In this document: positions 1 to 64,000 of the stretch, piece by piece
How the letters are laid out: the number at the start of each line of letters is the position of its first letter
How positions within the stretch are numbered: the stretch's first letter is position 1
Source: Botryllus schlosseri
Lineage: Eukaryota
Direction of reading: 5' to 3'
NCBI GenBank assembly: GCA_051294905.1
Contig: CM119383.1
Coordinates: forward strand, 6,696,001-6,760,000
DNA length: 64,000 nt
Notes under the pieces: model-generated
Seen by the model: the letters and a program-made list of their open reading frames with translations, nothing else
Told to the model about the DNA's origin: nothing
The model's database searches: none
Position numbers and translations under genes: made by a program

Positions 1-459
1 CCTTTTATGGTCGCGACTCCTTCTCTAATTTGAAAATGTTCCGTGGCCCAGATCAAAATTTGACCAGCTGATTACCACAAGAAGTCAGCACCTTGCCTAG
101 ACGTATACTCACGGGCTATGTTGGAAGCCGCATGATTACGTTCAACATATTCGCAAACTCAAGAATAAAGGCAAACGCCCCCCTCCCCGTTTGAAACCAC
201 TATCTTTGAATAAAGCATTTAATTTTATCGATCTCCTATAATTGCGATTACAATTAGGCTTATTCCAGTAAATGAAGGTTGTTTTTATTTATATTTCATT
301 GCAGTTTTTGCGGGGGTGGTAGTCTCCATATTAAAATGATTTAATGTGATGGTAAATCGCGCGCATCGCGAAGAAAAATATCATGCATCAACATAAATAT
401 TCCCAAAAAATATTGTTTTTATTTTTTGATTTACAAAGAAATTATGAGCCTACGTCAAT

Positions 460-567
460 CTTCAAAATTCCGGACATTTGGCATATTTTAGCAATTCCTC
501 CCGGACGCTAGTTTGAACAGTGAAATTCCGGACATATCCGGGAAATTCCGGACGTATGGCAACCCTA
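460..567. mobile_element. Right end of a hAT-type MITE (TATGGCAACCCTA terminus, subterminal TCCGGAC repeats)
   Basis: Repeated aaattccggac motifs end in tatggcaacccta at 567. The architecture matches the element at 12392-12834; the left end was not identified. Confidence 0.55.
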
Positions 568-828
568 ACCTAATTCGACTCTAAACAGAGTGAGATTGGG
601 CCGTTCCAAATGTCTGAGTAATATATCGATTGGGATGAGAGTTTGTAATTGATTGACGTGATTTAAACATGATGCCGAACAGGCCTATTCCTCGCAAGTG
701 GCGAGTCTCCCTACTAACCAATCCATGCATGCACATCACATGCACAATCCACACTGCACAGTGCACACAAAACACGTTATCTTGTCACTCGCCAAGCAGA
801 TCTACTTTTCTTTTGTGATACGATTGTT

Positions 829-970
829 GATATACAATGTTCTTTCCAATTCTCTACTAGTTGCTGACGAAAACCCCTGACGAGTGTCAGCCGAAAATAT
901 TCGGGTTCATTTCAATATGAATATACTATTCAATTGTATATTGAAGTTCTGTATCTCCAAGAAGATCTTC
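829..970 (+). repeat. Dispersed repeat family R1, copy 1 (others at about 9955-10095 and 16023-16162 inverted; partial copy at 10443-10480)
   Basis: The shared core cagccgaaaatattcgggttcatttcaatatg...caattgtatattgaagttctgta recurs as its reverse complement at 9960-10050 and 16030-16110. Confidence 0.8.
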
Positions 971-3297
971 AAATATTTTCTGAAAGAGAATATTATTCAA
1001 TCCGTGTCAGAAAATATCATCAACATTTTATTAAAATTTTCATCTAATCAAAACACCACAAGATAGCGATATAATGAAAAATAGGCGGGTGCCGAAACGA
1101 CTTGCAGCTGTCTGTCTGTTATAATCATACACCCACCTAGGCCTATGAAGCATGTTAATATGAGGCATGCACAGTTGCACACTGCCCAGCACAGAGCACA
1201 CTGGATTTAAGAAAGGATAGCATAAGAAAGCGACAAATTGAATGCTGAGTGTGTCGGTAGGCGAGGTCGATATAGCAGGTTGTGCGTGGTCTGGCAATCC
1301 TGAAGGCTGGCTGGTATTTATAGCATTTGTAGCCAATACATAGGCTAAGCATTAGGCTGTATTGCATAACCAGGATTAAAATATGTGTAGGGCAAACTAT
1401 TTGCAATGATCCCATGTCACCACTAACGCAGACTTGTACAAACTATATACTGGGGTTTTCAAAAAGCGCAACTAGAACTAGGCCTACTCAATTTTTGAAA
1501 CTCGCAACTACCTAGAACTAAAAGTACTAAAAAACCGTTAGTTAGTTGACCGTCCACTAACTGAATGGGTAGTTTGTACGTACAAGTCTGCACCAATGAC
1601 GTCCTAACCGAAATTTTTATCCGTACTAGCAATCGTGCATTTTGTAACATTACGTTATGATGGATCTTGGCATCAATTAAGGCATGGTGACTATAAGATA
1701 ACATGCGGTTAGCCGCCATAAAATCTTATCGGAATAGCCTACATCTATTTTTAACTCTCGTTAGCAATAATACGACCCACTGTAGTAGGCTTGCCAGCTG
1801 CTTGCATATAGTTTCTTCCTGGTTGAAAAACTACAACCCGGCTTCTAGACAAACAGAATTCTTAATCTTAGCGTTACATTGTTACGTCAGGCTTCATAGA
1901 TAGAGCCTTAACAACCTCACCCGAAAACCCCGATTGGGGGCTAACTCGAAGGGGGCCCAAAATTCTTTCGTAGGTATGTCACAATAGAGTTTTTTGGGGA
2001 GATTTATTTAACTTCTTCGCGCTTCGCGAACTTGTCGCCACATATCTTAATTTTACAATTTTATACTGGTTGCCCCAAAAAACGAAATTCACAAAATTTA
2101 TTAAAGCACGCATTTAGACGCTAGTCATTGCTGCGCGAGGAGAGATCAATACATATGAAGTTTTAGCTAACATGCGACTCCGCGACTCGGTGACTGTCGC
2201 ATGTAGGCGATAGTTTCGATACGCATACGTCCACTCCAAATGTTCATATATCCACATGGACTAAAAGGACCTTCGCCGCGTAGCCTTGTCCCTAAAATTT
2301 GAGCATCATGAACAAATGCCACTCGCAGAATAACATGATGCGCCCTGTGAAGAAATGCCAATTTAAAACAGTGTGCGTCTTACGAAAGAACCTATTTTCT
2401 TTAGTCGTGTGCTCCTCACTATACCGACAATCCTGATGGAAGGTCAAGAAATAACAGCATGAAATATAGTGACTAATAACAATTTGCCCACCCGAAGATG
2501 CACCATTAATCATCATTAATCACCATTCATAACTTGCCCTAAACCATCAACCTCCACCAACTTTACCGTTGAATCTGATCACATGGGTTGAGAAAGGTTA
2601 AATATTTCATAGTAGTATGTAAAACTACCAATATTAATGACGAAATTCATTAGTGAACCTGAAAAATTGTTCGCGCCTTGCACGACTATCAGCAACCCTA
2701 TTCCGTCACCATGCAGTGCCACTCGCGATTCGGGGGCGTACATTAAGCCCATGCTTAAATAAATTAGTCCGGACTTCACCAGAATGGCCACAGACACTTT
2801 AACATGGATATTTGGCGTCCAGCTATAGTTCATTACGACGAAATGCCTAGTAATGAGGCCGTATAGGCTACGCGAGTAGGTCGAAATGTGGCCGTGAATA
2901 GCAAAAAGGCTGGCCACCCCAGCAATATATATTCAATAATAATATAAAATATTGGATTAGTATACCAATTTTACATAATGCAGTCCGCGAGCACGAAAGT
3001 TTGCCCACCCCTGAACTAAGCCCTTTTTAGCTGATCTGGATTTTAAGCTAACGTATATAGTTCTAACAGACGAAGATTGAGCATTTCTGGTCACCCTGTT
3101 GCTGCCGTTACCCATTTAGGGAGAACATCGTCCCATGTTCCATATTTACAACAGATGCAAAATGAATGAATTTTATCTCAGTCCCGTAGTTCCAAGACTA
3201 CAAGCCTATACTCATATTCAAATTTTTATATATGTATTTTGAATATTGAAACAACTTGGCAATCCACGAGAAAGATTAGAAAGTGATCTCGGTATTA

Positions 3298-4605
3298 CTA
3301 GGATCGAATCGACACAGAATTGAGAGATTCATCTTCCTCCTCGTCGCTGGATCGCTCGTATTCGCTGGAATGATATAGAGACCCTTGAGAAAACTCATCG
3401 TCACTGTCTCCCTGGAGTGTTATCCCTACTGTTGGTTTCTTTTTGATTTTCGACTTCCGCCGTTTTGGCTTTACATCTCTTCCTGCACCGTGACGGTTGG
3501 AGAGCCGCCTCAATGGAACTATAACCCCTAATGGTTGATTACCAACATTAGGCAATTCTTGAGGTTGTGACTTCCCATGTCGAAATATAGTTTTGTCGGC
3601 ATGCCGCGGTATATCTTCACGACCGGATGGTGTTTGGAATTTATTGCCGCTAGTCGAATCAACGGACTGAAAGGTCGGTACTTCGCTGCGGGTGGATATT
3701 TTCCTCTTTGCCGCAGCTCTGTCAGCTACTTTGCGTTGCCTATTCCGTATATGTTGATATAACAACTGCACAAACTCGGTGACGGATAAAATGAAACATA
3801 TGGCGCTCAAAATATTCATGTAACACATAAATATAGTTTTCTCCCATGGCCTCGAGACCCAGCAAGGAACGTATCCTGGATACTTTCCCAAGTTCAGATG
3901 CTGCCCACACGCCCACTCTACGTTCTCACCTTCACATAGATAGACTTGCGGAACTTTGATCAAAACAATACTCAATGGGTTGAATGAATCTTCGACAGTA
4001 TAGTCAGTGACGTGATACAGATTGTACGCCAGGTATAGCGACATCCCTTCCAGAACAAATCTGATGAATACATTGATAAGATATGCAATTCTTATCTCTC
4101 GCGTTACTGTCACGCTCACCAGATTGTTATTTTGGTAAATCTTTTTTTCCTTGAAACCGCTCACGCTTTTTCTTCGCCTCAACATTTTCTTCTTCATTCT
4201 CACAGCTTTTGCTCTTTTCATTTCGTCTTCGGTGTTATACACGCCATTGTCAGCATCATAATCTGATTGAGTATCATATCCTTCTGCCGCCCTGACTTTC
4301 TCTACTCGTCCGCGAACGTTGAGGCTATAAAAGTGGAACACGACAGCAGGCGCAGATATCGCCAGCAGCTGAAAAGCCCAATAACGAATATGGGATATCT
4401 TGGAGAATTTATCGTAGCATACATTGTCGCAGCCGATTACTTTTGTACTGCAACGAAACGCGGACTGCTCGTCGCTGTATACCGATTGTCCCACGGTTAC
4501 GACTACGATCAGACGGAAGACAAACACCAACAAATACCAAACTTTCCCGGCATTAGTACTGTAGCTGGTTACATGCTCAAGTATCTTCTCAAGTCCACCC
4601 CACAT
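3298..4605 (-). CDS. Connexin (gap junction protein), 435 aa, single coding exon
   Basis: N-terminus MWGGLEKIL...STNAGKVWYLLVFVFR; EL1 C-x6-C-x3-C (CSTKVIGCDNVCYD) followed by SHIRYW; four hydrophobic segments; EL2 ends in CWVSRPWEKTIF, the connexin SRPxEK motif. An in-frame stop lies upstream of the ATG at 4605. Confidence 0.97.
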   Translation of the reverse strand: MWGGLEKILEHVTSYSTNAGKVWYLLVFVFRLIVVVTVGQSVYSDEQSAFRCSTKVIGCDNVCYDKFSKISHIRYWAFQLLAISAPAVVFHFYSLNVRGRVEKVRAAEGYDTQSDYDADNGVYNTEDEMKRAKAVRMKKKMLRRRKSVSGFKEKKIYQNNNLVSVTVTREIRIAYLINVFIRFVLEGMSLYLAYNLYHVTDYTVEDSFNPLSIVLIKVPQVYLCEGENVEWACGQHLNLGKYPGYVPCWVSRPWEKTIFMCYMNILSAICFILSVTEFVQLLYQHIRNRQRKVADRAAAKRKISTRSEVPTFQSVDSTSGNKFQTPSGREDIPRHADKTIFRHGKSQPQELPNVGNQPLGVIVPLRRLSNRHGAGRDVKPKRRKSKIKKKPTVGITLQGDSDDEFSQGSLYHSSEYERSSDEEEDESLNSVSIRS

Positions 4606-5801
4606 TGCAATGGAGAGTTTTTGTCAATCTCATATCAGAATTGTCTCAATAGCTCCTTGGTAAATTAAATATCGCCATGTCGAATATCATATTTATAATG
4701 ATAAACTCTCATTACAACACCTTCTTGACACAACAGAGGGCAAATCAAGTAATAAGGGCTGTTATCCCTTTGGTTTCAAGGAGTTTACGGATCATTGTTT
4801 AAGTTATTGGGTAACCGAATATGATACCACAACAATGATGATGATAGGACGCCGCATATCATAAAAATGGCGGTGTGTGCTGGACATTTACTAATTATTA
4901 TGACGCAGCGAGTCGTAATCTTATGATGCATAATTGTCATGGTCTTAATTTCGATTCCGATACTATAAGTAGGGCCATCGGCACAATGATTTGAGTAGGC
5001 CTACTCGTATATGAATTAAAGTAATAATCATAATGATTCGAGTTGAGCGGTGAGAGATTACTTTGTCGCGTACTAAAATTACGTTCCTATATAGCCACTA
5101 AGAGCTCACATATCAATGCACATTATAGGGTCCATACTATTTTCTACTGTGGTAGCCTTGAAACCGTAATTGGTCGTATTGCAGCAGCATACGAAACATA
5201 AAGTAGCCTGCAAAAGCTACTCGCGTTAGTGGAAATGACATTTCCCGATTTCCGTGTGGTCGTGATCAACCCACAGAAACAGAAATGCTACAATAAAGTG
5301 CAATGAAATATATGTATGGTCGCAGAAATAACGAATAATCTTTGATGTGATATAAATATTGATATTGTATTCTTGGTGGTCTTATAAAAGGTATTTGAAC
5401 TTGCCACATTATGCATACTGTTATATGACGTCATAATGAGTGACACTCGAATTCCTGACTCGAATCGAATGACTTGTGGGTAGTCGATTTTGTCCGGCAC
5501 TAAATACAACATAGGCCTACTATCTTTTCGTCAGACGACTTATCCTACTCTCTGTACAACATAATCGCTTTTATGACCAACCATTTCGGATATAGTCTTA
5601 AATCATGGATTATGAAAGGTCGCCTCCAATTGATGTCAAGAGTCCGCCAGTTGGATGGTGTTTCTCATGCTCATCAAAAGTATGACAGAATCATCAGACA
5701 CAGTAACATTATATATTTTGTCAGTGATTCTGAGGTTTAATTAACCCTCTTTCCATATTCCACTTCAAGCAATTTTCCTTTTCATTCACGGCTACACAGC
5801 A

Positions 5802-6298
5802 CAGGGTGGCACCTTGTTAAAACAAGTTTTTATTGTTTTTTAAAATGTTTTTAGTCATGAAGTCACGAATTCGCGGTTGTGACGTCACATTGTTATACGG
5901 CTCCTTTGACGGAAAACGTTTCTGACCCTGTCTAAACGGACCAAACAATATCGCTGACAAGGACTACATTGTAATGCAGAATTTTTGCGGTCGGCGGTCA
6001 TCATCATCAGAACATCCATACCGTTCCAGTGATATATAACTACGTGCTATAACTGTTGAATCGACGACGATATCGAGGGCTTCAACCATTACATATTGTA
6101 TGCGTCGACTATATCTAGAACTAGTCGCCCAAATGCTCATACTGCATGTTTTTTCGAAAGTATTTGCACATTTTTGACACAAGTATATACAGGTTTTGAA
6201 ATATAAACAAACATATTTTTTAAATGGCATGTGTTTAAAACACTGTTTAGTACAAAATTTTTCAACAAAAAACAACTCCTGTTTTAAATGTAACCCTA
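5802..6298. mobile_element. Older copy of the hAT-type MITE family seen at 9364-9758
   Basis: Ends cagggtggcac...gttttaaatgtaacccta; shares internal gtgacgtca, gctcctttgacg, ctataactg..gaa and gctcatac motifs with 9364-9758. No clean TSD. Confidence 0.65.
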
Positions 6299-7547
6299 AT
6301 CACAAGGCTCGGATAACCAGAACCCGTATAAGCGATTTGATTAATAATGAAAATTACAGCCATGAAATGTTCATTTTGCTGATCAAAACCAACATAGCAA
6401 ATGCTAGTAGCAATTGGCTAATATCTAATTGCGTTGTACAACGCCATAAAAAAATGTCACTAAAATGGAAACACAGTAATCATAAAATATACTTCGAAGA
6501 CCTGTTTAACATTTTTATAAGTTTTTATCGCAGAATTCCAAATGCTGCTGCGTGTTATAGATCCAAAGTCAAGAATGTATTCAACTGGCCTAATCCAAAC
6601 AATCCACGTGTCCTCTAAAATTTTCAATCAAAGTACAGTTAATAACTAATTGCTTTGAAAAATGAACGTAGATGGGTCCGGTGCCATGTTACTGTAAAGA
6701 TGCATGATTTACAGAAGAAAGCTTATACGCGGAGAATCAATAGAGGCACAAATCTATCGGTCTGTTGTATTGTCTTGGAAATGATGCGTGGTACAACGTC
6801 GCGTATTGGACAATGGATATTGGACAAACAAGTGGTGTAGTGGGCTAGACATCATCTCATGACACCATGCAGCGAAAGTGAGCTCGAACCCAAGTTGTGC
6901 CTCTATCTTTTTCGTGTCGGCGGTTTATCTGGGCCCCACATCGTAGATAGACTTTACTATATGAGTAGACTATATAGTCGTGCTACAAGTCGGTATAGCA
7001 AAGAATCAGAAACGATCTCATGGAAGCGAGCGAGATTACAGCATGTGAGCGCGTGTGAATGGAGTCGTCCAGTAAGGAAAGGACATAGTTTTTTCTTGTC
7101 CTTGATGTTTTTTACGATCTGTGCACATGCATACCATGAGTGCATGACGTGCATATGCCGCTGGACAAGGAAGGTGTAGAACAGGGGCGGGCAACATACG
7201 GCCCGCGGGCCGGATCCGGCCCGCGAAGGGATTTTGTCCGGCCCGTGGACAGTTTTCCGTCTTGCATGGTAATATGGTCCGCGGCCCCAGTCTGCCGAGA
7301 TTCCCCACTACTTGCTTACTACGTCAAATTTTAGTGACTGTATGCTATTATATACGTGTATGCGCAGCGTTGCGAGAGTGGAGCTTACGCGTAAGTTTGT
7401 CGAAGCGAGAAGACTTGCATTATCGGCATTTACGATGCACTCAACCCTAATGTCGTCTGTGGTAATCATGATTTTTGTCGACTACAATGGTCATTTACAC
7501 CAGGCTGATATTTCTTATTTTTGATTCCGTAACGGCGGACTTGCAGC

Positions 7548-8805
7548 CAGGGCTTTGGAGCCGGAGCCGGAGCCCGGAGCCGGAGCCCCGGAGCCGTGCA
7601 TTTTCACCGGAGCTGGAGCCGGAGCCGGAGCCGGAGCCGGAGCTCTACATAAAATTCATCCGGAGCCGGAGCCGGAGCTGGAGCCCGTTATTTGAGGAGT
7701 AGCTCCGGCTCCGACCTATTTCATAAGATGCCATTATATATATATATATATGCAACAACCACATCTGCTGATTTATCATAATTGAACAGCAGGCCTGAGT
7801 TTTAATGCTGTGCACAGCGATGGCATAGACAAAGTAAAGTGCGTTCTAGTGCAACTATGATGTTGTCGATAATTGACAAGTATTCAGTATGACGTCACAG
7901 GCCGGCACGGCGGCACCTATATGTCTTCGTTGCTACATCGGATGTTACTGACGGCTGACAGACTCTAGATTACTATAGATAACTAACCTATGGGTAGATT
8001 AGTAATCTATATAGACCAGGAAAGGCCAACCTTTTCGGCTAAAGGGGCACATGCAATTGACGAACGAGTGTGCGGTCCACTAGCCGCGCCAAGCGGATAA
8101 AATTTTCAAAGTTTATAAATAAACTATAGGTCAATAATATTATTACTTGAGTATTGCGGGTCTATTGAAGGTCTCCGACAATATGCGACAATAATCTTGT
8201 GCCTATACATTTCACCGTCGACGATCTTTATTCGAGCGCAAACGCGAAAAGACTTTCTCGCGTAATTGCAAATACAGTTAGACTCAATCGGGTAAATTGG
8301 GCGTTTTTTCATTGTCAGTAGGGGGTAGGCTACCAAGCAAGAAATCGTGTGACAATTAAACACGCGAAGCGTGAAGAAAAATGCCGTTATACTATTTTAG
8401 TTTATTGTAATGTACGACGATTTACTGAAAATGTGACTGGACCCAGGATCTGCCAATGCGTCTGAACTGATATTTTAGTCATCAACATCCCAAGTGTCGC
8501 CGCCAGAATTGTAATTTTTGGTTGGCATTGCAAGTTCACAATCTGAGCAATTCATTTTCGATAATATAATAGGAAATTGCCTCGCGGGCCACGCAAAACC
8601 TCTCGCGGGCCACATTTGGCCCGCGGGTTGGCCACCCCTGATATAGATAGGCCCATTCGATAATTTCAAAGCCGGAGCCGGAGCTGGAGCCGGAGCAGTG
8701 GTAATAATGCGGCTCAGGAGCTGGAGCCGGAGCTAATGTATGATAGAAGAGAGCTCCGGAGCCGGAGCCGGAGCAGTTTAAATTTACGGCTGCTCCAAAG
8801 CCCTG
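7548..8805. mobile_element. hAT-type MITE with (GGAGCC)n arrays, nested in 7182-9316
   Basis: TIR CAGGGCTTTGGAGC/GCTCCAAAGCCCTG; perfect 8-bp TSD CTTGCAGC (7540-7547 and 8806-8813). Confidence 0.9.
8017..8640. mobile_element. Innermost hAT-type MITE, nested in 7548-8805
   Basis: Ends CAGGAAAGGCCAACC / GGTTGGCCACCCCTG; TSD ATATAGAC/ATATAGAT (7 of 8 match). Confidence 0.8.
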
Positions 8806-9363
8806 CTTGCAGCACGGCACACTTCTAGGCTTTTGCAAGGCACCGCTTATACCAGGGGTCACCAACTCAAAACGGGTCGCAGGCCACTTTACAAATATCG
8901 TAGAGGACGCGGGCCGCATGAATTCAATATCGAGATTAATTAGGCCACACAGTTGAACAACGACGCTATCTCGTCACCTACTCAACCCTAATGAATTGAT
9001 ATCTTGGGAAATTAGGGTTACCGGTCTTATCGAACTCCTTGAAATCTTAATTAGGGATTGCACCGTGTGTTGATTGATCAGAGAGATGCAGACATGGCGG
9101 CGCCTGTATGACAATGTTATTCTCAAATCCACATTGTCTTCGTCATTATCGGCGAGAAATAGCTTTGAAGTGACATTGCTGTCGTTAAAATAGAACGATT
9201 TATTCCTTGTATATGTGGATAAATGGGTGTATAATGTATCGATTCAGCAATCCGGCCCGCCAAGTACTTAATTTTCCTATATCCGGCCCGCCGACTGGAG
9301 AAGTTGCCCGCCCCTGGTGTAGAATGTAGATATAGCCTCATACGACTTTCTAAGTCTTGCACC

Positions 9364-9758
9364 TAGGGTTGCATTGAAAACAAAAATCAATCAAAAACAA
9401 ACATGTTTAAAACTAGGCCCTAATTTAAAACATTTTTTTCCTTAAGGACACGACGTCACGAATATTCAATTGTGACGTCATAATGGATTGCCATTGTTAA
9501 TGGAAATATAGGGTAAGTACAGCTCCTTTGACGAAATATCTGTACTATAACTGCTGAACCGACTATTTTGAGGGTTCCAACCACCAACCATATCGATACG
9601 TCGATGAATCGGGTGATAGCCTAATTGTCCGTAGGCTCATACAACATGTTTTTTGGATAGTATTTACACAACTATGGCATAATTTTACAACTTACAAAAA
9701 CACATTTTTTTTAAAAAAGAACTTTGTTTAAAGCATGTTTGTTTTAAATGCAACCCTA
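9364..9758. mobile_element. hAT-type MITE
   Basis: TIR TAGGGTTGCATT/AATGCAACCCTA; TSD CTTGCACC/CTTGAACC (7 of 8 match). Confidence 0.85.
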
Positions 9759-9774
9759 CTTGAACCACCCCTCC

Positions 9775-9924
9775 ATGGTATCCCAGTAATACACGAGCGT
9801 CAAGCGGGGAAGACTTGGGTACCATGTGTAACTAATCAGGTCTTTGGTCTGACCCGGAAGGGGATCGAACCCACGACCTACTGATCAAGAAGCCGGATGC
9901 TTCATCATTACGCTATCTTGTCCG
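9775..9924 (-). mobile_element. tRNA-derived SINE family A
   Basis: The reverse complement reads gacaagatagcgtaatg (A-box-like)...gggttcgatcc (B-box), then gtcagaccaaagacctga...ggtac...gcttgacgctc. Homologous to 20571-20720 (+). Confidence 0.75.
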
Positions 9925-10900
9925 TATTGCAGTCCAGTAACATTATAAGTCAAGGACTTTATTGGAGGTACAGAACTTCAATATACAATTGAGTATAGTA
10001 TATTCATATTGGAATGAACCTGAATATTTTCGGCTGACACTCGTCATGGGTAATCGCCAGCAACTAGAAGAGTCGCCGTATACGATATTGAATGGTTGGA
10101 AATTGCAACCCTCGAAATCGTCGTCGGTTCAACAGTTCTAGCACGTGCACGTGCACGTGCATATAGTTCATTGGTACTGAACGGGTGTTCTGATGATGAT
10201 GACCCCCGACAGTAAAATGCTGCATAACGATGTATATATAGTCTTGCTAAACTTTGTCCGTTTATAACAGGGTCGGAAGCCTTTTTCGCCAATGGAGTTT
10301 AGCTCATATTTTCAATTGTGAATGTCTATCCACAGTGACGTCGAAATGAAAGATTCGTGACGTTATGACTGAAAATACAAACAATAGAGAACATGTTCGC
10401 GCCCTGTTTCAAACAGACATCACCGGCACGAAATTTCGCTTAGCAGAAAATATTCGGGTTCACACCAATATGATAGGAATATTATGGAGTTACTATACCT
10501 GAGCTACACTGCCTTGGTGTACGAGGCCATGTTAGGCGATAACCGTCACTGCAATTTGTTGTATTGATATCAATAATAATGATAATTAGAAATCGTTTTG
10601 AACTCGCCACTACACTCTCAGCGAAAATAGTTTGTATTAACACCCAAAGGACCGAAAACGGTGGTCACGATATCAGAATTATATCGCGGTCACAAATCCC
10701 ATCCTTGTCGACGTGCAAACCTTGCTACGTTACTACGTGCCGTCGTGCATGCATAATTTGGATTAAAGTGCTGTACTCGAATTATTCCTCAGTACAAGTC
10801 TGCGGTGTTCTGGATTCGTGTGCCGTTGGTGTATATTCACACGACGACTGTATAGTCTATTTTAGATGAGTATAACACAGACATATATTGGACAGAACTC

Positions 10901-13900
10901 ATGCGTATATTGGCAAAAATGCATCTATTGAAAAGTATTCCCTTTGTAATATCATTGGTGGGATTCGTGGCGTGCAAGACCGCTCTGAATCCAAAATCAG
11001 GACCTTCTCATCAACCAATCCGCGAAGAAAATTTATCTAGCAATTACCAAGACTTTGACGTGGCCACAGGACATGATCGTTATTCTTCACACTCGGGTAA
11101 AACTAAAGACCCCGTTTCATTTGCGGACACATCCGATAGTCCCCGTACTGGAAGACATACCAAAATGGTTGATGCCACGGGAAAACTGAAGGTTCGTCAC
11201 AAGGGAAAGGAACGTCGACACAAGAAAATCAGTCACGATAATCAGGAGCTAGGGTGGCATTATTGCGCTGACGGTGGGAGACCGATAGACTTGAAAGATA
11301 TCAACGAAACAGAGTATACTGGGATGGGCTATATGTGTGGCGAGATGTACCCATCTTCGACTTGCTGTTACGATCACGACACGAACATGGATGTTACCGC
11401 CGACCAGGTTTGAATACATCTATTTCTTCGTCGTATCATAATTCAGAAGCTTAATTTTTTCAATCAAAACAATCGCAATATTGTGAAAGCTGGAAGTGAC
11501 GCGATATGTCTGGATAATACACATACCTCAACATACTGAGGTATTTTCATGCTGAAACATAACACCCTATTGGACCCGTCTCCCGTCATTACTTCGCAGG
11601 GACTATTCGAATCTGGAGAATAAATAAACATTTAACACGAAATTCCGTATTATCCAATAAATCTAACACAATAGATACTCATTTTTATCGCACTTGTAAT
11701 CGGCTCGAATTACCGTGAATCACAGCGTTACGTTACTTCGTTCGACGAGATGCTGACAATTAAAAGAGGCACTTCAAAGGCTTGCAGAGCACACATACAA
11801 GTGATACGTCAGATCATTTTGGGCGTGTGAAAATGTTTGTATAGAAGAAAGTATGTACGGATGTTGCACCAATCGTACCACACTTTTGCGATATCATATT
11901 AGCCCATACACAGGCATTTAACCTTCTTGGTCCTTGTCAGTCATCTAGCTAGACTAGACACCTTATTAAAAAGTTACAGCTCGAACTTCAACGTATGCAA
12001 TGCGTATCGAGACGACGTGGCCATTAAAATCTCCCATAAGTAGGCCTATGGGGTACATTCATCTATTTCTGGGATTGTCAGTAAATTTGGACGGAGCTGT
12101 CGCGAGAAGTCACAAAGAATAAACCAGCCGCTACATGCGTCCAGGCGCGTGTTTCTGCGCTATCACTATAATTATACATGTCGCATCGCTGTCGGAATGA
12201 CTATTGTAGCAATCTGCCAATGTATCCATGCCATATTATACATACCATGCGGTCGTGCGGGTGTTTTCTGATATCATGGTGCCCCTTACCCTAACCCTAT
12301 CCCAGTGGTTTCTAACCTTTACTAACCTGGGGAGCACTGACGCTAATCTACTAGCCTTCGGAAATCCAAATTTTTCACTGAGCCACTAAGTTAGGCTTAC
12401 CATATTTTGGAAATCAAAAAAGAGGACACTTTTTCAGAAATTTTCAACTTGCAGATCCGGAGTGAAATTCTCAAAAATCGGTTAATTTTTCCCACTTTGT
12501 GATCGGTTGACTAAAAAAAAAAGGTCATCTCTTCCGCTCAGAACTCAAAATACCGTTTTTCTCCCCACATTGCCAGATGGATGACTAAATAAAAAAAAAA
12601 AAAAAAAGGTCATCTTTTCGCTTAGAGCTAAAATCACCGTTTTTCACCCGTCGGAGCTTCACGTCTGTGCTAATATGTGGCATATCACTCGCAATTTGCT
12701 CTAAATCTGCTCTAAATCCTAAAAAAGAGGACAAAATCTCAAAAAAGAGGACAAAAGGGCGTCCTCCGAGGACACTTTCAAAAAAGTCAAAAAAGAGGAC
12801 AAATCCTCTTAAAAGAGGACGTATGGTAAGCCTACATTAAGTTAACACTCTACCACAATACACATCTAAACACACATCTATACTATAGATTACTGGTGCA
12901 CAAAAGTACAAACCAGCAATCCAATTTTCCTTCGAATTTGCTAGATACCATTTCTGCTGCTATAGCAACCGATTGGGAGCCTGAAAACGGCATATGAGAA
13001 AATACATCAGAATATGTTTGGTTCCAATCAACTATTTGGAGCATGGTCCTATTCCACCTATATAGGCCTAGTTCGTCAAAATCGTTACCGTACTTTCGTT
13101 TACATATAGGCCTATTATAGCCTACCTGATTCCTACATGTTGGGGCAGGTCAACACTCTTTCTTCAAAATTCGGACAGTAAACGTATTACAGATATTGGA
13201 GGAAATCCCACAGCACGAGTGTGCCAGAATGTTGATGAAGTTACGGTGCGCTCACTGCTCGCCAAGATCGTGGCGGTTATTTCACGCTCCCGATAGGATG
13301 CGCCTGCCTCACAAAAGAGTTCTTCCAATCATGTGCCCATCATTCTGCAAAAGGTTTCACGGGGCGTGCAGAAATTCAGTGGCAGGTAAGCACCATGCAT
13401 TTGTAAATTATCAATTTGTTGGCATTGATATTGTCAGTTCAGTGCTCAGTTGTAAAGTAGGCCTAGCTATACCAGGCCGTGTTTTTTCTCAGGCAAAACA
13501 AATATAATGACGAAAAAATCATGCATAATCCTTCATAGAATATCAAAATAATGTTATGCAATCAGAAGGATTTCCAATCGACTGCATGTTGTAGCGTATG
13601 TTGCGGATTATCAACACTTATGCGATCAAGATTATAGTATGACTGCAGGCTACTATAACTGGTGACGACTGCTTCTTGATTTGAAAAATCTCGGATATTC
13701 CAAACACAATCGATATCCGTCAACAAAATCCACAACCGTTTCCAGGTAGGCCTATACCTAGCAATCTCAAAACCTCCTCGGCAAGGCTCGCTCCACAGTA
13801 GCTCTGGGCATATTGAAAGTCACTGATAAAAATATACTAAAAAGCGAAGGCCTCGAGGAGCTTAGTATTGCGCAATCCAGTAGACCAGGCTAGATGTAGG

Positions 13901-14261
13901 TAGGCCTATCGGGCAAATTATTTCGGCGCACCTGGTGAATATTCGTTGAAATGCGTGTGGTCGTGAAATTTTCTGCTCATTGTGGCCATGTCTGGGGTCG
14001 GAACAATCTTGGCGGCCATTGTATTAATAAGTGTGATTACTTAAATTTATTCGTCGTGGATTCGTAGTCAACTAAGTAGTGTGACCAGTAACCAAAGGGC
14101 GAAGATCTCTATGTGGGGAGATGGACTTGGACTGCACCAAAACCTGATGAGCATCTCATTTTGCAGGCCTGGAAGGACACGATTTTTGCGAATATCACAC
14201 CACAGATGAAGATGGCCCATGCTTTCCTGACTCTGTCGTTCGACGTGGATCAATCGACTAA
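10901..14261 (+). CDS. HHIP: Hedgehog-interacting protein (HHIP)-like secreted protein, N-terminal cysteine-rich domain only; exons 10901-11407, 13193-13385, 14167-14261 (264 aa)
   Basis: Signal-peptide-like start. The spliced product reads MCGEMYPSSTCC...ECARMLMKLRCAHCSPRSWRLFHAP...VLPIMCPSFCKRFHGAC...DFCEYHTTDEDGPCFPD, matching the recalled vertebrate HHIP N-domain (LCGGFYPRLSCC...ECGKLLEEIKCALCSPHSQSLFHSP...VLPLLCKDYCKEFFYTC...EFCFYYARKDGGLCFPD). GT/AG sites and phases (0, 1) are consistent; TAA at 14259-14261. Confidence 0.88.
12392..12834. mobile_element. hAT-type MITE with AAAAGAGGAC subterminal repeats
   Basis: TIR TAGGCTTACCATA/TATGGTAAGCCTA; TSD CACTAAGT/CATTAAGT (7 of 8 match). It may sit inside an older element starting cagtggtttctaacc at about 12303. 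Confidence 0.85.
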
Positions 14262-16475
14262 TTTGCGTGACGTTTCTTAGATGTATGCATATATGTGTAA
14301 ATAAGGCGCTCAAGCTGGGTCCTGTCCTTTCGTGCACCAAGCAATAATATGATATTCTGAAGTTGAGAGGCTGCGACGAATCTGTCGTGGAAGAGTACGA
14401 CCCAATATATTCCACAATTCTCTGTATATACCAGTAGGCAATCAAATCACTTTGTATATCCTTGACGGTTTTCCACCATTTTAGTCTGCGAAACATTAGA
14501 CGTCATGTCTCCGCCGGATGTTATTCTACACGACTGCAATTATTCCTCTGACAGAGTAGGCTATAAAAGGCCAAGTTAGAATGAAACCGGTAACTTTATC
14601 TTCGTCCATATGCAGTGGAAGACGATCTAGATAAGACGCGAGCGGATCCTCAAATTTCGGTTCATAATACATCCTAATTCGGCTAGAAATATAACGCGAG
14701 GTATGAAGCAACTTCAGATTCAGTCTCGCCATAACCTTAAAATTGAGAAAATCTCACAGCGACTCATCACACAACTTCACACGCACAAGGCAAATGGCAC
14801 TGATCTTTGTCTCCCCTGACCCATCACACACACAGAGACATACGCGAGAGGAAAAACGCCACTTGAAAACGTTTTTAGTTGTATTTTCCGTAACTCAATA
14901 CATCGGTAATGAAATATAGATAATAAACAAAATTTCTCTATTCCGACAAAAATTCATAAATAAGAAAGGTTCAACAAATCGACAGAAGCCGGAGTTTGTT
15001 CGTGAGACGCAACAAGGAGGGTCTTCTTACACTGTCAGGTAGCACACGAATCATGAACAAGAGCGCTCCGTATCGACGCACCAAATATTCCACCTCATAC
15101 TTAGATATTAATCAGTGATTTTCCACGAATGACGAGACACTTTCACAATATTATTGACGGACAAGGGCGTTTCCAAGGAATATCAGTCGCAGAATGTAAA
15201 GGCTCCAGTGAACTGACAACAAAAGCAGGTTTCAAATATTCTGAAATAAATTTTGATCACAATTGAACCACACAATTCCGTATACCTCTTATTGCACAAC
15301 AGGAGCCCATTAACAGCATACACAGAATTGCGTGGCGATACAGAAAATATGACCAGCGATAAAGCTGTACTGGAAACGGAGTAAATTCCTATCCTATGTT
15401 ACTGCATTAAATTTTCAAGATAAATTGATAGGAAATGATTGGTTAGCGGTAAAAGTAACTTCCAAGCGCTAATATGTATTGAGTGAACACGCAAAGAGAG
15501 ATAGCACAGTAGCAGAGGAACCATCGTTGAAGCGTAGCCGGCCTATAACAGCCCGTAGTTTTGTGCATTGCAAAAGATACAGCGATAGACCACATTCAAA
15601 TTCAAGGATTAATCTGTAACAGTTTTACATGTTTCAACAAGGGATTCACGGTGAATAATAACATTGGGAAATCAATCTGTAACATCACACCGAAATAAGG
15701 GCACCAGTGGATTGTGCTATACTTCTAGCCAACTTCCAAATTAGTACTTGAAACTAATGATACCAGCAGATATTAAGGATGTGGGTCCCAACCTCAACAT
15801 CACAGCTAATATTAATTTCACAATTTACCATCGAGAGACTCCCACAAAAACGTGAAATCGCACAGACACTGATGCATGTGCTGAGACATACAATTACAGT
15901 CACGAAGACGTCCAGTTATGGCTCACAAGCCACAAAACGAACAAATCCCGCACCCGAATTTTGCGGCGAGTTGTTTCACATTTAAAACAACCAATGCTAC
16001 TGAATCAACATAAACTAAGACCGAAGAGCTTCTTGAAGGTACAGAACTTCAACATACAATTGAATACTGTGTGCATATTGAAATGAATCCGAATATTTTC
16101 CGCCGACACGCCTCATGGGTAATCGACCGAACTAGTAGAGAATTGGAAAAAACATTTTATATCGACAATCGTATGACAAAATATGGCGTCACTGGCATGA
16201 AATTCCGAATAATCCGAAAAGATCCGGGTTCGTTTCAATATGAATATACTAAACAAACTACAACATAAACACAAATAACCGTCAGTAAAAACAGGAAATT
16301 GGAGGACAGGCGGAGATACAACAGTGCCGTGAGCGAATGAGCCATACGATTCATTGACGGGGCTGGGCAAAATCCAAATACCTGTGTGAATCAGTTCAAA
16401 ATAGAGTAGATCGAGCCGAATGTTCAATTGTCATGGGTGTGGATGTTGTGTAAAGTTAAAATCAATACAATTGTA

Positions 16476-16959
16476 CGGGGGTGTTCGAAAATAACTTTTT
16501 TTTCACAAATTGTACGGGCTATTTGACAAAATTGTGAGGTTGTCTGAAAAAGCAATGCACAACAGATTTGGCTCGATTCCAACCAGTACAAGCAAAGTAG
16601 GAAATTTTGGATTTGGAAAAAATAGTATTTACTCATTTATAATATCTACCCACCGTGAATACTGTGATTTGAAATCTCAAATTTTAAACATCAATAACTT
16701 CGTTTCTACTGGTTCGAATCGAGTCAAATCGGTTGTGCATCGTTTTTTTGTCAGACAACCTAATAATTTCATGAGGAAGCCAACAAAATTTCAAATAATA
16801 TTATATCATTAAATAAATCCAAAACTTTTTCTCTTATAGCGATGCCACTATAGGCTGGAATTGAGCCAAAATTGAGTTGCGGAGTTTTTTAGGTAACTTA
16901 ACAATTTTACGTCGTAGCCAGTACAATAAAAAAGAAGAAGTTATTTTTGAACACCCCTA
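16476..16959. mobile_element. MITE with GGGGTGTTCGAAAATAAC/GTTATTTTTGAACACCCC termini
   Basis: An 18-20 bp imperfect TIR resembling the termini of the 39578-40105 element; no clean TSD. Confidence 0.65.
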
Positions 16960-17372
16960 TGGTACATGCACATTTCGAGTGACCACGAAAAAATATCGCC
17001 AGTTCTTCACCACATAATGACAATTTGGTAATATTTTGACCATGGATATTCCACGGCACGTTGTGACAACGGGTTGATCATGACGTTCGTGTAATTTCAG
17101 CGGTCGAAAAAACGCCTCGAATCATTGCAATCAATACTCAATCATAGTGCCCAGTCCTACTCAACAAAAACAGCAAGATTCCCGACGTCTCCAAACGTGA
17201 ACCGGGATAATTTAACGCAGTATCAAATCAAGTATAAAGTCCACCGACTCGGCGACAGCCTCCCACCACGCCAAAGGCACAGAGAGAAGATCCGCATCGC
17301 GTACGAAACCGTCTTCACGAACCAAACTTTCTCGTCATCTCCAATCTCTCGGATTCGCGCGCTAACGTCTCG

Positions 17373-20300
17373 CTACTTGCCCGTTTTCTCCTTATTTTTT
17401 CTCTGGAAAAATGTCCTCTTTATAAAATTAGTCTTCCTGCCCTTGTCGACGCCAACAACAGATACATTCTCCGCACTAGATAAGCTGGCCGAGTCCAGCG
17501 AGCCGTTAGTTTCCGTACGCTGCTTCGGCGAGCTAGCCAACCGTACGCCGTTGTCTTTCACAGCAGGCAAGGACTGCACACTGGGGGAACGTTTCGACGC
17601 CGTCAACCGCTCGGTCGAATTCGTCGTCTCAGATTTTTCCGTCACAGGGGAATTCCCGTTAGATTTCGCCGCATCATCGTTTTCAGATTTTACCGCGTCG
17701 CCGTTTTCCGTAAAGTCCGGCAACTGCGCTCGGCGTTTCGCGACCGGCGATCTTTTCGGGAATGTTTGGTTGCCGCTCTCCGGTATCTCTAAATGCGACG
17801 GAAGCTCTTTGGCGCTTTGCGAGTGGACGATGGTTTTAGTTTCCTTGGTCGGCTGGGAGCCTTTGCGCTGCTTCTTTGGGTCGGCGTGACTCGACAAGTT
17901 GACGGGCACGCTTGTGTTTGAAGGCATGGTTCCGAATTTTCGACTCGGGTTCGGACTGAAAAGTATTCAACATGAAAACGGATTAAAAGATGACCGACCA
18001 AAATTTAATAATTCCTAATTCGATAATTCTTAACCTGGTGAACCCTTCCACTAATCTGCAAGCTTTTGGAGAACCCAAAATATTCGCCGAGTCAAGAAAT
18101 ACACAAAAATCTCATACATTACCATGGAACACTAGTGCACAACAATAGTTCTAAAAGAACAAAACAATTACGACAAGATTTTCACACAAAACAAAAAGAT
18201 TATATGTGGCATCTGCTGTATGAGCCGAGTGTGTATCTTTACCTCCAGCAAACCAATGGGGTGAGCTTCTAACCCTGTTAAGAACAGCTGTTCTTTAAGT
18301 AGCATCTGTCTGTACCAATATTTCATTGTGGGATTATACGCGATTTTCTCGCATAATCCACCATCAATACCGCACTATACGACTGTTCAGACCTACACGC
18401 TACCTTATAACGTCCAATTAGTTCAGTCGGAGAATATTATGGTGTCATTGCTTTCGGTATTATCAAATCACATATAAACGAGACAAACAGCGTTCTTCAC
18501 ATAATAAATGACACAGGAATAGTTAATAATATGTATCAGGGTTGATATTGGGCCGTTTTCATGCCCCCATTGTTAAAATCTGGCCGTATTTTCGGACAGT
18601 TAGTTGCTTTACTTCCAAACTATACTTGGCCGTGAAAATATATAGACTTCACGAGTGTTACAGTCAAATTTTCTGGCAAAATAATGCACAGATTATACAC
18701 TGAATAGCGCCAAAAGTTTTTGTAACTGTCAATTCGAACGCTGCTGTGACTTATACAGAGTTTGTAACCGATAGCATAACTCCAGAGTTTCATGCAAACC
18801 TACCTAGAATACAATTTTACAGCGGGAAGGTGATTGAAACACGGGTTGAAAGAACTACCTCATCTTAAGTAAAAACTGCGATCAAAGATAGCCTTACAAA
18901 TACAAACATACCTCGACTTCAACTACAAACAGTACCGGGAGTAATCATATATATCGGACAAACAATATGATGTAAAAATCATTTTAAAACGTACCTTTTC
19001 CTCTGAGCACCAGAATTAAAATTCAGCATACTGACCGAGTCCAAATCCTCGTCTTGCACAGTACTAAAAGACAATGCAGAGCATAAGTTGTGATGCGCAG
19101 TTACAGCGAGTATACAACGTTCACCTACCACACAGAAGGCCGTTTACTTTTCCTATGCCTCGGCATCGCAGAGCTGGAGTTTACGGATACGATGCTCATG
19201 GTGTCTAAACCTGAGAGGTACACGAAAGCAGAGTTGGTCAAAGTAGCTATCGTTGGTGGTACCGAAGTAGAAGTAACGCAGGGTTGTAACGACTCGAGTC
19301 ATGAATCCACTGGAGATTTTTTGCGGATCGAGTCATTTTTTAAATATGGAAAACGACTTGGACTAGGCCCTTTGCACTTTGACTTGAAAATGATTCGACT
19401 CGACAAAATTGACTTGTGACTTGGAACCTGGTTAAAACCCTGAAGTAGCGTCTTATATTTCTATGGAGTGCAAGGCAGGGTTGTAACCAAGTCACAAGGC
19501 TCCGAGTCACAAGTCAATCTCACTTTTATAGTTTTGACTCGAGTCAAGTCGAGTCATTTTCAATTCCCACCGAGTCAAGTCCGAGTCCAAATCAGCGAAC
19601 AGAGGATCGAGTCCGAGTCATGGTATTATGACTCGAGTCCGAGTCCAAGTCATTGTGTTGACTGCTCAGTTTCCAGTTAAAGTCTTCCTAAACCCACTTT
19701 TTCAACTCTGTTTGGTGATATTGAATGGTTCGAATTTATAATATATCAATTTTCCTCACTTTTAGCAGTTTCTGGTCGCATTTTCAAGCACCAGTACCAA
19801 CAAACGAAATCCCAATGGTGTGTTGGCTTCGAAATTACCATGAAATGTCGGCCTTGGCCGTCTGAATCTTGAGTCAATGACTTGCTTCGAGTCATGCGCA
19901 ATGACTCGAGTCCAAGTCGAGTCAATACACAGATTGTCTCGAGTCGAGTCATCCGAAAATCATGACTCGAGTCGAGTCATGACTCGAGTCATTACAACCC
20001 TGGTGCAAGGACAAGTAGAGATTCCTAAGTGTGTAAAATTATTCTGGGCCTGGTTTTGCCCAAAAAAACTGAACTGTTGAAAAAAGTTGAAAGTAATCCT
20101 AAAACATAACCACTCACAGTGCAAGTACGCAAAACCTACCGAGTAGGCCTACTCGAAAAATGTAGACGTTATTTGTCACTGCATGAAAGTCACTTGACCA
20201 GGAAAAATCGAGTAAAATCCAACTCGGACCACTAACCAACATACGAAATTTCCTAACGAAATCTGCATTTTTCAAAGATTCTAAGTAGCGTTCCATAGGG

Positions 20301-23300
20301 TTATAGGATTAGTTAACAAGAACACCAAGAAACCCATACTGGATAGCATGTCTTCTTCCGGCGTGCCTTTGGTTCGCGGCGTCTTGCTCGATTTGATCCG
20401 GAATTTACAGAGGCTTTCGATTGTCGTCCATCTCTTCTTGCGTTCCTTCATTATGCTCTGTAGCTCCACAAACTCGTCCCTACGCGACGAAAACGAACAG
20501 TGCAAAGCACACAGAAAGATGTATAAATTTGGGTCGCGACAGCACCAAAGTGGTCGTTTACTATCTGTACCGACAAGATAGCGTAATGGTGGCGGTTCCA
20601 GCGTCTTGATCGGTAGGTCGTGGATTCAATCACTGGACAGGTCATACCAAATACCTGATACAACTGGTATCAGTGGCTTTCAAGCTTGGCACTCAGCCTT
20701 TCCAGGATAGTGTGGAAGGGTAGAGGAAGACTTAGAAAGCTTTACGTGTCCAGTGGCATATATACATCATGTACACACGACACACGGTATGCATATGCAC
20801 AGATCGTGTGTATATGTATCATGGCGTTGCTAGACTACAGGAGTCGACGCATACGCCGCAAGAAGTACAAACGTCCCATTCCTATGTCATATTTTTGAAT
20901 TTCTTGGAAAACAAATTTTTGCATGATTTTCGATTGATAGAGGGACGAGGGACAGGTTCATTTGCCATCATGCTGGACAGCTACGAAAATGCAGAGCACT
21001 ATAACTCTTGATGATTCGTTCTTGTTAGTAAACTGTCAATAGTTTCCTGCCCACTCTTTATCCGTTGTTAATCATCAGCGGCACGCAGTATCTAATTGTC
21101 AGACGGTACTTGGTGTAGTACTAAATGGAAACATTTTAATAACATATTCATGCTGAGAATATCGAAAGTTTTTGTGCAGACACTGACTATTGCCGACACT
21201 CTTCGGGGAGGGAGGAATCGTCAGCAACTGAGACCTATTTGAAAAATTTGAGTTTCACAATATAAAACCAGTCATGAAATTTTATGAAGTAGAAACAAAT
21301 ATACCATAACATTTTCTGCTTGAACGTGAATTCCTAGGGGATTTTATGTATTCTCGGTATGAACGGAATATCAAAATGTGTCCATGCCCCAAAAAATCCC
21401 TTCAAAAACACCCGTCAGGCTGTCATGGCGACACTGTAAAGGCTGAAATTTTCCAATCGCCAGGAATTTCGTTCTTGGTTACGTCCTAACATGTCGGCTC
21501 TCGGACTCGATTCTGGGAAGCAACGTCCTACCTTTAAAAATGCGGAGGGAATTTCCTGAATTAACGGGACTTTCTTGAATTAACGTGATTAAACTAAACA
21601 ACCACTATTTAGCAGTAGTTTGAACATTTTGCCACTTGACATGGGTATGATGACTATATATCAGTTAGAACTGATTACAGTTTGCTGGATGATGTGGTAT
21701 GGTTGGTGCTCTTTCTTGCTGTCTCCTCTCCAACTATTGTGGTTGAGTAAGGATATTTTAATTCCCATAACACAATATCAGCCACTGCGAACAAACAATT
21801 TATCTGCCTAAATTCCAATGCTGGAAGAGTTGTGAACCAGACACGTTTATCTTCTGTTCTATCATCGAATTTGCCTTACATTAATAGCTAGTTGAGAAGG
21901 AAAAGACCTTTGCACAAATTTTTTAAAACATTCAAAGCCAGTGGCCTACGTTTAGTATGACTCAAAGATACCATTTAAAATCCAGATGAGCACAAAGCAA
22001 AGTGAAGATTAATAACCAACCTGGTCTCTTGCATTTTCGAATCGAACCGATCCATCTGTCGGCTGTGAACGACTTGCAATATCCCGAGCAGCGACGATCG
22101 GTTTTTCTCAATCTTTTGAAACTGCGAAATAATGCTAAATCACTTGGGGTTGCTTTTCAAAATGGCAAATATCAGTATGTGTATGAAATCAGATTCAAAA
22201 TAGCAACTACCATCGCATCAAACCAGAAAAGAGAAGTTCCATCACTGAGCAAGTGACGTTTTTATGAAGTGATTCCACCAGTTTTTGACACATTGTGCCA
22301 AATTGTCACAACGGCCTAAACACAGGTTGCTGACTTTGGACAATTTTCCAATTCATATCTAAATAATTTTGTAAGGTTATGGTTTTCTGCCTTATTCAAC
22401 TTTGTTACACGGGGATGGATTACAGCAGTGGATAAAGCAGGAAATTAAGAATTTTTTCCTGCTTACAATCTAATTTTTAAATCTTCCTGCGGTGGCCAAA
22501 ATCACCCGTTAACGTTAGCCGAGCACCGTTCTCGCGGTGTAACACAGCTAGCAATCTAATATGCCACACAAGATGAACTTGGTCTTTTACAGTCATTTCA
22601 AAAATAAATATCTATCCAACGGTAACATTTCATGATTAAATTGAATCCACACGGCCCTTGTAGCTGATCTTGTGAATAGTCTTTAAAGAGTCACTCAGCT
22701 TTGCTTTGCAGGAAGCTTCCGTTTCCTTGGCATATTGAACCAGTTTGGATGTTACTGACACTATGTAAATAATACCGATGTTAGCTGATTGTGAATAGCT
22801 GGCCAATGTCCCCCATAAATTGCAGAGAAATGAAATGAATATGATCGGCCGAATGATATTGACAATTTGGAAATAATGGACTGTGTTTTAGATCAAGAAA
22901 ACCAAAAATTTTAGTCACATGTATAGTTTTTGTCTCCAAATGAAAGGAAATCGCCTGAAATACTTGCTTTCCACGTAAACCAAACAAAGTTTGAGGACGT
23001 AAAATGAACAGTGAATTTTCTTTCCCTACCCGTCAATATAGAGGGGAAAATTTGTTAAAATATTGTATTAAACATCAACTTTGCAATGATAGCACTACGG
23101 TACTGTATTGATGCATATTGTTCCTAAATGACAGTTTGAGATACTTATACCTCGATATTTTGTTCGATAGCAGCATTAGAAACACATATATTGGTTTCTG
23201 GTCAAAGTCCCTCAGCATTGCTAAAGCATTACGGAAACATAAAATAAGCAAGGGAGCTTGTGCCAAACCTGCGCCTTAGTCATCTCCAAGTCTTCTTGCA

Positions 23301-26300
23301 CTCTCTTCCGCTTCATTTCGAATAACTTGGATTCCACATCGTACGTCGCCTAGAGACAGGCAATTAGTTGGTACATCAAGGAAGTGATGCGGCGTCAGCA
23401 AGCGTCTATTGTATAAGCGTGCCTGGTTCCTGCATTGAACCCTCATTGCTTGCTACAATGTGAATGGCGTCTGCCCGACTTTGAAAGGCAATTTCTTTCC
23501 GGCATGACTGTGCGTTTGCATGCCGTACAGCACAGAGCGTTGTGTACATTTACAGTCGTATATTGCTGTTTGCAATACCTCGGTTTGGGTTACAAAGCAC
23601 AAGAGGTGTATGAAGGGTGTGTTTCCAAGCTGAAAGTCGCAAACTAATTGTCTAGGCAATTCTTATTACGACCACAACTCCACACTTCATGGGACCTCAA
23701 TATGCGGTAGCATTTCTCATCATTGCAGTAATGCAAACAATCTGGTTTTCACAGTCGCAAATTTATCATAAATCAAGCGCATAATGTTTTTATAACGGCC
23801 CGCAGTGTGCCTTACTATTCATCAAAATCGTTCAATCACCGACACCATGCCCCAGACACTCTGTAAATATGAAGTTTGGATAGGGATACTTCAATATCGA
23901 GAAAGTTCACAGTTACGGGCACTCAACCGGCAAGGACACGCTGAGAAAATTCCTTTGCAAACGCTTTGACTGAAGTCGCCCATAGGAGACGTGTAATTTG
24001 TGGATTGCGGCAGGAAAAAAAAAACTTTATATCAAATCTCAGTTCGCAATCTCACAATAGTAAGTACACAAGGACGCTGGCGCAAATTGATCTCACTCGA
24101 CTTGTTTCATATTTTGAAGTCAGCCGACGATACCGGATGACAGCCGGATACACGAAGTCACTATTGCAACCAACTGTCACAAGGCAGAGACCTGATGTAT
24201 GTGTCTACAAGAAGTAAACCAGATGAAACATCCACAATCCTTCGTTCAAATATTAACCTTCGAACAACGAACGACATCGCGAAGACCAAACAACATGCAT
24301 TTCTATTGAAACAATGTATGTCCCCGAAGACAAACACAACAAAACCGATTCTAAGATGCTTGACGTCGCACGTCGATACGTACAAGACAAGAGGGTCGAC
24401 GATAAATATTTGATGTAATCATGTTCCGTTGAAAAGGATTTTTTGCTACTCATGTATGTGTAACGCCATAAATTTCTACACAATTACGAGAAATAACAAT
24501 TTTAATGATCTGTCAAAACTATTTAACTATTTCAAGTGGAGGCAGGAAATAAGGTCCAAAATGCACTGAAGTATGTTGTCTCACCAAGTACATTTGGTCG
24601 AGGGGTTGCATATTAATGACACAGCAAATAGGTACCATCTTTGAAAATATATTCAGTTACCGTGATTCAGCTGCAAGTTTTGGATGTAGTGCAAAACATA
24701 ACTGTTCCGGTAAACAGCGACAAGTAGGCAACACTTACTACCGTAGATCACTCCGCAAAAGTAGAAGTTCTCCGTTACTGACAACCTCTGCACGGGATAG
24801 CCTACCTCTCTCCTCTAAGTACGCAATCCTCTCACCTTAAGGCAATCGTAGAGTCCGGACGGTATTTCCGACGCCTTTCTTTGCAGCTTCTTCTCCGCGT
24901 TCCGCAACGCCTCTTTCGTCGCGTCCAGTTCCTTCATGATCCCGGCCAACCTGACGCTGCCGAATTCTCCTTCGCCCACCGACATTCCGATAACGGAGTC
25001 TTCGCTCTGGGGGACGACACAAAAGTGTGAGACTACGACATAAAATGATAACCAAAATTTTTCGACCAAAGAAGGACATGAATAAGATTTAAAGCGCGTT
25101 AAACAGTTTCGGCATAGTGTCCTATATTGTGTCGACACAAGCAAATCTCACGCCTCAGTGAAATAGTATCACGTCACAATTTCCATTTGGCTACAGGCAA
25201 TTTGACGGTCATTTTTGACCGGCTTTCCAAGCATTAAATTTGGTAAAACGGATATCAATCGAAAGCTGACTCTGCACTGATTACGAAAATATAAATTTTA
25301 TTCCGCTCGCGTCCCTGGAACTCCCACAATCAGCCTTGAATTTTTCGTTGTTATGGAGATTGGCATTGGGACGCAACAATGCTGTCTGGCGAAACGAGAG
25401 AGTAGCTCAAGAGAAAAAGAGCCAGACAGCATTGTTGCGTCCCAATGCCAATCTCCATAACAACGAAAAATTCAAGGCTGATTGTGGGAGTTCCAGGGAC
25501 GCGAGCAGAATAAAATTTATATTTTCGTAATCAGTGCAGAGTCAGCTTTCGATTGATATCCGTTTTACCAAATTTAATGCTCGGCAAGCCGGTCAAAAAT
25601 GATCGTCAAATTGCCTATAGCCAAATGGAAATTGTGACGTGATACAATTTCACTGAGGCGTGAGATTTGCTTGTGTCGACACCATATAGGACAATATGGT
25701 TTCGGCGAACCATGGTGACAATGGTAACGGTAAAATCCAGAAGTGGTCAGTAACAAAATATTTTTACTAACATGTTTTTTGCCAACTTGAACTACATACT
25801 TCCAATTCTGCTAGAATAGCTTTGACATTTTGAATTTTGAGTAGTAGAAAGCAGTTTTGTGATAGGCTTGCATCCCTTCCCCTTTTCATCAATACTTCTA
25901 CTTTTTCAAAGTACTGCGGCACAGGTTCGCTTACTTACGCAAGCGATTCTGCTTTCAAGTCACTTCCGGTTCAAATTGAAAGTTTTTGAAGCATGCCTAC
26001 TTCTTTTTTTCTTGATTTGTAACGTATAATGTAGTTTTCAGATAGGATCGAATCACTTTTTGCCGGTGAGCAACTGGTTTCATTAGCGTCATTAGTCGCT
26101 TCACATTAGTCGCGGAGATACATTGTAATTCATAATTACCTCCATTGCATTACTTCAATTTCTTATTATTCACAACCAACTCTAGTTTATTTTTACATGG
26201 ATTTGCAACATATTTACAAAACAAAGCATCATCGACAACTCCTGCCATCTCCCCTATTCTGCTTCACAAGGTGCGTATCCATTACTGCGCGTGCGAGTTC

Positions 26301-29300
26301 CTACAATCTAATTTTCGTATCCCATAATAACCTAGAAACTATATCCCTGAGAGTCCACAGCCACAATCTGCGCTAATTATCCACACCTGAGACAGGATGA
26401 TGACATTATGGATTCTAAATGTGCCTGGATATTGCATTACCATTGATTTTTACAGCGGAGTCGCGGTCGCAAATCGAACTTGACAAGTCACGGCTCAGTG
26501 AGAATCCTATTTAACGTTTGATCGAGTTAGCACTCGGCTTTGCAGACATATCTCAATGAGCAGCGGTGTATCAATCTCGCAACCAACACCTACTAAGTTG
26601 TGTGAGCTACAAGACAGTCGAGATGCCAGATACAGTTCACAAGAAAGCAGTTAAGTACAAGAAGTTTTAGAGTGATCAACTCTTGACCTTCTAGACTGCT
26701 AATCCTTAAATTCAACGCCTACAGTCATTCCACGCATCATCATCATATAACCAAATACTGCACCAGAAGACCAGTAAAAGCGGATCATATTTGTCAAGGA
26801 CAATGAAGTCGCGTTAAGGACACGTGTATATCGTACATCAGCATCAGATGGCATAGAATCTGGGATTAGACCACGTAGACATCAATTAGGATTATAGACA
26901 CAGTGGCGAAGGTCCCCCAAGGGAGAACATTATCCCTGATAATAGCCGGATAAGTCTGGTATCTCGTTTCAGTCGTCTTATGCCAAGTAAATTGCAATTT
27001 AATCGCGGAGTTACAGACAGAAAATTGTAACCACACATGATACAACGATTGCATAGTGATTTGTACTGTTGGTGCAAGATTTTGCAATTATACCCGACCG
27101 AATCATTTTATGTTACACAAACTGTAAACACATAGCGGATGCAACGATTGATTACCATACCACCCTGATATGATTTGCCCTTATTTTTGATGTGTTCACA
27201 TATTTTGTCTCAATCTGTGATCATCACAGCTCACAATAGCTAGATCAGTGGTTCTTCACCTTTACGCCAAGCTGCAAGCTTTACCTCCAGTGAACCCCTG
27301 AAACTGGCTCCTTGAGCCCCTGGCGTTCGGGTGAACCCCAGTCAAGAATAACAAATAAAACACCGCAGCTGGGAATGAGGCTCCAGAAATATCTTGGCGA
27401 GGCTACTTTCATATCAATGGCAACACTTATACGTGGCTCGTCATATAAATCTACAGGCCTAACGAAAAACAAAAATTCAACACTTCACCTCCCCGCTATG
27501 ACTCCCTCCGCTTCTGTCATCGTCATTATTATGTGTGATATCCCGCGTCCTGAAAATATTACATCAAAATATTGATGTTTGAAAATAGCGCACTACAACC
27601 GATGACGTATGTGACAATGGGGTGTCAAACCGTGTCAAACAAGTGCGACTGGCATGCACCGAAACAAACTATAGATACACTGCACGTGTGTTGCCAATTA
27701 GGAAGCAGTGATGTAGGCCTTCCATTTCTATTTAATGAGTTTCACGCACCTGGACATCTATTCAATGAATGATCTACTTTGAACACTACAGTTTTGCAGA
27801 ATATTGAATCACACACGATTGTTAACTGTTCCTTGATTCCAAATTCAGAACGGCTTGTTAATATACCGCTACTGGAACGGACATATGTCCATCAAAATCA
27901 TCTCATGCCAATATATTTTGGTTTCCGGGAATAGCTACCATACAATCAAACACAGCAATTTCCTTCACAATGCGCGGAATGCATCGACTAATATACAACG
28001 CTCCATCAAACACCCCTCAAAGAAACGTGCCACGTTACACATCGAAACCACTCCGGTCAACCAACAAAAGCGGATAAAAGCAGTGAAGGTTTTATTACCA
28101 AATTTTATCGATTTCCGTTTCCGCGAGCATAGTGTCCATGCTGGACTGCAGCAGTTTCATTTTCTCCTGTATATTCTCGATGGTACGGTTAGAGTCTCGC
28201 TTCACATGCACGCCGTAGAACATTCCGCTCAATGCCATTAGAAGCGATATGGTAAGAAGGGCGTCCTTGAAAAAGCTCGTTTTCGCTGTGCAAAGATACG
28301 GTCGTGAATTGACCGAGCGCCGTGCGGCAGTGACGATTTGTGGGAAGCCAAATCATGCTGGCTTGATTTCATTAAACAGATCCCGCTAGCTTTGGAAACC
28401 AACAACTACAACAAGCTTCCTTTGTTACAATACTCTCTGCCATTCACTCCCACAGCCCACCCCCTTAATCCATAGTAAGTAGACGCTTGATTTACTGAAA
28501 CAATTCTCACAAAGGTAAATTTCAAGACTCCGACAAATAAGATATAATAGGCTATATTGTCAAGTTGCTGCTTCTTGTGATGGCGATTTACAAGTTAGGC
28601 TATACTTAAACTTGTCTGAAAAAAGATCGATTGCAATACGTGAAACTTGGCTGAAAAAGATCCATTACGATACAAACTGGACTGAAAAAATCCTTTACCA
28701 TAAGTGCAATTGACATTATATCAAATTTAATTTAGAGGCAGTGTACAATATCGCACAGCAACCCACTGCGCCATGTTTGAAATAAAGACGAATAGGATTA
28801 TCGAAAATCAATACCTATGGATCAGGGCCTTCAATTTTAGGATTGAGAAACTCAGGTCACCAAGTTCGCTTGTGACATATATGAGACAAATGGCTGAGTC
28901 CGAAGGTCGGCGTAAGACCCTTGGGTATGCCCGTCAGCGTATTGTCTTGACGGTGCTACCAAAATTCTTAGTCGCCAGTAGTTCAACTGAACAATCATTT
29001 CATTCAGTTCGGCAGCAAGTTATAGAGTTTCCCAATACCACTGTCGATTACGCAGGCCTCTATAGACTAATATTTGTCAGTTCCCATCAAGTTGTTGAAA
29101 GATTTTTCACTGCTATCGATTCCTTTGTCCATCATCATAAAACGCAAAACCCATTCCATATGCTTCCCTTATAGTCATAACTCAGCACCAATCCAAGCAT
29201 GAAGTACACCAAATAACAGTTGCTCCAACATTCTATCGGAACATTGGAATGAAATTGACAAATAATATCAAACACAGACCACCATTACAAATTGTAGTCT

Positions 29301-31532
29301 CAAATTTCGCCTAACCATTTCAACGATAGGAATTAGTAGGTGAATCACAAGTTTAATTCAGAGTTGTAGTAAGCCATTGAAAACACTCGAGTTAATTCTT
29401 CTGAACTATTTTATCAGATAGGGACAGGTACTGATACTCACGCTTCGACGGTCCGAACAGCACCACCTGTTTTGCGATCAGCATCAATTTCAATTTGTTT
29501 TCCTTCGAACCTTCCACCAGAATTGTTACGATGGAGCCATTCCAAGCCAAGCTGGCAAACAAAAAATATCACTAAGCGTGATGCTTTCACTTTCAATGTA
29601 ACCATGCAAAAAGACACCAAGTTTAGCAATATATGCAAATACTCGATATCAACGTCAACAGTTCAACACCACACGTTGACATGTAAATACAAGAATCAAT
29701 ATCTCACAAGCCGTCAACTTGCAAGCATAGCTGCTGTAAATTTCCAATACCGCAAATGCCCTAGATTTCACATCATCACCATCGATTAAGCTACCAGTTA
29801 TATCATAAATAGCACAGATTCATTGGGCAAGCTATCACAACATCGAATGGTATCATCAAACTTTATTGACACAAAACGGCTATGAAATCTTAAAACGAAG
29901 CATGCCAAAAGCTCAAATGCCTCGACAATAAGTGATTAGGCAAGTTGACGGAACCCAAAACAGAACACCAGATTCCCAGACGCTGCGCAAATATCAATGT
30001 CACAAAATAATACCAACATTGGGAAAGACGATCCTGAGACATTCAGCGTTTGAAAGATCAAGCAATACTGCGGCAATTCCACTTCGTATTTGAGCCATCG
30101 CAGCATGTCTGCGTTTGTCCAATTGTGTGCTAAAATACAATTTGTCACGCCAGTTACAAATGATCAGTGTCAAATGAAGTCTGTCTGCGACAGAAAGCCT
30201 ATCAGATGAAAGATCAATCTCATGACTTCATAAAAGCTGCCTTGATGGGTGTCTATGACTCGTGAAAATCCATACTTTTAAATAATGAATGAGCATAAAA
30301 CCAGTCAAACATATTGCTCTAACTAAGACCCACAAGTTTCTATAGTAATCAATAATACATAAGAAGATGCTTGGTAGTTGAACCATAAATATAAGGTGTG
30401 TACATAATACACCTGCTGTGTGGTTGGTGATCTTAGCAGGATCATAACATCATCACATTAGCAAGTAATTGCGCACTATTATATCACACTTATCATTCAG
30501 ATTTAAAGAAACGATGGGTTACCCTCAGATTGGATCCAACTCTCCCAAAATTCTTGCTCGGAAATACGTCCGTCAACATCAGTCTTGAAACCAGCCAAAT
30601 TTGTATCCTTTTCCGTTTGTAATTCTTTTTGTTTCGCCATAAACTGCAACGCAAGACACATTCTGAATACGCAAATTATATCAAAAGACGGACTGAAAGT
30701 TCATAACTGTATCGTGTATAGGCCTATATGCTATACCTGTATCATGACACTATAATTGAGCACGATTACGCAAGTGCATTAGGGTTGGTTTTGCTTACAT
30801 TTTGCAAATAGGTTGTGCATGCAGTAAATCTGGGGAGTCCCCAAATTTACTGCACACAAAATCTCTTCCGTCTTCATGAAAAGCCTCGGTCTTTGTCACA
30901 ATTGCAACGAAATTGAGGTTAGTGGGCCTATCAATGGAACTTGGTCTGCTTCAACTATTACTCACTGAAGATGTCAAGTTCCAATGCAAAGATTAGGCTA
31001 CGCATCCCAGATATAATTCATGTAAAAGCACTTTAGATGTGAGGCAGTAGTAATGATTTGCCACTATTTAAGCATGGTATTTGAAGCAAGGTTGCAAAAA
31101 TCACCTTGACTGAGATTCTGGAAACGGTCAATACATCTTGGATGTTGACAAAACTAGTAATTCTATTTGCTTTCACACGTGAATTAAATTATCAAGACAG
31201 GTCAAATAGGAGATTTAATTTTCCTAGCCAGGTCGCACCGGTGTTGGCAAAGAGCCTCAAAAGGTCTTTCAACACTACATATGATTAAAACCAGATGTCA
31301 TGGTCAGCATGTGAAACGATATTAACAAGCTAGGAAGCCTGCTATAGGATTCATGACCGCTTCCCGGTGATGATCTGATCAAAATATCGATGCAATTGTG
31401 TGGGTAGACAAATAAAACAATAACATACCACAGCACCCTCGTCTATCGAAACATTTCCATCTTCGTCCGTGTCCAGTTCATCATGCATTTTGCGTATGGC
31501 TTCTTTCGAAATTTCGTCCATGAATGTGTCAT
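17373..31532 (-). CDS. STIM: Stromal interaction molecule (ER Ca2+ sensor). Coding exons in transcript order: 31532-31429, 30643-30523, 30129-30018, 29551-29442, 28285-28099, 27549-27489, 25006-24836, 23349-23269, 22121-22021, 20479-20340, 19210-19129, 19063-18995, 17955-17373. The 5'-most exon(s) are unresolved.
   Basis: Canonical EF-hand DTDEDGNVSIDE; hidden EF-hand ...GRISEQEFWESW; SAM domain HNWTNADMLRWLKYEVELPQY...VVLFGP; TM segment KDALLTISLLMALSGMFYGV; CC1 end ELDATKEALRNAEKKL; SOAR-like ...ERKKRWTTIESLCKFRI; polybasic tail KRTFFQRKNKEKTGK. All junctions are GT/AG with matching phases, and 1922 nt plus one upstream nucleotide gives 641 codons. Confidence 0.93.
19279..19442. mobile_element. 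Short GACTCGAGTC-family hAT MITE
   Basis: Ends CAGGGTTGTAAC / GTTAAAACCCTG; TSD AAGTAACG/AAGTAGCG (7 of 8 match). Confidence 0.8.
19476..20002. mobile_element. GACTCGAGTC-family hAT MITE
   Basis: TIR CAGGGTTGTAA/TTACAACCCTG; perfect 8-bp TSD GTGCAAGG; many gactcgagtc subterminal motifs. Confidence 0.9.
20571..20720 (+). mobile_element. tRNA-derived SINE family A, second copy
   Basis: gacaagatagcgtaatggt...cttgatcggtaggtcgtggattcaatc...ggtcataccaaatacctga...gcttggcactcagc, collinear with the 9775-9924 copy. A weaker copy lies at about 36180-36270. Confidence 0.75.
25113..25698. mobile_element. Foldback (palindromic) element, 586 bp, CATAG-type termini, 7-bp TSD
   Basis: 278-bp arms (25113-25390 and 25421-25698) with roughly 8 mismatches by eye and a 30-bp spacer; flanked by GTTTCGG direct repeats (25106-25112 and 25699-25705). 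Confidence 0.92.
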
Positions 31533-31719
31533 CTATAGTAAATTATGAATATTACATATACAAACACTACTGTGACTATCTTGGTGCTTTTAGTATAATA
31601 TGTTCAATTTGTAGTTTTAATAGGTAATACATTGAAAGTTTGAGTAATTGAATCGTTGGATTTTGAATGAATTTTCAGAGAATAAGATTGAGGTATAATA
31701 CCATAATATCTCTTATGTG

Positions 31720-32290
31720 CTTGATCCCGTAATGCATTCTGAACATGAAGACCAGACATGTAACACTATGTATAATATTGTATTGAAAATCATGTCAAAT
31801 TAATCCTCAACTAGACTACCAACCAATTATTGCTTTTAAACTAATAGTAAATCAATAAAAGCATGATGTATTGCATAAAATAGTGATGCTACATGAACAT
31901 CTGAAAGGGAAATGCTTCGAATTTTTGTGTTAGTGAAACACAACAAACTACTACAGTACCCGTCTAAAAACACACAAAATTTTGCAAGATGAAGTAAGGC
32001 ATGTCTTGATCCCGTAATGCATTCTAAACATGAAGACCAGACATGTAACACTATGTATAATATTGTATTGAAAATCATGTCAAATTAATCCTCATAACGA
32101 GACTACCGACCAATTATTGCTTAAACTAATAGTAAATCAATAAAAGCATGATGTATTGCCTAAAATAGTGCTGCTGCAATGAACATCTGAAAGGGAAATG
32201 CTTAGAATTTTCGTGTTAGTGAAACACAACATACTGCTACAGTACCGGTCTAGAAACACACAAAAGTTTGCCAGATGAAGTAAGGCATGT
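31720..32290 (+). repeat. Tandem duplication, two units of about 285 bp
   Basis: cttgatcccgtaatgcattct...gatgaagtaaggcatgt occurs at 31720-32004 and again at 32005-32290 with scattered substitutions. Confidence 0.92.
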
Positions 32291-35200
32291 GGAGCTGCAA
32301 ATTTTCATGGATGAAGTAGGCTAAATATTTGTTAAGAATTCCAAACCTACTAGCAAAACAAACCAACTTCACACCGCCACTGAGCCTACCTTGTAGGATT
32401 GCTCAGTTCAGCAACAGCTGTAGACATCATGGAATATATCTAATTGAAATCTGATAAGGTCTTGTACACAAACCAAGAATGCCCTATAACCTTATAAGAT
32501 AACTATAGTGATAATGGCAATTCCCATTTCTATTTCTGCACCAACATTCTATCAAGACTTAGCAGGGGTACCAATCAACGATGCAGTCCATTTGCAAGAT
32601 GACAGTGGATTAAAACCAAACAAAGGTAATCTACACATTAAAAAAACAGCAGCTAATGCTTATGTATCGACATAGTTAGGCTCGAATATACCCTTCAATT
32701 CAGTGCAAGGTCTTTGAATAATGGATTAGGATTGCCAAACCTTGGCAATTGCTGAAATCAATAGCAATATGGGACTTTTGAGCAACTATTCAAGACGGAT
32801 AAGTAACCCCACACGGCCACAACTAACTTAGTGAGGAATAAATTTCTGACAGAAGCTGGGGGAAGCTTCGATACTAAAAAGTTAACTGATGATAGATTGA
32901 ATTCTGGTCAAAAACACCCACTGAACAGCTGATAGACAAGATTTATGATAAGTGTTATGAGTAATGAGACGAGCTAATGTCTAACAATACCTGGAAGAAA
33001 TACAATGAACATTGTACAGTGATGACTCATAATGATTGTGACAATTACCTAGCTAGATGGTGATGCTGCACCAGCATTGCATAATATACCGGCACTGCAA
33101 CCATCATAAATTTTACATGATTTTAACTCCAATACCTTAACCCAAAATAGGACGTTTCATTAAATTATTACAACAAAACAATAGCCAGTGGACAATTACA
33201 ATTGCATCATACTATTTACAATTTGTAGTAGGAATATTCCACATTGGCTATGAAAGTGACAAGTGACAAGGCTCAGTCGACTCATTTGCAGGTGAAACAT
33301 AGCTACGGTATCGTAGGTCAACCAAGTTGGCGCAATAACTTTCTTTTATATCGCTTTATAATTGTGGCATGGATTGGATTGGTATTATCCTTTCATCAGG
33401 AAAATGCTATCGCTGATTTCGGCTTCAAGTCTCACTAGAAGATTACGTATATATTACGTATATACAAAACCAATCAGTGGTCCCTCTCGAATTTAGATAA
33501 TGGTGAGCGCTTCAATATAGAACAAAATACCATACCTCAAAACCTCCCTAAGGTCAAGCAAACGCGGCTTGGCAGATTTAGTGATAGGGTATTTTTCATC
33601 ACATTGAGCTGAGAGTAATTGTGACCCCCATACAATACAGACCATGTCAATTATTCGTACTTACACAATACTTACTATTAAATTGAATGTTCAGTCTTTT
33701 ATTTCCGTTACTTGACCAAGAAAAGGAGGTCAGGTTTGCAATGAGGAAAAACAGCAGGAATACAAAATATGGCCGATACATCCTTTGAAAGTCATATATT
33801 TACAATAAGCTTTTACATTGAAGTTGCACACTCTATTTACAGATACGTTTAATATAATAACCTGAAATACATATAGAAATACAGGTCATTTTGGAACATC
33901 TATAACAACTTGATGTATAGCAATGTGTAAGCATATGAAAAGCATGATGAATAGGAGATTAGTAATAGCAATATGCAATGGGCGCCACGAAACCATACCA
34001 AGTATAAAACTTAATAACACTAAGTAATATATATATAACGATAAAGGGATTTGAATGTTTGACTGGTGAATTTTGCAATAATGGCAGTTGCATTTGCATA
34101 GTGATTACACCAGTGCAACAGCTTGCATAAATTAGAAACATGCTTGTACTGTACATATCCTAATCCTACACCTTTGACTTGACATTCAAATTCCTTAACT
34201 ATCAATTAACCTCACAACCTGCGATGAATGAGTCAAATTTGAATAAGCTTCCATGAACACTCAATGCACGACTAGGCCCTATGCCTGACTATGTCATAGG
34301 ATCCTGAACCTGTATACTACAGTGGACGCTATAGGTGTAGTTGAGCTTCTAACCGTTTCATAATGACAATCACTGGAATCATGGCCTACTAAACTACAAA
34401 TGTACACATTGAAATATAATAGGAGGTAAACAAGCTGTAGAAATTACCATCATGAATCAAAGAAAACAATTTCAAGAGAGAAGTCAAAAAGACCACAATA
34501 CTAGGGTATAACAAATGTAGGTGAATTGGGAAATGAGAATAGCATTCTTATCTATATACAAAACAGTCTAATGAGTTCGAGTGGTATATAGGCCTACTGA
34601 TTACCATGCCTATGGAATGAATGAATAGCAAATTAAAAGACTGCATCACATCGTGACTGCATACCTAATGCATGCAAAATTGTAAAAAAACACGTCATAT
34701 TGAAGAGAATTATTAAGAAGCATATAATTTTCTATTGCTAACCAGCAAGGTCAAACAATTTATCTCGCTACAATAAAATTATGGTGTCTCATTTTCAGTG
34801 TAAGGTCCAACGAATATAGACATGTAGTAACAAATCAATTTTAATCCATGGCTGAAATTCATAGGATTTGCATGAACTCAAGTTGACTAACAAGACGTTT
34901 CTGATACTGGACTTGCATCACAAGTCTTGCCATGATTCAATCGTTATTGTATCAACAGCAATCCATACCAGGCATAATGTGATATTGTTATCAATTTGTT
35001 ATGTCATTGCCTGTAACATAACTGCTGGTATGATTCATGGCACACGAGTGGGAACAATCTTACACAGCTCCTTACATATTATATGTCTAGCATTCTGGCA
35101 TTCTGTAGAATTTGTCTACCGACTCTATATACTACAATCAATTGAATTCTCTATTCATTCTTACTAGCAGAATTCACTCTGTTACCAGGTTCCCAACAAA

Positions 35201-35639
35201 ATAGTAAAATCAGCGGATATCCAGACGCTGGTATAAGGTTCATATGAATATACGACGCGGCATGGTTTTACAAAGTTTGTTCTAAGGGTGGCAAGGAAAC
35301 TCAAAAGCGATTTCCACCATAATGTAAACAATGAGACCATATGCAAATAGAAAGCGATTGCTGTAACGTGGTAAGGAATTGCTGATGTAACAAACTATAG
35401 CCATGTATGCTAAATGGGTAACTGGAAATGCATATATTGGTAACAAACTATGCGTCAGAGAGGCCGTAGAGGTATTGGATAATCAAAGGTATAAATATCA
35501 CAGCTTACCGTACCAGACCAGAGGGTTGTATAGGCCCATTATACCGTAGGGGTGGATGAGGGTGATGGCTTATCAATCGTTAAGTTGCTATATGCATACG
35601 GCATCGAACTTACTGCGAAAATGATAAACTTTCACTCAC

Positions 35640-35729
35640 GAACACGCATGCAACTGCAAACGAACGCACCGGTGCCTAATTCAGCAACAGTGCAGACAAA
35701 AACAAACCAGAGGATGATGCCAAACGCTA
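35640..35729 (-). CDS. Candidate STIM signal-peptide exon (xAFGIILWFVFVCTVAELGTGAFVCSCMRV)
   Basis: 90-nt phase1-phase1 segment bounded by CAG and a strong GTGAGT donor. It encodes a hydrophobic core, and its phase matches the EF-hand exon. There is no in-frame ATG: the nearby ATG at 35743 is out of frame by one base. Confidence 0.45.
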
Positions 35730-36576
35730 CTGAACGTTCTCATGGATGGACGGGAAGTTGACGTCGCTCAATTAAAGTAAAATGACAACTCTCTCCTGGC
35801 TCCTTGCGGAATATGGCAGTAATCATTTATTTTCGATTACTCCTTTTCGTTCTGCCGATTGCAGACGAATGAGATAAAATTAATATCCTCCATCAGGTTT
35901 CAAGACAGCGTTAGAGCACATCAATATCGTTTTAGTACCTCTTCAATAGATTCAATCCACCACAAGAATTTCAATACTTAGTTGGCCGTCTGAGTTCAAT
36001 GACTACACTACTCCAAGTCGCTTTGACACCTTGCTATCTTTTCGATATATCGCAATCTTGTGTTCTTTGAAAGGAAATTATCAACCATAAATCGAACTGA
36101 GAGGTTTCAAAGACTTGGTGATCAATCAAAGTCATATGAAATCACTAGGCCATTGTTGGGAGAGCTCATGGTGTAGTACAGCGATCAGTTAGTGTAATGG
36201 CAGAGCATCCCGCTTCTTGATTGGTAGCTACTAGGTGAGAGTGAGACCGAACCCCCGCTAGTAAGCAAGCTGTGCAGTACTCCCCACATATTGCAACTCA
36301 GCCGCGATCTTTTCCAGGAAGAGCGTCAATCGGCTTGCAAAGAACTTGGAGATATCGCCACGATAACTTATTTTTACAAAATACCCCATATCTTGCCTTC
36401 TCATTACGATTAGATTTGACTGGTGTTAAATGAACAAGTAAGCGACAAGTGAATTTATTAGGCTCTTTATTGGCAAAGCAGGCCATATCAAGAAACTGAA
36501 ACATACCAAAGAACGTGCATTTTTCATTATTATCTATCACCGCAACACATCAACAAGGACACGATCACATATAAGT

Positions 36577-39480
36577 TCACGACGAAATTTTCAATTTGGC
36601 GAATGCGGAAGCCACGTCAATAGCGTTCTTCAACTCCCTCCAATTCTTCCCAACAGCCTGAGCGTTGAGATCTTTCCCGCCTCCCTTGCCATCAATAACT
36701 TTCGACACCTCCTGAACCCATTCGCTGGCTTTCAGCCCAGACGACACCGCATCCTTCGGCACTTGCGACAGGCACACTATCTTTTCCGCATCCCGATCCA
36801 CGCTGAAAAGCATCACCGCTGTTTTAGGCGAGTGGGTCTTGTACAACTTCATGGCTTCGTTCAAGGCTTTTGTATCTGACGACGCGTCGAGTTCCGTTAC
36901 TATCAACGGCGCGTTTTCGTTTTCCAGAATCTGCTCTTTGGTAGCTTGCAGCATCTTTTTGATGGACTCTGCTCTTTCAGCACGTTCTGCATCGCCAAGT
37001 TTCTTTTTGATAGCCTTGGCACGTTCGCGATACTCGTCCTTCTTCCACTGGCCAATGACTGCGTTGCCCAGATCCTCTGTGAACTCAGTCACTCGCTTTA
37101 CAACTGTCTTCGATAGCATCCTGTCGTTAGCACACGCGGCTAACGAATTTTCAATGTCTTTCAGAACGTTTTCGTGTAGCTCAGCTCTTCGCTCAGCCTT
37201 TCTTGCCTCGTCACCCGTAAGTGCGACGATACGGCGAATTCCTTTCGCGATAGCTTCTTCCGACGCGATAACCAGCCTTCCCGCGTGGCCCGTCTTGAGT
37301 AGATGCGTTCCCCCACAAAATTCGACAGAAGTAACCGTTCCTGCGGGTGACGTAGGGTCCGCCAACATCTTGTCGACTGGGATACCAACAGACAACACAC
37401 GTACCGGATCTGGGTAAGTTTCATCAAAAATAGCACGCAGGCCTTGTATGGCTTTCGCGCTGGCGAGATCGGACACTTTAGCGTGCACGTCCTGGTTTTT
37501 ATCGATCGTCTCGTTGACTATTTCCTCGCATTTCTTAATTTGAGCTGTGGTCATGGCTTTTTTGGCAGTGAAGTCAAACCTTAATCGGTCAGGCGCTACT
37601 AACGATCCTCTCTGATCAGCTTCGCCGAGTACTTTTCTCAGGGCAAAGTTAAGCATGTGAGTCGCGGTATGATTGCTCATGACTGTTCTACGTCGCTTTT
37701 CGTCGATAAACAAATCCACTTGATCGCCGACTTTCAAGGTCCCTGCCACGGTGCCGGTGTGTAGCACATACCCGCCGTGCACTTGGCAATTCTTCACCGA
37801 GAATTCAGTTTGGTCGTCGGCGCATTTTGCGAAATACCCTTGGTCGAAAATCTGCCCGCCCTGTTCCGGGTAGAAGTTGGTGCGGTCTAGCAGCACGCCG
37901 CAAAATCGTCCGGAGGTCACGGTATCCACAAATTCTCCATCACACCGTATCAATTTTACCACGCCTCGTACTTTTTCAAACTTATAATCACCATTATCGT
38001 CAGCAGTATACAAGTACTTTGCGTTGTTGTCGGTTGGTGGGATGCCTTTTCCTTGCAGCTCGGTAATGGCATTCACGTCGAATTTAACAGTATCATTTTC
38101 TGTGGAGCTACCACCCTGGGATCGGATCTTGGCCTCGCCTTTAGCTTTCTCAAACTCTTCCATATCGATAGTCAATCCATTTTCTTCCACCATAAGATGG
38201 GTTAAATCCACCGGAAAACCATATGTATCATACAGGAGCCATGCCACATCACCCGGAAGCACTTTTTTATCACCTTGAAGGGTGTTTAATTTCCGAGTCA
38301 AAATCGACCTTCCCCTCGATAGTGTCTTCAAAAATTGTTCCTCCTCTTCGTTAATAATATCGATGACGGTTTGTGGATCTTTCGCGATCTCGCTAAATGC
38401 CCCGCCAAGAATTTCAATCACAACGTGCACAAGAGAGGCAAAGAATCCAGGCTTTGCATTCAATTTTTCACTCGCGTAACGTACGGCGCGACGTAAAATT
38501 CGCCTCAATACATAGCCTCGGCCTGTATTGTCAGGTCGACCGCCATCAGTGAGGGCTATAGTTAATGTACGGGCGTGATCCGCAAGTACACGGTAGGCCA
38601 TGTCAATACCGCCTTCATCTTCAGCCCCGAGTTTACCTTGATACGGCCGTACCCCTACGGTTTTCTCAATGTAATCAAAGATAGGTGTGAACATATCGGT
38701 GTCGTAGTTCGAACGCTTGTCCTGAATGACTGATACAATTCTCTCCAAACCCATCCCAGTGTCAACATGCTGCTTGGCTAGAGGCTTCAAGCTACCGTCA
38801 CTTTCACGGTTGAATTGAATGAACACAAGATTCCAAATTTCAAGAACATCAGGATCATCTTGGTTTACCAAGTGAGCAGCATCACGACCTCCTATTCTAT
38901 CATAATGTATTTCAGAACAAGGACCACACGGACCAGTGTCACCCATTTCCCAGAAATTATCTTTCATGTTCCCTTTGATCACTCGATTTGCTGGAACGCC
39001 GAGTTTCATCCACAATTCTTTGGTCTCCAAGTCTTCCTCTAATGAGGAAGGCTCATATCCTTCAAAGTATGTCACATAAAGACGGTCTTTCGGAAGTTTG
39101 AACACTCCAGTTAGCAACTCCCATGCCATATCAATGGCTTCTTTTTTGAAGTAGTCGCCGAAAGACCAGTTTCCAAGCATTTCAAAGAACGTATGATGGT
39201 AAGTGTCCTTTCCTACATCGTCCAAATCATTGTGTTTACCTCCAGCTCGTATGCATTTTTGAGAGTTGACAGCTCTCGTTTCTCTGGCTAACGGACTTGA
39301 CGGATCAACCGTGCCTAAAAACATTGCTTTGAACTGGTTCATGCCAGCATTTGTGAAGAGCAGTGTCGGGTCATCGAGAGGGATTGTTCCAGACGAGTGA
39401 ATGTACTTGTGTCGATGTTTTTCAACAAAGTATTCGATGAACATGCGACGAATATCGGAAGCAGTCAGACTGGAATCCAT
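36577..39480 (-). CDS. AARS1: Alanine--tRNA ligase, cytoplasmic (967 aa), intronless CDS
   Basis: [18 protein letters not shown]...[55 protein letters not shown], editing motifs NHTATH and EFCGGTH, C-Ala GKGGGK. The true start is taken at MDSS (39480) by similarity to the animal AlaRS N-terminus. Splice acceptor at 39503-39504; two AATAAA signals on the minus strand at 36454-36459 and 36466-36471. Confidence 0.98.
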
Positions 39481-39577
39481 GACTATGATGAGATTAGTAA
39501 ATCTACAAAATATAGCAAGTGTAAGTGTAAAAATTATGGTCATGCCTACCATTTCAATTACAAGCATGTTGTTACAA

Positions 39578-40105
39578 TAGGGCTGTTGAAAAATAACCTT
39601 TTTCCTGAATCTTGCTGGTTACGTGAATAAATCGTTAGGTTGCCTTGAAAAACGACGCACACCAAATTTGAATTCATTCCAACCAATATTCGCGGATTTC
39701 GTACAGTTTGAAAATTTTGAATTTTCCAAAAAATACAAAACAAAAATTTTTCAAATTTTTCTGCCAACCCCATGAAATAGTTGCGCTGACTTCAAAAACG
39801 ATGCAAAACAAATTTGACTAATTCCGCTTCCGACTAATTCCGCTTCTACAACTTGGAATTGAGTCAAATTTGGTTTGCATCGTTTTTGAAGACAGCGCAA
39901 CAATTTTATGGGGCTGGAAGTGAAATTTGAAAAAAAAATTTTTTTGGACTTTTGGGCAAATTCAAAACTTTCAAACCGTACGAAATTCACGAATATTGGT
40001 TGGAAATTGGAATGAATTCAAATTTGGTGTGCGTCGTTTTTCAAGGCAACCTTAATCACGTAGCCAGCAAGATTCAGGAAAAAAGGTTATTTTTGAACAG
40101 CACTA
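39578..40105. mobile_element. Foldback element with long TIRs and 9-bp TSD (Mutator-like by TSD length)
   Basis: Arms of about 240 bp are inverted copies (tagggctgttgaaaaataacc... / ...ggttatttttgaacagcacta); TTGTTACAA direct repeats at 39569-39577 and 40106-40114. Confidence 0.85.
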
Positions 40106-41001
40106 TTGTTACAAGTTATTTTCGGCAATAAGTTGTGTATGTGCATGACAGAAAGGTTTCTTCACAGAATAAGTATGTAATTAAAAGGAAAGTTACGCAT
40201 GACGTTACAATCCTACTTGGGCTAATTTCCATGACAGTAACTTCATAAGTAACAAAAACCATCAATTGTTGCTTCTATGTCAAACAGACATGAATAACTC
40301 GATATGCAAGTAGCGAGTAGGCCATGAATTGATCCACTAATGACCAAATAGCATCACTCATGGCCGTTTAGACACCACTTACTAACTATCAGTTCATTAC
40401 ATCGCATTGGCTGTCTTGAGTGGATCAAAATGATAGAACCAACTATTGACTATTGTGTTGTATTATAAATAGGCAAAATCATCCGAGTTTACTCAAGCTC
40501 TGTTCCTTAGTCACATCGTACAAAAGTGATACAATTATAGATCTTTTTGTACGCCGGTGAAGTTCGTGACTTAATTTCATCTCAACTTAGTTATCTCGAC
40601 TATACTCGTAAAAACTGTCTCGGGATACAATAAAGAACCCTGGAAATTTACCGCCATAACTAGGCGCCCAACCTAAGCACCCAATCCCTATGATCTGCAC
40701 ACAACACGAATGGTTGTGTTGTCACTTGTTGAAATGTGGGCGTTACGGATGGACACACACATTACACAACTGTCTGATGCAATCATTTCAATTAGATATC
40801 ACTCGTTCTCATCATTAGTTGTTCCTGCAATCGGTATATATACGAATTTATGTATATATGGATCTTTATTAGGCACTATGATTCAAACAGCTTCACAAAT
40901 CACAATGGCGATCAAGAAAGCATATTTGATATCCTTAGTGGGCGCCCACGAGTTAAATTTCATGTTTTACCTTGGGAGTAAGATTGGAAAGATCCCAACG
41001 T

Positions 41002-41033
41002 CATAGCAATTTACAACGTTGTAAATTGCTATG
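41002..41033. mobile_element. 32-bp perfect palindrome CATAGCAATTTACAACGTTGTAAATTGCTATG with 7-bp flanking direct repeat
   Basis: Self-complementary; CCAACGT at 40995-41001 and 41034-41040. Confidence 0.75.
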
Positions 41034-41112
41034 CCAACGTGATGTGATAAAACCAAATTCAAACACAAATAAAAAATTTACGTCCTGTCTTCGTCATCCC
41101 CGTCCGTGTCAG

Positions 41113-41152
41113 CATAGCAATTTACAACGTAGCTACATTGTAAATTGCTATG
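41113..41152. mobile_element. 40-bp palindrome with the same 15-bp arms and a different 7-bp flanking direct repeat
   Basis: CATAGCAATTTACAA-cgtagctaca-TTGTAAATTGCTATG; GTGTCAG at 41106-41112 and 41153-41159. Confidence 0.75.
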
Positions 41153-41282
41153 GTGTCAGTAACTGTTTATTCATTACTAAGGTAAGTTTTTGCAGCTTTT
41201 TTATAGCTTTATTTGTATTTTCATGCAACTCACTTTTTACTTGCAATATTCGGCACCATATGTGAATAGATCGCTTGATTAT

Positions 41283-41600
41283 TTCACTGTCGTTTGAATT
41301 TGAGGTACTTTCTGATTTGACGTACATTCAGGTTAGACCGCCGAAAATTATATTTTCACTGGGTCATTTTTTTCAATAGATTTTGTTGAAGTCGCCAACA
41401 TTGAGTTTTTCTACAGTGGCTTCGATACGGATCGACTCGAGTATCTCATATCCTAATAATTTCAAGGAACTTCTCCATAAATGCAACTTTTTAGTGCAAC
41501 TATTGTTAAAAATAAATGCAACTTTTTACACTGCAACTTTTGTGAAAAATAAGTGCAAGTCTCCACGGATTTTACTGCAACAAAATCTTGCCCTAATCAT
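41283..41600 (+). repeat. Dispersed repeat family R2 (second copy at about 48540-49030)
   Basis: ctgtcgttt.aatttgag...agaccgccgaaaatta.atttt...gattttgtt.aa.tcgcc and ctgcaacttttgt.gaaa..aagtgcaa are shared between the two loci. Confidence 0.7.
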
Positions 41601-43012
41601 TACACAGAGTATGTTTGGTCTCAGGGACTGGAGGAAAATATCCTACCATATGGTCTTAGGCTATAGCAATTTGATGGTAAAATAATAGATACTTTGGGTT
41701 AGTCCATGACCCATAAGGGCCTCGAATTCGCACCCAGTTTTATTGGGCTGCTCGGAGAATTTTCAGAGCCTGGAATGATCTTACTAACGGTTGCATCGGA
41801 TGTAGATGTAGTTAACTTTGCTAATGCTCGAGAAGACACAGGTAGGCATCTACATGATTCACTCTAACCCACTGCTTTCAACCTATTAGCGCCGTTGAAC
41901 ACATTCTACGTATCGAAATTCTCGCAGAACACCAAACGAAACATTATTATCAATATAACGTGTTATTTCAAGAAAATTCAAGAAAATCAGTATCATTTCT
42001 GACGATACAATAAGATTCATCCCAGTCGAGTCGAGGCCTACAATAACTTAGTTATCGTAGGCCCTGTCCCAGTTTTCTGGTGAATTTCCTTACCGCTAGT
42101 GATAGGAAGTCGAAATTTGAGATGTTTTAATAAAGAATGTCAGGAATTTAGAAAAATTCTGATAACGCTCAAAACATTCATAAGGTAGCACCTACTAAGG
42201 CTCTTATGCGAACCAATGAAGGTTCGCAATACGCGTACCGAGAATGAGCGCGAGTGAATCAAATCGAATTATCGAAGCCGAGTCAATTTTTTGATCATTG
42301 AATTGCCATACAAATAGTACACTGTTTATTCCGATGGCTGAACTATGATCCAACTCTGTGGGTTCTACTGCCACCACGCCAAATAGGTTGGAAGGAAATT
42401 ATGCTTAAATGAAGCTGAAAGTTGCGTTATCGGAGCTCTTTCCCATATGTCTGTATGAAAAGCTGTTGTTTCGATCGTGATCCCTTATTTGCAGTCGTTT
42501 TATCCCGTAGTTTTAAGATTGCTTACATCAAGGGGATTTTCAATTCCAATGATTCATCGTTAAGTGGACGAGATTCAAGGGTGATTAGGGAGCTTGCGTG
42601 TTTTACATCGACGGGGAAACATGTTTTGTTCGTAAATAACCATGGACCTGGTGTAGAGAATTATTGACTTTCATTCTTAGCACTCGCGAATTCAGAAACT
42701 CCCTACGACTGCGTTCTACAAAATGCGCAAATAATATATACAGTACTGTACTTCGATATGGTGCTTACGCAATAGCATAGCCTACATGTGAAGCGTGCCT
42801 GACCCAACCTGACATCTGTAATTGGAGCGAAATCACCTCAGGTATAGGTTCTCAAATTGCATCCAATCAACATGGACGTTTTCCAAATTGACACAGTGGA
42901 CGGGGCAAGATTATTTGTGATCCTGTGTTGGATTCATTTTCCTGCTTTGAGAATGATGCTGCGACGAGTTCGTAAATTATATAATACTGACTACGTATAC
43001 AAGTATTCAACG

Positions 43013-43160
43013 GGAAGCGAGTGGCGCAGTTGGTTAAAACACTGTAGTCACGACATCGATGGTTGATGGTTCGAGTCTCGGCTCTGCGATGATTCTATGT
43101 GTCGGAGGTTTATCTGGGCTCCTCATCGCCGATCCCGCTGTAACACAGCGCATTGAAAAG
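43013..43160 (+). mobile_element. tRNA-derived SINE family B
   Basis: A-box tggcgcagttgg and B-box ggttcgagtc, then a body with ggctcctc.tcgc..gatcc.gc shared with the inverted copy at 44100-44215. No complete tRNA cloverleaf. Confidence 0.7.
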
Positions 43161-44099
43161 CCCAGACGAAGAGAGAGCCGAACTCGTGAAAGGAGGCAGC
43201 ATATGAGCCGAGAAAAAGCCTGAAGTTCATGAAGATATGCCATTATGCGATTATGAAATTTACTGTGTGGGCGCAAATAACCACGAGTTGCAAGCGCCAA
43301 TTGTATGCGTTAATAAAAACAACAATAACAACAACAACAACAAGTATTCAACATAATACGTGATTTTGATCGGCAAGCTTTCCCGTATCTAATGCTGAAC
43401 ATGGAACTCAAGCCACTATCGGACTGCGCTGAAAGTATATAACTAAAAAACGATGAAAGCAATATATGTGGAATAGCTCTGATAGGTATCACTAAAATCA
43501 TCATACGTAATTCAGATTAGCATTAGGCGGTTCAGAAGTCTTGCTTTACATTCAAATCAAGTGTTCGGTAGCGAATAATGCTATTGATTTAAAACCGACT
43601 TCAAAAGGTACCGAAAAGATACGATCAGAAGCTACAGGGTAACTGGGAAATAACTCATCGTCTAGAAATTACGTAAAATCTTAGCTGATTCCACTTCCAT
43701 CCACTACTAGTCGTTTTTGAAGGATAGAAGTTTGTTGTTTACTGGTTCAACACGGCCTTCGCTTATCTCTGTTCTATCTACCACCGATGTACGCACGGCG
43801 GCACGCACAGAAGTGCACACTGCACATGTGCACAACATTGCACATCTGTGTGCCAAAAGACGCCTATTATCTCAAGACCTTCGTCGTTAAAAGAGAAGGC
43901 TAAATATGTGCCAAGCTTGGACAGAATGGACAGCACGCTTACTACTGATGACAGATTGGAGATGAGTGAATTGTTTATTTGTAGCATTCATAGTGTTTTG
44001 TCGACTGCAATGGTCATTTACACCGCGTTTCTAAAGTTTATATTATTTAAGTTGTTTCAGTAGCTACCGACTTGTAGCAAGGACAACTTCTAGGATTAA

Positions 44100-44215
44100 T
44101 AAGACACCGCGTAAGCGGATCAGATAGCGAAGAGGAGCCTAGTTGAACCTTCAACACTAGAAAAGGGATTCCGGTGTCGACCTCGGCCGGACTCGAACCC
44201 GCGACCTTTGAATTG
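44100..44215 (-). mobile_element. tRNA-derived SINE family B, inverted copy
   Basis: The reverse complement has ggtcgcgggttcgagtcc (B-box) followed by ...gaaggttcaactaggctcctcttcgctatctgatccgc. Confidence 0.65.
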
Positions 44216-44349
44216 TCAATTTTGTACGGATGTAATCTGTTTACAATGCTTACCATTGTCTCTTACAAGCATTTCAATTGGCGATCCCGAGTGGAACGTA
44301 TTACTACACTTACGAATAAAGCAATGTAGCAGCCTATGTGCTATCGAGC

Positions 44350-44767
44350 CAGTGACATGTGGTCCAATGAGGCAGGTGAGGCAGTGCCTCACCTGTCGTC
44401 TGGGTGATAAAGTGAAAATCGTGAAACCCCTCGATGAGCCGATGATTATTGATGTTTTACATCGATGTTCATAAATAAATAAATTTGAGCATTTTTGTCA
44501 CCCAACATCATCAATTTGCAAAATTAATATTAAAGAATACTGCGCGAAAGGAGAGGTGAGGCACGGGCGGGTCGGAATTCATAATAACTGGTAGCAATCA
44601 AATGCTATCGTCACACTGATTCCGAAAATCCAAATATTAACAGTGTCAGAGCACCAGAACCCAAAAAAAATCGCCAATGAAGGTGACATTCGGCTTTATT
44701 ACAGACAATGCCAATCGCAGAGAAACAATAGCTAGGTGAGGCACAAACGAATCTGCCTCATGCACTA
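44350..44767. mobile_element. Probable MITE with GGTGAGGCAGTGCCTCACC subterminal motifs
   Basis: Starts cagtgacatg and ends catgcacta; repeated gtgaggca/tgcctca motifs; no TSD found. Confidence 0.45.
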
Positions 44768-44934
44768 TTCGCTAACAATTGGACAATCGAAGCGCAGTGA
44801 AACGCGCTATCGATTTCGGAATCCAACAGTCTTGTAGGAATTATGTATAGTAGAGACGGACAATACGTAATGCGGAGCCAATACATTCCCTTACTTATGT
44901 AGCTGTTATGTATTTTCCCTCCATAGCTACGTTA

Positions 44935-45090
44935 AATTGTGGTATGTGATAGCTACTTGCATAGGCTGCATTGTCGTTGCTTCTGTCCTTAATGCTGTGT
45001 TCGACTGCAATAGCCTACCTATAAGGCTATAACCCCTAATTGTGGTATGTGATAGCTATACTTACGTAGCCTGCGTTGTCGTTGTTTGTG
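44935..45090 (+). repeat. Imperfect direct repeat, period about 103 bp
   Basis: aattgtggtatgtgatagcta...gc.ttgtcgttg at 44935 and 45038. Confidence 0.75.
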
Positions 45091-45245
45091 GTCAGTGGTG
45101 CCACTCCTAGTGTTTTTTTACTTGACCTAGTGTCCTAGTGCATTTTCTTTCGAAATTCGGCAAATTTAGTGTTTTTTACAGAAAAAAAAATGAAACTGAG
45201 GATATGCTATTTTCATGTGCTTCTAATAATTTATAGCGGTACTTG

Positions 45246-45920
45246 AAGAGAGAGAGAGAGAGAGAATTTTTTATTCATCATCGTAAAATAACAAAACAGG
45301 CAACAAAATAGCATAAACTTCAGAATCACGGACACATACAAAAAAAATGGTTACAGTGTCAATTTCATAGCAAATGAGATGTGTACGAATACGATTTACA
45401 GTTCATAGAATTGGCCAATATGTTTTACGATTGCAAGATGAAGCTGCAGCGAAGTGATCTGTTGATCATCGAGTCTACTGCAGCTGATCGAAGTAGATTG
45501 GCTATATACATTGCATACATCGTACTGCAACAGTGAATTGTAAGACTGACAGGATAAATGTAAGAGCACATGTTAGGATAAACGGAGGAAAAGAATGGTA
45601 AGTGTACTGGTCTGAAACAAACAAGATATTTTGACCGGTACTATTTCGCACTAAAAATACATTTTAGCTTTTGTATGATTCAATAAGGAAGGCACGATAC
45701 ATGGTTTTTAATACATATAATGTATTGCTCCTAATATTCGAAGGAATGGAGTTCCATATTAGAGGACCTTGATAGGCAATGGTTTTGTGATGAGCCTTAG
45801 GTAAATACTGATTCATAACAGAACCTCTTGTAAAATGAGAATGATGTTCACTGATAGGTGTAAAGTAGTCCGAGAAAATGTCAGGTAGGGTGAAGAGATA
45901 GTAATTATTATCCGTCTAAA
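45246..45920 (-). mobile_element. 5'-truncated CR1/L2-group LINE 3' end
   Basis: The minus strand encodes LPDIFSDYFTPISEHHSHFTRG...YQGPLIWNSIPSNIR, typical of the ORF2 C-terminus of this group. A 3' UTR follows and ends in AATAAA plus a (TC)n tail, seen as (GA)n at about 45246-45265. Confidence 0.8.
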
Positions 45921-48900
45921 CCTGCCCATTCAGCACAATAGCGACCATGTATTGTAGAACAGGGAATTGCAACGGCTATCAGTGCGCAAAGAAAATTCTC
46001 TCTATACCCGCTGCTATTGTTACGTGCGTGCGTGTTTGTGTGTGTATGTGTGGGGGGGGGGCGTCCCTCATCAGTCATGAACCTAACCGCACGTCACTGA
46101 TATCGAGCTATTGCTCGTAATGCAAACCGTGTAGAGGTCACGTATCTTACGTCGTACTATTACAATGTAAACTACTAAATATTCATAGCAGGCATTGCAG
46201 CTTATGCAAGAGACAGTGCAACTTATGCAAAAGATGTGACCTTGGGAAAGAACAGCTGGAAAATCCTCATGTATGTACGTCAGTGTGGTAATGCACACGA
46301 CATTAATCCTAGTGTATTATGTGCTTCCGCGCTTACAATATCCTCATCAATTTTTCAGATGGTTACCTAATTTAGACTACTTTTTCACAATGCTCTACAC
46401 AACTGTGTTTATCGTGACGCGGTTAAATCTCTTGAGACGTATATTGTAGTCCAGTGGACTTCTATACACAAAGGCTAACGTGATAAAGAGCCTGCCCGTT
46501 TTGCCTTCCATAACCTCTATAATATTATGATCTATCTTATTTTTGACTAATCAATAATTGATTGTCTGTCTCTCTGTCTGTCCGCAATGACGAATGCTAC
46601 CGCACTACCATATTACCACAAACTCGCTGGAGGTAGTCGAATTAGCGAATTGGTCGAGATTCGGGGCGCTGAATATGCAGCTGTGCACTGTGCACTATGC
46701 AGTGTGTAGTGTTCACCATTTAAAAACGAGAGAGAATATATATGTACTGACCGGCAATAAGGAACTTTGTACGTAGTATTTTTGACAAAAATTGCAATCC
46801 GAATATGTTGGCTCCTATATCCTGTCTCTCTGCTGTTAGCCTTCAACTCGAGAACACATCAAATTTCAATAATCCATCGCACCACAGAAATCGATTTATC
46901 AAGACTGATATCAGCAGTATTCGATGTCAGTGGGAACATGGCCTACTATGTTTTTAGTAGGCCATGGTGGGAAGTAGAAAGGTCTGGGGCAATACTTTGC
47001 TCGTAACTTCTGATCCGATACCCCAACTTCAAAGCCAAGTAAAGTGTTAAACCCCTACATGATATCATTACGTAATCCCGAATAACAATTCATAAATTTT
47101 AAGAATTAAAATTTTTCTTCTTTCCGGACCTCCTGTATTATAGTTCGGTAATATTGTCCGCATTACATGGTCAACATCTTTTGAATTGATTCAGTATCTC
47201 GAGTATTGCGACGCCGATTACCCTTTCACGCAGACTTAATCCATAAGTATAAGCCATAACGGATACTATTGATGCTATTAAACCAGACGCTCGAACCTTT
47301 TCCGGTTATATACCCTTGACTGTTATACAGGTTACATAAGCTATGGCCAATTACAACCCGTCTTTTGCGGAAATTAGGCTGTGAAATTGGTGCTAGTAAT
47401 ATTATTTTATGTTATGCAGATTCGCCCGAGACCGAATTTGCGGTGTTTAGTAACGTACAATTTCCCGACCTTAGCTTCAAATTTGCACAAATCCATTCTC
47501 CCTATAGCTGATAATATAGAGATATTTAGATGGAAACAATTTAAGCGATGTCAAGTATGCTTTGAACGGCTGGTAGCGGGGGATGATGCTTGATCGCTTC
47601 GTAAAAGCTGCGTTCAAATAATATGCTCAAATCTACGGCGACCATATATAGGTCCACCTACATCGACTTGCATTTCATTAAAAATTCCTCAGGAAATCGA
47701 TTATAAGTTAAGAAATAAATGACACTTGCATGCGGCGAATAATATATTTTACCATGACTTGGTTTGTGCGTCGAAATCTATAAACATGTGCTATTGCATG
47801 CACAATGACGTCAACTACGTCATAAACGTGCACGTGCAGTATATAAATGACGTCCGCTGAAACGAGACATTTCTTATCAGCTCGATCGCGTCGAGAGTCG
47901 AGACCAACCCCGACTGGCCGTAGATCATGCATAGTTTCAAAACCGTAAACTATACGCAAATGCACAGTTCATATAATTTGATTATATCATGTGAAGAAAT
48001 AGTACTTCTCTATGCTTTAAAGATTAAATTTACTCGTCATTCGCAGGATATAGGTTACAAGACGACATTCATGACTTCTCCTGCAAATGGTATTATTATT
48101 GCATTATCAGTCTGCAATAAAACCTCTCCATGTTTGATATACACTATTATTTCATTACTAGGGCAAGTTTTCGCAGCTTTTGAACCTTTTTTTTACAGCT
48201 TCCGGCAGCTTCCTAGATACTCAGAATCTATGTACTATGACGTTTTAAGCTGTTTGGAGGGATTTTATAGTGCAACTTTTTGCAACTTTTCTCAATTTTT
48301 CATGGCAATATTTACTGTAACCTTTATCAAATATTGCGTAACATGTGAAGGAGTGATTTAAAAAACATATTATAAACTATTTATAATTGGCTCTAGTCTC
48401 TTTGATTTGTGTAAGAAACAGCTATATGATGAGTTAGCCACATCTCAATGTTATATGTGACACAATGGCTTGCAAGCAAGAAGTTATACTACCCCTGCCA
48501 AGCACCATCGTGCCCAAACAATATGTACACTATTCGCTTTTTAAATTCTGTCGTTTAAATTTGAGATAGTGTCCCATTTCACGAACGTCCAGGCGAGACC
48601 GCCGAAAATTAGATTTTCTCTAGGTCACCTTTTAAGACTATTTATTTTGTTAAAATCGCCCACAGTGAGTTTCTCTGCAATGCCTTGGGTCAAGTTTGCA
48701 GACCTAGCGGGTTTTGGGTGTGTTATTTGACTTGTTTAAGGGGGAGTGCGGGTGGATTATCGCTATGCCGTTTGGCTTTTTTGGGGCAAATTATCCCGCA
48801 TCGCGTCATCTTATTGCTGTTTACCTGGAAATACGTAATATTTGGCGGTGTCGCCAAACTGACAGTGAAATATGAAAGTAGCAAATTTGACTGCTCTACA

Positions 48901-50027
48901 GGAACTAGGTTATACAACGGAACCTTTCGAGTTACTTATACCCTCATAATATAAAAAAAATTATAAATTAAACTTTCTACTGCAACTTTTGTTGAAATTA
49001 AGTGCAACTTTCTCGCGATTGTTTTTGCATTAGTTATTACGATGTGTCGGGACTGGGCAGTAGTGTTCGCTTCTGCAGTCACGTCATTGCATGGTGCTAA
49101 TTGTTACCTTGGTATATTAATACATAGGTCACTATGACAGGCTATCGAATTCGCAGCCATCGCGTTGGAAAATATGGACAGAACACGATGTTTGGAAAAG
49201 TAAGCCATAAGTTCAAAACTACAGTCAACAGTAGATATCTAGTCTGAAATTTACTGGTTCATATTGCAGACAGCCATCCGATATATGAGAAAATGTTATA
49301 CTTTTACCACAAGCAGCCATCATTTGCCGTCAATGCCCATTTAAAATTAATCCTGACTTGTCTCATATGCGGCGTAGAGAGCTATCAATTATGAAGTAGG
49401 CTTATTTCACCTCGCCAAGTATACCCCGGCTGACGAGACAAATTACACAGCTTGGAAATCAAGTGATAATGACTAAGCAAGCAAATCTACACGAATAGGC
49501 AAGGGTGCGAGATTGACAATCGTTTCAACTTTCAATCGTTTATAGGTGCATTGTGCATTGGACACTGATAAAGCGAATTCTTTACTATGATGATTGGTCG
49601 GGCCGACGCACTCGGCATTTTTTCCGCCCGATTTCATAACTCGAGGGCTATTCGAGAGAGCAAAGCACATATTTATATTGCGCTGCTACTCGGATAGTAT
49701 CTCAGTCGAAGACTGAAAGCCTCTTGGTCGGCATATTGTGCAGGTTATATATGAGTGTATTCAAGCGGACGATGTTGATACTGTAGGCTTTAACAATATA
49801 CAATATATTTACGAGACAGTCTTATACGCTCTATCTGTATATAACATGCGGATGCATTCTATTACGATGTAAATATAATAGAAAATTGAATGTATTATTT
49901 GATTACTCGCATTCCATATGGCCCGGAGTCAAAAGGTCAGTTGAGCGCTGCGAAAAAATCAGACATCTTTCTGGTAACAGTTGTTGCGCATAATTCCATA
50001 TTACAGCCGATAGCATTGACCTAAGAC

Positions 50028-53000
50028 ATGAGTCCCTACGTGACTTTCGTCATACTTCTATCGTTGTTGTCAATCGCTAAAGCCCACTCGAATACATTTC
50101 GGGCTGAGGGAATGGCGGAGCACAGGAAAAGATCGTCGGATATAAGATGTGTAGACGCAAACAGGATTTGCAGAAATGTGACGGAATGTAAATTGGCATT
50201 GAAGAAAATACGGACGAAATGTTATCTGAACCAGGTACCATTCCGCATGATTTTAACTATGCAACCTGGTGTCATTTACGTTGTTTCAATTAATCGATAC
50301 GCTGATAATATAATCTATGCGTGTTCTCGCTGCGATTTCATCTGTAAAACAACTCCTAAATGCGATGGACAATTATTGGACCAGTTGCAATGATAATTTC
50401 AAATTAGTACATAATTACAAAATTGATTGCATGATTTTTCGCTGGTTTCGATCCAGATCGTAATAATTCACATAACCTTTCCGTACATTGAAGCACGGCT
50501 GTGTGCGGGTTTGCAAAATGTTAGATTTTAGAATGTATCCATGAATTGCAATGTCGCGCTATACGGAAGAACAATATAGGCATGGTTTATTGGTTAGGCG
50601 ATGACAGATCTTTATGTCTCGTTTGACGAATTGCTTGATGAAATATTCTTATTGAGAGAATATTGAAGGGACATACACACTGTATCAACTCAATAATATG
50701 TGAATATGCAATGTCATTCCTAACAATACAAACGATTGCCAACTTAAATTAAATCATTCAAACCAGTGTTTTACGTACACACCCAAAAATCATATAAATG
50801 TATTTAGAGAATCACCCACTATAGGAGGCGATTGATGGCGGTATGACCATAATAACATTCGTTTGTGATTTGTTGAAACTGCATGTCAGTTTGGGCAAAA
50901 GAAAATCTTAGCGACTTCGGTGTAATCTCTCCGGTTCGAGTAAGTTGGCGCGGTGTCTGCATTCTGCGAATACCGGTACACGTTACACGTTTGCTTTTGT
51001 TATGCCTTAGCCTGATGCTCGAATAGCAGTACTGCAATAAATGGAATGCGTGTTATTAGTAATGAATGAAGGCCAAGAAAATAGTATATCAATGACGTAA
51101 ACCTTCGGCCAAACTATTAGTGGAGGAGTCGCTTCGTCTATGATAAATTGCTTGAACATTTCGCCGTTGAAAACCGTTCCACTTTATTGTTTCTGCAATC
51201 CTATAAACAGGGGATTGGACGACATGTCTCGTTATAGTTAAGCCGAAAATTTTGTATAGACATTCCTCAACCGATCCCCTAACACTGGGGACTTTCGTAG
51301 CCGGTAATTACGTAGCGACCTTGCTATTTTAGAGACAGCATTCGCTATATACGGCAGTAACGTACTGTTGTATAGAGTTGACAGTTATGACTACAATTTT
51401 TAACTTGTGAGACATATTTCCCGAACTCTCAGACTTCTTCCTTAGTCGCGAACCGTAGCATGTTTATTCATAGTTAGACCTATACCGTATTGTCATGTAA
51501 TTGATCATTAGCCACGTCATTTGCAGATCACTTGATAGAAAACTGGTCCGATTACTGGTTGATTTTCAGGCAACATGTCGCGAGGAGGAGGATTTGAAGA
51601 GTTGTAACAAAGCGAGACAGACGATATTCGAGCATGGATTTCCTCGGAATAAGAAGTGTAATTGTGGCGGTAATGTGAGTAAAGTTATGATACGCCGTTA
51701 TTGAAGATTTAGGCCGGGGTACTAAACTGGGCAAAGTACGGATTTTTGAAAAAGGGAATTGTAACTGTCACTACAACTGAATTTTACCGCTAGAAACTTT
51801 CTCGATTGAACCTGATAATTTAACAAGAAATAGCGTTGCTGGATCAGATTTCCCCTCTGGCCCTGGGTTTGAGATATATGTCTATGCGCCGTGTTCAAAT
51901 TACGGTATATGTGAAGTAATCCATTTTATATTTCGCGTGGGCGCTGGTGGCTTATGTCCGCGTGGGCGCGAACAACCTCACCATCATTAAATGTCCTGCC
52001 ATCCAGAGACTCGTTAGCAGTATCTACCAGCCATTCTGATTAGATCTGACCGAAATCACTTGAGCTCTCACGGTGTACTTAGTTAATGCGACCTTGGGGA
52101 TAGAAAAAATCAATGAAAACGAATTCAAGGTTCCGTGTGTGTCGCGACCGAGGACAGAAATTTTCCACGTCATTGCAAATTCACAAAGGTCGTTTAGTTT
52201 AACTAAACGGATATTAGAGTCGATTAAATCGATACAGGCAATGAAATAGTTATTGAAAAGCTGTCACAAAATTGGCCTAACTCTAAAAATGCGGATAAAA
52301 TGGAGTCTGACTCTGTACACGAATTCTATAAATTTTCCGAGGTCAGACTCACCAGCTGAGATCATCACGTTAAACATCGTTCTAAAAAATTCGGATTGCA
52401 ATCCGGCACTTTCAGAGGGGCATGTAACAGGTGATAAGGGATGAAAAGAAATGCAACAGCGTAACAGAAATTATGGCCAGTCATGCGATATCGCTCTATG
52501 TTCTTTTCTTCCGGTCGATTCAATATGTCATTATGCGATGCGGGATATAAGAATTACATATAGTGTGCTTTGCCACGCTGCTGGTATGGATGAAAATAAA
52601 ATGACAACCCCTACGTTACAGTTCAGACGATGGCAGAAGCTTTCCAATATGATCTACGCCAACCCGTGCTTCGGTGAGCCGCATACTAGTTGGATATGAT
52701 GCGAGATAGAAACTTCATCAATTTATATACTCTCATCTTCAGATAACATCGACGCGTTCTTGCACAAACATCGGCCAGATGATGAATCGCCGAAGAAACC
52801 CCAGTCCTTTTCAAATACTAGCCCAGAGTCCGTCACTGTTTACTTACTCCCAGAAGGTACCGTGACTTGAATTTTACTGTTTTCTTATAGACGTGCCGGT
52901 GTAAATGTCGCATGATTTTGAACCGCTATCACCCCATGGTGATAGACGGTGTGCGTATACGCCCAGAGTGAATTGAAACGGCGTGATGCTCTTAGTGTGG

Positions 53001-56000
53001 CCATGAAATTGGCGCCTTTTTCCCCAACTACGATTACGCTGTTAAAGTATAGGCCTATTCGACGGAATCTGTAATGAGCTATCGCCATTTTGAACTTGAC
53101 TTACTTTCCCTAAAATTAGCAGCATTACGAATATATGTTGCACTTGGACGTCTCAAAACGAATACAGTTCCATTATGAATGATCCGCGAATAGTAAATAG
53201 CAGACGAGTGCCAACCGTTGTACCAGCCGTGTATTAGTAATTCAGAGGACGTTGGATTACGGAATTGTGACGTCGCATTATAGAACAGAAGTGTATCGTA
53301 AATGATGATGTTCTGATACACTTCACGAGATCATATCAATTTTTAGCGGATTGTTTTATTTACAATATTCCAAACCATATCTTATCTACAAAAATATGTT
53401 TCAATCTCTAGGTGACCAAATAAGTAGAGAACTTGAGAACTACAGGTAATTCACACATACTTATCGTCCAAGGTTTGTCATTTTGTAAAATGCTACACAT
53501 ACAATGATTTTACAAAAACGATTCCAAATTACGCACGGAGATTCAAGCTCTTTTGTAGCTGGCGCATGAGGTAAATGGTATGAATTAACCGCCAATATAA
53601 ACCCCATCTGCTCCAAATAGTCCTCGCTGTCAGTCATTTCTGCAAGATAAAGGCTTTCCTGATTAAACCGATCGATAGCGGATTTAGTTAATGGAGATGT
53701 CAGATTACCATCGCAACGCGAGATTACAGTACACGACCAGGACGTCAAAACATTGGGTACTGACGCCAGAAAACAGATGGCTGTTCCCAAACACTTGGGT
53801 AATGGTTCAAACCTTTTGGCAGCAGCAATGTCACCGTACCAAACCCCCGTTTTTTTTTTAATATGGTAATACTAGATACTATAGCGCTCCGTTTTTCTAT
53901 GCTGAGTAATATCAACGATAAGTATAATTCCTGTATAGGCGATTTGTTTCAAACTAACCCAGCCAGAAGTTTAATTCGACTCAAGCGTAAGACGGATAGC
54001 AAACCAATTTGATATTTGGTTGCATCCAATGTGAATAGTGTAAGGCAAAAGCAACACAACAATCGTACAATTTACTCATCGTCTCCCTTACGGGTGCAAG
54101 CCTGTCGGTCGGTGTTTACAATTAGAAGCACGTTAGTAGCGGTTTTCTTCGTCAAAAGTAACAAGTCACGGAAGACGAAATCGATATGTCAGGTCGTGGT
54201 CTGGCAAATGGTGAGGTCTAACTAGTATCCATTCAGTAGAAATTGCTTGTATTTCGACTCGAATGTGGACATGCTCGACGACTATGTCGGATAGCCGGCG
54301 AGGTATGTGACATAGCAGTTTCCCCTCAATATCCGGAAACTAACGGACCACCTAAACCGTGACGATTTATCTTTAAGACGATATAGATCAAATCTAACAT
54401 GTTGTAGAGATATGTGTTAAGAATTTACATTTAGTCGGCATATCTACGGGACAGAAAAGCACATGTGTTGTTAATTCAAAGCAAGCGTGGTCACTTGTAC
54501 GTGCATAAGCTGTGAAATTTTTTATCGCGACACGTTTCAGTCATCGACACTATCTCCAGCACCGCGTCTCCGCATATATAAAAATATATACCCTGTATAC
54601 ACACTATACTGTCGACATGTCTCCAAATACAGAAAAGCATGCGCAATTGCACATGCATTTTGGGATGAAAAGGCAGTGGCAGAAAAATGGCACGGCTAAT
54701 TGAATGTACTATTGATCTCGCCTACACCATGTAATAGTTAGTCATCGAATTTCCTTGAAATGTTGTGCGGTATTTGGCACCTGGAGGAGATAATGCATTT
54801 TGTTGACGTGTAGCCAGCAGAAATCCGGTCGCGCAAAATTTTCCGAATGAATCATTCAATATGCATGCGAGTACCATGATTCATCAATTGCGAAGGGGGC
54901 GTGTTTGTGTTAGCGGATTCGCACCGGACTCGATCTAGTATTCGGAATTCGTTATCTATCTTACACCTCGACGTATATCACTAAACCAACAAAAACACCA
55001 CAATTCTTCATTTCGCATCCGCTCTCATGCAGCGTTGCAATGGTAATTGACATCACAATTAGCTGACAAAGGATAAATTGATGTTTTCGGAAATATTTAC
55101 ACGAAACTGCGAAACAATAATGTAACGAGTGCTTATCTTGAGCAAGATATTTCATAAACATATGACAGTCGAGTATTGTCGTGCCTGAAGATATCTTGTC
55201 GACTATATAACTTGTAAAAAAGATGCGATTCAGTTGCGCTCTTCTGTCATAAAGTCGGACGAAACGTTGCTGATAAAATAATGGCTTCGATGCCAGAAGT
55301 TACGTGATGATAACTGACAGTAATACCAAATATTGAGATCGCGGAGCCAGTCGCGTTCACTATCATGCAATTTTTCTCTTCGTCAAGCTTCAAATTCAAC
55401 AGTTCTTTACATTTTGATATGGGGTTGGTTCCCTAATCATACGCCATGGGCCCTCCTACCTATATTATCCGTATCCGAACCTGTAGAAATGACGGACTTT
55501 ATTTCAATTGGATTCATAATGATCCTTGAGCAACAATACCGGAATTGCTGTTCGAATCGACCGTGCTCGATTTTTCTCGGCGTCGATGTGTATGAAAAGA
55601 ACGACATAATATTCGATATTCGTATTTAAATTAGGAGTTCCTTATATTCGAGTAAATGTCTGAGTAAATCTTTAAGGGTGGAATACTAATGATGGAATTT
55701 TCGATCATCCCGGCGCCAAGTGCCGATTGATCTCATTATAATGGCAATTTGTGAAGGTTACCCCTTTCAAGATGGTATTTACTATGCAAAAGTTCATCAT
55801 TACACCAGCTATATTCGTTCGATATTCTCAAATTGCGTCTGAACAGCATGACATTCGTTTTACCGCATAGCTTAACGAGAGTACTATTAGCATAACGGGG
55901 CCTATATTTTGTAATATACCTGTGAAAGACGCATCTACTGGTCTATTGCTGATTCAGGTGTCTCAACCTCCCATTCTTACCTGCTCGCGTTTCATACCAA

Positions 56001-59000
56001 GTTCATAAAACCGTCACGATCGAGACATCTTGCTAATTAACAGAAACTGAAAGAGGCGCGTCATCTTACGTCTCAAGTTGTTGCGCCGAGCAAATGCTGG
56101 AGAGACAGAATTGTAACAAACGTACACGACTTTCAGCCATTATTCGAGTATGCTTTCCGTATACAAAAAGACTGATGTTATCGAAGGTCATGAACAGCGA
56201 ACGCGGTTCTGTCACACAGTACGTGACACGGCAATTCTCAATCAACAAATCAAACCGTTGAGGTGTTGCAATCCCAGACAGATGACTCTGGTGTCAAAAC
56301 AACGGGCCGAATTAAACCGTTTATCATGAGATGGGATGTAATATCGATTGATTCTATATCAGTGATCGACCTAACGGGATTACCTCGACCTATGAATGGC
56401 ATTGCTAAATCTCTTGTTTGTGACGTTAACAGAAATCGTTGCGATCAATAAATCTGCCTTCGAACAAAACACATTTCCTCCCATCGAATTCCAGTTTCCA
56501 TTGTAACGTTACCGCAGAGCTATGTTTCGGGATAAGCAATATTTTTAAAGGCGCATCATGCAACAACAAACGATTGCGTGACGTAATAGAGCGGCGATTA
56601 CTCCGAATCATACTGGTTCGTCAGTCAAAGAATTGATGGCAGTTTTCTGCAACGTGTTAAACGATAAATCAGAGTACGAGATAATGGCGAAACACATATG
56701 TCTGACATGATAGAAATATACGATTACAGGAAAGCAAATTCTTCGTCAGGATAAGATAACCAAATAATGAATTTAGTTCAAAATTGGTGAGATGGAGCTT
56801 TCGCCGCGTAATTTGGGAGAGATTGCAGCAGCTATCACCGCCAAGGTGCCAGCTGCGAGGATGCTTTTATCATTCTTCTTGGAGAAACCGTGATAGTGAC
56901 GCTTATCAGATTGAAATTTTGTGCTTCATGACAATGTATTTTGTTAGGGAGTGTTGCTAAGACCTGTATCGTTACAGACATACACAGAACTATATAAAGT
57001 TCAAATTCAACTACAAATTATCCTCTGCATGAAGCCAAACTATTCCTCTTGTTCGATTGCCTAACACCTTAATGGTCAATCACTATGGAAGAGGAACCAG
57101 AAGAAATGTAAAAAAAACACCAAAAATCATTGCCGTCCATGTACTTGCTAGTGAAAATGCCTAACATTGAATATTTATGAAAATTTTATGTTCAAGTAAA
57201 CATGTTAGCGTATAGTTTTGATGGAGAGCACCTCAATTTGATTTTAACATCGTGTCGTAGGTATCTTATGCGTTACAAATAGCTAGCACTGAAATACTAC
57301 CATCAAAAGGACCCATCATCAATGCCGCGAAATTTCGATTTCATACCCCCAACACGCTATCCAACAAATCGCGCGCCTCGTTGTTCATCAGGGCGGATCT
57401 TAGAATAGATGAAATGATGCCGTTCACTTTACACTGTCAACGCGTTATCTCGCGAAGTCGTCTTTTTCGCTACGGAAATTCGAGATTAAATCACAACAGA
57501 TTGAGGGTTTTAAAGATGGTATCGCTCCACCTTTCGGCATGATTACAGCGGCGACAAACACTATCAAATACAATCGCTTCATTATTTGGTGTTCTTTGTA
57601 GACATATAAATATTTATGCGAAGCAATAGAGCACCGCACCACGCAGCGAAATGAACTTTAAACAGTTGAAAATTTTCCAATTCCTTCTCTTTTCCAGATG
57701 ACAAAAGTACGGATGATAAAAAACTTACTGATGATGAGGAATCCAGCGCTAAAACAGAGGCAATTTTAGAGCTCGATCCCGCTATACCAACGGAAGAGAT
57801 ATTCGGTGATTCAGGCTTCCATAAAACAAGGCCACCGGTTCAGCATGTGCTGCGGCTTGATCCCCAGCTGTTACGCAAGACCATGCCTACAATTAAAGCA
57901 TCGAGCACTCCGGCACCGATGGATACTAAGGTTTTAACACCTGAAGAAATAGGTGAGTTTATACAACAAAATGTCAACTGGACTGGGGATTACTGAACCG
58001 ATGTGGCAACCAAGGGGAAAGTCTAATGACATATAGACGATTGTTTGTGAATAAAGTCAAACGATCAGACAAATTTATATATCCTGCATATATATTCTTT
58101 ATAATGAAACATCCATAATAACGTTTGGGCATAATTTTGACTTCTCCGGCCCGCAAGCGAGAGAATATCCTATTTCGCTACATCCATTGCATTAATTTAC
58201 TGGTCTTCCTTGTACTGCTGCCCTTCGCGAATACTACTCTGTGCCAAATAGGATTTTCCTGTTTGTTCCTCATAAAAACAATGGATAATTAAACATAAGT
58301 TCAACATATTTTACGTCGTGTTAAAGAAGGGGTGCGCGAACTGGTTGTTAATATCAAAAGTGTGAGAACAAGGAGCAGATTACCACAACGTTTCCATTAC
58401 GCCGTGTACACTAACGTGGAATAATAATGCTTATTGTTAGGTGTGGTTCAAGGTCAATAGTATATCAGTCAACGTCGGTCATTGTGAATTACTTACCTCT
58501 GAAGCTTTTCTGTTAATAAGAAGGATTTCAAGACACAGAATAATAAAAAAAACGTAATTTTTTATTCATCTTGGTAGATTTTATCTATAGCTACGATTAT
58601 TGCATATTGCCACAAAGCATTGCATTATAATCGCGTTTCTTTCCATTTTATTGTGACAGTGCAAATCCGACATTCATTCATACGGTTCAGTGACTTAGAA
58701 ATAGGCTGCGGACCATTTTCAAGTTGAATATTGGGTCATGATTATAAATAGATTGAGAAACACTGCTATCGCTGAAGAGTTTCATTTATAAGTGCCACGA
58801 TGGACCTGGGGACGGGAAGGGGGGAGTTTCTGCTCCGGGTCTTAGGAGAATATGGGTAATTGGCACGATATTCATTCAAATTCAATTCCCTACTATGTAT
58901 GTCTTTTCTCCCATTAAACATGGATCGGGAATCGCCAATTCTCCCTCCAACTTAACCACACATAGAGCGAGACAAGTCGCTATAGCTAACGATCATGTTT

Positions 59001-62000
59001 GTTCAAGATGCGACAACGGTGGCTAAAACCCTACTCGACGTGCTGAGAGAAAACCTTATGAAAGAGCAATCGCAGATCACAACTGACATGAAGTACCGTA
59101 AGTATATATTCTATTCAGCAGCTACCTTGTAATTGCGGGAGTTGGTGTTTGCTTTCATGAAATGATATGTAAATATGATTGTATACGGACTTAGAAGTTT
59201 GGAGATCAGGGGGCGCGGGTCACTGAATAGCCTTAGCCTTTCTGTTTACGAAAGATACATACCACGGAATGAAGGTGGTTACCATTTAAACATAATTCAT
59301 AGTGTCAACCTGGGCCCCGTAATTAATGGGATTACCTGTACACCGACCCACTGTAGCAGCAGACCGCACGAAGAAATTTCCCTCGCCTCACATAGTTATG
59401 ATAAAAACCTGCGTAACCATTAACATAACCGAAATTCAAACGGAGAGTAGTGGATGACAGCGTGCCCTTGATACCGTGCCCGAAATTTCATACTTTGAAT
59501 ATGATACTAATACCGAAAGTGTCCCCCCACTTCAGTGTTTCCGCACTTGAGACTATCGATGCGCATTGCGCATCCTCTGAAGTCTGAACTCGAGACAAGT
59601 CTTTGTATAGACGATTTTATATGCAAAACAGAAAATACTGGTAACGAGCGTATTTTGTGCAATGTGTCCTCACAAAAGCATTTCCGCCCAGTTGTTATGT
59701 CATAGAAATGTCAAAGATGCCTAGATAAGAGCAAACCCACCGTTGAAATAAGCACGAAGTGCCTTGACTATATATACACGCAAATATTTGTGTAAATAGG
59801 ATGTTATTTATACATTCGCCATCATTTACTTTGGTGATTTAGCACGCGTACGGATTATGTATAATACAGATTGAATATATGACAAAGCACATCTGGAAAG
59901 TATCTGATGATAGATGGTCTGGGTAAAGCCTCGGTGACATTTCCTACAAATTTCCATGACGCTAAACCGCATTACTATAGAAAGCGTGAGTCAACACAGC
60001 CTGCGTATGTTGTTTATAAGTTTGCATTATCCAACTCTTCGGTATCGAGGAATGCGGTCAGCGGCCGCCACAGTTGTGGCCGCGCGACGTTATACAATGT
60101 AGCGATATCTGCAAATTTCGGAGAGAAAAATTCGGTAATTACGCCTATCCGTCAAGCAGACAGGCGAAAATCGAATTCCGTATACGATCCGCTGATTTGG
60201 ACTTTTGCCGAAACGGTCATTTGGAAAACCAACGGGCACCGTGAACGTATATTATCTCGCGATTTTCGGATGTCGCGTCTGATTGCAAGAAATCGCACCG
60301 GCCAAGGCTCGTTATCGGAAATAGCATCTAAAGTTAACCTTGATACGATAAAATATTTACAACGCCACGCGGTATACCTGCATTCCGTTTTTGACAGCTT
60401 TGACTGATTTCGTGTCCTTTATACGCAAAACTTTTTCGCATGCTGCACAATAAGTCAACACGCAAAGCTGTTGTACGACTTTCGACTAAATACCATGCAT
60501 TAACCACAACAGTGATTAGCGTGTGACGCGGTCATTATCTAGGGATGGCGCAAACCCTCGACAGGTTCTGGTTCGTGTGAACACTTTTGCATAAGAATCG
60601 CTGCGAACACGATTTGGTGATATCACAATAATAAATCAATCACCTACGACTCTCCAGGTCTCCAGGTCTGTTCTGCATGGGATTGCTATTCTGCGGGAAG
60701 GGTGGTGCCAAATTTATTATGCACAGCAGGAGCTGTGTGATAATTTGAGAAGTTTTTTTCGAGAACCGCCACAATGATTGGCGATGTAGAGTTCATCTTA
60801 GTTTTCTGTTTGTTTACAATCTTGCTGCAGCGGATGATAGCAAGTTGTAATTCAAGAAATTCTGATCCAAATTTTTAGATTGCTATAAAATATGGTATTA
60901 CACAAACATGTTCACAGCGTACCGACGCCTACGATATCGTAGGCCCCGACAGAACATTCTAAGGCTCTTTTAAGAAAGTGAACCGGAAGTTCGCACCATC
61001 CCAATTTATAACGCTTGAAATGGGATGAATAATTTTTTGCTTCGTCAGACCATCGTAACTGTTCATAAATATTCACGATAACGTCTGGTAAGCGGGTTGT
61101 GGCATGACAACAGCGCCTTACCAATTGGACTATTGTGGCGAAAATTATGTAACTATTGTCATTGTTTGTTTCGGGTCCTTTGAATTGCTTAGTCTGCTAG
61201 CGGTGACCTTGTACAAATTTCGCTCCACGTCATTATAATCCATTTCGTTTTACAGGTATCGTCTCAATTGTAATCGGCTCGCTCTTTCTCTTCGTTGTCT
61301 TCGTAGGAATCATCTGTTTCGCCGGAAAGAGGTAAATTAAAGAACTGGACACGCTCACGAAGCACTCAGCTGCGTGCGTATAGAAATACAAGTCAAACTG
61401 TTAGTTTGAGGCGATATAATTGATCTTGATGAAAGATTGCGTTTGATGACACTGTCAACCTCACGCAATCGACCACCCGGGTGTTTACGGGTCCTACAAC
61501 TACAACTCATGCACAAAACCGTCTTATACATACACGAAAACTGCGATAGCTTCCTGTCTACACAAGCATGGAGGAAACTAAGCCCTATGATTAGCGGCGT
61601 GGTTATTGTTGGATATAATTAGCGCATAATCGTAGCCTTCAACCGGATTACGAGATAAAGATATGTCGCATATCAAGCTCGTTTAAGATCATTATCGGTC
61701 TATTATATCAACTCGGCGCATTATGCAAAGAATTTAGCGGGTAACGGATGCACTATCGATGAAGTCAAGAGCAAATCCGAGTAAATCCAGGCATATATCC
61801 CTATGCAACAATGCTGCATGCTAACCTATATGCGTGTTTCTGCGTAATGCGAAATACATCAACCTTTTCGCTTAAATTTGAGGTTATACGCCACCACATT
61901 TGATTTGGTTTGGTGCACATTGCACAAAGGCATCTCCCATAAACATTTGCATACCACAGTAAGAGCTAACACGGGACCGCATAACGCGCGTTCCATCAAA

Positions 62001-62366
62001 CTATTCTCGACAGCACCACAATATCTCACCGTAAATTCGACGCTTTTCGCAGGATCTACCGTTCGACGATGCCGTACAAGAGAGGCAAAATTATCCATCA
62101 CCAGCAAAAACGTGACGCCTCCGTGGTTTCGTGAGGCGTGCAACGCGGTTATTATGTCACGATGGGTGCAAGTTCATGTCATCGAAAACGCATCATGTCT
62201 ATGAAGATATCTACCTCTGAATAGGGAAAATGGATCGCAGTACATTATCATGTACGCATCAGCAGGAAGAATGAATACCTCCAAGGCCTGCGACTCGGTA
62301 ACAAAGCAGAAACAGTCGAACTGCAAATCATGTCATATAGCGTCAGCGCCAGGCGTAGATATATGA
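50028..62366 (+). CDS. Type-I membrane protein with a single GDNF-receptor/GAS1-type cysteine-rich domain. Probable exons 50028-50234, 51570-51674, 52622-52673, 52743-52856, 53679-53798(?), 57698-57952, 59008-59097, 61256-61331 (TM), 62225-62366(?)
   Basis: Signal peptide MSPYVTFVILLSLLSIAKA; CVDANRICRNVTECKLALKKIRTKC...CNKARQTIF...CNC...NPC resembles a GFRalpha domain (CLDAAKAC...CHKALRQFF...CSC). Then phase-1 symmetrical exons encoding a low-complexity D/E/T/P-rich stalk and a TM exon (IVSIVIGSLFLFVVFVGIICFAGKR). The 57698, 52743 and 61256 exons have clear pyrimidine-rich acceptors; the 53679 and 62225 exons are uncertain. Confidence 0.72.
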
Positions 62367-64000
62367 GTATTGCGTGTGGGATGTTTTTTGAACTTCAATA
62401 TCATTGTCACGGAGCATTTATTCGTTCAATACCACGTGTCCGACTAAGAAAAGCGTCACATACCTATTTTTGCGTTATCGAAACCAATCTATACGCACTT
62501 CCGTGCGAGCCAAGGCGAACACTGTCATGCACAATTGACGAAGCACGGGTCACAGAGTTAAGCGGCGCGATCTCATTGCCTCGAAAACATTTCTAAATTC
62601 CGCGGAGCATGTAGCTCCCGGATCGCGACAATGTCGCATTGCGGGCGAATTCGATCATTTCCGTTCAGCGTCTGTGTGTGTTTATTTTCTGATTCAATCT
62701 GCCTCAATTACAGTCCGAGCCGCTTTCCGGAACAGGAAAATTTCACTCTCACCGCTCCTAATCACGATCGCGAATACTTGTTTATTTTTCTGTATCATTC
62801 TCACAAGCAATTTGCCATAGCGATATTCAATTATGCGTTCAACGCATAGAATCGTCACTCCTATTTATCATCACGCGTTACTATCATAATATACACAAGT
62901 TGGAACATGTTTCGTCCCCAGCTGTTCTATAGGATTTTGAAGTCGTCGATAACTTATCGTTTTGCGGTTACGAAATGGTATTTTAGTCGACATAGGATAT
63001 TTAGGTTATTTTTCAGAGTACCCTCGTTATAGATATCTGTGTTGAAATCTGATACTAAAATGGCAAGTAAATATTATACGGGTAATTATCGGAAAGCAAC
63101 TCTAAAAATCGGAGATGGAAGAAAGTAATATTTCAACGAGTGCGTGTCACGGCACCAATGTGACGTCACCATGTAACTTTAGATTGTTAAGAACAAGTGT
63201 GAGTAAAATCATGCTTCGTATAAAAATGATGCCACCTGTGGTAATCACGTTGAGTCCCTCAACAGTCGGGTGCTGCGCACGTCGCTCTGTATTGGAATAG
63301 TAATCATCACACTGCGCCCTTTACTTACATTTCAAGATATTTACCAATGCGTGCATCTTCCGGTATCTTCCGTAATTATATTTGAATAGCGAAGCGAAGC
63401 ATTCGTTTCTTCCTGTGCTCGGGAGCATTCCTCACAAGATCCGGAAACTACCTTTTCATGTATAAGGCCACTAACAATCAGTCAGTCGTGAAATGAAAAA
63501 TTATGTCTTCTTTTGATGATTCATGGATGAATTGTATTACTGAAGAAGGAAGCGTGACTCGCGGTGTCTCTCTTCTTCCGCTCACATTAGTTACACGGAT
63601 GATGGCAATTCCTTTTACCTTCCGGCGCAGCTATAGCCCAAAGAAAGGCAGCTTTCAAGATTGGGCACCCAAGTTGCTTGGACATCGCATTAATCATTGC
63701 GATAATTCGTGCTGCTTTGTTATGGCAGTCGGTAGCTCTGACTATGTTTATGTGCCTGTGCAGTTCACACATCCACGACACAAAATTGTGTTTGTTTCGA
63801 GTGTACTCGTGAACTGTTGATCTGTGCTTCATTATGCTTCAAGTACGCCCTAGTGGGCGCGTGATTAGACGTGTATTTGGTTTAGTGTCAGGCCCATGCG
63901 GTTGCTTTAATTTATTGAATCGACTTGACGTGTGTAACTGTGTTTGCTTAATGCTTAATGCTGTGTGTATCCCTTCTACGAATCTGTAATTCGACAATAC

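Follow-up and report, generated by a model that had tools for sequence, protein, structure and literature searches.

The Hedgehog-interacting protein (HHIP) has been called a vertebrate-specific Hedgehog antagonist, while the role of its N-terminal domain (HHIP-N) has been described as a long-standing mystery (PMC4460154, PMC8660895). The blade-3 loop of the β-propeller coordinates the zinc ion of Hedgehog (PMC8660895), whereas heparan sulfate is bound via basic clusters around the first cysteine of the protein (HS1, RRRR, before and HS2, KRR, after this residue) (PMC4460154, PMC8660895). Human HHIP-N contains six disulfides (C39-78, C69-112, C79-115, C103-152, C141-179 and C145-168). The domain associates with glycosaminoglycans (GAGs) and, with a KD of 23 uM, with PEG-cholesterol, and it contributes to the inhibition of Hedgehog (PMC8660895).

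An HHIP-type gene is encoded in the ascidian Botryllus schlosseri, within a 64-kb stretch of contig CM119383.1 (positions 6,696,001 to 6,760,000), hereafter termed the window. Its 264 amino acid product shares with vertebrate HHIP-N the 12-cysteine/six-disulfide pattern, the CFPD motif and a pocket-type cysteine-rich domain (CRD) of the Folate_rec kind, but it ends approximately at the start of the linker between HHIP-N and HHIP-C and lacks the β-propeller, the blade-3 zinc-binding loop, the EGF repeats and the C-terminal helix. The features of the gene are, in window coordinates:

10901..11407, + strand: exon 1, 169 codons, with the start, signal peptide, low-complexity spacer, basic cluster and first four domain cysteines
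10901..10975, + strand: predicted signal peptide, residues 1-25, with the hydrophobic core IPFVISLVGFVA (read from the sequence)
11162..11233, + strand: basic cluster, residues 88-111, net charge +8, candidate glycosaminoglycan-binding stretch (charge count)
11264..11407, + strand: first part of the HHIP-N-like domain, with Cys122, 146, 155 and 156 (alignment, tblastn)
11408..13192, + strand: intron 1, phase 0 (RNA joint and intron mapping)
13193..13385, + strand: exon 2, the CRD core, with Cys179, 188, 191, 217, 221 and 228
13386..14166, + strand: intron 2, phase 1, splitting a Gly codon (RNA joint in four runs)
13493..13745, + strand: minor cassette exon of 253 nt (joints 13385/13493 and 13745/14167 in run X3 only, depth 4)
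14167..14261, + strand: coding part of exon 3, with Cys241, Cys252, the CFPD motif, the tail VVRRGSID and TAA at 14259-14261
14262..14850, + strand: 3′ UTR, continuous with exon 3 (contigs end at 14834-14860)

The initial annotation had proposed three exons and a stop codon 11 codons past the CFPD motif. Both are borne out by the translation, by intact GT/AG borders and reading frame, and by RNA joints in four runs, one per study; all libraries are unstranded, and three are available as contigs, which drop rare isoforms. The exon 1 contig of run X3 begins at 10894, and the joints 11407/13193 and 13385/14167 are each carried by contigs of three runs; in the fourth, 18 raw reads cross the former and 27 the latter. 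RNA depth in the introns is zero, with the exception of an interspersed repeat. This repeat of ~445 bp (about 12392-12835) is located in intron 1; 3098 candidate copies were recovered at first look, and the 40 that were scored are 90-97% identical. Contigs pass unspliced from exon 3 across the TAA to ~14834-14860: record 16 of run X8 joins exons 1, 2 and 3 and continues to 14437, with record 5 of run X1 covering 14163-14834 and record 20 of X8 covering 14426-14853. Raw-read depth drops beyond ~14450, and as the libraries are unstranded the distal part of the 3′ UTR could derive from the convergent gene. Exon 3 has no outgoing joint in the four runs, and no RNA joint enters the alternative last exon near 14617-14680, a suggestion that the RNA does not support. 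None of the RNA variants affects the stop codon. Inclusion of the cassette exon would shift the frame and end the protein at 252 amino acids without the last two cysteines, and this isoform is probably unproductive. A genomic fragment of a sister species (P0001) is 79% identical to exon 1, and its open reading frame begins at the equivalent of Met7, suggesting that the real start may be at 10919. This genomic fragment was the only sequence retrieved with exon 1 in a word-index protein search.

Thirteen cysteines are present in the product: the signal peptide contributes one and the domain the remaining 12 (Cys122, 146, 155, 156, 179, 188, 191, 217, 221, 228, 241 and 252), all of which align with those of HHIP-N. 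When compared against solved structures (PDB phmmer), exon 2 matches only HHIP-N (7PGK; e-value: 2.9e-13), with no match to the folate receptors at E<=10. Among 1.84 billion representative sequences the best matches are ascidian proteins of 240-246 amino acids, followed by amphioxus HHIP-like proteins and vertebrate HHIPs, while one non-HHIP CRD was also retrieved (e-value: 6e-5). Amino acid identity across exon 2 is 68-71% with the short ascidian proteins, 50% with amphioxus HHIP and 38-45% with vertebrate HHIP. The amphioxus HHIP-like proteins (Branchiostoma, XP_019621383 and XP_078683834; P0005 and P0067) provide the nearest CRD outside the tunicates (38% identity over the CRD), whereas the CRD of vertebrate HHIP shares only 31-34% identity with the ascidian protein. 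The N-terminal part of amphioxus HHIP furthermore matches 11258-11392 (tblastn; e-value: 7e-4). Exon 2 alone is recognized by Pfam Folate_rec (PF03024) at 31.1 bits, above the gathering cut-off of 29.8; of the orthologs, that of Ciona scores 32.4 bits, while those of Styela (28.9) and Clavelina (25.7) fall slightly below it.

The introns flanking the core exon provide a further character. Exon 2 corresponds to HHIP residues 94-157 plus the split Gly158, and both introns are identical in position and phase to those mapped in vertebrate HHIP. Among vertebrate genomic read-through fragments, the match to HHIP begins at residue 93 in 18/20 and ends at residue 158 in 13/20, and the exon borders show Q-I and G-K read-through signatures. 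Analyses that take a whole protein as input used pieces of the exons or one of two orthologs, that of Styela or that of Ciona. An AlphaFold2 model of the Styela CRD, built on a 16-row alignment with a mean pLDDT of 56 and as such suited to coarse fold ranking only, places 7PGK/7PGL on top in a Foldseek search of the PDB and, in Swiss-Prot, ranks HHIP (e-value: 2e-5; 29% identity) above HHIPL1/2 (e-value: 0.15-0.25). A tree of 73 CRD columns, which contained no HHIPL1/2 references, groups this gene with Styela (93/94) and sets four further B. schlosseri genes apart (89/100); it was set aside for orthology as the other relationships were unsettled. Amphioxus HHIP, used as the query of a word-index search, mainly retrieved glucose/sorbosone dehydrogenases of bacteria, with HHIPL1/2 absent from the results. 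From its sequence, the domain is of HHIP type, with a predicted six-disulfide, pocket-type CRD of the folate-receptor/HHIP-N kind.

The distribution of charge differs from that in vertebrates, as the initial annotation had noted. Where vertebrate HHIP carries a basic GAG-binding helix after Cys1, the ascidian protein has an acidic stretch (residues 122-146, Cys1 to Cys2; net charge -3), and the domain part encoded at 11264..11407, corresponding to the GAG-binding subdomain of HHIP-N, is net acidic. As this counterpart of the vertebrate helix is acidic, GAG binding, if retained, would make use of another stretch. Both proteins have a basic cluster near the first cysteine; that of the ascidian product is larger and sits upstream, together with a spacer of ~85 amino acids. 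This +8 cluster lies 11-34 residues ahead of Cys1, and alignment places a basic cluster at the same position in Styela, Ciona and Clavelina, so that the position is kept in four ascidians. The cluster could instead serve as a proprotein-convertase site.

The short form is shared with three other ascidians. RefSeq models from Ciona intestinalis (XP_002127824, 240 aa), Clavelina lepadiformis (XP_076813562, 246 aa) and Styela clava (XP_039263617, 268 aa), all of them automated gene models, are orthologs with the same order of signal peptide, spacer, basic cluster and CRD, although their spacers are unlike that of B. schlosseri in length and sequence. They retain all 12 cysteines and CFPD, share 51-68% amino acid identity with the CRD described here, and have a common C-terminal end, CFPD-x3-[RK]-G-[ST]-ID. 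Together with B. schlosseri, these species span three ascidian orders by standard taxonomy. The initial annotation had allowed that a CRD-only HHIP might already be the described state in this lineage; the short form does pre-exist as automated RefSeq/UniProt models of Ciona, Styela and Clavelina, but no published description of an ascidian HHIP was found in the literature on HHIP in amphioxus, Ciona, tunicates, Botryllus, Styela and Halocynthia. Amphioxus HHIP combines the CRD with propeller, EGF and Kunitz domains, and a manta-ray HHIP isoform likewise ends in a Kunitz domain. As the amphioxus protein is full-length, the truncation would be a derived trait common to ascidians, and the propeller, including the blade-3 loop that binds zinc, as well as the EGF repeats and the C-terminal tail appear, from the sequences compared, to have been lost before the ascidian orders split.

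The propeller was searched for genome-wide in B. schlosseri only. The window, which contains no N, holds no GSDH, propeller, EGF or Kunitz coding sequence. In agreement with the initial annotation, no propeller or EGF coding sequence is present between the TAA and the convergent STIM gene, and no cysteine-rich open reading frames occur downstream of the RRGSID end. When the last two thirds of HHIP from amphioxus, goby and ray were compared with the whole window, only noise was recovered (tblastn, E>1). In the 495-Mb genome, propeller-only queries from amphioxus and fish match only four genes, all on contig C11. Each of these carries a divergent CRD exon of its own (CSPYAAH...DYCYP), unlike that of the present gene, no EGF match, and GDGGxGGDP...AQNK in place of the acidic blade-3 loop of HHIP (...DDMEEMDGLSDF); two ESM-Atlas look-ups with C11 exons returned only a generic match to GSDH and a weak one to Fz. 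Like HHIPL1 and HHIPL2, the C11 genes join an N-terminal CRD of the Pfam family Folate_rec to a full sGDH-type propeller, which the short ascidian protein lacks, and the label HHIPL-like is applied to them on architecture only. The earlier proposal that the canonical mode of Hedgehog inhibition has been given up here is supported, in that neither the window nor the genome encodes an HHIP-type propeller. Two hedgehog genes are encoded in the genome.

These results make it very probable that the gene is the ascidian HHIP ortholog, reduced, as the initial annotation had it, to a stand-alone N-terminal module that is expressed and predicted to be secreted, a reading that includes a putative lipid-side mechanism as a proposal. 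The protein is probably a heparan-sulfate-tethered, sterol- or lipid-binding CRD rather than a zinc-site decoy. The basic cluster would tether it to heparan sulfate on the cell surface or matrix, and a sterol or lipid would occupy the pocket of the CRD; the most plausible candidate is the cholesterol adduct carried by the two Hedgehog ligands that the genome encodes. Hedgehog spread or presentation would then be tuned from the lipid side, and not by the block of the zinc site seen in vertebrate HHIP-C. A lipid-side interaction with Hedgehog is conceivable, given the affinity of HHIP-N for PEG-cholesterol and its contribution to Hedgehog inhibition (PMC8660895). Taken by itself, the combination of tethering and lipid-side tuning is a possibility to which we give somewhat less than even weight.

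The secreted Frizzled-related proteins (sFRPs) offer a functional analogy. In these proteins a lipid-binding CRD is deployed as a secreted, heparin-binding protein which can modulate a lipid-modified morphogen, and the putative parallel is confined to the use of a stand-alone secreted lipid-binding CRD in both cases. The sFRPs belong to a different family, with a groove-type Fz CRD and a netrin-like domain, and beyond the CRD superfold there is no sequence relationship (Foldseek e-value of about 4).

The ligand may have nothing to do with Hedgehog. An HHIP-derived protein could act as a secreted carrier or sensor of another sterol, lipid or vitamin-like molecule, and could have been kept because a pocket-type CRD is useful alone, as in the folate receptors and riboflavin-binding protein. 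HHIP-N is structurally a pocket-type CRD alongside NPC1, riboflavin-binding protein and the folate receptors (PMC8660895), and both the Folate_rec assignment and the absence of the Hedgehog-binding propeller fit such a role. Furthermore, the markers of the neural gland of adult Ciona, which is a secretory organ, include a model annotated as 'hedgehog interacting protein' (KH.C2.605) that may be a different gene (PMC13542503); this is the only trace of an ascidian HHIP in the literature covered. However, the sole ligand demonstrated for HHIP-N mimics the cholesterol at the C-terminus of Hedgehog (PMC8660895), and the folate receptors themselves are not matched by exon 2, and we regard a Hedgehog-unrelated ligand as possible but doubtful. 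It is very unlikely, by comparison, that the gene is no HHIP ortholog but another folate-receptor/HHIPL CRD member, with the true HHIP among the C11 genes. The existence of four CRD-plus-propeller genes and a short CRD tree without resolved relationships or HHIPL1/2 references would leave room for this, but the amphioxus HHIP CRD matches only the present gene genome-wide, and this protein has no tblastn match on the C11 loci at E<=0.05, while a non-HHIP CRD fragment (P0032) does match them. The C11 propellers moreover lack the blade-3 loop and EGF repeats of HHIP, the intron positions and phases of the present gene are those of vertebrate HHIP, and the modelled fold ranks HHIP well above HHIPL1/2.

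Propeller exons might also have been missed, whether far downstream, in an alternative isoform or through misassembly. A separate, single-copy transcribed block is located at 14888-16052, and the RNA evidence is limited to the four runs, three of them as contigs in which rare isoforms are dropped. The block nevertheless contains no open reading frame of more than 68 amino acids and no HHIP similarity, exon 3 has no outgoing joint and is crossed at its stop by contigs, the window has no gap, and the other three species end at the same residue, while the propeller-only queries lead only to C11, leaving a near-negligible chance that a propeller was overlooked. That the gene is a decaying HHIP remnant, transcribed without function, is exceedingly unlikely. 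Two thirds of the protein have been lost, which might mark the onset of gene death, and an R260S polymorphism (14244 C>A; three runs) indicates that at least one residue of the conserved tail is free to vary. The two variants seen in exon 2 are, however, one synonymous and one conservative (R204K), the transcript is expressed and correctly spliced in four studies, and the 12 cysteines, CFPD and the exact C-terminus are kept in all four ascidians, with CRD identities of 51-68%.

The reading of this gene as an HHIP ortholog reduced to its N-domain indicates that HHIP predates vertebrates, being represented at this locus, in amphioxus and in three other ascidians, and that the vertebrate sister group has retained nothing of it but the N-domain, which is apparently constrained in three ascidian orders. 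This natural domain-deletion experiment argues for a function of HHIP-N that is independent of the Hedgehog-binding propeller, and implies that ascidian Hedgehog signalling operates without an HHIP-type decoy. A small, tractable protein is thereby provided for finding the function and ligand of HHIP-N, in a group that includes Ciona with its established genetics. We tentatively suggest that HHIP-N is an autonomous extracellular module, which in ascidians may work alone, tethered to the matrix, and bind either the cholesterol adduct of Hedgehog or free sterol. If this is the case, a whole lineage would control Hedgehog without any zinc-site decoy, and the function of the N-domain of vertebrate HHIP could be studied in a natural CRD-only protein.

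The gene for the ascidian short HHIP comprises three exons forming a single reading frame of 264 codons followed by TAA, with GT/AG borders on both introns, and the sequence of the window contains no N. Its exons, the protein layout and the minus-strand neighbors are as follows:

10901-11407, 13193-13385 and 14167-14261, + strand: exons 1 to 3 of short HHIP
residues 1-25: signal-peptide-like start
residues 26-87: low-complexity spacer
residues 88-111: basic stretch, net charge +8
Cys122 to Cys252: 12-cysteine domain
CFPDSVVRRGSID: C-terminal tail
3298-4605, - strand: intronless connexin ORF of 435 aa (Pfam Connexin; E 5e-58)
17373-17927 and 20284-20505, - strand: exons of the convergent neighbor

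Re-reading of the sequence bore out the statements of the initial annotation on exons, borders, stop and charges, and a charge count gave a net -3 between domain cysteines 1 and 2, as against the basic cluster upstream (net +8).

RNA from four separate studies (three runs as contigs, one as raw RNA-seq reads; unstranded libraries) was mapped on positions 10851-16850. Both splice joints, 11407/13193 and 13385/14167 (GT..AG, offset-corrected), are present in all four runs, with 18 and 27 reads, respectively, in the raw-read run. Intron depth is zero save at an interspersed repeat, which indicates that the contig runs whose RNA nature had been queried are genuine RNA. One contig (run X8, record 16) joins all three exons and continues unspliced past the stop to 14437, and further RNA contigs cover 14163-14834 and 14426-14853. 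Across the four runs, no joint leaves exon 3 upstream of 14259 and none enters 14617-14680, where a possible alternative last exon had been suggested. A 253 nt cassette (13493-13745), seen in one run at depth 4, looks like noise, as it would shift the frame to a stop after exon 2. No variants occur at the stop codon in the four runs. The substitution 14244 C>A (Arg260Ser), located in the conserved tail motif RRGSID, is fixed among contigs from three runs and found in 0/32 raw reads of the fourth, and thus represents a polymorphism or population difference. Three of the five listed spacer variants alter the amino acid (N44D, V54A, T56A), while those in the CRD exon are one synonymous and one conservative change (R204K).

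The repeat in intron 1 (12392-12835; approximately 445 bp) yielded 3098 candidates in a first pass over the genome, the 40 that were scored lying at 90-97% identity, and RNA contig depth over it reaches about 46,000; these figures mark it as a SINE/MITE-like element that is young and abundantly transcribed. A second, single-copy transcribed block (14888-16052) differs in depth from the short HHIP 3′ UTR, and none of its ORFs exceeds 68 aa. It probably represents a long 3′ UTR belonging to the convergent gene, although the libraries are unstranded and no minus-strand poly(A) signal (TTTATT or TTTAAT) is present in 14262-17400. The earlier assignment of this gene to STIM fits, with a weak match of an exon ORF to SOAR (STIM1 Orai1-activating region; E 6e-4) that lies below the Pfam cut-off. 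The region 16440-16970 appears MITE-like by eye, with inverted ends …GGGGTGTTCGAAAATAACTT… and …AAGTTATTTTTGAACACCCC…, and RNA depth is elevated at 16451-16650 within it.

Whole-protein analyses of short HHIP were run on exon pieces or on orthologs. Exon 2 by itself matches Pfam Folate_rec (31.1 bits; cut-off: 29.8), and its sole match among all PDB sequences is the HHIP N-terminal domain (7PGK/7PGL; E 2.9e-13), folate receptors being absent even at E≤10. A HMMER search with this exon against 1.84 billion representative proteins returned 31 matches, led by ascidian proteins of 240 aa (68% identity) and 246 aa (66%) and a 75 aa fragment (71%), followed by a 792 aa amphioxus 'hedgehog-interacting protein-like' (50%). 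Vertebrate HHIPs and their genomic fragments come next, and a divergent non-HHIP CRD (E 6e-5) ranks last. In a MAFFT alignment the CFPD motif is kept, as are 12/12 of the cysteines paired in HHIP-N as six disulfides (PMC8660895). Across the CRD, the protein is 68% identical to its Styela counterpart and 58% and 51% identical to those of Ciona and Clavelina, with 38% for amphioxus and 31-34% for vertebrate HHIP. Among 20 vertebrate genomic ORF fragments that read through introns, the HHIP match starts at residue 93 in 18 and ends at residue 158 in 13, while exon 2 corresponds to HHIP residues 94-157 plus the first base of the split Gly158 codon. These matching borders, together with shared read-through signatures (Q before exon 2, G-K after), indicate that both introns are conserved in position and phase with vertebrate HHIP. 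The AlphaFold2 model of the Styela ortholog is poor (pLDDT 56); in fold searches with this low-confidence model, the better-predicted core has 7PGK/7PGL as its only significant PDB matches, and against Swiss-Prot human and mouse HHIP (E 2e-5 and 7e-5; 28-29% identity) rank far above HHIPL2 and HHIPL1 (E 0.15-0.25).

No propeller accompanies this domain in the window. Pfam GSDH has no match on the contig of the window, and tblastn against the window with propeller exons of the genome's own propeller genes, or with the C-terminal two thirds of amphioxus, goby and ray HHIP, gave noise only (E>1 for the latter). An ORF scan likewise revealed no Cys-rich ORF in the 3.1 kb ahead of the convergent gene, in line with the initial report of no propeller or EGF exons there. 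The whole assembly (495.5 Mb, 219 contigs) was searched with the GSDH profile and two propeller-only protein queries, and propeller matches fell at four loci, all on contig C11 (about 4.12-4.15, 4.376-4.385, 4.845-4.901 and 5.167-5.184 Mb; loci L024-L040), the only match elsewhere being at chance level (C5; E 0.73, two stops). In each C11 gene a separate CRD exon of another type (…CSPYAAH…DYCYP) lies upstream, undetected in the genome by the short HHIP or amphioxus HHIP CRD, and none of the four has an EGF match after the propeller. Through its blade-3 loop, HHIP reaches into the zinc site of Hedgehog (PMC8660895). At this position fish HHIP carries GDGMITLDDMEEMDGLSDF and amphioxus GNGGVSEEDEENFDGLSDF, while all four C11 genes carry GDGGxGGDP…(A/G)QNK, an ordinary dehydrogenase-type motif. 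The Botryllus genome therefore encodes genes that are HHIPL-like by architecture and no HHIP-type Hedgehog-binding propeller.

The C11 copies at 4.38 and 4.87-4.90 Mb are near-identical across the exons seen, which suggests a recent segmental duplication, the latter being stretched over >50 kb. In the 4.12 Mb copy, in-frame stops in two GSDH matches may reflect intron sequence or damage. A third Folate_rec class, distinct from the HHIP-type and HHIPL-type genes and with folate-receptor/riboflavin-binding-protein-like CRDs (CSPN..PW motif), is found at C7:2.672 Mb, C12:3.606 and 3.632 Mb (a tandem pair) and C2:1.429 Mb of the same genome, G000 (loci L001-L011).

The CRD-only state is shared by RefSeq models of Ciona intestinalis (XP_002127824; 240 aa), Clavelina lepadiformis (XP_076813562; 246 aa) and Styela clava (XP_039263617; 268 aa), Styela being closest to Botryllus and the four species spanning all three traditional ascidian orders. 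Folate_rec is the only Pfam domain in the three models, which have a basic cluster directly ahead of the first Cys and an identical end point (…CFPD, three residues, R/K, G, S/T, I, D). The amphioxus protein (Branchiostoma belcheri, B. floridae and B. lanceolatum) is full length and comprises CRD, long linker, propeller, EGF and C-terminal Kunitz. A Kunitz/BPTI domain follows the EGF repeats both in amphioxus (P0067; 855-905) and in HHIP isoform X3 of the manta ray Mobula birostris (P0037; 631-682), tying the amphioxus protein to HHIP proper. Ancestral chordate HHIP may thus have ended in a Kunitz domain, later giving way to the helix that ends the main vertebrate isoform. By parsimony, full-length HHIP would have been present in the chordate ancestor, with everything after the CRD lost on the ascidian, perhaps tunicate, stem; the stop falls within the vertebrate-coding part of exon 3, ~30 residues past the conserved intron. 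HHIP-N-only short isoforms may also exist in vertebrates, and a 233 aa Hypanus sabinus 'HHIP-like isoform X1' (P0018), which RefSeq predicts as an intron-retaining form of a stingray HHIP, would yield a CRD-only product.

Short HHIP is thus an expressed and conserved secreted-type ORF with the HHIP-N cysteine framework intact. Vertebrate HHIP-N consists of a GAG-binding subdomain and a pocket-type CRD. Its ligands are heparin, heparan sulfate and, with a KD of 23 uM, PEG-cholesterol, and its presence makes HHIP a stronger inhibitor of lipidated Sonic hedgehog (PMC8660895). The retention of HHIP at heparan sulfate and basement membranes depends on basic clusters to either side of its first Cys (PMC4460154). 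The +8 cluster, the position of which is kept in the four ascidians, would anchor short HHIP to heparan sulfate, or it may instead serve as a convertase site at which the spacer is cleaved off. The CRD pocket would be occupied by a sterol or lipid, most economically the cholesterol adduct of Hedgehog, two genes for which are present in the genome. Tethering combined with adduct binding, by which short HHIP would act as a low-affinity modulator from the lipid side rather than a zinc-site decoy, is put forward tentatively, as one possible mechanism. A small-molecule role independent of Hedgehog is rated almost as likely.

Compared with vertebrate HHIP, the ascidian protein is without propeller and zinc loop, EGF repeats and C-terminal anchor. 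By descent it is HHIP, but as these three defining features are absent, the name should be 'HHIP-N-only orthologue', since functionally it does not qualify as 'an HHIP'. The proposed reduction to the N-domain holds on RNA, the genome-wide propeller search, conserved introns and ascidian orthologs. Ascidian short proteins already exist in RefSeq/UniProt as automated 'hedgehog-interacting protein-like' records, and no account of them was found in the searchable literature, both key papers terming HHIP vertebrate-specific (PMC4460154, PMC8660895). A 2026 Ciona paper reports model KH.C2.605, named 'hedgehog interacting protein', as a neural-gland marker (PMC13542503); this model may be the counterpart of short HHIP. 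The main interest of the ascidian gene is that the two modules of HHIP, HHIP-N and HHIP-C, have here been separated by nature.
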